A stretch of DNA of 63,996 nucleotides, the filler included, from Basidioascus undulatus (lineage: Eukaryota): the NCBI GenBank assembly GCA_000826855.1. It is 6 parts of 6 records of this genome, joined end to end, with 100 filler letters (N's around TTAATTAATTAA, not from the genome) between each part and the next. Parts side by side here need not be neighbours in the genome. Positions count along the whole stretch, not along the records: positions 14,671 to 42,307 come from JTLS01000159.1; 5 more parts are not named here. One strand, given 5' to 3'. A program made the translations under genes and the position numbers. Positions 1-63,996 of this stretch are shown piece by piece; positions within the stretch are counted from its first letter, which is position 1; each line of letters opens with the position of its first letter. Below the pieces are notes generated by a model. The model had not been told where the DNA came from. It did no database searches and saw only the letters and a program-made list of their open reading frames with translations.

Positions 1-22
1 ACACCCCACCGCCCCTCGCCAG

Positions 23-884
23 GCCGCGAGCACAAAGCGCACACGTTCTCCTCGCCGATGCGGCCAGACCCGGAAAAGCTCTACATGCTCTCGATCGACG
101 CCGCCCGCGGGTCCGGGTTCAAGGACAGCCTGTACCTCTTCCGCAAGAACCTCATGCTTGTCAAGGTCACGCTCCCGCAGCACGAGAAGGAGGCGCTCAT
201 CGAGATGGGCCGCCTCAACCCCGGCCTCAAGAGCAGGAGCGTCACCATGGTTGCGTGCAGGAACGCGTTCAAGGTCCTTGGCGCGCGCATGATCAAAAGT
301 GCGTGGGCCCCTCTGATTCCTTTCGAGTTTGGGCTTTCGAATTTGGGAAATGGGAGAAGACGGCTAATTCTGATTGATCGTTGGTTGTGGCAGACGGACG
401 TCGCGTGGTGGACGACTACTACGAGGAGCGGGCGCGCGCCGAGTGCGCAGCGGAGGGCAAGACACCCGGCGCGCCGCTCTCAGACGTCGAGGACGTTGGG
501 CCCTCCGTCCTCCCCCCCGACCCCGAGCGCACCGGCTCGTTCGTCACGGGCGCGCTACCCGGTTCGGGCGCGTCCACGCCAGGTCCCTCGAACCTCCCGC
601 GCAACAAGTCGTTCTTCGCAGACCCCACGGACACGACGCACTGGGCGACGCATGCGGGGCTGCCGCCGTTCAGCAAGGAGGCGAGCTGGGCGAGCAAGCG
701 CGCGATGGCGGTCGAGCGCATCGACGAGCGAAACTGGATGGAGGTCTATGCGCGCGAGGTGCGCGGAGCGAACGAGGAGCTCGGCGAGGGGCGGGGGAGG
801 CGCTTGGGGAAGGGGAAGGGGAGGGAGAGGGAGAGAGAGAAGGCAACGACGCGCCCTTTTAGCTTGAAGGATCAACTTGAATGA
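23..884 (+). CDS. Chromatin-remodelling complex Rsc7/Swp82 (Npl6)-family subunit, 5'-partial
   Basis: After the acceptor at 21-22 it reads REHKAHTFSSPMRPDPEKLYMLSIDAARGSGFKDSLYLFRKN...RSVTMVACRNAFKVLGARMIK; intron 299-393; then GRRVVDDYYEERARAE. These are hallmark CRC_subunit motifs. Upstream exons lie outside the window and the 3' end is approximate. Confidence 0.85.
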
Positions 885-948
885 ATTCCTGTCCCATCAG
901 CAAGCTGACCTTACTTCCAATGAAGGGCGAGGCGGAGGCCGGTCCCGT

Positions 949-1034
949 AATGAAGGCCGTGCATGTTGGTGCATGCAAGTGCGTGCCCAGCAATGAAGGC
1001 CGTGCACGTTGGTGCATGCAAGTGCGTGCCCAGC
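949..1034. repeat. 43-bp direct tandem duplication (2 copies, 1 mismatch)
   Basis: aatgaaggccgtgcaYgttggtgcatgcaagtgcgtgcccagc at 949-991 and 992-1034. Confidence 0.95.
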
Positions 1035-1366
1035 AACACCAAGCCACTTCGCTCCGATGTCGCGCACTTCGGTCGCTATTAGCCGAAGCACTTAATCCTG
1101 ACGGCACTCACCAAGAGAGCGCCATTAATGTCGCTCTGGTCCCAGATATTATTTCAGGATGTCAGAAGCCCGAATATGACCCACCTTTACTATCATACCG
1201 CTTACGACCTATCGCATTTGCGAAGATCGCCTATCAAGGGTAGCGAACAGGCACTGACAGATCGGTCACCGGAGTGCGCGCAGCAAGCATCTCACAATAA
1301 AGGTCATAATTTGGTCAATTAAATGAATGAGCTTCTTAATGAGATCAATGAAGATTGTCCACAACA

Positions 1367-4293
1367 TCAAGTAGAAACGGGCGCTGCGTATGGCGGGGGT
1401 AGCGGTGGCAGCACGTCCATGCCCTCGAACAGGACGACCTGCATGCCGACCGTAAGATGTTGACTGAATGGAATCGACCGGATCAAAATATTTCACAATT
1501 CCTCTAACTCCCAGACGACTCACCCAATATGGCAGTGCAGCAAATTGGGCCCAGGATTGACAGCTACGTATCGAACAATCAGCCAGCTCGGCTCCGTCGC
1601 AGCCGCCAGTGTGTTCCAACCATCTGGAGTAGCAAAGGGTCAGAATAATGGTAAAACGCCATTATTATAGCCTATAAAAGCTACTCACCCCTCAGAGGCG
1701 GGTTGTTGAGATTCAGGAAATCCGGTTGAGCTGCTACCGCTTCTGCGACCGACTCGTATGGGAACTCCCCGATGCCGGCGCCGAGCACGAACGCCTTATT
1801 GAAGTGCTGCGGATGTACAGATTATAGTTGAGGCAGGAAGTAGCAATCATCATCTGAAACAGGTGTGCTAACTTTGTGAACGGGATGATTGGGGCTGCAG
1901 GAGATCGCGCGTTAGCGACAGAAGCACAAGGAGGTCGCGATGCACGTACTTCGGAGGTGGCACAACATGTATGACGTCCACGATCGAGTTGTTGGAAACC
2001 CACGCGATTCTCGGGTCCGCATCAGCGAGTGCTCGAAGCTCTTGAGGTGTTCGCCAGATGTACGGGGGCTGCTCCTCGTCTGTGCCCGTCAGTCCCGACG
2101 CGTTGAACGCCCAGGACGTCGCGTCAGGACGGCCAAAGTTGAACCGAAGCGTGACGTCCGCGGGGCCTTGCGGCGGAGCGACAGGGGGGTAAGGGACGAT
2201 GGAGAAGGGGTCCATAACGGTAGCGTTAGGATGAGCGGCTGAGCCGGTGCCGGCGAAGCTGATGAAGGGCGTGGAGGAGGGAAGAGGAGGGTATCCGGGA
2301 AGGGCGGAGAGAACGGGCTCGACGTCGGCCTTGTATCTCAGGATCGCGAAGCCGGACATGGTCTGAAAGCGGTAGCACGCAGTGTGAGTACGATGCTTTC
2401 TACAGATCGGCGTGGAAAGTATACCAACCTGGGCGATGTCCGGAATGGCTGCACGGATAGTGTAGGCCCCTGCAGGCTTGTCAAGCTTGATGAACACCTG
2501 ATAACGCTCGCCGACGGGGACCTACCTCTTCCAAGTGTAAGCCATCTCAAGTAATGCTCAGGGAATAGCGAACTAGCGAACGTACCGTGATGCTTTGAAC
2601 TTCGACAGGCTCGTGGTACTGTCCGTCCGCAGCTGCCCAACAGTTCTTCAGCCAAGGACTTTCACGTTCTGGGGCGGTTCATCGATTTGAATGCGTGCTC
2701 ACCGTAAAAAACGAATGGATGCTCATCAATGGAAACTGCAAGTGAGAGCTGTCAGTTCCCGCTCGAATCAGTGGGGAGAAACAGCTTCACTTTGCAGCAG
2801 GTACAGAGCGCCAGTGTTCACCAGCGAAAGGGACGCCCAGCAGTTCTCGGGGTCGACCACGAGGACCTCGAGCTCGACCTCTCCACCCGTCGGTGTGCAG
2901 GTGTCGCTGAAGTAGATTGGGTCCACGGAAGGCGGGATCGAAGGGGCGGAAGGGTTGAGGATGGGCAATTCCAGGCTCAGACAGCTGTATGGGTACAAAT
3001 CAGATTAGTGTTTTCTCAGGAGGAAGATGTGGAGCGAGACCCTCGAGCCGTGTAGTTGCCGGCCTTGTATATCGCTGCAGCGGTCGCGAGCGTCTCCTCG
3101 TCCGGGCAGACGATTGCGCCCTTGCCGTTGATGATGACAGACTCGACGCATCTGTTGGAAACGTGCCAGTCCTGTATCAGACCATATTTTGAGTATACAA
3201 TGGCAGGTACTGTAACACACAGAGGCTCGATGCCGCTCTCGACCCAGTGCGAGCGGAGCTGCTCGCTGGTGAGATGACGCCTATCGGTTGAGTCGAATAC
3301 GGCAAAGTGTGAGCGACAAGCGGGATGCTATTCAGGACTTTCACTCAGGCTCACCAGTCGCGAAATTGCAGGACGTGTGTCTCGCGGTGCGCTTTCTCAA
3401 GCGCGCGGACATCGTTCTCGTCGTCCGAGATGAGGTGGAACGGCGCCGGACGTCCAGGTGTAGGGCTGAGTTATATCATAGTTATCGCTGGGGCTTTAGT
3501 TAAATAGGGAAGAGGATCCACTGAATGATGATGGGACCAGAGAGGCCGTCCTCAATCTCGTCTGCCAAGGCGGGTCAGCCTTCGGGGGCTGGTTCTCGAC
3601 AAGAGGATTCGCGCACCGTGGAAATGGCCGTGGTACCAATACTACTCAGACCGAATTTCAGTATCAAACCGTGCTTTTTCGACAGCTAAGTCCCAGATAC
3701 AAGGCCAGGCTCCGCCGCAGTCCACCTGTACGTGAAGCTCTCGTTCGTGCGGATAGGCAGCTGCGTGACACCCGGAACCTGGCATAAAAGTTGGCTCAGA
3801 ACCCCTTTTTTACTTTCCCCAGAAATTAGGCCTACTCCGTCGCTCCAAGGAGTGCCGACCTGCGCAATGCCGTGGAAGTGGATGGTGATGTCCTTCTCGA
3901 CTTGCGAATGTACGAGGACCTTGCATCCGAGCAGCAAGCGTCTGTCAGCATAATCCTCTCTTTGTTTAGACGGTTTAAGAGTGGACGTACTTCCACCTCG
4001 TCCCCCTCCTCTATTTCCAGCTTCGGCCCCGGGAACTTGCCGTTGATCAAAAACACCTTCCTGTGATCACGGCCAAATGTCAGACAACTGCAGGGGATCT
4101 CATATTCTGGCCAGAAGATGGGAATTTACCGGGCCGCGCCTCCATCAGGTGAGACCTCCCCCTGGGTCACGGTCAGCTCGACGCGCTTGAGCGGAGCCTC
4201 CGGTGTGTCCCCAAAGCGCGACTCGAGCGGGTGTGCGAGCGCGGTCGCCGCGAAAACCAGTGCGAAGGAGAGTGCAAACGGGAGGGCGTGCAT
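1367..4293 (-). CDS. Secreted multicopper oxidase (laccase-like, yA/TilA-type), multi-exon
   Basis: Signal peptide MHALPFALSFALVFAATALA. All four Cu-binding motifs are recovered after splicing: IHFHG, YWYHGH, HPVHK|H, LLHCHIG|QHLTVGM. Stop TGA at 1367-1369. Confidence 0.93.
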
Positions 4294-5429
4294 TTCGGGA
4301 GACGCAGAATTAAGTGACAAGGGAGAATGAATCGACGCCTTCCTGAAGTTGCTGTTTTTGTATGCCAGGCAGACCGGGAACTACTCCTCACTAAGCCGTC
4401 CGCACAGCAAACGAACCATACGCACATGCCAGAGGCGGCCCTTACCAAGTCCCGGGCACTCAGAAATCATGTGGGAGGGCCATTACGCCCCCGTCGAAGT
4501 ATTACGAGGAAGTGGACGTAGGGTCTGTACACAGCTTACAGATCACGGAGCGGACGGCGCGGGGTCAATTGGGGTCAATTGCAGCCCTTGAGCGGCATGC
4601 CGCTGCGTATGCCAGCGGCATTTGCGCGCCACGAGGCGGACGGGGATAATGAAAGATACGCGCGATGTTGTTTGGGAACAGAAGACGTGCTTCTGGACGT
4701 GCTTTTGAAGCGTCTTGGCTGGGATGAGCGGGCCTCAGCGTCGGTCGGGTCGCTCAGCATGATGAACCTGTGATGTGCAAGTCGGCAGGGCGTATAAGAG
4801 CCCGGGTGAAGGTTATTAAAAACCATAGAGTTTCCAATAAATGAAAAAGGATACAGCATGGTCTCGCGATGACGCCTAACTGGACGCGTGAAGCTCACCG
4901 TTCAACGCGACAACTGAAACTCCGGAGATGTAGCGTGCAGACAGGCGGCATCGCCAGATCCTATGCTGTATCCTTGTTCATTTATTCGAACCTCAAGAGT
5001 TTGGAGTTTCTAAAGAAAGGATGAACAGTGTGCCTTCAACAGCCCATAGCAGCGCTGATGGCGAACTTGTGGCTTCTGCGTGTCGCTTCAGCAATACCGT
5101 GACTGTCGCCTCGCTCCCCGATGGGACACTGGCGACTGGTAGAGATGCTCGGGAGCCATGCATGCTCAGTTATTTCTTACTGTACTCCCCTGACTGGCGG
5201 TTACCCTTCAGGCCTTCGCAGTGTTCTTCCTGCGTAGTGCGAGGCTCGCCGCACAGCGCGTTTTTAGCCAGCCTGAGGTCTTCAGCTTTTCATCTCCAAC
5301 TCAATGGTCTGTATGCCCTTACAGGCTGATTAACTGCTTAAAGTAAAGGCAAATCCTTTATCGACATGAATCCATGTGGAAGGCTGAGGTGCGTGGTACC
5401 GCAGTCCTTCAACAACCCGGCACAACCTC

Positions 5430-5648
5430 GATCAGACCGCTCTTACCGGTCGGCTTATGCACATTTTTAGCCCTCCCGCGTATTGGGGTGTCCCAGAAAC
5501 TCCCAATACTGCAATTGTTCCGGTCAGGGATGTGTGGAAAGGAAAGGTCCTGGATACTGGCACGAGGCTCCAGAGCGTTCCGAAGCACGAGGCCAACGCG
5601 CTCGTTGTGCCTGCCTCGTTGCAGGGCCGTCCGTTCCGAGCACGTTGA
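5430..5648 (+). pseudogene. Possible relic of a GH27 alpha-galactosidase C-terminal beta-sandwich
   Basis: VRDVWKGKVLDTGTRLQSVPKHEANALVV resembles the VRDLW...VPxHG..ALL signature. No catalytic domain recognised upstream. Confidence 0.3.
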
Positions 5649-6863
5649 AGTTCAATTTCCGTGCATATTGCTAATAATTTCTATTTACCTTCTTCGTCTC
5701 CCAATCGCGGCATTAAAAAGCAAGCGGAGGCTTGCACTGCGCACAAAGGGTGGTGCTTTTGTCCCTCGGTGCATATTCACCTTCATTGCAGTCAAACCAA
5801 CTCCAGGCTCTTAAATCCTGTCCGCCTGGACCGGAAGAAATTTTCACCCAGCTCGATGCGTGATAGGCTGCGATCCTTTCCGTCCGCAACCCTCGTCCCC
5901 CATCCCGCCTCCTCCCCCTTCCCAGCTCTTCGCGACCCTCCCAGCCTCCTCATCACCATTCACAAGATACCTCACAAACGCAATGCATGACATGTATGCC
6001 AGGGTATCAGCAGACACCAACAGTTAGAGTCGGATAAAATGATGGCAGGATGGCAGGCAGAGGCTAGCCTGACCGGATGGCACTTCACGTGCAAACGGCC
6101 CACGCACGCACATTTGCCGCGTATCTGCGACAAAATCTGCGACGCGTTTCGCGAAACTGCTGGAAGATCGGCCGTGTGTTTGTGGACAGTAGCCGTGTAG
6201 GTTGAGAGTGTATTAAAGTGTAGGTGGAGAGTTCAGCGGTGACAGATGAAAGAGGAGGAAGGATGCTGCTGAAAGTGCGCTGACTGCCCATCGATCCCAG
6301 CCTGCAGAGCGCTGGGGCATGTACGAATCTGGGATGAGGATCTGCATCTGCACCTGCTGCGGGCTGTGGCATGATTCGGAACCGATATGCATTCAAGTCG
6401 TGTCGTGGTTGCCAGCCCCTGGTTGGCGGGTGTAAACCCGTTCGGACTTGCGCCTTGAATTGCGCACAGAACGACTCGCGGGCCCAGACCGAGGCCCTCA
6501 ACCGCTGCGCTGCGCTTCTCAATCGCTGTTCCGCCTGCTCGCTCGCCCGCCGCGGAATGGCCGCCTCTCCTATTCGCCTCCTCGTTTCGCCCACCACCAT
6601 CACCAGCACCAGCACCAGCACCATCCACCTTACCGCTATCGCCAGGGACTGAGCGATCCAGCCTGGCTGTAATCCATCCATCCTCACACGACCTCTACTT
6701 CGACACATTCGCCGTCCACTTTCCCACTCTCCCCACACCCCACTCCTCCCGCTCTCCCGTCCCATCCCCTTCCCCTTCAAACTTGACCTCTCACCTCTCC
6801 TCGGTCTCCCCCTCCCCACTCTCCCCGCTGCCGCTCTCCTCGCTCTGCCACTCACACGCCCGA

Positions 6864-7245
6864 ATGCCAATCACACAGAAAAAGAAGCGCAAGCGCGAGA
6901 CGGGCGAGGGCGTCCCTGCGTCCAACGGCGCTGGGGCAGGGGCGGGAGCGGGGCAGGTAACCGCGACTGCTCCGCCTGAGGCGAAGAGGGCTCGGCAGGG
7001 GGTACGTTCTCTTTCCCTTCTTCCTCCTCTTTCTCCACCTCTTTTTGCGTTCTCCGTCTTTCCTTCTTGGACGCTGATAGGGGGGAAGCAGGACATCGAC
7101 CCCCGCGCGATGACCGCCCCGCCGGGTCGGTTCGGGATCGGCGTAGGAGTAGGAGGAGGCGCGGCGGGGAGGTTGGGCAGTATGCCTGCTGGGGGACGGG
7201 GCTAGGGGTTGGGAGCAGAGAAGAAGAAGGACTACGGACCCTAAT
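6864..7245 (+). CDS. 5' fragment of an unknown, probably nuclear protein next to an assembly gap
   Basis: ATG after a pyrimidine-rich leader; MPITQKKKRKRE (NLS-like); plausible intron 7002-7091 (GTACGT..GCTGAT..CAG). The spliced frame meets TAG at 7203-7205, so further splicing would be needed to reach the gap. Confidence 0.35.
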
Positions 7246-7345
7246 NNNNNNNNNNNNNNNNNNNNNNNNNNNNNNNNNNNNNNNNNNNNTTAATTAATTA
7301 ANNNNNNNNNNNNNNNNNNNNNNNNNNNNNNNNNNNNNNNNNNNN
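7246..7345. other. Artificial scaffold spacer (44N-TTAATTAATTAA-44N)
   Basis: Six-frame-stop linker embedded in Ns; identical structure at five sites. Confidence 0.98.
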
Positions 7346-7999
7346 GGTCGCCCGCGCCCGGACCTCCCCCCGCGGCATCCCGCATCCAGTCCCCGCCTCC
7401 GCCCTTCCACCTCGCCCCCAGCACCATCCCCACCAGAAGGCTCGTCTTCCCGCTTCCGGGCGGGCCCGATATCTCGAGCGTCATTCCCGCGGATATCCCT
7501 CCCTGGGAGGGGAGGAGCGCATCGAGCGCGCGCGCGCGGAGGGAGAAGCGCACCGCGCGGCTCGGGCGCGAGGCGAGCAGCTGGGAGGCGGTGAATGCTT
7601 GGGTTTGTGGAGGGGCTGTGGGGAGAGGTGTCGGAGTTTAGTCTCATGTTGTATATTGTGGACGGAATGAACGCACGAGGTGTGGAAGAAGCCGATAAGC
7701 GGAGGACGTGCGCTGCGGCGGAGAGGGTGATCTTCGCCTCTGGCTCCGTCATACCCGACATTAACACCAGTCCCCTGCCCATAACTCCAGACCGCCAACC
7801 CACCCTTGACCAGCGTCTCCGCGTTCACCCCGCGCAAGTCGGCCGTCGTCAAGTACCCGGCCACAGCGAGCCTCCTCTGCACGGAGGGGGCGAGCTTGAG
7901 GGACGCGATGGAGGTCGCGCTGCCGGGGGGAGCGGGGAACGAGGAGATGTGCGCGGGCCTGTGGCACGAGGTGGATGCTGTGGAAGTTGCGGTCGCCAT
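7346..7999 (-). CDS. RAD51 paralog (RAD51C/D-Rad55-like recombination ATPase), 3'-truncated by gap
   Basis: N-terminal HhH-like SIASLKLAPSVQRRLAVAGYLTTADL, then LDALL...GGISAGMTLEISGPPGSGKTSL (RecA-fold Walker A). Confidence 0.85.
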
Positions 8000-8289
8000 T
8001 TTGTGGTGATTAAAGGAGGAGGAGGCGCAAAGTAATGGGTTCTTGGGAAGAGAAGGCGGACGCGTCGGGCACGCGTCGGCCTCGATCTCCGGGGTCGGTC
8101 CGTGGAATTTCAAAGCATAGTTCTTTTTGCTTTTTGGACGGATCGGAATGCGTATAAATTGCGAGAGGCCTCAGGGAATGTAGATGACCAAAGATCCGAC
8201 TTTAGCTTGCTGGCGAAGGCTGCCCCGTCCGGTCTTCATTCCCAACACCCTGGCACCTTTCGAAGCCATTTCAAGCATCCTGAGCCGAC

Positions 8290-9331
8290 TCAAATCCCCG
8301 CATGCTCAACAGCATACAATCCGAGCTCCTCCCGCTCTCTCTCGCCGCATCCCTCCGGGTCGCCCTCGCGCGCACACCACACCCTCCTGACCCTGCACGT
8401 TGCGTACAACTTGACCCAGCTGACCTCGCGGAAGCGTCCCAATGGCGCGGCACCCTCGCCGTCGGACAGTGCGGCGTCCCCGAAGTGCGGGAGGAGCGCA
8501 GCGAGGTTGAGCGAGACAGTCGACCAGGGCGTAAGGGTCGATGCGGCGCGCCGGGGCGGGAGGCGGAGCGGGAGGTGTAGGAGCGGTGGGTTGTGCGTGG
8601 GGTGAAGGGTGGCTATTGGCTGGAGGGAAGGAGAAGAGTCAGCGCTGTTATGGAGGGGCTGGAACACCGAATGGCCGTGTACCGTAGGGAGCGACGAGCG
8701 CTATGTCGCACTGTGACCAGGCACGTCTTCCTCCACAAGTAGCTCGGCGCCATGAAAGGAACAAGCACATGCATGCGCGTCGAAGATGCACATTCCTCTC
8801 CAAAAATTGCCTCTCTGACTTCTTCGACGTCCTTTCAACACCCTCCTCGGGACTTACCTGGAACGTGCTGCACCTGATGACCCCCGTCCTTCCAGTGGTG
8901 CCCACCACGCCCACCTCTACCGCCAGCGGCCTCCCCAAATCCTTCACCTGAAAGTGTACGAAACCGAGCTCAATCCCAAGCCCCTCGGGCGCGGCGCCTT
9001 CGGGCGGGCAGCGAATGTACGTCGTGGGAAGCGTGGGCGACTGGATGTGCAAGACGGGATGGACGATGTCCCCGCGCGGGTTGGAGGGCGTCTTCGGGCG
9101 CAGGTCGAGCCACGGTGGGGGCGGGGAGGCGTCAGAGGGGAGAAGCGTGATGAGCGAATCGGTTGGGAGAGTGGGGTCCGTGTGCTCCGACCAAAGCTGC
9201 AGCGGGTGCGAGGAGAGGGTGGACAGCAGCGTGAGCAGCGGGGGCTGGGAAAATGGCGCAAGGTGACGTGTTAGTGCGGGAAAGGAAGGGAATTGAAGAT
9301 GCAAGTTTACTTGGACTGTGGCCTTGAACAT
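8290..9331 (-). CDS. CFAP20: CFAP20/BUG22 (DUF667) family protein, 3 exons
   Basis: MFKATVQ|PPLLTLLSTLSSHPLQLW...TYIRCP...GLGIELGFVHFQVKDLGRPLAVEVGV...IRCSTFQ|...LHLPLRL...WSTVSLNL...VKLYATCRVRRVW is colinear with CFAP20 motifs (MFKNTFQ, PLQIW, TYITCP, HANCRIRRVYF). Confidence 0.85.
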
Positions 9332-10228
9332 CCTGCGGGCGAGATGTCGGCCGGGTGGTCACGGAACGGCGAGGAAGATGATGGTCGAGGGCAAAGGGCC
9401 AGGCAGGCAACGCATAGCGTTGTTCTCCTTCCCTAAGTCCTCGCTTGTCTTGTCTTGTCTTTGCAGTCGCTCTCGTACTGCAGACCATAGTTCTAGTGGC
9501 TGAGTTTCGACAAGGTAAAGCTTTCCTGACTCATGGACACCGGCATAACCTGTTTGTAAACCATTGCACAGGGAGCGTCGGTACATACGGCATCGGTTGC
9601 CTGCCTTACACAGCCTTATGGAGCCTTCGACCACAGTTCATCTGTGAATGCATAAGCAAGTTTGTGTTCCAGATCGGGCTCTTCTCCTTCCCCTTGCTCG
9701 GCAAGTTACTGTGAAAGACTGTGGACGCGGTTGGGAGAGCTGGACTATAGTCTAGTGGCGGCAGACTGCACATTCGCATATCCCCTAGTGTCTCACAATC
9801 TTCTCTTGCTGGAATATGTATATTGGACGTCGAATACATTCAGTATACAAAGCAGATATATTGATTTTGCACATCGAAGGCAAGAAAGCCGCAGGACTTG
9901 TTTGCTGGTCGGCACCACACTGTGACTGCCAACAAACCCTTCAAACGACGATCATGATGCGAACAGTGATTCCTGATTGATGTGACCTACGTATGCGGAA
10001 TTAAGTTGGTATGAAACTTTCGCGGCCTTCCCTCAGACTGCGGCATCGACGGTCTCTCAGTTGTTAGTACCCTTTGCCTTTGTGCCCCTTTGGGAAGGTC
10101 TCACCATATCACCGTTGTCAAACCAAGCGTGTTGCTGTCTTCAACTTCGCTCTTGTTCTCCCTCCTTGCTCTCGTTCGAACCCCGCTTCTTTTTGTACTC
10201 CACCTCTCGCCCATCGCAGTCGCCTCTC

Positions 10229-11289
10229 ATGCCCATGAGCCCTTCCTCCCCGAGCCGCTCGGACGAGCTCGAGCACTCCGCATCCGCTCACCTCTCTGCC
10301 GAACTAACGCCCGAGCTCGTCATCCAAGCGATGTGCTAGTTCAGCGCCTCGATGGAGCGTGGCATCCAAGCGATGTGCTAGTTCAGCGCCTCGATGGAGC
10401 GTGGCGATCTGGGCGACGCCGTGCTGCAACGCCTGCACGTACCGCCGGACAAGTTCGACAGGGTCCAACGGACGCTCAATGGCGACTAGGGAGGTTGTAC
10501 GACCTTCCGACAGGTTGAGGTGCGTGTCGATCTCTTCTATAAAAGTCTCTCCCCTGAACTGTGCCCGCTCCTCCGAAGGTACATGTGCGACTATGCGACG
10601 GAGACCTTGATCCTTCGGTGCGGGCATAGCCACGCCCAGGGCCTAATTGTTGGGTTCCTCCGCGATCAGTCTTGCTCCATCCACGACTTCATTTCGGCTC
10701 AGATGGCCTGCGCCTCTCCACCTCGGTTCAGCTGCGTCGGCCAGGCCCACCACGTGCTCGAGTTCGATGGCAAAGTCTTCAGATTCCAGCAGCCCGCCAC
10801 CGCCTTCCAGGTCCTTGACATTAACAGCCCGCGCGAGTTCCGTACGAGGGCCTCCTCCATGCCACGTGGTCATGGCTCTGAGGGAGCAGCGGCGAGGTGC
10901 AGGTTGTCATTGCCGTGACGGTCACGCAGCCGGCTGCGTCGGACATGGCGGACCTCAACGCTTGGGAGGTGTTCTTCGAGGTGTGGGAGCGGATGGAGGA
11001 AGACGTAGACGACTGTACAATTGTACTTCATATATCATGTTGCCTTGAACGGCCCGTATTCATACCAAGCATCGACGTCCCCGCAGACCTTTCCAACGAC
11101 GGCCTCTCCGACAACGGCACCGCCTACGCTCACAGGGGGTACAAGATTAATCGACGAGGAGAGCGAATCGTAAGACATTTCATACTTTCCCTATTTCACC
11201 CATTTAACTATCTGCGCGCAATCCTTCCAATTCTGACCTCCGACCGCCCACAGTACCTCTTCAACACCTTCCGACAACCTCATCAGTAG
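10229..11289 (+). pseudogene. Degenerate F-box-like gene
   Basis: LSAELTPELVIQAMC* (F-box-like start interrupted by TAG), internal 42-bp duplication, further protein-like segments in shifted frames. Confidence 0.35.
10321..10404. repeat. Perfect 42-bp tandem duplication
   Basis: catccaagcgatgtgctagttcagcgcctcgatggagcgtgg at 10321-10362 and 10363-10404. Confidence 0.97.
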
Positions 11290-12478
11290 CGGCACCCTTG
11301 CCCTCACCCTCCACCTCGAAAACTTCGTCGGCGAGCACCTTCTCTCCCCCGGCCCGGGAAACATCTCTTCCTCCACATACGGACCCGACCCCGAAGCCGA
11401 GTTCCCCCTCCCCCTCTCCGAACTCGAAAAGCACTTCCGCAGTGGCATCCGAAAGATGGTCGTCGCGGAAGCGCACCGCCGCGAGCTGGAGGGAAGCGGG
11501 GGATAGAAGGGCACTGCTGATCCCGAAGCGGATGAGGCTAGGGGGGTGTGCAATTTATCTGTGTCTCTTTCAAAGATGAGGCATAGCAGCACGGAAAAGC
11601 AAAGGGCGGGTAGGGGTACCCAACGTGCCGCAAAACTGGCTTTTGAACGCGCCCTCGTCTCCCAAATGGTTTTTCTTGCTTTCTCTTTCTCCCCATATTC
11701 CGTCATTCCGAATATCATACCACCCGAGCACGCATGTTGGGCGTTTCCGGAAAAGCGAGCGATATGCTGTCTGCTCTTCGAGACTGCTTCACAACGGGTG
11801 GGCAGTTAGCTGGTGCGTTTCGCGAGAGCAATACCGTGCCCCATCATCAAACCGTCACTTGATAGCATCTCTGTCCTGATATGACAAATAGTTTATCGGT
11901 GATAGAAAGCAACATATGGAAAAGGATGTCGTCAAGTCGTTGACATGTTCACATTCGATCCAGCGGATCCGGCCTGAGAGCCGCCGGGAGACCACACAAG
12001 TGCCGTGCATGGCCCAGAGCTTGTAACTTTTCATTAAACTTGTGTGTACAACGATCATATCGCAATCTATTCTGACATTGTCAGTGCGCAAAGGAGCGCA
12101 CAGTAGAAGAGCACGCATCGGTGAATGGACGGTAATTTCCGCAGCGCACTCCGCAGCCTACTTCGTCTCGGCAAGAATGTTTCTCGGAAATCGCTTCAAA
12201 GGAAAAGCGAAGCAGATCAGTATAATTACGGTGATGTATGTGTATGTGTCAATGTGATGAAAGACATAAGGTTGCTCAGGGCCGGCTCTCCCTCTCTTCG
12301 GCGCTCGAGCCCTACGCTCCTCCAACACCTCCTCCTCCATCTTCTTCAACGAACTCAACCCCCAAAGCTTACGAAGCGCTGTCCATAATCTTCCTGGTTC
12401 GGATCCACTGACCCAGTCAAAGTTCAATCGACGGCGTATCAGTCCATTTTTCCCGCTGTCACGGTCACCCCTTCGCTC

Positions 12479-13770
12479 ATGGAGACTTTCCACCGTCCGA
12501 TGCCACCAATCGAGCTTCTGTCCACCATTATCAAGGAGACGGCGCACTCTATATCCTCTCTCGATAACGACTGGCCCACACTCGCCTTCAATGATTTCGA
12601 GACCCGCTTCCTCCTCTCGCTCCGTCTCGTCAATCGCACGTTCGAGCAGCTTGTCAACCACATCGTTTTCAACGACATCAATCTCCATACTTCACATCGA
12701 ACCAAAACATTTGCTGCGCTCGTAACACAACGGCCTGATCTGGGCAAGCTCGTAGAGGGACTTAGACTCCCGCACGGCCAGCTGCATATCCTCGCGCTTG
12801 TTTAGGCGTCCGCTGCTTCTGAAGCTCGGCTTCCAACCTATCGAACGTGTGATCGGGCGCCTAGTGTCGGGATGGACGCACCTCCGCTCCCTTCATATCG
12901 ACTACGAGATGGGGCTGCAGATCCACCTATTCTTGAGAGAGCATCCGACTTTGGAGGTAGTCCAACTTGCGAACTGCCTTGCTCCATATCTAGCTTGCAA
13001 AGTGTTTTCAATCGCAGAGAATCCCTCGCTGCACCGCCTCCTGTTGCACAATTTGCATCCGATTAATGTCATGGGTTCCAGATTGCGTTGTGTGACGCCT
13101 CACCCCGTGTCCAGAAGATCGTGAACCTCGACGAAGGCGGACGCGGTGAGAGCAAGTCACAGGCAAGCTCTGTGGATCGTCGGTTGACGACTAGGTGAAT
13201 ACATCGAGATCATAAAACAGCTTGGCGACGTTGACTGGATTATTGAACGGCATCACATGTAAACCTCTTGCAGATTCAAGACCGCCTGCATCTCCACTTC
13301 ATGTGAGAATACGCCTACGCACATGGAGCCTGTCGCCTGAACTGGAAGCGCGTCTCGTCTAGAAAGCTCGGCGCCGCAGTATACCAATAAGGACAGTGCC
13401 AGGAGCGCATTTTGTACAGCCTGTCCACCATCCCTAGCCCAACGTGATCCAGGTGTTTCTTCTTTCCGAGGACAGCGAGAAATGTAGCTGGCTGTCGAGC
13501 TCCGACTCCACAGCCACTTAGAATAAGCGTACAGACCGGCCCGTGGAAAGGAAAATTTGGACCAGCCCAGCACCACCGCTCAAGCTCGTGCCTGCACATG
13601 CAGCCGACCAAGAGCGTCTGGGAGTGAGTATCGTGGTGCGTGTGATGCAGGATTTCAAACCACGCCGTCGAGGGAACAACAGGGGGATAGCTCGTCCGCC
13701 CCGGTACCATCCTAGTCCTCGATCGCTGAGGGCGCGTTCAGGAGGCGGAGATGCAGTGTACGATGCCTGA
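12479..13770 (+). pseudogene. F-box-like/LRR-type gene, frameshifted
   Basis: MPPIELLSTIIKE...LLSLRLVNRTFEQLVNHIVFNDINL...FAALVTQRPDLGKLVEGLRL is a typical fungal F-box-like N-terminus. It continues in another frame at ~12800 with LRR-like LRSLHI/LEVVQL/LHRLLL and no splice signals at the junction. Confidence 0.6.
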
Positions 13771-14570
13771 GAGAGGTTAGTTTGGCAGAAACAGATGGAA
13801 AACGGGAGGCCCAGCTGAGGAACAGATGTTCTCCATTCTCCGATTGTATATTTTTGCTCGACAACGGCGCAACGACTCCATGTGCAGTCTCGGACACTTC
13901 GGATACCTAGTTTTTCTGAGACACCACATCATTTCCAAGATATTCCAAGTCTTCCAATCCTCATCAATTAGCGGGCCGCACCATGCCCGCCATCGTCCCC
14001 ACAGCCATTCCTGCCTCCATCGGTCGCACGTCGCTTGCCCATCCCCTCGACGCCTGTGGCACACCCGCTGCCCCCTCAACACGCTCCTCGGACACAGAGT
14101 TCACACTGGTTAGAAAGTCCTCAGGTCCTTTACGGTTTCAGCACACATGGCGTCCAGTCTCGTTTAGCGCTCGTCTATAAACCTAGTTTGGTTGCTCGAA
14201 TATTCGGAGAAGCAACGGGGATGTAGTGGGTGTCGATCCAAGTCGAAAACGAGAACCACTCGCAACATCGTTGCGGCCGCCCCTTGCCCTTATCTGATTC
14301 GTCTACGTAACCCTTGCACTCATATACTGGAATGTCTTCCAAAAAGCCTCGGACAAGGGACAGCGCGCCTATGTGACGACGTTTTTGCAGGGCACAGGCG
14401 GCCGGAGTCAAATAAGAGAACGCTGTTGCGAGTGGCGTTACCTATATAGGACGGAGGCTTGACTGTGCGCGCAGAAGGAACTGACTATGAATTAAAAAGA
14501 ACAGCTGGGTTTTGCACGCCTTTATGCATCGAAGTAAACGTACGGGTAAGGCAATCGTTGCAAGAAGCAG

Positions 14571-14670
14571 NNNNNNNNNNNNNNNNNNNNNNNNNNNNNN
14601 NNNNNNNNNNNNNNTTAATTAATTAANNNNNNNNNNNNNNNNNNNNNNNNNNNNNNNNNNNNNNNNNNNN
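14571..14670. other. Artificial scaffold spacer
   Basis: 44N-TTAATTAATTAA-44N. Confidence 0.98.
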
Positions 14671-15128
14671 ATGTATGAAACAAGCGGTACCAACATCAAG
14701 GCGGATCCTCAAGTGGCTAGTTGCGTAATAGGTTTAGCTATCAGCAAGTCATCCATACTCATTTTTCCTTGCAAGCATAGTGATGCAGTCTCGATACTCA
14801 ACTCGATTGGTGAACTAGCAGGCAAAATCAACCGTCTTTCCCAGGTGGTAGTTGAAAGGACCTTTGCTAGCCTTCCTACCGGTCATTTAACACTGTGCCG
14901 GTCTTTCTTGCTGGGGGCAATCACAACTAACGCAACAGTACTTGAATGCCCAGTCTTGAGGATTAATGTGAGCCATGCTGAGTGAACAGCATATAGCGAT
15001 CCACAGGACAGCTACTAGTGCCAGTTTGAAACAGCTGTTCACTTTCCATAGAAAAATAACCTTTCATGAGTGTTTGCAGCATTCAGCAAGAGCCTACTAA
15101 CCCACTACTATTCCCACTAACTGGATCA

Positions 15129-15295
15129 TTGCCGCAACAATACTTTCCAAAGTAATTCATGGCCTTTCACTGACGCTACTAAGATGTTACTAGTCTTTGT
15201 ACTATTCTTGTTGTTGCAGTAATACTTTCTGAAGTCATTCATGGCCTTTTACTTGCGTTACTAAGCCATTATTACTAGTCCTTCATACTACTCTC
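15129..15295. repeat. Degenerate ~82-bp tandem duplication in an AT-rich, CpG-poor tract
   Basis: Units start at 15129 (ttgccgcaacaatactttccaaagtaattcatggcc...) and 15211 (ttgttgcagtaatactttctgaagtcattcatggcc...). Confidence 0.8.
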
Positions 15296-15458
15296 CTGCT
15301 CGATGTAGACCAGTAGTTATTAGCATCGAATATTTTCATATTTTTCAACTTTCACTACCAGAGGACTCTCGCCCTAGGAGTCTTGCTTCCCATGTAGTTG
15401 GCAAAGGCATTTTGGGGCTGCGTGTCTCGACAGCAGTTACATGGTGAGGGTCATGTTT

Positions 15459-15493
15459 ACGGTCACGGTCACGGTCACGGTCACGGTCACGGT
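15459..15493. repeat. (ACGGTC)n hexamer microsatellite, ~6 copies
   Basis: Read directly from the sequence. Confidence 0.95.
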
Positions 15494-15870
15494 ACGACCA
15501 GCTTTGCAGTGGCTGCCGAAGTAAACTAGAACTCCATGTCCGGTGGAGAGGCAATAAAGGCGAGGCAAGCAGGAGAAGTCCAGGCCGACGTGGATGTGGA
15601 TAGAGCGCAGGCCCACGAGGTAATTGCTGGCCGTGCTGTGTGTGACATGCTCGACAGCGGTCAAGTGCGCAACCCAGTTGCAAAGGCTCGCATGACAAAT
15701 TGGGTAATCCCAGAAGAAGTGCGCACGCTAGCCCCGCAGTGCTCAAAACTCCGCTTGGCGGTTGCGTAGCCTTTGCACGTGTTGTTTCCAAGGTCAAGCC
15801 GGAGGAAATGCACGGCATCCAGCAAGAGGTTGAGGGCAAGCGCGGTAAAGTCAGAAGGGGGACAGGTGTT
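15494..15870 (-). mobile_element. Relic of a tyrosine-recombinase (Ngaro/DIRS-like) element, N-terminal integrase domain
   Basis: LDLGNNTCKGYATAKRSFEHCG...FATGLRT, then in a shifted frame VTHSTASNYLVGLRSIHIHVGLD. This matches the T..Y.....F..C / TIKSYL.GLRS.H...G pattern of fungal YR integrases. Confidence 0.55.
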
Positions 15871-16450
15871 GAGGGGACCAGGGAAGGGGAAGGAGGAGAG
15901 GAGGTGCAAGCGCAGGCTCCAGCAGAGCTCAGACGGGTGAGGGGGGGGAGCCGTGGGGGGGAGAGGTGGACTGGTAGGCGGTGGGGCGCATCTGCGGGAA
16001 AGGGCAGTGGATGTGGCCACTGGGTCATATTTGAAGGCAGTCGACCAAGCTTAGCGGTAGTGGACTTTGGCGAAGAAATTGTGGGCAGAGGGAGCCACAG
16101 GTGGCAGAGGGTGAAGCCGCCGATGGCCGCGAGAATTCTGAACACGCTCCCACCTTCAGCACCATCCCAGTATCCCCTCCTTCCACACTCCCACAACAAA
16201 GTCCAAACAGTTCATTCATCCCCAGCTCCCGTGCTCTTGCTCCCCACGCACAGCGCAACGCCCAGACAAACGAGCCCCATCCCAACCCAGAGCCTCCCCC
16301 CCCCCTCCCCCTCCGCATTCCCCTCTGGCCCCCGGTTCTCCTGCACCCTCGTCCGCGGCAATCACACGGCTCTCGCTGCACCCCGACGGAATATCCACTA
16401 TCTCGCATGCTACGGTGAATGTGAATCGGAACCGCTTTTCAACACGACAG

Positions 16451-19313
16451 AGCGTCGGCGAGGACATCGCGTACATCGAGAGCCAGAGCCACGGCTTGCA
16501 GGTCCAGACTAGCAACCAGAAGGCGCTGCTCGGCGAGCTCGAGCGGCTGCTGGTCCGTTTCCCCTTCCCCTTCTCTCCTTTCCCTGTGCTTTTTTCGGGA
16601 ACTGACTGTATTGGGAATGCGCGGCAGTCGACAGTCCACGTCGACCAGGACGCCCTCCTCATCCTCACTCAGGAGAGCCTCGAGTCCGAGCGCGGCGTCG
16701 CAAACCTCGAGCAGGCTGCCGCAACGCTGTACAAGGCGCTCCAGGCCGCGCGCGACAGCGGTGCGTCTTCCCCTCTTCTCCTCTCCACTCCACTCGTGCT
16801 TCTTTGCTGAGGGGGGTGGATGGGAACGCACAGCTGTAGGAGAAGCAGCCGCGTCTGACCGCGTCGACGAGTACCGCACGATCTCGGGCCAATTTGCGAA
16901 GCGCCTGCTCGACTACCTGTCGATCATGTTCAAGTTTCAGGTGCGTCTCCCTCCTCGTTTCTTCCGAGAATGCGAAGCGGCTGAACCAGGGATCCTGGGG
17001 TGGGGTAGGCCGAAAGCCTCCTGACGGACAAGCTGCGCGCCATAACGCGCGACAAGCCCACCATCCTCCCGCACGACCAGATGGAGAACTACCTCGGTAG
17101 GTACTGCGGCCTTGTCCTCTGGCTCCGCGAGATGGACGAGAAGCGGTACCAACAACTTTGCGCGGTGCGTCGCGTCCGCCCCACACTGATTTGTGTTGGT
17201 ACTTTGGGAGGGCCTGGGGGCTTATGTGGGGGCGGAGAGGGCAGAGCTACTTCGCTGCGGCCAGTGATCTGCACGGGAAGGAGATGCGCTCCGTCTTGGG
17301 CGTCTACAAGGACCTCGTGCGGAAGGCGACGGAGGAGGAGAGCGAGGCTAGTGCGTGTAGCACCGTGCGCGGGTTCCTCGCTGGGCTTACTACAAGGGCT
17401 GAACGCGGCGTTGCCTTTGCTCGTCTGCAGACTTCTCGGCTCCGCCCGAAGCGGCGCAGAAGTCGGGCGCGATGAAGCGGGCGGGCACGATCGTCCGCGG
17501 CGGGCCTCGCGACTCGAAGCGCGACCGGCGGGGTGAAGAGCTGCCCGCGTCGGAGGTGAGATTTTTCTTCACGCACTTGCTGTAACTGTGAGCAGGTTTC
17601 TGACCTCCACCCGACGCGTGTCCCAGGCCCTCTCGCGCGCCCTCGCGCAGATCAGCCCCCCGATCTACCGGGAGCAAGCGTTCCTGACGGACCTGCTGCA
17701 CGTCGTCGACGCGCCGCCGACGTTCGCAGAGTACATGGACCTCGAGACGTACTTCCGGCGCAAGGCCGCGCTCGCCGCGGCCGAGACGAGCTACGGCCCG
17801 CTCGCGGACGTCCGCAACGCGCTCGACCTCATCTTTGGCTTCCTCGCGCCCGAGCTCCAGGCGTGGGTCGACGCGGCGCTGGTGAAGGATCAGATGTACG
17901 TGTGTAGGAGGGGGAGGGAGAGTTGGGCTGATGAGCTGTGGAGTGTACAGGCAGATTGTTGGTATACTCGCGGCGATCGAGAGGACGATGCTCGATGCCC
18001 AGACTCGCGGGCAGACGTTTTTGCATGGCATGCTCGACAAGCAGCACAGGCGCCTGTCGCTCCTGCTCACTCGCTACATCGTGCGTGGCTGGCGGTCAGT
18101 AGGCTGTGGCTCTGGGGGCCGAGTGTTGACTTTGGGGCGCGGGGGACAACAGACCGACCAGATCAAGGCGATCGAGCAGACCAAGTTGACGATCAAGAAA
18201 CGCAAGGGCGTGTCGTCGTTCATCCGCATCTTCCCCGTGCGTTTCAACTCCTTCCTGACCCTCTGTCCCGATTGCAACCTCGATTCGGCTCTGACGGACG
18301 GCAACTGCTCGCCAGGCCTTCGTCGAGCGCATCGAAGCGCAGCTCACGGACGTACCCGACTCTCTCGCGATCCGCGGGACCGTCAACGAAGCCTACGGCC
18401 GCATCGTCCAGCGCATGTTTGAGCTCCTGCAGCAGATGGCGCGCGAGGACGGCGCGAGCGCGGAGGCGGCCGCGGAGGACAAGGAGCAGCTCAACTACCA
18501 TGTTCGCCATCTTCCCCGAGCTCATCCCCACAAAACCGGATACGCTGACTGTCTGGATTGCAGGTCATTCTCGTCACCAACGCGTTCCACTTCCTAAACG
18601 TCCTCGCGCCCAAGCGCTTGCGCGCGCTCGAGCCGTTCGTTGCGCAGGCCAAGGAACTGTACGACAAGAACCTGGACGTCTACGTCAAGCTGCTACTGCG
18701 CCGGCACGTCGCGAAGCAGATCGTGCGTGTCGTCTTCTTAAAGAGGCGTCCTGCAGGACGCTGACGGGTGGGCGCGGCTTTGCAGGACTTTTTCGAGGGG
18801 GTCGAGCGGCAGCTGCAGTCGACGCCGGCGGGCGAGGTGCAGCTGCACGCGACGTACAACCGTGCGGCGCTCAAGCGCGTGCTCAAGGATTTCACAGCCA
18901 AGGACCTCCGCAAGGCGTGCGACGCGCTGCACAAGCGCGTCGAGAAGCACTACGAGGCGAGCATTGACGACGAGGGCGGCGTTGCGGAGGCCCTCAGGGT
19001 CATGGACACTGTCTGGAAGGCGCTCGAGGCGTGCGTCTTACCTTCCTCTCGGCCAGGCTTGACGAGTACGACTGTGGCGCTGACTCGGAATGCGGCGGGC
19101 GGGCAGCGAGATGCTCAAGGTCAGCGAGAACTGGGCGAGGCTCCTCGAGACGTGCTACTCGGACGTGCCCGACGGCCTGCAGTATACGCTCAGCGACGTC
19201 AAGGCTTCCTTCGTTCGTTGGCTGTTTCTCTTTTGTTCTGTCTCGTTACCCTTCCGGGGTTGATGCTGACTGTCAGGTGCTGGTGCGAGCAGAAGCGCAG
19301 CGCTATGGCGTGA
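16451..19313 (+). CDS. SEC3: Exocyst component Sec3, C-terminal (Sec3_C) part only, multi-exon
   Basis: SVGEDIAYIESQSHGLQVQTSNQKALLGELERLL; MENYLGRYCGLVLWLREMDEKRYQQLCA; QIKAIEQTKLTIKKRKGVSSFIRIFP; EDKEQLNYH; DFFEGVE; LHKRVEKHY. Stop at 19311-19313. Confidence 0.92.
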
Positions 19314-19753
19314 TAGCTCATGGTCTCCATCCTACTCCTCATTGCGTATGCCGAGGAATTGTGCCTTATCCCCGTAATTACTCACCCTACCCACTCCGCC
19401 TTCGCCGCCTCGCTTCGCGTCTTCCATCTTCCTTGTACCAATATGTTGCACTCCATCTTCTGCTGGATTGAATTTGCTTGCACTGCGACAGGCGCTGCTG
19501 CATAAGGATCATGCCACGCAAGAAAGATTAAAGAACTGGCAGTCTTCAGTGGTTCCGGCATGAAACCAGAATGCCTCAATGTCGTGGATGAGCAGTCGTT
19601 TCTCAGTCGTCTTGCGGAAATAGTTGCTCGGAGTCAGCGCCCTCGGGCATCTCCGTTGTTAGGTGTATGCCAATAGTTTATTGCTGTGGCGACCGTAGTG
19701 TGCTAGTTAATGAAGCGGCACTCCAGAAGACCCTCTCCCTCTCACTTGCAGAT

Positions 19754-21349
19754 CTACGGGTTCTCAAGCAGCCAGCCACCGTCGACCGCGATCGTCTACA
19801 GGAACATCCTCCACGTCAGCGCTTCATACCACAAAAGTCTGAGAACAACTCATGATTACCTGTCCATTAACGTATTGGTCAACGGCCAGGAATAGCATCG
19901 CCTGCGCCACGTCCTGGTCGCGTCCTGGACGCTCGGCAGGAACTCCCTTCTCTGTACAGCGTGCAGACACGGTCAGCAAGGGCTTGCTTCGATACAATTT
20001 AGAAGGACTGACCTTAACGATACCCGGGGCCACTCTTGGGAATCGCAGACTTGTTCTTGTCGTCCGACTCGTTGGTAGTCATCTGTGAACAGCGGTGTCA
20101 ACGTTAGGCCTCTATAGCTCAAACCCACATCCACGCACCTCAGACGGGAAGTATCCGGGTGCGATAGAGTTCACCTGAAAGAAAATGGACTTCTTTAGTG
20201 CGAGAGCTGGTGTGTACGAACGGAAGTGCCGCACCCGAACTTTGACACCGGGACGACGGAGCTCGTTTGTCAGGAGCTCGGTGAGCTGATGGTGGCGGCC
20301 TTCGAGACGTTGTACTGCACAGAATATATCGAGGTCAGTCTACGACAGAATAAAAATGGTCGTGGCAGCGCTCACGGCAAACTGTCCACCTTGCTGTACG
20401 CGTTCATCACAGACACTAACCGACGTCAGTTACAGTCTTCCAAGTAGACGTCTCAGACAAATGAACCGTCGTGCTAGTGATTCCGCTCATGCTGGTGGCC
20501 GTAATGACAGAAGCCGCTTGACCGTGGAACTTCTCGGTCGCCTTTGCGAGAAGAGGGAGGAGAGCAGCAGTCTGCGTGAACGGACGGCAAGCCAGTCAGT
20601 GACAGGGCAAACCGGCCTCATGAAGCAGCTTGACGGACCACGATGAAGTAACCGATTACACTGTAGTGGGCTGAGTGTCAGAAAACCTTATAGCAACTAA
20701 TCAAACTAAGAATCGTACTTGGTCCGGTAGACGTGTTCCCAAACTTGGAAGTATTGCTTCTCGAACAGCTCCTCGGAGAGTGCGTGAACGTCCTTGTCAC
20801 CGTGGCTCACCTCAGCCTTGCCGGAAGCATGCCCGCATTGTTCACAAGACGCCACGAGGATGAATTTTAGCTTAAGGTCTAGCGGAGGGTAATAGAGCAC
20901 ATATATTGCACGTACTCGTTGATGCAGTCCTGGGGCTGAGCTCCTTGACAAAGTTCCGGATACTGACCTTCTCCGTCTTGTCCCAGCAGGATCGGAATAA
21001 GTTTTCCCGCACTGCCGCCGAGCGCCTCGTCCGAGCCGTGCACTTCAGCTGACTTCTGCACAACCTCGAGCCGGCGTCCTGCGATGTAAACTCGCGCGCC
21101 CGTGGCTGCGAGCGACTGCGCGGCCATGAGGCTGTGGTAGAGGAAACAAATCAGGATGAGTTACAATTCGTCATCAGTAGCCGTGATCGGAGATGACGTA
21201 CCCAATACCGGTCTGACAATACGATGATACTTAGCATTCGTTGGCATCGCAAAAGAATAAAAGACATGCACCCCGCCGCCCGTCAGAACGGCTGTGTAGC
21301 CCTTGAGGTCGAAGAGCGCGCGCGCCGAAAGCTTGTAAAATGCCGACAT
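19754..21349 (-). pseudogene. Short-chain dehydrogenase/reductase with two apparent 1-bp frameshifts
   Basis: LFDLKGYTAVLTGGG|TGIG; YNVSK (YxxxK); RVNSIAPGYFPSE; YVNGQ|TIAVDGG. Frameshifts at ~20983 (CTGGGAC) and ~20288 (ATCAGCTC instead of ATC CAG CTC). Confidence 0.8.
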
Positions 21350-22114
21350 GAGATGATTCTGCCCGAAGATTGGAGCAACCTCTCAAAAAGAACTCTGAAA
21401 CGATTTCCTGATACAAAAATGCCCTCCTAAGAACCAGCCTTACACCGAGAGCTTACCTACCAGAGCGTCTTGCCGCGACACGCGACAGACCGCCTTGTGA
21501 TCATAGTGTTGAACCTCGCCTTCAGGCTTGTAACAGCGAGACGACTTTGCCACCGCTAGATCTTCTTCGAAATTAATTTCTTGCATTACTTTTTACGTTG
21601 ATAGATTGATAGAGAGTACGAGAGTACGATGTGTTGAAGGTGTACCAGACAAGGGTGATGCTCAACGTCAGAGGACGCAACGAAAGAGCGAGGAGACGAA
21701 AGCAACGCTCTTTGTGCATATGTCCACTGGGTGTTTCAATCCGTCCAAGGTAAACTACAGTTGGAAAATTGGCCATACCCCGCTAGTAGACACCATTGAG
21801 AATTTGGGTCTCCCGGAGAAAGTGATGTCCTGAAATATGTCACTTTAAGGGCAGCTGCTCAGCGATCCTGAATGCAGAATTTTTAATACACTTGGACGTG
21901 CGAGTTTAGGACACGCTACGAGGGGGGATGATCATAGTGCACTGATGCTCAGGCGGACTGCAACACTGCGACATGACATGAAACCATTCTTACGGGATGT
22001 GTACTCTCCAACTTTCACCATCGGCGCGGGACGCTGTACAAGTCGATATCTACGCTAGAGAAGTATCCCTCAACAGAGAATGAAAGAGAATGCAACCCGT
22101 CCCCGCTCAACCCT

Positions 22115-24070
22115 TTAGAGCCGCAGCTCTGCAACAGACGTGATCCGACACAAATGCCTTCGCTCGCCCTGCGGGAAGTCGGTCGTGGCTGTATGCTGCT
22201 CGCGTAACTCTCGTGAGCTCCATCCGTGTGTCTAGGACAAAGGTGGAGTGGAAAAGCGCCTGCGTGGACCTGTTGTCCCAGACGACGACTGTGCCGGGCT
22301 CCCAACGGACACGGCACGCGAAGTCCTGCCCGCGCACGATGTGACCAGTAAGGAACGAGAGTAGTGCATCGCTCTCCTCCTTTCGGAGACCGACGACGCG
22401 CCGCGTGGCCACCTGGTGAACAAGAGCCGTCATCACATGAGCAATCAAGGGAGAAAGGGAAGAAAGTCTGGGTGTGGTGTTCCGTGAGTGTTCAGCACAC
22501 TGCACCCACCTCGTTCACAAAAAGCAGCTTCTCCTTTGTGACTGAGTGCGTGCGGATAATTGGGTGGATGTTCCGGGCTGTACACAAAAAAGGAATACCA
22601 ATTCGCAATTGGATCAGTAAGCAAACTGGAATGTAAGCCTAGGGTGTAGTGCGGAAAGGGAAGTCCTCACGAGCCTCCCTTCGCCTGGGGTTGTAATCGA
22701 GGAAATGTTCAGCGTAGAGCCCCTCAAGACGGTTCTGCACTTCTGTTGAGAGGTGCTTTTACGCCTCGACGGTGACGTGTACAGCGTGTCTCCGCCTCCG
22801 CTGGCCGGCACCTCAAGCACGAAGAGCAGCGTGATACCGGGCGGCTAGCAGTCGACAAGAGCAAATCAGCTCCGACGCAGTTGAGCCTCAAAGGCAGACG
22901 GACCTGAAGCTCTGCCAGTCCATCTGTTCCCCACGTCCAGAAGACATATAAGCAACGGGACGAATATTGCGGAAACAGTTTTGCAGTGCGCACCGGAGTA
23001 CCAGGTGACAGTGGTGAGCTTGTTCTGAATCACGTTCACCGAGTTATTGACGCTCGAGTCACTTAGGTAAAAAAAAACACGTCAGCTCGCCAAGTCAGGC
23101 GGCTGGCGAAACTGAGGGGAGCGGTGTGCCTGTGGTCTTGAAAGATGGTGTAGTACTGGGGCAGGTCCTTCGGGTGCCGATCAGACGGATCCTATATATA
23201 TTAAACAAACCGGCTTTAAATGCCTGCTACAGACGTAAACAAGAGAAACTAATGCGCACGAGATAATGCTGACCGAAATGCCCAACAAAATCGAGCTGTC
23301 GCTCCGGCCTAATGTCCGAAAGTCTTGATTGCGGAAGACGACGACGCCGCGGCGAGCCGCGAGAAGCGCGAGCTGGTCGCGGCCCACCTTCTTGAGAGTG
23401 CTGAGCTGCGCGCCCTTTACCTCCGTGCTGATCAATGCGTAAGGTTCCGGACGTCTGCGGTGGGCGGCAGCAGATCCGGGAGGGCCGAGTCTGCAGAGAG
23501 GCCTGCGTCGACGTGCTCAAACGGCACGGGCTCCGGGAAGACCTCGTTCGGGTCAAAGGGCTTAGGGACGTAGGGCCGTCTGACTATGGGAGAGAGATTA
23601 TTCATCAAGTGCCAGAAGAAAAACCCCATCCCCAGTGCGAAGGCTGAGGACTCACTATTTTGGCGGACCGTGCAGCTGTTGAGTGATTACCTGCCTTGCC
23701 GCGTCGACCTTGCTCTTCAGACGCTCCACGGAAAATATCTGTACACAATGTGTCAAAAAAGTTCGAATTCTACTATTAAAAAGAAATGTACCTCGTCGAA
23801 CGTCTTGTTCCTGCTCAGACGTTCAAAGATCGCCAGCGCGTACCGGTGGAAGCGCTTGAGCGTGGGGTCGTTCTCAAGCACCTTGACAGTTAGATGCCCT
23901 ACCGGGGCAATCCCCAGCTCGGCCATAAGCATAGAGACGACCGGCAAACGGAGCGACTAGGATGTCTGCAAGCGTAAACTGAATCCGAGGAAGTAGGGCC
24001 CGCACGGGTCGAGGCGCTCCTGGACTTGGGCGACCGCAGCGATCTGCCGGTCGTGGTATGTATTTTGCTG
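22115..24070 (-). pseudogene. TauD/TfdA alpha-ketoglutarate dioxygenase (Jlp1-like) preceded by a GST C-terminal domain; degenerate
   Basis: Tau[62 protein letters not shown]. Lesions: LTH*STEVKG and WHSD changed to WYS. GST-C: GPYFLG/QFTLADILVAPFAGRL...RFHRYALAIFERLSRNKTFDE. Confidence 0.85.
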
Positions 24071-24089
24071 TGCGTCGAAGATCACGAGA

Positions 24090-24778
24090 CCGATGGTGTG
24101 GAAGAATTCAGGGGAACTCCCCGAGTTGCGGCCTCACGTCCATGGGCAGCATCATAAATCGGAACAGGTTCAGAGCCCCGCACCCGGCCTCCCCTAGTGG
24201 GTTGCCACTGTTCCTCACCGTCGCCGGGAGGCGACCTTTCCACCATACACAGGAGTACGGCACCTATAGAATATACATGGGTGAGGTAGGGGTCTAAGTG
24301 GACGCCCGGAATCTCGGGCGCGGCGAAGTTTGGGTGGCCATCTGCACGTATTCGCCAGGCTTTGCGCTCCTCCCGAAGTCACAGAGCTTGAGGGTCATGG
24401 TACGGTCTATCAAGGCGTTGCCGGGGGCTATGTCGCAGTGGCCGATGCCGTAGCAGTGCACGTGAGCTACCGCCCACACCAGCTGTGACACTTGGAGAAC
24501 TGGCTGTACGGAGTTGAGGGGCTGAGGTGTCCGTACAGGGTGCTCCCTATGACCTCCTCCATCACTATGCCAACGTCGGGGACATGGGCTATGAAGGCCA
24601 TGATATTGGCATGCCGCCCGATGAGGTCGAATGCCCTGGACTCCCTTGGGAAGCATTCCTTGACGTCGCGTGAGTTGGTGAGCTCTTTCCCCTCAATTAT
24701 GAACCCCGCGACCCGCGGTGCCTCCAACACACACCGCATGATGAGGGAGGTACTGCCTATGGCTATGCTGCTGTCCAT
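24090..24778 (-). pseudogene. Intronless protein-kinase pseudogene
   Basis: IAIGSTSLI, RE...F..IGRHANIM, AVAHVHCYGIGHCDIAPGNALID...LKLCDFG, THVYSIGAVLL, spread over shifted frames. Confidence 0.8.
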
Positions 24779-26994
24779 GGCTGCTGTGGGAAGGCAACTG
24801 GGGTTGGTCGGCGCCGGTTGTCCGTTTGCCCCTGATAACTACCGACAGGCCTCACCACAAAACCCCCACTCAAGCTGGTCAATGCCAATTGAGCTCGCTG
24901 CTGCATGCATGCGTGAAGGAAATGAAGTGTTACGCACCAAAGCCAGGAACTTGTCCACAAACGCGGCCGACTTTGCTCAGGCGATCGGAGTCGGAGGAAG
25001 CAGCTAGGGCATGAAGTCGCCGAGAAGGGCAACGATGGTAACGCTTTCCTTAACTGGATGGGATCACGGCCCACAACGAGAAGGGGTACCTTTGCCCTCC
25101 GGATTAACGCCTTTGAGGTACCTGTAGTAATGTAGCAAGTAATATGAACCTAATTAAGTGTCACTTCTGGTGCCAGATAATTCCTAGCACCAAGCCGGCT
25201 TTGTAGTTAGATCGTTGTCCACAGTTTCATGGGATACGCCCGTCTCCTCGAGCGCCAAGAGAACTCGATGAGACCACCGTCCTCCCTGTATGCAGAACAA
25301 CAATGTTAACCTGACTGCGCGTCGACCTGACCAAAGCTCGCTCTAAAATACCTTGTTGAAGTAGAGCTTAAACGCGGTATTGGATCTCCTCCGACAGTTT
25401 TGAAGGACGAAGTGGTCGTGGCCAACCACGGAGCTCACACCATCTGGGCATAAGCAGTGGCCTGCGGGCGGCCTTAGCACATACCATGAGTTCGACAGAA
25501 GACGTATCCAAGTGTACCTGACCCGAGAAGAGGGGTTCTTGACTTCCTTCTGCCGGTGATTTGCGTTGAAAAGGAGCAGGGACTGGCGGTGCAGCACTTC
25601 CCCTCGCCAGCTTCTCTTGCTTACCTACCCCAGATAATATTAACCCGTTGTTAAGATGAGCCACGTCCCCACCTTAGTGTCGAAGCATCGATCCTTGGTT
25701 GCGGACGGTGAGCTTGGTCTTTTAAAAGCCGAGCAGGCACAAAGGAGAGGAAGCTCAGGTCCGTCTTCGGCATTACCTCCTACGTTCACTTGTCTGACAG
25801 CGTGCCACCGTTTGAACTCGCTGTCATGACTTCCGCTCCCATGGAACTTCCTTGGTGAGAGGAGATCAACAACATGTCCCGAATTATCAACCTTTCACCT
25901 ACCTTGCAGCAGGTCATCTTTGGGGTCTGTCTAACGCGACTGGTACCCGACAAAGACGTGCAAGCTCTCGTAGACGATTTCTTAGGAAAATTGAATCCCC
26001 AGGTGCCACCTCCTTCGCTGTTTCGGAAAGTAGTTGTATTTTTTGGTGGGGTTTCCGGAACTAGCCTAGAGAGATACACCTGGTTCATAGAGCAGATTAA
26101 CGACGGGACGCTCTGGGATATGGAGGAGTACGGTTGTGTGCGGTACTGTAATTTGGGAAGCATCGGGAGGTGAAATGCGGAGGTTGAGAAAGGGACCTTG
26201 GTCGCGTGCAGTTTAGGGATATGAACATGCGCTTTGAATTAAATGTTGATGCCCACAAATCGGTGCTCTTCTACCCCCAAGCCTGAGTCATGTTTGCATC
26301 CAGCTTGATGTTTGAAAGGGTGACAAACGAAAGGCTGCCCAATATCGCTGAATGGTGTTGGTGTATTAGCTTCCAAAGACTCGGCTAAGAAAAGTTGTCA
26401 GGATCGTTCCTGCTGCTCGAGTGTGTAGAAGCCTCAGGGCTGCCTTCCTCTTTCTTTCTTCGTCATCGCAATTTGCCACGCCCAGATACACCTACCATCT
26501 GGCTCACCTATCCTTTGAAGATTATATCCAAAATAAAAATAAGCCCCACATTTCTACATGAAGGTGATAATTAGCTCAATTGGAGCCCCCGGGATCCTCT
26601 CAAAGCGAGCCCCCCCAACCTGTCGTTGCCATCCAGACTGCACACCGGCAGCTTTTCCCTACTCATCTTATGAACAGAAGAATCCAAGCATTTCAATACT
26701 CAAGTTTCAGAACCAAAATTCCTCCTTCTGACAGAAAGTACATTCCTCGACCAGTTCGAATCGCCATCCGCCTCCGCTGGCGCTGTTCCTTGCCCCTGCG
26801 ACCATGCCAGTGCCTCCGACGCGTGTCCTCCGCCGGCTGACTGCTTATCACTTTCTCCACGTCGAAGGTAAAAAGCCTTGACCTGTCAGGTTTTTCTCTT
26901 TTTCCTCACTTCATCCCGTTCTCCCATTCCTCACCGAGATTCCACCCTGTACGGTCCCTCCAAATCCACCCCTCGCCTTCAAGCAACTTCTACG

Positions 26995-27624
26995 ATGCTC
27001 TTCGTCTCGCTCAAGCCCACCACCACTACCTTCTTCCGCTCCGTCTTTCTCCGCATCAAGTCTTCCATATCGTCCGGGCGCTGGCTATCGACGGCTTTGC
27101 AGAGCGCGATGCCGTACGTCTTGCTCGCAGCCTGTCTACATCCACATCCCAAGCAGTCAGTCTGACAAACTTCGCCCACCCTCTTCTACAGGCCCTCTCC
27201 AAGTCTGCTACCCTTCCCCTCCTCCCTTCATCCCCACCTACCCCGATTTCGACATCGACCACTTCCTCCTCCGCCCCGTCCCGCGAGTCCGCAATGCCAC
27301 ACCGCAGCAAGTCGACTTCCTCCTCGCGTTTCATCGCCGCTGTCGAGCAGGAGCAGACGGCGTTGCGCCCGCGTCCCCACCGTTCTGTGCCCCCGGGGGA
27401 CTTTGGTCGAGGAGGATGAGGAGGAGGAGGGGCTCGACGACCTCCTCAATGCCTTCCCTATCCCCCCTCCCCTCTCCGATGTCGACTGGCCCGCGTCGCC
27501 CTGCTCGTCCATCTCCTCGCTCGGTCCGCTCACGCAGCCCGCGAGCTCTCTGCGGGCGGGGTCTGAGTCGGGCGTGAAGACTCGGGTAGTTAAGAAGGTT
27601 CGGTTTGAGGAGGAGGCGGTCTAG
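26995..27624 (+). CDS. Two-exon 183-aa low-complexity protein ending in an RVxF-type motif
   Basis: Exons 26995-27113 and 27192-27624 (GTACGT..CTGAC..TACAG intron) join into one open frame of 552 nt ending DDLLNAFPIPP...VVKKVRFEEEAV*. Confidence 0.6.
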
Positions 27625-28959
27625 TGGGCTCCGACGGCGTGGGTGAGCTGCGATGGGAGTTCGACGGGTGGGGACTGCTCGCTGGTCGGGCGGTGGCGTT
27701 GCTTGCTTTATGGTTTCTGAGAACGAATGTACTGTCCGGATCGGATCGCCTGTTGTTGTTCTCGTATCCAATTATTGCCTAGCTGTCCTTCGTTGTTTGA
27801 TCTGCTTAGCAATCCGCTACCGAACAACACAGCTGGAAACGTTTGTCGACGTTGTTCAACAGAGGGATGCCTGTTCAGTCGTATGGGAACCCTCTCAATA
27901 TGCGCTTTATATTTTTTAACAATGTTTTCACTCCAACACGTGCGCTGGTTACAGAAACGCGAACCACAGTGCTGCTGTACGAGTCCCTCCCCCGCAGGCT
28001 GGGACAGCGTGATCACGAGGCCGCCAAGCTGTCGATCGCCGGCTTTCTGAACAATTTCCCCAGACAATTACACTTCCCTTTGTTCCTCTCCTAGAATGTA
28101 GTCCCTCTGAGGGCCATCTCGCCTGCACGGCGACGCACACGGGGCGCTGTATGATGACCTGTCCCCCGGGTCGGGAAAACGACTCGCTGCCTGAGAACCA
28201 CGGCTTTCCTACCAAATTATAAGAGTTGGAGAGATCTGGAAGAAGAACTCTCTCAGCGCTGTGTAGCCGCTCGGGATCACGAACGGTTGCCAGACTGCCA
28301 GACCACTGGACCGGTATTAGAGCTTTTGCTTCTAATATGTCATCCACTACAAACATACCAGTCCCTCTTGCTCATGTGATTTATGTCACTATGAGCCATC
28401 CGGCATTTCACCCACTTGCAGCCGCTTCCACTCAAGCCAGCGTCGGGCATCTTGCCGGAAAGGCAACGCACTGCCGTGCCCTTCCGACCGCGCTCGTGCT
28501 ATGAAAGAGGGTATGTTGGGGTAAGCCTGGTCCTTCAACCATCCGTCAGGCATGGGAGATGAGCAAAAGAACCAATAGTCAATGCTCTCGCCGTCCTAAG
28601 ATATGTTCGGGTGGCATATCTTACAGGTCTATTTCTCCATCAGGCGTTTTACGCTCAGACCATCCGCCGTCAGCTCGTCTCGTCCCCAACCGCGTTCTGT
28701 ACCTGAGGGCACGAGGCCGCGTGGCGCAGGTAAAATATAGCACAGCATCGTTTTTCCTCGATGGCATCCTCTCCCCCTAACCACCACCTTCCCTCTCGAT
28801 CCATCAGGCGACTCAATGGCTTTGCGGTCGCAGCGCGCTGCTGCCGTCGTCGTGCTCGCGGTTTGGCAGGGGCAGACCGCAGCGGGGACTACCAGCAGAG
28901 TGGGTGGGAAGGGTGCAGGTTGGCTGGGGACAGGACAAGAAGCAAGGGCTGGACAGAGT

Positions 28960-30430
28960 GGGGACTAGGGACAGGAGAGGCAAGATCTGATGGAGAGTGA
29001 GGCTAGCTAACCAGGGGGCTTATATAGACAAGAGAGAGGGGGTGGAGCATGCTGTGGCTTGCCATCCCATTTGACATGACCTGAGCTATGCAGAAGTCAT
29101 GTTCTTCAGTGACCCTTGCATCATACATGAGGAGGCAGTCAGATGGGTATCTGAGGAGATACATGATCATGTCATGCACGCGGCAGCAGCAGTGGGGATG
29201 GGGTGCATCAAAGTCCATCAGCACCTCCTGACCCTGATGTAAACCATGCAGAGCCTGGCAGTGAGTACTTCAAAAAATCTTTTTCAAGTCAAGGGCATGG
29301 TAACACTCATCACGGTGGAGAGTGTAGGTTTGGCCTGGCGTGCCTGTCAAAAAGGAGCCTGATGCATCATGGGGAGACCTGCTCACCCATGAGATCCTCA
29401 TTGCTTGTGAGCAGCTCAGTTCCTCCCATCCATTGATTGTGTCTCTGATTCTTCTGAATTTAACAGTGGAAGTTGCCCACTGCAATGAGTCCCTCCCAGT
29501 GCTCCTCGAGGAGCTTCAGCTCTGGAACACTGCCGGTGTATATGTGAGTAAGCATTGCGAGGGATCAAAAGCACCTGTTACAGGTTAGTTGACTCTTGAT
29601 GAACCCCACAGGCTGTTGGCATTGTCATCAAGCACTGCAAGAATTCACAGAGTTTATTCAAGTGCATCCCTGAGACAGCTGACTGGATGTCTGTAGCTCA
29701 TTGACATGCTGTCCTCTTGCTTTCTTGTTGAGCACTACAGCTATGCCCAGGTCATCACTGTCTTCCTCTCACATCGCAACAACCAGAACCTGTTCAAGAT
29801 GGACAAGTACAAGTACAACCTGCCTGAGGCACTGGTGTGTGAGGGTTGGGTGCCTCCTGCAAACAGTAATGACAGCGACAAGTATGCAGAAGATCTCAAT
29901 TCATCCTACAGTCATTCCCTCACTCACTTGAATTGAATGGTGATGGCAGTGCCATTGTGCATGACAATGTGGGGAGTGACCCTCAGGGCCCGATGGAGGA
30001 CATCTTCGCTTATGCTCTCCACCTTTGCAACATCAGGCTAGGAATGCTTGAGAACTAGGATGGCCACAATGTATTGGCTTGACCTGGTTCTTCAAATCTG
30101 AATGCCTGGATTGGCTGCAAAAGGCTGAGCCCCTGTACCTCTCACTTCCAGAGTTGTGCAGCGAGCTTGCGACAGCTCTGCAGTCAGTCCTTGGGAAGCG
30201 CTAGTGAACAGCCTGGTCTAGTTGATAAGCATAATGAATCAAATTTCATTGGTGATATACACCCAGAGCCTGCCTCACTCGCAACTGCAAAGGGTTCAGG
30301 GAGGCTCAGCGAAGGAGCAAAATGGAGAGCCAGTCTGACGTCACATGCCGGTGTTGATCCTGGTGGCTTTGTTTCTCACTTAGGTGCTGCCAGGTTGCTG
30401 CTGTTTGGGCTCCCTCAATCTTTCTAAGCA
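28960..30430. mobile_element. Strongly CpG-depleted tract, probable methylated transposon relic (family unassigned)
   Basis: Abrupt loss of CpG with excess TG/CA relative to flanks; broken ORFs; no recognisable domain. Confidence 0.4.
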
Positions 30431-31089
30431 TGCATTTTTTGAACAGTCCGAGTATAGAATTGGATACACAAACGCTGCCCCCCCCTATATAGTCACGTGA
30501 TCGCGCTAGTCACGGGACCCGCTCGCTCTTGTACCCACGCGCCTCCTGTTCATGAACCGCATCCTGACCATCATCACGCTCGTGTGCCCTGTCCTCGCTC
30601 TCAGTAGCTCAACTCTCAGCCTCAGCTTTAGCAGCAATCAGGGGGTTGACACCTCCATCGTCACCACTTAAAAGGGAGTAGCATGGAGTAGGGTTCTGTA
30701 GCCTCCCACGCTCTTCACCAGACCTGAAGGCGATTTGTTGCGACAAGTTGCAGGAAGCATGGTATTGTCACCAACAGCATTGTCAACCGATGACCACTCC
30801 TGATATGATTAGATATTTTTATGTAGATCACGAGCAAGCAATCTACTGAGAAATGTAGATACAAGACTGCGTGGGATGGACACAGACTCTGCATTTGATG
30901 CATTTGATGACCGGGACAAAGGCATTCGGGATGCCCCCCACGTTCCGAGCGTGACCGACCAAGCACCTTTTGTACTCCTGCGGAGAACACGCCTACGTAT
31001 TCAGACTCTCTTCAATCCCTATCTATTCAAGGGGATCTATTCAAGGGGATTACGCACCCTCGTTGTTCTGCACCACCATGAGCACTGCA

Positions 31090-31905
31090 TCACTCCCTCT
31101 CACCTTCGCGGCTACCCCGGCTCTTCCTGTCTTCCTCACGCGCCGGGGATTTAGCGCGCACTGGGCTCCTGCTGCGGCTTCTCTCCTCATAGCGGTCACG
31201 CTCCCTGCCGCGCTCAGCACCATTGTTGTCGACCCTCCCACGCTCCCTGCTGCGCTCACGGCGGTCGTCCCGACGAGGAGAGCGCTCCAGCTCGTCGCGC
31301 CGGGCAGGCGAGCGCTCTCGCTCGTCGCGCCGAGCAGGGGAGCGACTTCTGTCCCGATCACTTGAACGAGGGGGAGGGCTGCGGCGGGCAGATGGAGGCG
31401 AGCGACGAGCGTCATCATAGCGCCAATGGCTGGACGGCGTGTTGCGCGCACGCTGGCGACAGGGATTTCATCAACCCATGGAGAGCTTGGCAAAGAGTCG
31501 TATGGTGAACTCACCTCGACCAGCAAGCGGCCACCATCGTGGAGGCGCCGGTTGTGCATGTCCCTGATAGCATCGTCCGCATCCCTCTCATCAACGAACT
31601 CCACAAATGCATAGCTGCCCAGAGACCAAACAGGAATACGTCAGCCAGGACCACTTGAGTGAGCGTGGAGAGTCGGCGGAAGTCGGTACTCACGGGTTCG
31701 ACCTAGCCGTCCGGAGAGCAGGGATATCACAGCGAATCAGCTTCCCAAAGCGCTCAAACTCGTAAGCACTGCCGAAGAGGTCGAAAGGTGTGCGGTCAGT
31801 GTGCGGCTGGGGTATGCCACCGCTGCGACGCGCCGCGACGACGTACAGATCCCGTGCGCGAGTGAATGGCGGGAAGCCAGACACGTAGAGAACGCAGCGC
31901 GACAT
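31090..31905 (-). CDS. SR-type pre-mRNA splicing factor (RRM + RS/RD tail; S. pombe Srp1-like)
   Basis: MSRCVLYVSGFPPFTRARDL|AYEFERFGKLIRCDIP...|YAFVEFVDERDADDAIRDMH...|...RSRSPARRDERERSP...; stop TGA at 31090-31092. Confidence 0.9.
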
Positions 31906-32198
31906 AACGTTCCGATAAGCGAAGGCTGTGAGGTGAAGAAAGGGGGATGATGAGGGACGATGAAGTGGTATGGAACGAGGAGGCGCATTCTCGTTCTCTT
32001 CATGAGGGCAGGCTTGCAGGCCGCGGATATTCTGCGGATTGCTCCACGGATTGTTCCACGGATCGCTTCCATCGCGCGTCTCCGCACCGACCACTCGCGA
32101 CTTCGCCATCACCTTCTCCATCCTCAATCCCGTACACTTCATTCCCTTCACGCTCGCTTTCTCATCTCGATCACGCTAACAAACTCGGTCTTGCCAGA
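31906..32198. promoter_or_regulatory. Compact bidirectional promoter (SR factor / NDUFA6)
   Basis: 293 bp between divergent ATGs; four CGGAT motifs at 32024, 32035, 32047 and 32059. Confidence 0.6.
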
Positions 32199-32856
32199 AT
32201 GGCGACTATTCCCTCTCGTCTCGCTGCTGCCACGCGCACCTCGGGCTCGTTCGACGTCGCCCGCAAGCGCGCACTTACTCTCTACCGCGACTGGTACCGC
32301 GCGGTGCGTCTGAGCGAGCTCTTCGTCCGTCGTGACCGCAACAGCGTCTCATTGGAGTGCCATCGCGATCAGGCCCCCAGCATCATCACCCTCTACTCTC
32401 TTAACCTCCCCCCGTCGACCATCCGGGCCAAGGTCAGGCAGGAGTTCGAGAAGCACCGTCACCTCGACGACCTCAACGTCATCGACCTCGTGCTGCTCAA
32501 GGGTCGCCAAGAGTACCAGGAGACCATGAACGTTTGGAAGCAGGAGACGCACCTGATGCGCTGGTTTATGGCGGAAGAGGTACGTCGTCTTCTGTATCGA
32601 CTCCTTGGGTGCTCTGGGGGACCGCATCTCATTCTCCTCTGCGTCCATTACTCGCCAGGCACCAGGTACGCGTCCTCTTACAGCGTCAATTTACCCCGGG
32701 AAACTTATTCTTACTGTTGTCTACGCCCATCAGCCAAGCCTCAGACCTTTTTGGAGAAGTTCTACGCAGGGTGGGTGCAACTGCTCACGAAGCCGCACCG
32801 CCGTAGCTGATGTTGATATCTTCCGTTTGTGTAGGCGCGACGAGGACCAAGTTTAG
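32199..32856 (+). CDS. NDUFA6: NADH:ubiquinone oxidoreductase alpha subcomplex subunit 6 (B14/LYRM6)
   Basis: RKRALTLYRDWYRA|APSIITLYSLNLP...IRAKVRQEFEKHR...VIDLVLLKGRQEYQETMNVWKQETHLMRWF...FLEKFYAG|RDE. Confidence 0.95.
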
Positions 32857-33410
32857 AGCGATTGCTGCAATGCATTCACATACATGGCGGGAGAGCGTTC
32901 TCATGCTTGTTTGACTTCATGGCCGGTTGCAGTCGACGGATTGTCCGGCAGGATTGCCCCACCACTGAAGAGACTACGAGTGTCTGCAACACACGAGTTC
33001 TTGCGCCCGAAAAAAACGTGCAACGATTGTGGAAAGCTTTCCATTGTGGCTGGCTTGACTTGTACGAAACGGAAACTTCCTTGACTGTGCTCAACCTGAC
33101 ACAAGCGAACTAATCACATTGTAACTGGTCGGTAGCCGGTAGTGCGCTGGTGAGAGCCACTGCATGCTGCAATTCTTTGATAACCGACAGAAACGCTTGG
33201 AACGCAAACGGATAGTCAAGGCTTGTTTGGGCTCGTCCGTCTAACCGGCACAGTTCGACTGTCCCACTTGGTCCCACTCACGCGCACTCACGCATTCGTG
33301 ACTGCCGCAGCCGGAGCCGGACAAGGATGAACGACTGACGAACTGGTCAAGCAAAGACCACGTCGTCTAGGATAGCACTTTGTGAGCTTGAGATTCAACG
33401 AGACAAGCGA

Positions 33411-33446
33411 GAACAAAGAGCAAACAAACAAAGGGATGATGACTCA
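33411..33446 (+). promoter_or_regulatory. Cluster of HMG-box sites including a pheromone-response-element match ACAAAGGGA, plus TGACTCA
   Basis: GAACAAAGAG (33411-33420), ACAAAGGGA (33428-33436), TGACTCA (33440-33446), ~150 bp upstream of the STE14 ATG. Confidence 0.45.
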
Positions 33447-33583
33447 GCGCCTCCCTCACAAATGCCAGTCGCGTCTCGCCGCCTCGCCATCTCCATCTCT
33501 TCCCTCCTTCCCGTGTTCCTTCGACTCGCTCACTCGGCCTTCGCCTTCGCTTCCCTAATCCTCATACTTCCATAGGATCGACA

Positions 33584-34645
33584 ATGGCGACACCAGCGCC
33601 TACGCCGCTTGAAGGGCAGACCTCTACGCCAGCCCTGGACCGATCGAAGTCCGGCACAGCGCTTTACACCTTCCAACTCGCCAATCCTCCACACGTCCAC
33701 CAGTCTCTGCCCAACACGCCATTTGCCATATCTCTCATTGCCTTTGTCCTCGGCACGGTCTTCAGCCCGTCGCTCATCCTTGGCTTGCGCGTCCTTGGCG
33801 TCTCGGCTTGGGAATGGGTCGGCGAGCACGGTTCGGGAGGACAGTTGGCTCTGTACTTCGCGGTCCTTTCATGGTTCCACCTGTGGGAGTTTCTGAGCAC
33901 GGCGGGTTGGGGGCCGAGCAAGCTGTCGGTTGATTGTGAGTGGACCTGCATGTTAAACTGTCACCTCACGCTTACAATCGTGCTCGTCAGCGTATCTTCT
34001 GAACAACGGTTACGACTACGCCTTCGCTCACGTCTTTGGCCTTGCAACGCACCTCATCATAATGTACCTTTTTCCCTCGTTGAGACAGACAGGGTGGTGG
34101 ACGATTCTGGGTGCGTTTCCCTGACCACCTTGTCCGGAGCTTGTGCTGACTTGTCATGGTGCCAGGCCTGCTGTTCGTCGTTCTCGGACAGGTCTTACGC
34201 ACACTTGCAATGGTCCACGCGAGCGAGAGCTTCAGCCATTTGGTGGCACTGCAAAAGAAGCAAGATCACGTCCTCGTCACTACCGGCGTATACTCGTGAG
34301 CTTGCACAGAGTTTTTTCCCGGTTCACTTGACAAACCTCCCTTCCATCATCAGATACTGGCGCCATCCCTCATATTTCGGCTTCTTTTATTGGGCGATCG
34401 GCACGCAACTTCTGCTGTCGAACCCTATCGGCGCTTCCGCTTTCGCCATTGTGCTGTGGAGATTTTTTTCGCATCGTATCAAGGGTGAGTTATGCGGCAG
34501 GCGGGCGGGTTGGCGTTTCAGGTATCACATTCTGACAATGCATGGAACGGTGGCAGTGGAAGAAGTCTATTTGGTCAAGTTCTTCGGGAAGGACTACGTA
34601 GCGTATCGCGAACGTGTCAGGACCTGGATACCGCTTATTCATTGA
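33584..34645 (+). CDS. STE14: Protein-S-isoprenylcysteine O-methyltransferase (ICMT), multi-exon
   Basis: FHLWEFLSTA; FLLNNG-type exon; RHPSYFGFFYWAIGTQLLLSNP; EEVYLVKFFGKDYVAYRERVRTWIP. Confidence 0.95.
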   Translation: MATPAPTPLEGQTSTPALDRSKSGTALYTFQLANPPHVHQSLPNTPFAISLIAFVLGTVFSPSLILGLRVLGVSAWEWVGEHGSGGQLALYFAVLSWFHLWEFLSTAGWGPSKLSVDCEWTCMLNCHLTLTIVLVSVSSEQRLRLRLRSRLWPCNAPHHNVPFSLVETDRVVDDSGCVSLTTLSGACADLSWCQACCSSFSDRSYAHLQWSTRARASAIWWHCKRSKITSSSLPAYTRELAQSFFPVHLTNLPSIIRYWRHPSYFGFFYWAIGTQLLLSNPIGASAFAIVLWRFFSHRIKGELCGRRAGWRFRYHILTMHGTVAVEEVYLVKFFGKDYVAYRERVRTWIPLIH

Positions 34646-37600
34646 TCGCGTCCTTGCATATGTCATGTAGACTTTTTGGTGCTTTAATATTCATGGGTTC
34701 GATTGCGAGTCTCGGCAAATGGCCTGCCTAGGTGTGCCGTTAGATTGGAAAGGCCTCATTCTGCGGTCTGACTCTGCGGGTGCATCGGGTGCATCACAAT
34801 GGGGCAAAGACAAGAAACAACGTTGCGCAAGGACAAGAGGATGACAACACCAGTCGAATTCACAATGCCCAACGCCACCAAGTCCTACCATACCGCCAGC
34901 GACGGCCGAAGGAGACAGACGTCCGGGTCCGGGGCTCACCACTCTATATACCTTGCCACGGCCGTAGATCACATATGTAATTCTCTAATGCAAGAGACAC
35001 CCCTTTGAAACAAAGGAAATCTTAAAATGAAGACAGCAGGATCTACAGGGAGTTTCTCATTCCAGCACAGCCAACTGCAACGATGTCGGTGCGGATATAA
35101 TCGTGGTTCGCCACTCTAAGACGCCTGGATCTGGCCACATTAGTCTAGCGGTCTATCATACCCGAATATATTTAATGATGCTTTTGTTAAGGGGGGATAC
35201 TGCGGCTGCCTGTTGATGCACAACTATCGGTATGGCTACAGCTTTTGACGGCCATAGCCTAATAGCGTGGAAGATTCTGAGCAATTCCACCAAGTATTTC
35301 TTCAAGTAGGAATATGCCAATGCTTAGCAGTTTAATTACAAACCTTGCATTCTCACTAAGATCACCGGAGCGGCCAGCAAGGCGGTGTATGAGCTCAGCT
35401 GCCTCATGGTCTTCTTGAACTGCAACCAGTTGGAACTGCAATAGACTCTTACTCAATTTTTTCAAAATGCGTTGGTGGCCTAGAATGCTCCACAGGATTT
35501 GGGCAGGTCTGCAAACAAGCCGGTCGCTTCTTGAAAGGCTTTGGGGACCTTGCGAGATGACTGCTGAAGTTATTCAGGCATAATGCACACACCAACAGGA
35601 GCGCCTTCTTGATTACACTATCAGGCATGGTAGTGACATAGCTAATGAATAGTCAAGACTAACAAAATCCTCCACGATCTGGCAGGCCATGTCTTTGTGC
35701 CTGTTTGCCATTGGGCACCCAGTACATGCAGCTGAGGACCATGCTATGCAGCACCAGACGCTTTGGGGCTGTTGATTTCTTGGTAAAATCCAGAAACCAA
35801 ATTTAAGTAAAAGTTGACCACAATGGTTGCCTTGCTGCTGGGGTTGCCCTCCATGTAAGAGTACTCCCGTACCCCAGCTTTTACAGTGTGTTGTGGACGG
35901 CTTGTCTCACCTCTTTTTTAAAAAAAATCAAAATATTTGAAATCATCTGCCTCATCGTCACCGGTGAAACACTGACGGCCACCAAGCCTCAGATTTTCAG
36001 CATGATTTCAAGTGTGTCCTGTTCTGCTTGTGCCTCGATGTCCACAGCCGCGGAACACGGACGAACTTGTCAACATACGTGGCCTTCTTTCCTCAGCACT
36101 TGTATTTCCTCCCATCCACACAGGAATTTATGCTCACATTGGTGGTACTTAGATGAGACCGCACAGAGTCATCACAATTACATGTGCACTCTCGAGCTTT
36201 CTGGGGTTATGGAGCAAGTCCTAGTATTCTTGTTCCCATCCATTCGGTTTGCGATTACTCATGCCCAGCATGTGCCTGGTCCTTCACCAAGCAGCCTTTA
36301 TTTGTTTTAGGTGCACACTGTGTCTTTTGATTTTTAATCCTGCATGTGTAATTTCACGTGGTTCGGGTCTGACCTTTTTTGTCTGCATGGCGCGTGGCTG
36401 ACGTGCTCTATTGGCTGAGGCCTGATGCGGAACAGAGTCCAAGTCTGACCTGACAAATGAGATAGATTCTGCACTGTTGTCATTGCTATGATCCGACAAG
36501 GGGAACAATAGGGCAAAGCTGGGGCAACAACCATTCGAAAGTCCAAGCAGGCTGGTGGATCAAAGGTCACAGTAGTGCGCTCTCTCACAAGCATCTCAGT
36601 GCAGGTGCAGCTTTTGGCAGAAAAGGCACGTGATTAGGACTGAACAAAACAAGTTATTTTCAACGATATAAAGTGTACAAAGAAAGGTATCACAATAGTA
36701 CATCAAATGAATACGCTATCATTGCCTCGCAGGGCAGAGGGTGGGAAGGGCAGTCATTGCAAGAGCGATCTGCATTGGGAAGTAGGAGGTCACGTCCACA
36801 TCAAAGGGCAAAAAAAAAACCCCCAATGTTCGATGACGTACAGCTTACGTCACGATAGACAGAGTTCTGGCTCATTTCGACACGGCAGGAAAACTCTTCC
36901 TCATGTTAACCACCAGGGGAACTTGAAAGGTATGTTTTACCGTATATAACATCCGCATAAAGGCCGCAACTAATATGTGAAGAGCTGTTGATGAGATTGT
37001 GGTCTTCAATGCCACTTGTGCTCCTTTGGACTGCCAGTCAATACCGCAGCCGACATGCCTCATTGTGGGAAACCCTCCTTGTCCGAAGGAGATGGCGGAA
37101 CATTAGTATTACGATTGCGCTTGTTACTGTTTTGTCCTTCCAATGTCCAAACCTCACCCTGTCATTTCAGCACTGGAAATCTCCGGTCTGTCAACTTGTC
37201 CACCGAAATGCATCGTAGACTCACTGTCATATGTGACCATTCATTCACGGATAACTTTAAATGATCTTCAGTGTAATGCTGAAGCACATTCTCAAGCTCC
37301 GCAGTGCTGCGTGTGATTCTCAACCGCGATTGAAATCACCGCGGTTCTCTGAATACTTTAACCTGTCCACAACACTTGGCTCTTAACAGGCTCATATGTA
37401 TGCTTATTGCAAGATTCTGAAGAACCGTTAGTCTTTTATGAGTATGGAAGTCACCTTTACTGCAAAGGGGGATTCAAGAAATGAAAGGCAGCGAGGAATG
37501 GGCTGAGGTTCAGGGGCGGGGTTCCCTGGAGCACCTAGTTATGAGAGAGAAGGCTTGGAATGAAATTCTCCACGACACGGTCTGTTGCAGCGAAGATTAT

Positions 37601-38108
37601 CACTTATTATTGTCAGCTTCCAGGTGAGTCTCCAGGCTCAAGAAGAGCGTGAAGCCCGCAGGTGCGCAGGTGTTTCGAAGCAGTCAGTCCCAGCATATAC
37701 AAAGGTGGACGCGACGAGGTTCACTGCGTCCATAAGGTGTTGCTACTTTGAGTGAGTTTAATCGTAATTTATGAGGCAAGGCACAGTGTGGGCTCAGTAA
37801 GAACTCATGGAGCAATTGAAAAACGATGACAGTCTCTGCCTCGCGCTTCCTGCTTGGGGATGCCTTGCACAGACTTGCTCGCCTGTTCTTTGTGTCATAT
37901 GCCTTTCTGGTTTGCGTATTAACTCGCGTCACGCCGGAAAGTTAAGAGGTCTTCGTCGTGTGCGGGTCAGCACAACGTGAGCAATCGCACACACGGAACC
38001 CTATTTCGCTAGAAAGTTCAAGTTTGGAGAGGGATTGAAAATACGTGTCTCGAGAGTCATCCGCAAGAAATACGGCTTCAGTATGCATGAATGTAGTACC
38101 AGTAACCC

Positions 38109-39285
38109 TCACAGCATGTCGTCAAGAAACGCTTCGTCGTCTTCGCGTGACCCGCGCGATCCGTCACCAGGCCCGGCTAATGCACGAAAGGGCGGCAACT
38201 TGGATGCTCGCGCGCTTATGTGAAACGGTATGCCACGTCCGCGGCCTGCAGATGCCTTCGGTGGTAGAACATGCGCCTTCGGCGGGCCTGACGCTGCAAG
38301 GAGGCGCTTGCAGGATCAGCACCTGCGCGTCAGGACAGAGGACGAAAGACGCAGCTAACTCACCTCCGTCAGCGCTCGGTAGATTTGAGAACGCCAGATT
38401 GTCGTCCATATCAGGAGCGTTCGTGGCACTGGGAGAAGCGGAAGAGGGGCGCGACCGCGTTGGGCGACTCTGTCCCATCGGAGGCCCCCTGAAGCGCGCT
38501 TTCAATTCTGAAAAGGAGGGTCGGTCAGTTATGCAATAGGGTCGTCAGGAAATGATCCCGCACCCCACGTTGCCTCCGCTTTTTCGCGGTCTGCCTGCAG
38601 AAGGCGTAACTCCTCGGCCTCGCCGCGGCCCAGCTGCAAGACAGTTCGCGACACAGCCTTGTTGTCATGTCGTAGATGGCCGAGCGTTTCATCGATGTCT
38701 TCCTCATCGAGATTCGGCGACGCCGATCCCACAAGGGGCGCCTCGTCGTCGTGCAGACGGGCTGCTTTAGCCAGGAAAGCGGAGAGGTCGACCTCGGGTT
38801 CTGGGTCGGCTTCTTCTGCAGGTACATTGCGACGTCAAGTCTGGCGGCCATGATTTGGAGGTTGGACGAAGGATTACCATAAGGATCAGGCTCGGGTTCC
38901 TCGTATCGATAAGCGTTGCTGGCGAGTTGTCGACGAGAGAATTGAGAGCCGGCGCCGACCTCTGCGAAGCAACCCTGCATCAGACACACTCCTGAGCAAC
39001 CTCAACAATTGCATACTGTCTCCATCCGACGGCGGTGAGCTCTTCGCGTGGATCGAGTCCGTCTCTCCGTCCGCGTCATCGGTTACATCTTCCTTAGAGA
39101 GTTTCGGAAAGGCCGCGTCGTCGCGCGCTGACGGTGGCCTGGCGCGGCCGCGCGAGTCATGGCCACCCCGACCGCGATTGTAGGCACGCGACGCTCGAGC
39201 CTTGTACTTGTTTTGGAGAACCACTGTAGAGATAATCCAGATTCAATGATCTGTCGATCGAACGGTGAGAAGCTCAACACCGACT
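38109..39285 (-). CDS. Conserved hypothetical protein, candidate AVEN/RIPR(CER16)-like
   Basis: Spliced product (M)VLQNKYKARASRAYNRGRGG...|...FSRRQLASNAYRYEEPEPDPY|EEADPEPEVDLSAFLAK...DEEDIDETL...EKAEATW|ELKARF...EDDEAFLDDML*. The gene model is well supported; the AVEN link is inferred from motifs. Confidence 0.7.
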
Positions 39286-39657
39286 GGATCAGTGGATGTC
39301 GAGGAGCTCCAGCGAGAGGAGAGCTGAACTGTGAGACTGGTCGAGATGAATTGACGGAAGCACGATGAGGGCGATCGAGTGTTTCGTATGAGTTCCAAAA
39401 CGTGTTAAGGGAGATGAATGAGGAAGGACTGCAAGGACGACGACACGGCGGTTCGTGTTGGGCAAGCAGCAAGAAAGCACCCGATAGTCCGCGGATTGTC
39501 CAGGGTTTTTCACTCGACTCCACCAACACCTCGCGCCCAACGCCCTCCTCGACCAGGCGTTCAATCCCATCCGTCCGTCCCGGTTAGAGCCCATTCGATC
39601 GTCTATCAAGCCGTTAAACGTCTCTATCGATCCGCTCTCTTCGTTCACGTCTCCGCG

Positions 39658-41068
39658 ATGCAAAGCCACATTCGCGAGGTCTGGGCCGACAATCTCGACG
39701 AGGAGATGGCCATCCTCCGCGGCCTCGTCGACCGCTATCCCTTTGTCGCCATGGTAAGTCTTTCCTGGGGCGACCTTTCTAATCCGTGCCCAGCGGACGC
39801 TCAACGTGGCCGCCCTTATAGGACACGGAGTTCCCCGGCGTGGTTGCGCGGCCTATCGGCACCTTCAAGACTTCGTCCGATTATCATTACCAGACTCTCC
39901 GCTGCAACGTCGATCTGCTTCGCATTATCCAGCTTGGTCTTACCATATCCGATGAAGACGGGAACATGCCTGAGGCGGCGACGTGGCAGTTCAACTTCCG
40001 CTTCAACCTCAGGTGCGTCGGCTGCCTTTGTACCCATTCAAGCCGTAAGGGGAACGTTCGTCCTAGGAGGATGGGAGGGAGGGGAAATGGGAAGGGACTG
40101 GGAGGGGAACCAGAGGGGAATGAGGGGGGAATAACATCCGAACATTGTTGGAAGCTTTGATACGAGGAGACATAGCCACTTCCTGGGGCTGAGGAACGCG
40201 TTGATCAAACAAAACCTCACTCCTGCAACGTTCGCTCACATCCTGCTGCTTCCCTCAGCGACGACATGTATGCGCCCGACTCGATCGACCTCTTGACAAA
40301 ATCGGGCCTCGACTTCAAGCGGCACGAAACGCAGGGCATCGACGTCGATCGTTTCGGAGAGCTGCTCGTTACGTCCGGTTTCGTACTGGTAGACGATGTG
40401 CGCTGGATATCGTTCCACAGGTGCCTCTTCAAACAGCGACTTTGTTGAAGTCAGCGTGCTAACATAACGCGACTTCCCTCCGTAGCGGCTACGATTTCGG
40501 CTACCTCTTGAAAGTCCTCACCGCCTCTCCCCTGCCCGCTTCCGAGTCGGACTTCTTCGACATCCTCCACGTCTGGTTCCCCGGAATCTACGACATCAAG
40601 TACCTGATGAAAACATGCCGGACACTCAAGGGGGGGCTACAGGACGTTGCCGACGATCTTCAAGTAAGCCAGAACCCGCGTCACTCTACAGAGGCATGGT
40701 TTGACTTATTTCTCCAGGTCGCTCGCATCGGACAGCAGCATCAAGCTGGCTCCGACTCCTTGCTCACTTCAGCTGCCTTTTTCAAAATGCGCACAAAGTA
40801 CTTCGATGGGAGGATCGATGATGAGCGCTTCCTGTACGGACTTGTCTCGCTCTTGAACGCAGCGCGTCGAGTGCTAATCTATATCACTTCCGGAAGCGGC
40901 TACCTTTACGGCATCGGCCCCGCTGCACTTGCCAACTCAGCCAACTCGCAGTCAGCTTCGATGCCCTTTACACCCATCAACAACCCTCTCCCAACCCCGT
41001 ATGTTGGTCAAGCACAGCCATCAAATCATTTCGCGAGCAGGACACCGGTCGGATGGGGTGATCGATAG
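39658..41068 (+). CDS. CAF1: CCR4-NOT deadenylase subunit Caf1/Pop2 (CNOT7/8)
   Basis: [13 protein letters not shown]...[18 protein letters not shown]...[19 protein letters not shown]...[32 protein letters not shown]. Confidence 0.97.
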
Positions 41069-41408
41069 CAGCTGTAGAGATTGATGTACTATCATAATTA
41101 TCGAGTTCATTGAGTCACTGTGCCAGTCTGACTATTGGAGGTCATCACGGTTGTGGTTCATTATGCTGCCACCACCCTTACTCTGACTTGCTCCCTGCAA
41201 GGGGGCAGGTGACCAACAATAATGTCCTTTGCATGAGCTTCATGCCTGCTGCCAAGCCAATGCTTGCTGTCATTGTGACAACATGGACACTCCTCACTCA
41301 ACGGCTACTCCAACTCCAACTTTGGCAATGATGAGGAGAGCAGCAAGCAGTCAAAGGTCTCCACCTCCAGCATGGAGTCCAAGTGTCATGAACCAAGCCA
41401 GCAACACT

Positions 41409-41520
41409 ATTGCCACAGTTTCTAGCAGCTTCCACTCCATTGCCACAGTTCTAGCAAGCTCTACCCCATTGCCACAGTTCTAGCAGGCTCTACTCCATTG
41501 CCACAGTTCTAGCAGTTTCT
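41409..41520. repeat. ~29-bp minisatellite, 4 copies
   Basis: attgccacagttctagcaRgctctacYcc units start at 41409, 41439, 41468 and 41497. Confidence 0.92.
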
Positions 41521-41859
41521 GTCCTCAACCTGTAGTGTCGCATCTATCGAACAGCACTCAGCTGCTGAGTGAGGAGCAAGTGTATATTATTGAAAAAAAG
41601 GAAAGTCGAGATGATGAAGTAGCCCTTTTATCATAGCTTCAAGAACAACAATGTGGAAGAGTGTTTGTTGTGCAGGAGCGAAAGAATAACACAGGTGAAG
41701 GGGCCATGTGAGTGCAGGGGAAATGGACAACATGATCGAAGGGGATAAAGACACAATCACATGCAACTTCAAGGTGAAAGAAAAGTAAAGCACGGAGGGC
41801 GAAGAGCGGAGACGATGCAAAGTGTCAAACAAGAAGGAAGATGAGAAAGGGAAAGAAGT

Positions 41860-42307
41860 GTGCATGTCGATAAGCTTGAGTCTGGCTTCGATCAGTGTGG
41901 AGACTGGGTTGCAGACAGCCATGCTGAAGCGGGAGAGCATGTTGAGGAGGTACTGGCACTGAGAGAGAGTGTGTGTGCCCTGTACACTGTCACACTTGAT
42001 CTGGACACCCAGGATGTACTCCGCCTCACTGAAGTCCTTCATCTCATACTCACACTTGAGGAGCTCCTTGATGTGGCGGACAAAGTCAAGGTCATTGCTG
42101 ATGACGACCTTGTTGTCAACATAGATGCTGAGGATGCAGACGAGGGAGCCACAGATGAGGATGAACATGCAGGGGTTGGCACAAGACTTGGAGAAGCTGT
42201 CAGGACTGGGCTGGGCAAGACAGACTGCAGCAGGGACTACCAGCAGGGTTGGTGACAAGATGCAGGATGTATGGCGAGGAATAGAGGACAAGGCTAAGAG
42301 GAGGGCA
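41860..42307 (-). mobile_element. Ty1/Copia reverse-transcriptase relic, hypermutated
   Basis: FSKSCANPCMF...ILSIYVDNKVVISND...IKELLKCEYEMKDFSEAEYILGVQI...LSQCQYLLNMLSRFSM...NPVSTL matches the RVT_2 core, with YVDD changed to YVDN. The whole 41110-42307 tract is CpG-poor. Confidence 0.9.
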
Positions 42308-42407
42308 NNNNNNNNNNNNNNNNNNNNNNNNNNNNNNNNNNNNNNNNNNNNTTAATTAATTAANNNNNNNNNNNNNNNNNNNNNNNNNNNNNNNNNNNNN
42401 NNNNNNN
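42308..42407. other. Artificial scaffold spacer
   Basis: 44N-TTAATTAATTAA-44N. Confidence 0.98.
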
Positions 42408-43554
42408 AAGTCCCAAAGGCCCGCGACCCCCCCTCCCCCCCTCTCATCCTCCTGCCTTGAATCTTCCCATGTAGATGCCATGTATCATTGTGCGCATGGC
42501 AGTTTACTACTCTGGGTCTATATCAATGGTCTGGCACCGGAGCAGTGTGCCCTGCAGGTCGCAAGAGCAGATCGAGGGGGAAACGCACAGCGTATTTCGA
42601 CCCTACAGTGTTTTAAGCAGGGGGTCATTTTTCTTCCTTGCAGACACCCGAAACATGTACGGCTCGACGTTGATAAATCTTAGCATAGGACGCTCGTGTG
42701 TGTGCTTCTGATTTGTCGTCTAAGCGACCTGCTGGACTCCCAGGGAATTGAGCCGGAGCGCCGAGGGCGCGAGACGAGGAGTGGGTGAGTGAGCGGTCGA
42801 AACGACGTTCCAACATGGAGAATCTGAAAAGCTCTTCAGGAATCCAATGAGTCCTCGGGGCGAAGTCGAGCACACCAACGCCAAACGGAGCGACGGGGTG
42901 GCGATGTGCACTGCGGAGACATCCTACAGCGGCCGATGATACACAGGCACTGTTGCCAACTTCTGCCGTTATCTGTAGGCTGGATTTGTTCACGCAATAC
43001 GCCCTGATATGTTGCTGCTGTTAATCGGTGCGTCAGCCGCTAATAAGGTGCTCGTGGATGATCATGTCCGAGCCAGTCTTGTCAACCTTCTGAAGAAACG
43101 GCTTCTGTTGGTCCTCCAGCTCTGTTGTGCGGTTGTGTCAACCCTCCACATTGAAAGAATACAACACTATCCTTTTATATTAATGCTCAACGTTTGATTG
43201 GACAACATTAGGCCAGACTGTGCCGAACCTCACTGACCTCGAGAGCGGGCACTCCAAACCGATGTTCTACTCACCTAGCCAACTTGGCATTAAGAACTTG
43301 TAACCCACATAGCAGGACATTGGGTAAATTCCTGGATTGAGTTGTACAACTTCAATTCCGAATGGGCAGAAAGAAATTAGCCGGTCGAGCATTGCCGGAA
43401 TAGGATAAGGGAAGGAATGGCTATCGTTTGTGTATATGTTCTGGACGATTAAGGAGAGATTGTTCACCGAACAGCCTGGGTACCGCAGCCGGAGGATCCA
43501 AAAATGGCACTGCAGTGTGCAGGCCGTCTGGACGGCAAAAAGTGCGAAAGCAAA

Positions 43555-43626
43555 AGCAACAGCCCGGGATCGAACCGGGGACTTCCAGATTTGCAATCTG
43601 ACACTCTACCACTAAGTTACTGCTGC
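43555..43626 (-). tRNA. tRNA-Cys (GCA), intronless
   Basis: GCAGCAG-TA-ACTTAGTGGTAGAGT-G-TCAGA TT GCA AA TCTGG-AAGTC-CCCGG TTCGATC CCGGG-CTGTTGC-T. Full cloverleaf, U73 discriminator, downstream T-runs. Confidence 0.93.
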
Positions 43627-43929
43627 GATGTTGAATAGGCTCATGCCTGTAATAGTTAATATAGTTGATTGTTTCCCTTACAAGTGCATCAAGGGCTGCC
43701 ATTTGGGCGATCTTGCCTTACTACTGAGGTGAGTTCAATACAACGGGGAGCCTAACAGCCATTTCTATATCCTCTGCGCGTTAGGGTTGCCGTGGGAACA
43801 ATTTCGGAGACGTCGCGGGAGAACCATGGAGGAGTGCCGAGTCTAGACCACCGTCGAGCATGACAGCGTCCGACTGTAAACCTCCTTGCAGTCTTTACTG
43901 AATATTGTGAAGAAAGTTTCGTTCATATT

Positions 43930-46142
43930 TTCAGGTACAACTGGACGAGAAATCGCAATCGACGCTGAAAGAGGCATCCGATGGCGTGCTCGCCGGAAAG
44001 TTGATAACCGGCCCAGGTTCTTCAACGTACAGTTTACATGACCGCGCGACTTGGATTGTTCGGCGTCGGAAGGCCCGCAAGGCAGCCGCCCGTGTGCGCG
44101 TGTGCAACAACGGAACGCTCAGGAACACCGCCCAGGCTTGACCAGTGTGCCCGCCTCTATTCCGCATGGCCATCATCGAAAATCATTGCATCATATGGTC
44201 AACATAATGCGCAACCAGCTGGCTCGCTTGCCGCATTCCGGGACTCGACTCTGTATTTTATGGGCTCCCTCTTGGCAGTTTATCCACCGCCTGATGGTTC
44301 CATTCATCGTCCCAACATCGCCCTCTCCATCCCTCGCTCACGGCTGGCAAGAGCTAGATGACAAGCCCTGCTGGAGATATCGACGACAAGAAGTTGTCTG
44401 CGGTCCTAGCCGCAGGAATTCTGCAGCTTCGTACGGCTTCTTTCAAGGCATTGGCAGTCGAACATGCTGACATGAAATGTAAACCGGTCTTAGGTGGGCA
44501 CCGTGGATGGGCGGGTTGGCGATACCATTTCCTGTTCGCCCCTTTTCGGTTGTCTGATGTTCCGAGTCGAGCGCTGACTTTGAGACTTAGACAGCATCGA
44601 GGGCCTCTTCACGTTTGCCGTCGGTGTCATTAGCTGGTAGTAGTCCACGGCATGTTCTCTGTTTCTTTCAGTCAATAATCCTGTTTGTCGCTTCAGGTTC
44701 TACCTTGCAGCAAGTCCCACCGCGACTCGGGGTGGACTGCGTGGAAAGAACGGCTGGTCAGTATTCACTGTATTCACTGCAACCCACAGCGTGCTTTGTG
44801 GTATGTTTACATGGAGGATACTCTTCTGTGGTTTAGCAAGCGCGAGGAAACCATCATGATTAGTCGAAGTAAGTGCTGCGCTGCTGCCTGAATGCGGCGG
44901 CCTTGACTGACACGTCGAACGCTTTTGTGCAGTTGTAACGACTCTTCACCTTAGGACAAGTTTTTCACCGATCCCCTGACACTTATTCTCATGCAGCTCC
45001 GAGACGATCCTGCTAAAGGCCTCAACCACTTGCCTGAGGATATCACCTGGCAGGACGTTAAGGAAGCATGGACGGACCCCGCCCTGATTGGACTCTACGT
45101 GATCGCTCTGGTAGGTCCCTCCCTCCCAACGCACCTGGTGCTACCTTGGCTAAGCTATGCCTGTACAGATTGCGTACATACCGCAACCCAGTGCAGGTAT
45201 ACCTCTCGCTTTCGCTCAAGAATCTGGGGTTGTACGTTTTCCGACGAATTTTCGGCATATTCCTCGTAACACTGCCAAATGCCATGGGCTGGTCAGCAAC
45301 ACACTCGAGAGCAACATGCTTCTCATTCCCTCGGCTGCCCTCCAAATCATTCTCATGCTTGCTCTCTCGTGGTCTTCTGATCGTACCCGTGAGGGGACCT
45401 GGTAAGTCATCTACTCCTCTTTCTTCCTCCACAAGTATCAGTTTGTGTTCATCGTCTTTTGCCTCTCACCTTAGGCACTGCTTCTTCGGAGAGTTCTGGT
45501 CTTTCCCGCTCCTCGTGGCGCTGGCCTTCGGGGCGTCTATATTCTCCAACTGGAGCATATTCGTCCTAGGAACGCTAGTCTTGGGCTGTATTTCTCCGTT
45601 TCTATTATAGCTGTTCGGTCCGACGCTGACCTCTTTTTCTTTCAGACCCGTAAGCTTCCCAATAACATGGCATCTTACAGGGCCTCGGTGCTATTGGCTC
45701 TCACATTTTCCAGCTACTTCCACCCCATTGTGTCCTCCTGGATCTCCGAATACTCGTTCAGCGTGAGCAACCGTCTCACACACTGCTAAAGGTGACACGC
45801 TTCTCTTGACGAATTTCACCGTGAATCAAGGTATCAAAACGTACCGTAGCGGCCGGAACCTATAATTGATTGTCCAGATCGGCTCCGTGCTGTCGTCGCA
45901 GATCAACAGAAGCCCTACGACGCTCCTTCTGTTCGTCCCTCTGTAACGAGATTCTCTTCTCGATTTGCATCCTGTCCTGTGTCGTCTTCGCGCTCCAAGG
46001 CGCGCAGCTCGCAAGGCTGAATGCGCGCAAAACGGCGACCTTGGCGACGATGAGCGACACGGAGAGGAGGGAGTATCAAGCGGACACGGTCGCGAGGGAG
46101 CGGGACGGGAACAGCAGACTGGATTTCAGGTTCGAGCTCTGA
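43930..46142 (+). pseudogene. MFS transporter of the Dal5/Soa1 (YIL166C-like sulfonate) type, degenerate
   Basis: WAGWRYHFL|IEGLFT; RGGLRGKNGW|FSKREETIM; LRDDPAKG; C-terminal GNSRLDFRFEL*. Lesion TAT AAT TGA at ~45861-45869, and the 5' region cannot be reconstructed. Confidence 0.7.
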
Positions 46143-46706
46143 AAGTCGCGGTCGAGCGACTTCAAAAGACTCTGCTGGCGGGAACAATCGTGTCCATAGT
46201 AGCGAGAGCCCATCGTGTCGTTCCTATGGTTCCTTTTAATTTGGAGTTCAGATTAACGGACGTGCATGGACTTGATGATTAGGAAGTTGCTGCAAGTGCG
46301 CAACCGGATCGCAGCCAGTCAAGCCTCGTGTTCTGTTCCACCGTTGTGAAGATTCCTCATGCCTCCTTTACTCAATGTAACTGTCCGATCCCGAGGCGTT
46401 TTGCGAGTTCTGCCGGCCTCAATTGTCAAAGGCCGATACGGGAGTATGACCTGCAGCCGCCCAGTAGTACCCCGTACCACCTTCGACAGTGCCAGCAAAG
46501 TTGTCATGCACCGACGGCATTCGTACACAGCACTGCGACGGGCACTTTCCGGCCGTGCCTAGGTACTTAGCGGTTGTGTCGCTTCCACACCATCATTCCA
46601 TTAACGGCTGCCCTCGAAACCTAACAAGCCCAATAAGGGGGTATGAATGCGAATATGCGAAACACAAAAGGCAGAATCACCAAAAGGCTGCTGCCGAGAA
46701 ATACGA

Positions 46707-49617
46707 TCATGATGCCACGCGCAGGAGATCCAGCGCGAACATAGTCGAAATCTCCTGGCAGAACGTCGGATCTTGGAAGAGGTCGTGAAGAAGGATGACT
46801 GTTGCATAAAGAGCAAGCAGCGGAGCGTTAGTCCTCGTCTGCAAAGATAGGCTACAGGAGAGCGAAAGCCATCAGTGAACGCACCCGCATTCCGAGTCGC
46901 CGTGTCGCCCATCGACGCCGAGAGCCCCCGAGGCTTCGCCTTGATGAGCAGCTCGCGCGCCTTGAGGTACGTCTCGCGCTTCTCCTCGTCCGTCCGGTTC
47001 TCATCGGGCCCGACATACCACTCGCGCGCGGGCGGCGGCCACAGCGCGTCGCGCGTGCTCCGGATCGCGCTGGCGATGTTGTCCACGTCCGTCATGTCCA
47101 TCACGGCGGACTGCAGCGCGCTGCGGATCACGCCCGAGTAGGAGGAGCGCACGACGCGCTCAAGGACGCGGAACTGTCGGCCAGCAGCACAAGGAGCAAG
47201 TCGTCAGCCGCGTAAGGGGCAGGTGAGACGCAGAGAACTACACGTACGAAGCCGCGACGGATGGACCACTGCTGCCCAGCGAGCTGGTACGACTCCTCGA
47301 GGATGGAGAAGATGGCGTTGAGGACGAGGTTCAAGTCCTCGTCACTGATCTTGGGCGCGTTTGGCGGCGCGGGCTGTACCTTCTCCGGCTGCTCCACGGC
47401 GGGCGGTGCGGGCGAAGTCGGACGCGAGATGACAACCGCGTCCTGGGCCGCGAGGGAATCGGTCGACTCGCGCGGGGACGCCGCGCCAGTGACCGACGCG
47501 GGCGCGGACGGCGGGGCAGCAGTCTCCCCTGAGGCCGACGGTGCCGGACTGACCGCTTCAGTGGGCGCAGCGGCAGATTCGACCGGCACGGGCGCGGGAG
47601 GCGCAGCAGCGGGCTCGAAGACTTTATCGACCGCCGTCGTGCTCGCGCTCGGGGTGGTCATGCTCGTGCGTGGCTCGCTCGCAGGCGCAGGCGGCGCCGG
47701 TGCCGTTACGGCGGACCCGGATGAGACCAAGTTCGTCGATGAGATCGAGCCTGCGCGGGGGGACGAGGACGCCGCGGCTGCTGCTGCGGTCGCCTGGCGG
47801 CTCACGCGCTTCTTCGCTCCGCCGATGTCGGTGATGGCCTGCGTGAGCTGCGAGAAAGGCTTGGCCGTCTTGCCGAGGTCGAAGAGCTTCGCCTTGGCCG
47901 CGCTCGTCTTTTCTTTGTTCAGGAACTGTTCGAACAGCGAAATTCATCCCATCAGCACGCGTAGAGAGGATCTGTGTGAGGGAGCAAGTGTGGGCAACGC
48001 ACGTCAAGGACGAGGTCCGACTCGGAGTAGCGCGGGTCGGTGAGCAGCGTCTTGAGGTACGCGCCGAGGAGCGCGCAGACGTCGGCGCTCTTCTTGAACC
48101 GGAGCGAGGGCAGGAACGCCCGCGGGAAGTCTTTCGTCCCCGCCTGAGGGAACGCTCGCTGCAACGCGGCGTCGAGCTTTTCGAACTCGGACCTGTTTTC
48201 CGGACACCAGCTCTTCAGTCACCGATCACGCAGAAGAGAGCGTCGGGAGCACGAGGTGCAGGGGAGACTCACCACTTGCGGAAGAGCATCCACCCCGCCG
48301 CGCACTCCTCCTCGATAGCGATCATGAGCTCGAGCGTCTTGGCCTGTACGAACCCGTCGCCACCAGCATCGCCTGAGACGTCCGTGACCTCGACCTTGAC
48401 CTTCCTCTGCTGCTCGGCCTTGCTCTCGCTCGACGCGCGCGCCGTCTGCTGGAGCGGAGGGGGCGCCATCTCCTCAGGCGAGAGAGGAAGCTCGATGTCG
48501 CCTGATGCGGACCCGAACTGGAGCGTCGGCTGCTCGGACGACAGAGGCGGAGGCGGAGAGTGGTAAGTCCATTGCTGCTGGTGCGGCGAATCGGACGACG
48601 TCTGCTCGCGGATGGTGTACGGCGCAGGGGCGGGAGTGGGGGAGGAAGAGGAGTCGGACCAGGGGTTAGAAGTGGAGACGTCGGCATCGTCCGCGGGTGG
48701 GATGTTGGACGGGAGACGGGAGGCAGCGAAGAAGCTGCTAGTGCTGCTGTTCCCGCTCCCTCCCTTCCCGCCAGGAAGGAACTTCTTCAACCCGCTCAAC
48801 GACTGCTGGCTCGAGCGCCGTTCCGCAGCTGGCGGGCGCCGGGCCTGCTCCTCCATGCCCTTGTCGTTCCCCGCCGCAGCCTTCGAGCGCCGCGCCTGCT
48901 GCTCCGTCCGGAACGCCGCGTACTCCCTCTCGAGCTTCGCGTTCAGCTCGAGCTCGATGGGCGCGAGGACCGTCACGCGCGGCTCGATCGCCACGCGCTC
49001 GCGCGCGGAGCGCACGGCTTCGGCGAGCGCCGTGTCGCTTGACGAGGCGAGTGACTCGCCCGCGCGCGAGAGGAGCGCTTCGGCGTCTTGCTGGAAGATC
49101 TGCGGTGTCGGAGTCGTGATGGCGACGATCTCTTTGAACTGGGAGAGAGAGAACATGTTTCAGCCGAACGTCTATGAGCGAAGGCGATGGGAGAAAGAAA
49201 GGGACAAAGACAAAGACGTACAGTGGACAGCTGCGTAAGCAATCGCAAAAGCCCTTCCCGCCCGCGGCTCTCAAGAAACCGTTCGAACTCGTCATACACC
49301 TCCGACTCGTTCCTGCTCGCCAGGACCTCACGCAGCCCGGGCGCCCCGCCCGACGCGGCGGACTGTTCGGCATGGAACGCAGCGGGCGAACCGAGGTCGC
49401 CGTCTGGTTCGTGAGCGCGCGCCCGCGAGGTGGAACGCCGCGGCGGCGAGGAGGAGAAGGCGAAGGAGGCGAGGTCTTCTTCGGATTCGTTCAGGTGAAG
49501 GGAGAAGGTGGGCGCGATCGTGGTTGGAGTTGTTGGCGCAGGCGCAGGTTTCGGAGGGGGGGAAGGAGCACGGGTGGGAGACGGAAGAGGGGGAGGGGGA
49601 TAACTGTACTGTGACAT
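46707..49617 (-). CDS. Sorting nexin-like protein (RGS-like + PX + Nexin_C; Mdm1/SNX13-14 related); N-terminus uncertain at the gap
   Basis: LREVL...YDEFERFLE; GWMLFRKW|SEFEKLDAALQRAFP...LPSL...LGAYLKTLL; IFSILEESYQL...WSIRRG; IRSTRDALWP...RTDEEKRETYLKARELL. Confidence 0.8.
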
Positions 49618-49631
49618 TGTCTAACGATGCC

Positions 49632-49731
49632 NNNNNNNNNNNNNNNNNNNNNNNNNNNNNNNNNNNNNNNNNNNNTTAATTAATTAANNNNNNNNNNNNN
49701 NNNNNNNNNNNNNNNNNNNNNNNNNNNNNNN
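49632..49731. other. Artificial scaffold spacer
   Basis: 44N-TTAATTAATTAA-44N. Confidence 0.98.
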
Positions 49732-52700
49732 TTGGGAGTGGTACATTCCGAAGGCTGGTACGATGCTTATCAGCAGGTGGGAAAAGGGGAGGAGAAGGTA
49801 GGGGGTGTTTGGAGCAGAGGGGAGGGGCGGCGAGCGGGTGTGGGAGGGGCGGAGACGGAGTAGGAGTAGGGCATTGCGGAGGGCTGAGGGCCGGGAGGAG
49901 AGGGCAAGTCAGCGTGCGGGAGATGGATGGATTGATGGACCGCCGCCTGGAGAGCGAATGACTCACAGCTCAGAGCTCAATCAACCAGTCTCACCCTCTG
50001 CCGAAAGAGGATTAACCAAAAGTTTGCGGGACGGGGCGAAGATCTGAGCGAAGGGAGGGGGAAGAGCGTCAGTGTCCGGCCTCGTCGCTCACTCACCCAG
50101 CGCAACAATCCTGCCCAGCGTGCTCGTGCTTGGAGTGTTGTCTATTCCCCAGCCCATCTCCCCCACACCAAAGGCTCGTCGTGCGCCAAGGCCCTAGCTC
50201 CCCGCCTTCCCCCTCGCCCACCCTTCCGCGACGCACGACCCCCTGCGCTCGAAAAAGAAACAGCAGCTCACCTTGCGTATCCTCAACAGCAAACTCTTCG
50301 CGATCGCAGACGCCCTTCGACAAGCCAAGCAGGACGAGGAGGAGAGCGAGAAGATTGACCTTCGGGCTGAGCTGAGCTGCTGGGCTGCGGATGGTGCCCC
50401 GGTCAGCTTCTCTGCCCCTGCGCACGCCAATCCTCCCCTGCCCTCTCTCCCACCTATCCACACAGTCCATCTATTTTCCGTTCGGAATAGCCTACGAACC
50501 TTACTTGAGCGAAAGTCGAGCCTACGACGGATCGCGGACCGGACGCGATGGTCGAAACGGGAAGCGGGAGGAAGAGAAGCCAGGCCCCGGCACGTCTATG
50601 CAATGAAGTACGAGCGTTCGTCCGCCAGCAAGTAAATAAGACCTCGAAAAAGTGGGAGACGGTGGGTGGGTGGTGCGTGGGTGGATGTTAAGAGCAAGAG
50701 CAAACACGTTGAGGTTGCTTGAGGAGCTGTCAAACTTGGCAAGGGACACAGCGATTGACGTCGAAGTAAGAACCGCCAGAAATGGCGCTGTGGCTTGTCT
50801 CGCTCGGCATGGGTTTATTAATCGTCCTCATCTGACTACACTTTTCCATGGAGTTGAATTGGTTGGGCTGCGTTGAAAATTCGCGGTGGGAAAGGAGGGG
50901 TTGAGGATGGGAAATGAGAGGAGGGAAGCCTAACCGGGAAAGACGATGCTTAGACCATAAAGAAAAAACCCTCAGTAGACCTCACAACCAGTGAATGACC
51001 AAAATAGCTGGCGCGACGGCGTCCTTCCTCTCTGCACTGCGCAGGACGCTGCAGCGTTCGGGCGTCGCTGGAAGCCGATTCACGCTGGGTGACGTTATCG
51101 CTCTGGTATACACAAGTGTTGAGATCTAGATCATTATTGAGGGTTCTAGAGGTACTTTGGTCAGAGTGTGCAGGTGGATGGATGCGCGGTGGACGCTGGG
51201 GGAAGCGCACGGCTGCGCAAGCAGTCTGTGACTTTCGCACAGGCGTGTGCCTACAGGTGGACTGGCCTGATGTAGTAGTACCAGACAGAAAACTTTCAAC
51301 TTGAAGTGTCCAGTGTAGTAGGCAGGGAGGATGCCTTACAGAAGACCTTGGTGTCATTCTCTGTGCTGCCGATGATACAGCAGCTGCAGCCCTTCACAAG
51401 GTTGTCTGGTTGACGTTCTGAGGGCTCACAAAAGCTGAGCTTCAAATACCCAAAAAATCTGCTAAGCTCAAGTAACAGTCCCATTATGAGGAGTTGCAGA
51501 GCCCTTCACTCTTCAGAGGAACGTCAGGCGCACGCGTCCCCTGCCCTTATCAGACCTCACTTGACTTGGGCGAGCTGTATACGTCTGTGTGTCTAGAAAC
51601 CGCTTACTAAAATGGTCACAGATTTAGCTGCGAGCTATACCTCAGCCACCGGAGTTGTGTGTGCGCCTGTGCGTTAGATGACGTGTTGGACACTGCGATG
51701 AGCATGCTCGTTTTCAAGCTCACGGTGCCTGCACGTAGCTGCGCCTCCTGGTAGCATGAAATAGATCTTAACACCTAACCCAACCAAAGCTTCGTGTAGG
51801 TACATTGACAAACCTACGTGACGCTGCAGCATTTGTTAAAAACGCTTGCTGCAGAAGCTCTTTCCGCTGCCGATCCCCTCCTTCAAGGGATCAGGAATGC
51901 CATCCTCCAACAGACAATTGAATTGGGTATTTTTTCTCTGAGTACTTTTTAGGGGAAAGAGGAGAATGCCTACGTCGCCTTCTTCAGAATCGATTCGACA
52001 TGGAGGAAGTCGCAACGGCACTGTACTGGATGTGGCACGCAGCGTTCACCCAGTATGGTGAATGTCAGTTCACCTACTCAAGCCAGACTGGTATTCGGAG
52101 CGTTCAATCCCGCAGGTGGGCTGAACAACCAGATACTGCTTGAGATTGGGTTTCGGGGAATTCTGAAGCTTGAGAGACAAACGGGAGGGTGAAGGGGTCA
52201 ATTTGTTCTGGAGCTTGAGGTGGGGCATTGAGCTGTCTCGTGTTTATCAGAAGGCGAAAGTTGCCTTTTGAGAAGCAGTTTCGGCGGTCCTTAGTCTGTG
52301 CGCTGAGAACAGGTTCCATCGGAGCAAGATGAGCCCGGGTAACTGAGAAAGAAACTTGAGAACCAGTTCATATCCTTCGTAAGCTCATATCCTTCGAAGG
52401 TATGAAAAGAAACGCCAAAGATGGACGCTGCAAACCGATTTTGAGAACAAGGCTGCCGGGGGACTGTCCGAGAGGTCGCAGCGTGCATATTCGCGCTGAC
52501 TCTGTTTCGTATCTTTCAAAAGTTCCGAATAACTACTCGAACACACTGTCCTCACGTATGCGAGAGACTGAGGTCCATGAAAAGTGGAATGTGCCAATCT
52601 CGCCGACGCAAGTGTACGTTTCGATGGTCAATGCTGGCTCCTACTCATGCGTGCTAGTGGTCAATCAAGCACCGTAATAGCCTCATATCAAATTCCGAGG

Positions 52701-53841
52701 TTTAGGTGACGATTCCTATGAGTGGTCGGTTTAGACCGAACGAGACGACACGTATCTCGTTCTCTGCCGTCTACGCGTCAGCAGCCAGTCTTCACTGTAT
52801 CCCCTCCCCGCCATTTTTTGCTGGCAAACTGATGTTTTCTCTTCAGGATAGTTGATTTATTCCACAAGGTGGGTGAGGATTGTTTGGTTGCTTGCTGAAG
52901 CAGCGGATTTGCAGGACGCTGCGCACCTAAGAGGCGTCAGGCTTCCTTCCCTTCCTACTGCGCCTATGTGTTACCTACTAGGATTGAGGGAGGGCTTGGA
53001 AATTACTGCAGCTATAATCATGGGACGCAGGGAAGCTCCGATAGCTTTTATGTCTCTCAACTGGTGTGCTTTTGCAGACACGACTTCAGGCCTCGTGCTG
53101 CAATCGAGTCGCATGGTGCACTTATCGCGGTCGCAAGTTGGTCGGTGGTTTGTCCACAAGAAAAAATCCAAGATTAAAATACTTAATAAACTGAGAAGGT
53201 TTCGATCGGTAGCTGACTCTGTAGCTGACTCGGTCGCGGTCAACTCTCGTGCTTGTCCTTCAGGAGACAGGAGTTTCCAGCGTTGCAACTCAGCACCCCC
53301 CCTCCCTCTAGTGTCTAGTATAAATACCTAGAACCTTAAATACCAGTTCATTTGACTAAGCCAGCCAATTCAGATGGATCTAGATCCGTCAAGGACGACT
53401 CGAGTGCGAGAGAGCTGATTGCTAATACGACACCTGTCCTGGTGTTCTTGTCAAGTAGTATACCCCTTCAGCGCGCTCTGTGCTGGAAAGTTCATCAATA
53501 GACCAAGCTTGTCGAAGATACAAAGCCCTTGCAAAGCCCTCTGTGAATCCGAGTGGTCGAAGCACCGCCGGCTGTTAGAACTGGATTTTATGAGCTGGCT
53601 TTAAGACCTAGGCACCCAACACCCTATACATGGTTGGAATATGTGCTCTAAACTTCCTAAAAATCCGTAAAAAATCTGGGGCAGCTGCAGTGAAGACATT
53701 ACTGCCGAAGGCCAACTGAGCCGAATGGCGGTACGTAATCACGGTGACGATGCCCTTATCGCGATAAGGTGTCTCCTTGTCCTGACTGCATCCCAGCTCC
53801 TCGCACCACAAACACCAACATCACCACCATCATCCATACAC

Positions 53842-54364
53842 ATGAATCGTCAGAGCGCAAGCAACAGTCGGCAGAGCCACGAGATCGACCTCCGCGACGT
53901 CATGGTTGACCAAGCGGTCACGATCCTGCGCCAGCAGCAGGAGGCGCAGGCCAACGAGCTTGAGGCGGCGGAGGAGCTGGAGGCCCGTAGGGTGAGTTGA
54001 AATTTGAGTTTTGCGCTGTATAGGAGACGGTTCTGATGAAGTATTAGCCAAACAGCGGGAGAGGGCTGGGCATTCCGCAGAGGTCAAGCGCCTGAGCGCT
54101 GCGTGGGCGAGGGAACGTCAGAGGTCGGAGCAGATGAAGGGGCAGATGGAGGAGCTGCGGGTGAGCGATGGAGACTAAGAAAGTACAGAAACGTCAGGCT
54201 GAATAGTTGATGCCGTACAGCGCGAGAAGGGTGGGCACGCCGCCGAGGTCAAGCGGCTAAAGGCAGCGCTCGCAGCTGAGAAGACTCGCAAGACGGAGAT
54301 GCGCCGCTCTACCCGTCCCACCCTCTTAAACTTGCACGGCCATTTTCTCCCACAATTCCCCTGA
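53842..54364 (+). CDS. Small coiled-coil protein, copy A of an inverted paralog pair (possibly decaying)
   Basis: MNRQ...LRDVMVDQAVTILRQQQEAQANELEAAEELEARR|RERAGHSAEVKRL...MEELR|REKGGHAAEVKRLKAAL with canonical introns. Confidence 0.55.
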
Positions 54365-55329
54365 CTCCTGGCGTCGAGGTCCCGAAGGCTCTCTCAGATT
54401 CAAGGCTCCGCCTTCAGTCAAGTCCGGGCACCCCCTCCCCGAGCTTGCCTCACTCAGCCCATCTACAGAGCTCAACGAGAAGCGTCAGCGCCAGTTAAAC
54501 GGGCCACGAAAGGACCGCGAAATAATGCCCCCCTCACCTTGCACTTTTTAGTCGCCTTGCTACCTTCCCAGCTCTACCAGCAACGCCCGACCTCGACTGG
54601 CCCTGCAGGATGGCAACGTCAGTATCTGAGGGCAATGAAGACCCGAAAATGACGTTCTCGAAGCCGGTCTCCGCGTCATGAACGAGAGCTCTGGAGCACG
54701 AGGGCTGAACGAATCATCCTTCTCAGTGAAGCAGCAGATGAGCCGACGAAATGGTCTTTCTACTCCAAGGCCCTGATGATGGTCTCGTCTGCGCTGCGAC
54801 GAAGCTGTGTGCAGAGTTGCGCCCGTTCGTAGGCGCCGTGGCCGATGTCGGGAACGAAGATGAGCTTGGAGATTTCCTCGTTCTTTCTTGTTAGGTAGGG
54901 GCTCACAACTGCAACTGTCCGACAGGAACTTGCCGGGATTGAAAAGTCGGGACTTCAATCCCTTCGCAACAACGCATTCTCGGTCGAGCTTGGCGGTCAT
55001 GAGCGGGAAATTCTTTTCATTTTTAGAAAGCTAGAGGACACTCGCCGATGTGAGCGACGTTGATCACGCTTCCTAGCGGAGCATGAACGCACCTCGATCT
55101 CCTCAACGTCCCCTAGTGGTAGTTTACAGGCCGTGTGCCCTCCCTGAATAACCCAGAGGGCATATCGTGGATATGAAGGTTCCAGTTGTGAATACCACAT
55201 CCAATGTCGGCTATGCCGCAGAACCATGTCCGCAACGGTATGGACGGCTTCTCGCTCGTCGTCGCAGCCGAAACGGAGCCCGACGGAGCTGCAGCCTGCA
55301 GCATAATCGACTTGAACAGCGGGATCAAG

Positions 55330-55830
55330 AAGAGAACATAAGTTGGGAATAGGAGGAGATGTGTATGGGAGAAGTTGCACACCTCCGCTCCGCGACCGCT
55401 CCCGGCCAGCGTAGCCTTGAGCCGCTGGATCTCGATGACGTGCCCATCCTTCTCCCGCCACACGGCGTCCATCTCTTCAGCCTCCTAACGTCCTACTCCA
55501 AGATACGCTTAAGACCGTACTATTCAGCGGCAGGACTTTCAGTTGCTCTTTAGCCTGATGCTCTTCCACTCAGCTGCTGGACCTCAGCAGCGTGTCCGTC
55601 CCTGTCCCGCTGCTCGGTATCAATCGTGTTGAGCTTTTCCCCACTTTACCTAACTCAAAAACTCATTCACATACTCTAAAGTCCCCCAGCTCCTCTGACC
55701 TCCTTCTCTTGTGCCTCGTGCCGCTGGCGCAGGATCGTGACCACTTGCTCAGCGACGACGTCGCGGAGGGTGCGATTTTCAGCATTGAGAGAAGCGATGT
55801 TATCGCTCTGGAGACCGTGATTGCAGTTCT
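55330..55830 (-). pseudogene. Copy B of the inverted coiled-coil paralog pair
   Basis: LRDVVAEQVVTILRQRHEAQEKE; RDRDGHAAEVQQL; REKDGHVIEIQRLKATL. Stops and frameshifts present. Confidence 0.6.
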
Positions 55831-56950
55831 CTGAACTTATGGGGTTAGAGGAGGGTGGTCGTGGCGAGAGCTGAAGAAGCGAGTAAGTGACTGTGGAGTG
55901 AACTGAGAATATGAACGGCATGAACGGGTGTGAGACGTTGTGCGGCACGCAGTGCACCAAAGCCTGGAACCTGGACATCTGCATGGTACGCGCAGTAAGT
56001 TTGTTTCAAATATTTTCCCGTCTGTCATATCTTGCCCAAGCATTTGTCCATTCTGACGGACGGTAATGAGAAAGGCGCGAAGCACTGCGTTCGACGTAAA
56101 CGTCCAGCGCGTCTTTCCTTCTCTGGGAGACTCGGACATCACCATCTATACTCTGTTCTGTTCTTCAAGAACAATGGACGCGTGCTTAGGCTGCAGCAGA
56201 GTATTGATGCGCTGCCTCGTCGGAGGAGTACACAGACGTTTTAGTCACAGAGCGAGAGGCTGAGGACTGTTGCGGGTATGGAGCTTGCTTCCATCCCATT
56301 CCGAAGGAGACGCAGGGTTTCTGGACACAGCCATGGCAGCTGAACGAATCTGGCGCAGCTCAACGGCCCCTACATAAGGTACATTCTGAAACGCTCCAAA
56401 GCGAGCCTCACGGTCACCGCCCAAGCTTCAAGAACGTCCCCGACAGCCTCTCCCAGAGGGGTATACAGTTATTCAGCCAACCTGAGCGGCTCGACCTAAC
56501 AGACTTCATGAGCTAGTAAGATGTGCTAAACGACTATCAAATCCTCACCTTGCGGTTCTTGGCCGCCTTGTTCCCTCCCTCTCCGGCAGCGGCGCTCGAC
56601 CCGGACTTACGCCTGCAGACTGGCGGGGTAAGTCACAGTTGTTATGACCGCGACACGGATGGCTGTGGGAGGAGATACTTGCTGAGAATTTCCAACCGGG
56701 ATTTTGACATGGAGGCCGTTTCGAGAAGGCAATTGGCGCGACGCTGAGGGTATGAGCGTGGAGCCGGGCTTGTGCGGGGGCGCGGACTGGGGCAGCCGTG
56801 ACGTGGAAGCCCGTGAAGAAGAGCGGGGACGAGGAAGTCCGGCAAAAAGGTCCATTAAAGGTTCTCCTCGGGTGGTTCTTGAGTACGAGGGGCTGGACGG
56901 GACGAGGAGCGCGGCGATTCGGAACCTGCGAGCCGGGCTGTGGGTGGAGC

Positions 56951-57050
56951 NNNNNNNNNNNNNNNNNNNNNNNNNNNNNNNNNNNNNNNNNNNNTTAATT
57001 AATTAANNNNNNNNNNNNNNNNNNNNNNNNNNNNNNNNNNNNNNNNNNNN
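56951..57050. other. Artificial scaffold spacer
   Basis: 44N-TTAATTAATTAA-44N. Confidence 0.98.
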
Positions 57051-58013
57051 AGGAGGAGGGTCGCGAGGAGGAGGGCGGGGTGCTGGAAGTACGAGGCTCT
57101 GTGACCCGCGCAGGGAGCGTCAGGACGGCAGAAAGGGAGAGGAGGAAAGATGGAGACACGCACAGGAGGAGCTGCATCGCCCTTGCGCGATCCCCGCGCT
57201 CCACCGCGTCCTCCGCGAGGATCGCCAAGCTGCTCGGATCCATGCCCCTGCCCATCGTCTCCTCCTCGCCCTCCACGCTGCCCACCACAAGCCTCTGCCA
57301 AATCGCGGGTGTCCTCTTCCTTAGATGGACCGTCAGCAGGCGTGGCGGCTGTGGCCGCGCGGAAGAAGACGCGGGCGGGGAGGGCAGCGGCGGGGAGGAT
57401 GGGCCGGACGGGAGGGAGTGGACGGACGAGGGGGGCGTCGGGAGGTGGTATGAGGATGAGGAGGCCGGGGAGCGCGAGCGCGAACGCGAGTGCGAGCGCG
57501 TGGGGGAGGACGAGCGCGAGGAGGTGGGCGTCGAGGACGAAGTGTGGGCGGGGCGGGAGAGCTGGTAGTGCGATTGGGAGGGCTCGATCGGGTGCGGGAG
57601 GCGGCCCTGCGGTTATGAATTCGGGAGATGACGATGAGCGGTGAGCAAGCGGAGCGGAGAGCGCACAAGCCGCACCTTGATCAACCGCCCCTCGCCCCGC
57701 AGCCCAGCTTGGATCTCAAGCTGCGTGAGCCGGACCTAATCGCACCGACATCCCACCATCCAGCATAATCAGCGTTTCTTCCTAACTCCCTATTTCCCCA
57801 TAGCCCCAGTACCGCCCCGCACCTCGATGTCCTCCTTCGACGTATGCCCTGGGACGAGGAGCAGGACGGTCGCTTGGTCGTGGGACTGTCCACCCACCCC
57901 TGGGATCAACACACTTCCTTCCCTGACGAGGTAAGCCGAGAACCAAGGCTTACCTGGTGCCAGCTATACTGCAGCAGACGGTCCAGCGACGGTCCAGAGT
58001 GGGAGGCGTCCAT
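57051..58013 (-). CDS. CS (p23/NudC-like) domain protein, 3'-truncated by gap
   Basis: YSWHQ|SHDQATVLLLVPGHTSKEDIE|VRLT...LIK|GRLPHPIEPSQSHYQL...RLLTVHLRK...IWQRLVVG...MDPSSL follows the CS pattern (Y.W.Q...V.V, G.L...I....S.W, L.I.L.K...W..L). Confidence 0.7.
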
Positions 58014-58506
58014 CGCTACGGTGCGTCCAAGCTCCGAGTTCCGGCAGCTCAAATGACTTGTGTGCCGTCCTGGCTTGAGGGGATTCGTAGAACTCGGAAG
58101 CACTGGTGAAGGCGACGAGGGAGATGGTGATGGTGAAGGTGCAAGGGAGAGGGGTTGCTGAAAGGGAGTAAAGCGGTTGCGAGCGCGGGACCTCGGGGTG
58201 CCGCGCTTCGAATCCCGGAAAATGCATACTTGAAATGCGCGAGCAGCCAAGAAAAAGCCTCAAGAAAAGAGAATCACACCCGCCCGAAATATTGCAGACT
58301 CAAAGCGCTGTCTGCGACTACAAACCCAGTTGCACATGCAGCAGTGCCGCACGCTTCAATTGCTGTCTTGTCTAGTTGTATCGTCAAGGTATAGGTAAGT
58401 TGTGAGTCCGGAAAAATGTACATCTAAATCCCCATTTACAACATCAAATCTATGAAGTGCCCAGGCCATCGTCCAGCGAGGCCTCGAAGCGGCAGCGTGC
58501 AACCAC

Positions 58507-60327
58507 TCAGTAGCAGTTGTGCACCTCCTTGTCCTCCATCCATGAGATCTGGGGCTGGCCGGACTTGCAGCTAAAACAAGTTATAAGCGAAAAAAAATCA
58601 GCTTTATGGAGTACTAAACTCAACAGGAGAAGTAGCGACGTACACCGACTCGCAGCCCTTCTCCTCCTTCCACTCCGCTCCGTGGCCGCACTCCTTCTTG
58701 GGGCACTCTGCCCGGGGGGCGTTGCCAAACCCGAACTTCTTGATCTCGTGGTTCTCGTGGTACTCGTGCTTCTCCTCCTCATAGTAGAACAGCTGGGGCT
58801 TGTACTCCTTGGGCTTCTCCTCGTAGTAAGGCTTCTCGATGAGCTTGTACTCAGGCTTCTCCTCCTCGGACTCCTCCTCAGGCTTGTACTCCGGCTTGGG
58901 CTTGTAGACTTCCTTGGGCTTCTCATAGTAGGGCTTCTGCTCGACAGGCTTGTACTCCTCCTTCGGCTTAGGGTAGTACACGGGCTTGTACTCCGACTTG
59001 TACGGCTTCTCCTCGACAGGCTTGTACTCCTCCTTCGGCTTAGGGTAATACACGGGCTTGTACTCCGACTTGTACGGCTTCTCCTCGTAGTACTCCTTGG
59101 GCTGCTCGACATGCTCAGGCTTGCAGTACTCCTCGACGCAGTACGGCTTCTCCTCCTTGGGCGCCTCGTAGTACTCGGGCGTCGGCTGGGGCTTGTACTC
59201 CTCCTTCGACTTCTCGTAGTACTCTGTCTTCTTCTCCTCCTTGTACTCGGGCTTATGCTCGTAGTACTCCGGCTTCGGCTGGGGCTTGTACTCCTTCTCT
59301 TCGTAATAAATCTTCTTCTCCTCCTTGTTTTCCTCCTTGGCCTGCTCATAGTAGGCCTTCTTTTCCTCATACTTGGGCTTCTCCTCGACGCACTCCTCCT
59401 CCGGCTTGTACTCGGGCTTGTATTCAGGCTTATACTCAGGCTTGTACTCTGGATTGTAGGGCTTCTCCTCGTAATACTCCTTCTTCGGGTACTCGACCTG
59501 GGGCTTGTACTCAGGCTTGTAGGGCTTCTCCTCATAGTACTCCTTCGGGTACTCGGGCTTGTACTCAAGCTTCTGCTCCTGGTGCTCAGGCTTCTTCTCG
59601 TAATACTCAGGCTTGGCCTCGTAGTACTCCTTATTGGGCTTGTGGCACTCCTCGACCTCGGGGCAGTGGTGGTGGTGCTCGACCGGAGGCTTCTGCTCGT
59701 AGTACTCGGGCTTGGGGACATACTCCTTGACCGCTGCGACATACTTGTACTCGGGCTTCTTGCCGCAGACGTGCTTCTCCTCCTTCCACTCTTGCCTATG
59801 AAACAATTGCAAAATCAGCTCATGTACACGCATTTTCAGAGAGAAACTAAGGAACACGGCACTGACCATTTATTCTTCTTGCAGTACTCGTTGCACTTGC
59901 CCTCGTCCTTGCCCCAGTAGCCGCCGTGGTGGAACTCGACCTCGACATACTCGACCTCGTCCTCGGAATACTCGTCGGAAGAGTACCCACCAGATGATGA
60001 CTCGTCGTCGTCCTCGGACGAGTATTCCCTGCGGCCGAGTGCGCGGCGGTGCTTCTTGCCCTTGCCGTGCTTGATCGAGTTGTGCTCGAACTCCTGCATG
60101 CTGAACTGCAAGTCGACGTCGACGTCGTTTTTGATGTTGATCGGCTGTCCCTTGGCAGCGGGTGCCGCCGTGGATGCGCCTACAGCGCCCACCGGGGAAC
60201 GCGCAGCGATGCTGCTGGAGCGGCGGTCGAGGTTCGCGATCCTGGACGAGTCGGATTGCAGGAGTGGGAAGGCGATGGAGGAGGCGGAGAGGGAGACCAC
60301 GGCGAGGGTGGCGAAGGTGAACTTCAT
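58507..60327 (-). CDS. Secreted 558-aa Glu/Lys/Tyr/Pro-rich repetitive protein (extensin/PRP-like)
   Basis: Exons 60327-59867, 59795-58644 and 58570-58507 give a 1677-nt open frame. Signal peptide MKFTFATLAVVSLSASSIA, dibasic RR sites, core of PEYK/KPEY/YYEEKP/PVYYPKPK repeats, Cys clusters at both ends. Confidence 0.88.
58941..59084. repeat. 72-bp in-frame tandem duplication (EKPYKSEYKPVYYPKPKEEYKPVE x2)
   Basis: 58941-59012 and 59013-59084, one synonymous mismatch. Confidence 0.92.
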
Positions 60328-61645
60328 TTTTGGGGATGGGAACAGAAGCGAGTGTGATGTTGTAAGGACAGTGGCGCTGGCTAGCTGCGGAGGAGGTGGA
60401 GGAAGAGGCTGTGAGATGGGGATGAACAGCTGCGTCGACCTCTGACTCTTATAGCATGCGAGTTCTATTTCTGCAAACAGCCCATGCCGAGGCAATACCA
60501 AGAACAACACGGAAGAGAGGGGAAGCTATACTGTCCCCCGAAAGCAAACGCCTGCAGAAGCATGGGACACACCAGCCTGAAAGGGACAGCTGGGCATGCA
60601 GCCAGAGGACAGGGAACCGCTCGCTCGCGCCGCCGTAGCTTGGCTCGCTGGGCAGTAGCTCAGGATAAATCATCACAAGACAGTGGCCGCCGGTCGAATG
60701 GAGCTGAGTCTCGGCCCCGAAGTCCTCACGAATTGCAGTCGAGCGTTCGACTTGCGAAGAGTTATGAAGAGGCTGCCAGAGGCTGCAGTGCCCTGAATCG
60801 CAGCGTCCGTCATCGAAAATCAAGTTCACGCGGTCGTTTATCACAGCACGGCATTGTTTACGGTGGATTTGAGGTAGAAGCAAGGTACTAATGCAATTGG
60901 GGAGCAATAAAGAGCGGACACGCGCTGCGATCAGGGTGTGGAGAGATTAAGCTGTGTATGGAGAGCTGGTCGTCGACGCGACGAGTCGACAAGTTACGTG
61001 GGTGGCGATGGGGCATAGATGTGAGACGGAGGCATAGCGGTGGGTGGGGGCAGTGAAGGTAACTAAGGGGTGTTCGGTCACTAGCCGGCGAAGGAGCGAG
61101 AGAGTCGAAGGTAGGGAGAATAGATTTGAACGACGATGCAAGTTGCAGGCCGGACACAGCCGGTGGAAAGCGAGTAAGGCGATACGTACGGAGACTAGAA
61201 GAAGGGGCAGGCAGCGCGGGGTATTGAGGGAGGGTCGTGACGAGGATGAGGTAAACCTAGAAAGAAAAGGAGAAAAGAACGGGGAGATGGAGGACAAGTG
61301 GAGGATGCAGCAAGGAGCGGACAAGGGCCGAAAGCGCGGGTAGCAGATAGGGGGGAGTGCTACCATGCGCGGCCGATCGCGTAGGCTTCCGGCGAGGTCG
61401 GCGAAGGCGGAATCATGGGGGTGACGGAATCGGGAGGTGACGAGGCGGGGGCGTATCGGACGGTGTTGACAGTCTCGTGCGTGCGCATGGTCGACGACGA
61501 TGCACGGTACGTGTCTGCCACGGAGCGGATCGAAGCCGACGACCGCGGGAGCAGCGACGAGTTGTACCTGCAAATCCATCCCAGTCAGCCGCACGCTCCA
61601 GGGTAGGTATCGCGAGGCCGAACACAATGAAGGGTATCGGACCTC

Positions 61646-63897
61646 TTAGTACCCCGACACCACCAACCTTTTCTCGTCCAGCCGCTCCATCGGCACCCCC
61701 ATCCCATCCGCGCTCGGCCCGCGCGGGCTAGGCGACCGCCCCTCACGGCTCAGCCGCTGGTACTCCTGCTCCGCAAGCAGGACCTGCTCGCGGTCTGCCC
61801 GCGGAGAAGGCGTTGGGGGGATAACGGACGACGGGGTCCCCGGCCGCGACGTTAGTTGCACCGGCTGGTCTTCGATCGCGACCAGAGGCGGATTGTTCTG
61901 AGACGACGCCGACATGGTGGTCATCGTCGCAGGGTCGCCGCCCGGTCGGAAGTACGCTGTGAATTGGTAGGAATGTCAGTCTAGGCTCAGAATTGACTGG
62001 GAAAACGTCTGTTCAGATACGAACATTTTCGCCGCATCTTCGTAAAGTCTGTGTGCGCAAGACATTAGCGCAAGTATTAGTTTGAAAGGGGATGAGACGT
62101 CTTACCATACAGCCCAAACTTCTCCTCCATCTTCGCCCAATCCGGCTCCAGCGTGCTCATGTCGCGCTTCGGGTCGCGCTTTTTCGCTTTCAGCGGGTTG
62201 TCCTACCGCGCGTACTCGTCAGCCGCGAACCAGCCAGCCCGTCGTGCTTTGCGGCAACTTACCTCCAGCAGCAGCTCCTCCAGCTCGTGCGTCGCGTCAA
62301 AGTTCGCCTTCTTCGACTGCAGACATCATCCACCGGTCAGCGACGGCGGTGCTGTGAGAGCAATAGAGACGCACATCAGGAACGAACGGTGGCTGGACCT
62401 CCTTCGCCTCCACAGCGTCCCAGTCGAAATGCCTGAACCACGGGTGCGCCTTGATGTCGTCCAGACCGGTATCCGGTGCGCACCCGAGTCGTTTTCGCGG
62501 ATCCCGCTCAATCAACTTGCGCGGCCAAGAATCTCGTCAGCCTCATCGTATCACCCCGCAAGCGCATCTTGAACCGAACAACCCACCCGCCTGAGCGCGT
62601 CCTGGCACTCGGGGCTGACGATGTCGTCCACGTTCTCGGGGAACTCAAGCGTCTCGCGCAGGATGGAGGACGTGAGCTGCGTGTTGGTCTTGCCGCGGAA
62701 TGGCCGCTTGCCGAACAGCAGCTCGTACGCGACCACGCCGAGGGACCACCAGTCGACCGAGGTGTAGTAGCCTTTCTTATGCAGGACCTCCGGGGCTACC
62801 GCCGAGAGGCAATGGTGTCAGGTCGCAGTAAAGGGAGGGGGTGGAATGGGACACGAGAATGAATGGAAGACGAACCCATGTACGCCATCGAGCCCGCAAC
62901 ACCCGTCAAGGCCCGCCGGCCGAGGAAGCACGCGATGTTGAAGTCGGTCAGGTGTGCGTGCCCTCGCTCGTCCAGGAGGATGTTGTCCGGCTTGAGGTCG
63001 CTGTATCACCGAATTGGCCATCTCATCAATGACATGGACCCCGAAGCCCCTGAACGGCCCCGCAAAATGTGAAACGTACCGATGGACTATTCGTCGTGAA
63101 TGGAGGTAGTCGAGCGCGAGCGCGATCTCGGCGACATACAACCGGACCGTTTCCTCCTTCATCAAACCCGTCCGGTCGAGGTGAAAGCGCAGGTCGCCGC
63201 CAAGCATCCTGCGCCCCCAAGCCAAACCCGCATCGTCTCAGCGACCTACTCCCACGGCCCTCCTTAGAATGAAGCAAGAACGCACAGGTCGAGCACCATG
63301 AACAAGTTCTCGTCGTCCTGGAACGCATAGCGCAGGTTGACGACGAACGGGTGGTCGATCTCCTCAAGAAGCCGGCGCTCCTGAATGATGTTATCCACCG
63401 CTCGCATCTTTACGCATTTCTGCCTGTGTCGCCCGACCTGCCAGATCAGCTTGAGACCTACACGCGCTGCGCTGCGGAGAGTAGGGGGGAGACGCGCTTG
63501 TTGATGTATTTGAGAGCATAGAGGGACTTTGTCTGCTTGTGCTGGACGACGCGGACCTGGGAGAGGGACGTGCGATAGGTGTAAGCCCGCCAGGTTGCTT
63601 CCGGGTCTGCTCTCCATTGTGACTGGTAGACTTACCTTCCCGAAGGCGCCCTTCCCTACTGATCGCAACAAGTGGAAATGCCAAAGATCGACCGGGCCTA
63701 CAGAGCCATGGCACGGGACACCCACCGGTCAGCCATCGCTCCCGCCTGCTTCCCGAGCCTGCGAACCATCTCCAGCGCGCGCTCACCATCAAAGTCGATG
63801 TCCTGCTTCCGTCCTTGAGGTCAGCATCCACCCCAGCGTATCCAGAAGCCCACCAGCGCGCCGAACGCACCGGCTGCTTGCAGCACACGGCGCCCAT
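61646..63897 (-). CDS. AGC-group YANK/STK32-family Ser/Thr kinase
   Basis: MGAVCC; HFHLLRSVGKGAFGK|VRVVQHK; NIIQERRLLEEIDHPFVVNLRYAFQDDEN; MLGGDLRFHL; HR|DLKPDNILLDERGHAHLTDFNIA; NFDATHELEELLLE|DNPL. The DFN motif and ELEELLLEDNPL are YANK-diagnostic. Confidence 0.95.
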
Positions 63898-63996
63898 AGT
63901 CGGCGTCGGGCTCGGCGAGAAGGGGAAGGAGCAGCGGGCGGGGCGGGATGGAGGGGGGGTGGGAGAAGATGGTTGAGAGGAGGGTGTATGTCGGGC

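Follow-up and report, generated by a model that had tools for sequence, protein, structure and literature searches.

Does the gene that lies head-to-head with the CAF1 deadenylase in Basidioascus undulatus encode a fungal counterpart of AVEN, and does its position beside CAF1 carry functional meaning? AVEN is called metazoan-specific in passages of two papers (PMC8894942, PMC7083229), and an earlier note on this DNA had proposed that the gene encodes a fungal AVEN homolog that serves as an adaptor of the SKI complex and is co-regulated with CCR4-NOT. We analysed the gene in a window of 63,996 nucleotides, the whole stretch of DNA under study. We think it probable that the gene is real and intact, contains introns and encodes a divergent basidiomycete representative of the AVEN family, that this protein contacts RNA or ribosomes and is linked to mRNA surveillance, and that CAF1 is an incidental neighbor.

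A spliced gene on the minus strand

The AVEN-like gene consists of five exons on the minus strand at positions 38109-39223, with a possible split start codon reaching 39285. All four motif strings that the earlier note had picked out are present in the minus-strand translation, where it had placed them and in the order it had given. They sit in separate reading frames, and four GT..AG introns (55, 62, 56 and 70 nt) connect them, all having a branch-like YTGAN site 18-23 nt upstream of the acceptor; the joined frame contains one stop only, the terminal one, and gives a spliced product of about 290 residues (290 aa in the joined frame).

The coding part of exon 1 (39017-39223) carries the RG/RGG patch RGRGGHDSRGRAR at 39176-39138, and intron 1 (38962-39016, 55 nt, GTATGC..TCGCAG) separates it from exon 2 (38878-38961), which encodes the family signature FSRRQLASNAYRYEE at 38941-38897. 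Beyond intron 2 (38816-38877, 62 nt, GTAATC..CTGCAG), exon 3 (38564-38815) encodes EPEVDLSAFL (its VDLSAFL at 38792-38772), the acidic segment DEEDIDETLGHL and the opening half of a long helix ending ...REKAEATW. This conserved helix is extended by exon 4 (38364-38507), which opens with (E)LKARFRG where the family consensus reads DLK.RFrA; between the two halves lies intron 3 (38508-38563, 56 nt, phase 1, GTGCGG..TTTCAG). Following intron 4 (38294-38363, 70 nt, GTGAGT..TTGCAG, with CTGAT 26 nt from its 3' end), exon 5 with its stop codon at 38111-38109 (38109-38293 in all) holds a lineage-specific insertion of about 40 residues bearing a second GRGRG patch, and the C-terminal DEAFLDDML at 38138-38112 (38138-38109 with the stop).

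Intron 3, whose position and phase are kept in related fungi, interrupts the same codon after ...EATW (G/GT ... AG/A., phase 1) in 4/4 metagenome loci examined (L001, L003, L007 and L008), where it comes after ATW or AQR, and annotated Agaricomycete proteins read W-D/E-LK.RF uninterrupted across the junction. Because its codon and phase are kept in related loci, splicing is more than a convenience of reading. Exon-2-like and exon-3-like matches stand about 85-110 nt apart in all eight related loci (compare intron 2). The structure of the AVEN-like gene is established, as is the conservation of its motifs and of one intron.

Because exon 1 has no in-frame ATG, we infer where the gene model begins. 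Removal of a candidate 5' intron, i0 (39224-39284, minus strand, 61 nt, GTCGGT..CTACAG, with TTGAA 20 nt upstream of the acceptor), would unite A39285 with TG39223-39222 as a split start codon. Upstream, 39285-39569 presumably comprises the 5' leader together with the intergenic stretch that the two genes share, and the minus strand is free of ATG from 39569 to 39161; in shuffles of the 284-nt leader stretch, ATG was absent in 176 of 5000 (3.5%). The GC content of i0 is 0.46, versus 0.61-0.64 for the exons, and GC by codon position in exon 1 (0.68/0.56/0.68) is similar to that of exons 2-5 (0.71/0.53/0.60).

The model could nevertheless be wrong at this end, with a near-cognate start in a brief in-frame segment at 39242-39224, a start at ATG 38980, an undetected upstream exon or a decaying N-terminus; we consider such an error possible but rather unlikely. 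Besides lacking an in-frame ATG, exon 1 by itself scores only 1.7 bits against the family profile, the first ATG past the leader (39160) is out of frame and opens an ORF of 25 codons, the donor GTCGGT and branch-like TTGAA of i0 are weaker than those of the other introns, and the N-terminus of relatives is 15-25 residues longer and includes RGRGRGKSRGGLG. ATG 38980, which falls within intron 1, shares the frame of exon 2 and starts a 151-codon frame through that exon, which would give a protein minus the RG patch, but five ATGs of the leader would then precede the start. The profile match of the whole protein, moreover, begins at model residue 11, within exon 1, and KYKARA..RGRGG..SRGRARP aligns to the family box KYLRARGRGRGGGRP. 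The positional GC pattern of exon 1, a leader as free of ATG as only 3.5% of its shuffles, and the length and low GC of i0, in line with the other introns, likewise favor the model. By-eye inspection also turned up an upstream exon from ATG 39594 with donor ...TGGA/GTCGAG, which is in frame; we judged it unlikely because its intron would have to span about 290 nt and its start would lie as close as about 65 nt to the CAF1 ATG.

A basidiomycete family and its relation to AVEN

Relatives of the window protein were gathered stepwise. A phmmer search with exon 3 over 1.84 billion representatives returned only two single-exon metagenome fragments (P0001 and P0002; E 5e-4 and 9e-4), and these seeded a profile, A1, that led to 78 full-length relatives. 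Against a profile of 65 Agaricomycete proteins (alignment A2) the spliced protein scored 84.5 bits (E 4.6e-28, Z=1), the match spanning hmm positions 15-196 against residues 11-204. Since 200 shuffled versions of the spliced protein reached 7.5 bits at most against the same profile, the resemblance to the family is beyond chance. Single exons gave 39.8 bits (exon 3) and 23.5 bits (exon 2), next to the 1.7 bits of exon 1. By blastp, 152 of the 153 fetched family proteins matched at E<1e-3; the alignments listed show 36-45% identity across 120-170 aa, and the alignment with relatives is collinear from the RGG box through the C-terminus. The A2 profile, searched among proteins of near length, gave 486 matches at E<=10, and the best 120 of the 486 were all from Agaricomycetes. 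A word-index search among longer proteins with exon 3 alone scored 0 of 507 candidates. In the PDB, the exon-2 ORF as query had no match, and the family profile matched only the RG tails of SmD3, at E 0.1-0.2, and a single nitrate reductase, at E 0.69. The window protein is a clear member of this basidiomycete family.

After the RG patch come the short conserved elements of the family: the signature [KQ][YF][SA][RK]R.L..N..RY, then EPEVDLS.FL, then D[IV]D..L.H, which is acidic, then ...EKA.AEA.W-[DE]LK.RF, which forms a long helix, and lastly E.FLDD[LM]L, an acidic-hydrophobic helix at the C-terminus. The Agaricomycete relatives, such as CC1G_04961 of Coprinopsis cinerea (P0032) and GLOTRDRAFT_110955 of Gloeophyllum trabeum (P0079), are collinear with the window protein and share with it the signature, EPEVDLS.FL, the long helix, E.FLDDLL and one phase-1 intron; the terminal DEAFLDDML of the window protein aligns with the family consensus E.FLDDLLG. 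The relatives differ from the window copy, to which they are 36-45% identical, in several respects. In exon 1, RGRGGHDSRGRAR aligns with the family RGG box ...KYLRARGRGRGGGRPAEF but is shorter than the box of the relatives, and the first RGRGRGKSRGGLG segment is missing. In the signature, R73, N78, D80, R81 and Y82 are invariant among 65 relatives; the window's FSRRQLASNAYRYEE keeps R, N, R, Y and E of R..L..N.DRY.E but has Tyr for D80 (Asp in 65/65 relatives). The KGK...I.WD block of the family is matched poorly, and the insertion of about 40 residues with the second GRGRG precedes the C-terminal helix. With its short RGG box, Tyr for Asp and weak KGK...I.WD, the window protein is the most divergent family member seen, and the sequence differences suggest a basidiomycete lineage outside those sampled.

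The AVEN-like product is predicted to be largely disordered with helical elements. In the AF2 model of P0079 (mean pLDDT 65, pTM 0.22), helices are predicted at residues 61-70, 104-110, 160-190 (block pLDDT about 95) and 225-237, the last of these being the segment equivalent to the C-terminal motif of the window protein. A two-copy complex prediction for the C-terminal 94 residues of P0079 scored 0.00 in two runs in which the controls did not fold.

The link from this family to animal AVEN would come through the precomputed annotation of relatives and an automatic cluster name. Pfam PF28377.1 is precomputed on 73 of the 78 relatives and on 120/120 among the best 120 of the 486 matches, and the ESM Atlas names PF28377 "AVEN" (Pfam 38.1). 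The basidiomycete cluster of the Atlas (63 members, 79% with PF28377) bears the name "Cell death regulator Aven domain-containing protein" with a score of 0.98, and AVEN is carried by 15 of its 30 nearest clusters; a second query, with the motif-bearing part only, had a top score of 0.83, under the tool's reliability bar. A copy of Pfam that does not contain PF28377 assigned 0 families to the five exon translations at E<=10, and on the 65 aligned members it gave weak noise only (BNIP2, HSCB_C, FoP_duplication and others, with E at least 0.0037). An Atlas lead toward an ascomycete cluster and DUF5364 (0.82-0.85) fell below the reliability bar and was set aside; when the 65 members were scanned with Pfam, DUF5364 was absent from the 25 listed families out of 41, and no mention of it was found in the literature.

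In the fungal protein the motif order would match that of human AVEN: RGG, S[KR]R.[LI].SN..RY, D[FL]S..L and a C-terminal [FW]LD..[ML]. AVEN has an N-terminal RG/RGG patch and is otherwise largely disordered with short conserved elements, as is the fungal protein. The fungal protein, at about 290 aa (223-293 aa among its relatives), is the shorter of the two, and its RG patch is far smaller. According to parts of PMC4561382, residues 1-73 of human AVEN form an RGG box that binds G4 RNA, and polysome association requires this box. The identification of the gene as an AVEN homolog has held up, through family membership and PF28377 precomputed on relatives. The accompanying claim of novelty fared less evenly: our literature search for fungal AVEN or focadhesin gave nothing relevant and found no paper on a fungal counterpart, but the assignment already stands in Pfam 38.1. 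The fungal AVEN assignment is already recorded in databases, and is missing only from papers.

Could the basidiomycete family instead be no homolog of animal AVEN, resembling it through an RG-rich, acidic, low-complexity composition and one or two short convergent motifs? It would then have an unrelated role: a general RNA chaperone of RGG type, for example, or a factor of the nucleolus or of ribosome biogenesis. A mostly disordered protein, whose family profile finds in the PDB only an SmD3 RG tail at E of about 0.1 and whose 65 aligned members draw only weak noise from the older Pfam copy, would fit this, as would the metazoan-specific label given to AVEN in a passage of PMC8894942. We consider it improbable: PF28377 is recorded on 193 of 198 listed rows and not just on a few, the conserved blocks are non-repetitive and collinear across about 200 residues, half of the 30 nearest clusters in the Atlas feature search carry AVEN, and the order of the motifs would match that of human AVEN.

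The divergent CAF1 neighbor

Upstream of the AVEN-like gene, on the plus strand, is a CAF1/POP2 deadenylase gene of several exons (39658-41068; ATG at 39658, stop at 41066-41068). Its identity and its divergent placement, both part of the earlier reading, are borne out by Pfam PF04857 CAF1 matches on two exon ORFs (E 6.9e-11 for 40463-41068 and E 4.4e-05 for 39822-40160). The spacing of about 370 bp that had been given is correct if the A of the split start codon is at 39285 (39658-39285, 373 bp); otherwise it is 416 bp, the distance from the CAF1 ATG to the first in-frame codon past the upstream stop.

The two genes might form a co-regulated divergent pair for mRNA surveillance, with a shared bidirectional promoter. 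They are head-to-head, with starts 373-416 bp apart, and each product works on mRNA in the cytoplasm (CAF1 by Pfam; AVEN by passages in PMC7083229 and PMC11864970). Conservation of the arrangement argues against such a pair: by tblastn at E<0.05, five CAF1 exon pieces matched none of eight related contigs that bear the homolog, of which five extend 1.2-2.9 kb upstream of the exon-2 motif, the CAF1 start in the window being about 700 nt upstream of exon 2. In L003 and L007, the ORFs on the upstream side bear no relation to CAF1. The eight contigs look like one to three lineages, because the identity value is identical in L002-L006 and the neighboring ORFs of L003 and L007 are nearly identical. 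The divergent linkage, proposed earlier as a point to check, is absent from related contigs that represent few independent lineages. Head-to-head neighbors are also common in compact fungal genomes, and a divergent arrangement is expected by chance in about 1/4 of adjacent gene pairs. We regard a co-regulated pair as very improbable, and the claim of co-regulation with CCR4-NOT is not supported, since CAF1 lies near the homolog in 0/8 related contigs (5/8 with at least 1.2 kb upstream). The head-to-head position of CAF1 is most likely incidental.

A possible role in mRNA surveillance

Human AVEN and FOCAD are described, in parts of PMC11864970, as mutually dependent accessory subunits that stabilise the SKI complex, a dependency now exploited in cancer work, and AVEN is reported to counteract ribosome stalling; the function of human AVEN is treated in passages of PMC4561382, PMC7083229, PMC11864970 and PMC8894942. 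FOCAD, the human partner and only known scaffold of AVEN, belongs to the FOCAD/RST1 family, which passages in PMC6711988 and PMC8116306 report as apparently absent from fungi. Because of this reported absence, the role of SKI adaptor proposed for the fungal protein would follow from homology only, and the AVEN-FOCAD-SKI mechanism may not transfer to fungi.

Two other small proteins invite comparison. Arabidopsis RIPR/CER16 is small, has no known domains, and binds the FOCAD homolog RST1 and the SKI complex (PMC6711988 and PMC8116306, in part); as described in parts of these papers and of PMC8894942, RIPR has no homologs outside flowering plants and is unrelated to AVEN. The earlier note spoke of a candidate AVEN/RIPR homolog; the likeness of RIPR to the fungal protein is a functional analogy only. 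Within fungi, Saccharomyces cerevisiae Ska1 is a small accessory protein of the SKI complex, with homologs reported only from S. cerevisiae and its near relatives (a passage in PMC6711988).

We propose a role for the fungal protein on the basis of what is published for human AVEN: an RGG box that binds structured or G4 RNA and that polysome association requires, AVEN-FOCAD in SKI, and the counteracting of ribosome stalling. By analogy, the RG patch most likely contacts RNA or ribosomes, while the conserved helices most likely bind a folded partner, as part of mRNA surveillance that is cytoplasmic and coupled to translation. The SKI complex itself could be that partner; so could a scaffold resembling FOCAD, should this fungus have one.

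The functional pairing with CAF1, the more exciting part of the earlier note, is unsupported, and with an assignment already in Pfam 38.1 the gain is an experimental lead. An AVEN family across many mushroom-forming fungi would be older and more widespread than published accounts have it, and raises the question of what AVEN binds where FOCAD is missing. We put forward, tentatively and as somewhat less than an even prospect, that AVEN is not a metazoan invention and is instead an ancient cofactor, of at least opisthokont age, kept by Basidiomycota with either FOCAD-independent docking or an unrecognised FOCAD-like protein. If this is true, AVEN would have an ancestral way of attaching to the SKI complex or ribosome that is independent of FOCAD, for which the invariant long helix and the FLDDLL helix at the C-terminus are candidates, or else basidiomycetes would own a FOCAD-like protein that has escaped recognition. 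Either outcome would open the AVEN branch of translation-coupled mRNA surveillance to study in a fungus amenable to genetics.

Structure and start of the AVEN-like gene

We read the minus strand of positions 37600-42400, listing stop-to-stop frames, and found in differing frames all four strings quoted in the earlier note: an RG patch, RGRGGHDSRGRAR (39176-39138), a signature, FSRRQLASNAYRYEE (38941-38897), VDLSAFL (38792-38772), and DEAFLDDML with its stop (38138-38109); the observation as a whole is confirmed. We take these motifs to resemble those of human AVEN. Four GT..AG introns of 55, 62, 56 and 70 nt connect the motif-bearing frames into a single open frame on the minus strand: exon 1 (3′ end at 39017, before the first intron), exon 2 (38961-38878), exon 3 (38815-38564), exon 4 (38507-38364), exon 5 (38293-38112) and the stop codon (38111-38109). 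In related metagenome contigs L001, L003, L007 and L008 the intron after ...EATW is phase 1 and interrupts the identical codon, and in 8/8 related loci a single short gap separates the exon-3 match from an exon-2-like motif upstream. Because of this conservation, the predicted gene and its splicing are supported by comparison with relatives.

Exon 1 holds no in-frame ATG, and between 39569 and 39161 the minus strand has none in any frame. When the 284-nt stretch 39569-39286 was shuffled 5000 times, only 176 versions were ATG-free, a rarity consistent with a leader kept AUG-free. The first ATG past the ATG-free stretch, at 39160, lies in another frame and begins an ORF of 25 codons within exon 1 (39160-39083, minus strand); for this to serve as an upstream ORF, the true start would have to lie farther downstream. 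The gene likely begins at a start codon split between A at 39285 and TG at 39223, which removal of a 61-nt GTCGGT..CTACAG intron would join. This start is favoured because the candidate intron is similar in size to the other four, has a branch-like TTGAA 20 nt before its acceptor (in the other four, YTGAY-type sites lie at 21-26 nt), and has a GC content of 0.46 versus 0.61-0.64 in exons; its splice signals, weaker than in the other four, count against it, and a rival start model is kept. The split start lies 373 bp from the CAF1 ATG, which accounts exactly for the previously reported distance of about 370 bp.

Relatives, family assignment and divergence

Pfam, in a copy without PF28377, assigned no family to the five exon translations, and a word-index search with exon 3 gave no match. 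Exhaustive phmmer with exon 3 against 1.84 billion representatives returned two matches at E<=0.001, both single-exon metagenome fragments, "hypothetical" or unnamed, whose ends coincide with those of exon 3. A three-sequence seed profile retrieved 78 full-length Agaricomycete proteins, 223-293 aa long, together with a 710-aa fusion (E 2.7e-36 to 5e-11), as well as eight metagenome contigs, L001-L008. Against an HMM built from 65 well-modelled relatives, the spliced window protein scored 84.5 bits (E 4.6e-28 for one target) and the best of 200 shuffles 7.5 bits; exons 3 and 2 singly scored 39.8 and 23.5 bits. Blastp with the window protein matched 152 of 153 fetched relatives, at 36-45% identity in the rows shown. 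Joining the exons by coordinates and aligning the product with the fetched relatives gave a collinear alignment from the RG box through the last residue, with common blocks KY.RAR..RG..RP, [KQ][YF][SA][RK]R.L..N..RY.E.EP, EPEVDLS.FL, D[IV]D..L.H, EKA.AEA.W then [DE]LK.RF across the exon 3/4 junction, and a C-terminal E.FLDD[LM]L.

A precomputed match to Pfam PF28377.1 is present in 73 of the 78 seed-profile relatives. The 65-member HMM found 486 matches at E<=10; the best 120 of the 486 are all Agaricomycete, and all carry PF28377. The ESM Atlas (Pfam 38.1) labels PF28377 "AVEN" and includes a 63-member basidiomycete cluster named "Cell death regulator Aven domain-containing protein", which scores 0.98 to the relative P0079 (Gloeophyllum trabeum GLOTRDRAFT_110955); 15 of the 30 clusters nearest to P0079 carry the AVEN family. 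Because the relatives carry PF28377 and the Atlas gives it this label, the central proposal of the earlier note, AVEN homology, is supported: by precomputed annotation and cluster name of its relatives, the window protein would be an AVEN-family homologue, a relationship likewise already in the public family database. A PDB search with the family profile found no AVEN-like chain; its matches were confined to the RG tails of SmD3 (E about 0.1). Weak ascomycete neighbours of P0079, a 358-member "hypothetical protein" cluster (~306 aa, 0.86) and DUF5364 (0.82-0.85), score under the Atlas reliability bar and may be either noise or counterparts that have diverged in ascomycetes; DUF5364 was absent among the 25 of 41 families listed in a Pfam scan of the 65 members.

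The literature searched held no published account of a fungal AVEN, in line with the earlier statement that no characterised basidiomycete counterpart is known. It did not mention PF28377, linked focadhesin (FOCAD, AVEN's partner in the SKI pathway) with fungi only in Lange et al., and, where it joined AVEN, FOCAD, its plant homologue RST1 or the RST1 partner RIPR, offered nothing further on fungal members. Review passages call AVEN metazoan-specific (PMC8894942) or "conserved from mammals to flies" (PMC7083229). That the family spans Agaricomycetes and extends to the more distant window basidiomycete is therefore new to the literature searched, yet recorded in Pfam 38.1.

Judged by its sequence, the window gene is a previously undescribed, divergent member of the known AVEN family, and apparently the most divergent among the aligned relatives. 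It lacks the first RGRGRGKSRGGLG segment present in Agaricomycete relatives; the Asp of N.DRY, invariant in 65/65 of them, is Tyr here (codon 38909-38911, within FSRRQLASNAYRYEE); and the match to their KGK...I.WD block is poor. Exon 5 carries an insertion of ~40 residues (about 38150-38290), absent from all aligned relatives, with a second RG patch, GRGRG, immediately ahead of the helix at the C-terminus. Because every splice site and the reading frame are intact, this divergence suggests that the gene comes from an unsampled basidiomycete lineage, not that it is decaying.

The CAF1 neighbour

CAF1 lies on the plus strand, opposite the AVEN-like gene (ATG 39658, stop 41066-41068), with Pfam CAF1 matches on two exon ORFs (E 6.9e-11 and 4.4e-05); the stops of the two genes bound the region, and the coordinates of the finding therefore run from stop to stop. 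Tblastn with five CAF1 exon pieces gave no match at E<0.05 in the eight related contigs. Five of these have 1.2-2.9 kb of flank upstream of the exon-2 motif, adequate given that CAF1 starts ~700 nt upstream of exon 2 in the window, and the ORFs upstream of the homologue in L003 and L007 are not CAF1 and have no clear Pfam family. The contigs probably stand for only one to three lineages, so this synteny test is thin; a conserved AVEN-like/CAF1 pair has nothing in its favour and is not supported. The earlier interpretation is partly supported: for AVEN homology, through PF28377 on relatives, but not for the CAF1 pair.

An 11-bp GGGAGGGGAAT repeat (5 copies, 40077-40132) occupies the apparent second CAF1 intron. 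Just downstream of CAF1 is a Ty1/copia-type reverse transcriptase fragment (RVT_2, E 5.4e-13; 41587-42306, minus strand), adjoined by N runs around 42307-42400; between it and the CAF1 3′ end lies a 29-bp tandem repeat (41409-41515, 3.7 copies, 89% match).

Architecture and proposed role

An AlphaFold2 model of P0079 from a 65-sequence alignment is largely of low confidence (mean pLDDT 65, pTM 0.22), with a single long, very confident helix (160-190); three shorter ones span 61-70, 104-110 and, at the C-terminus, 225-237. Their window counterparts are ...EELRLLQADREKAEATW / ELKARFRG, the VDLSAFL region and DEAFLDDML. The modelled architecture is that of a disordered adaptor, with a putative RNA-binding RG patch and a few short docking elements.

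Residues 1-73 of human AVEN form an RGG/RG box that binds G-quadruplex RNA; PRMT1 methylates this box, and AVEN needs it to associate with polysomes (PMC4561382). AVEN and FOCAD are described as components of the SKIV2L pathway, with AVEN proposed to prevent ribosome stalls (PMC7083229, PMC8894942); the two are mutually dependent, and both stabilise SKIV2L and TTC37 (PMC11864970). The FOCAD/RST1 family is reported, in passages of two papers, from plants, metazoa and amoebozoa and is apparently absent from fungi (PMC6711988, PMC8116306); if this is right, the AVEN-FOCAD mechanism is not simply transferable. Published passages describe RIPR as unrelated to AVEN and confine its homologues to flowering plants (PMC8116306, PMC6711988). 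No SKI, exosome or FOCAD gene was found among the 20 long window ORFs scanned, of 80 listed of at least 150 aa. The surrounding genes appear to be of ordinary eukaryotic housekeeping type, the Pfam scan finding ORFs for CFA20 (8648-9358, minus), Sec3 C-terminal (17537-18967, plus), LYR (31932-32810, plus), ICMT (33443-34645, plus) and sorting-nexin C-terminal (46601-47203, minus) domains or families. We consider it possible, if somewhat doubtful, that AVEN is older than the animals and acts independently of FOCAD in fungi, or that a fungal FOCAD has gone unrecognised. By homology to AVEN, the fungal RG patch would most likely contact RNA or ribosomes, and the helices would most likely dock on a folded partner belonging to the cytoplasmic surveillance machinery.
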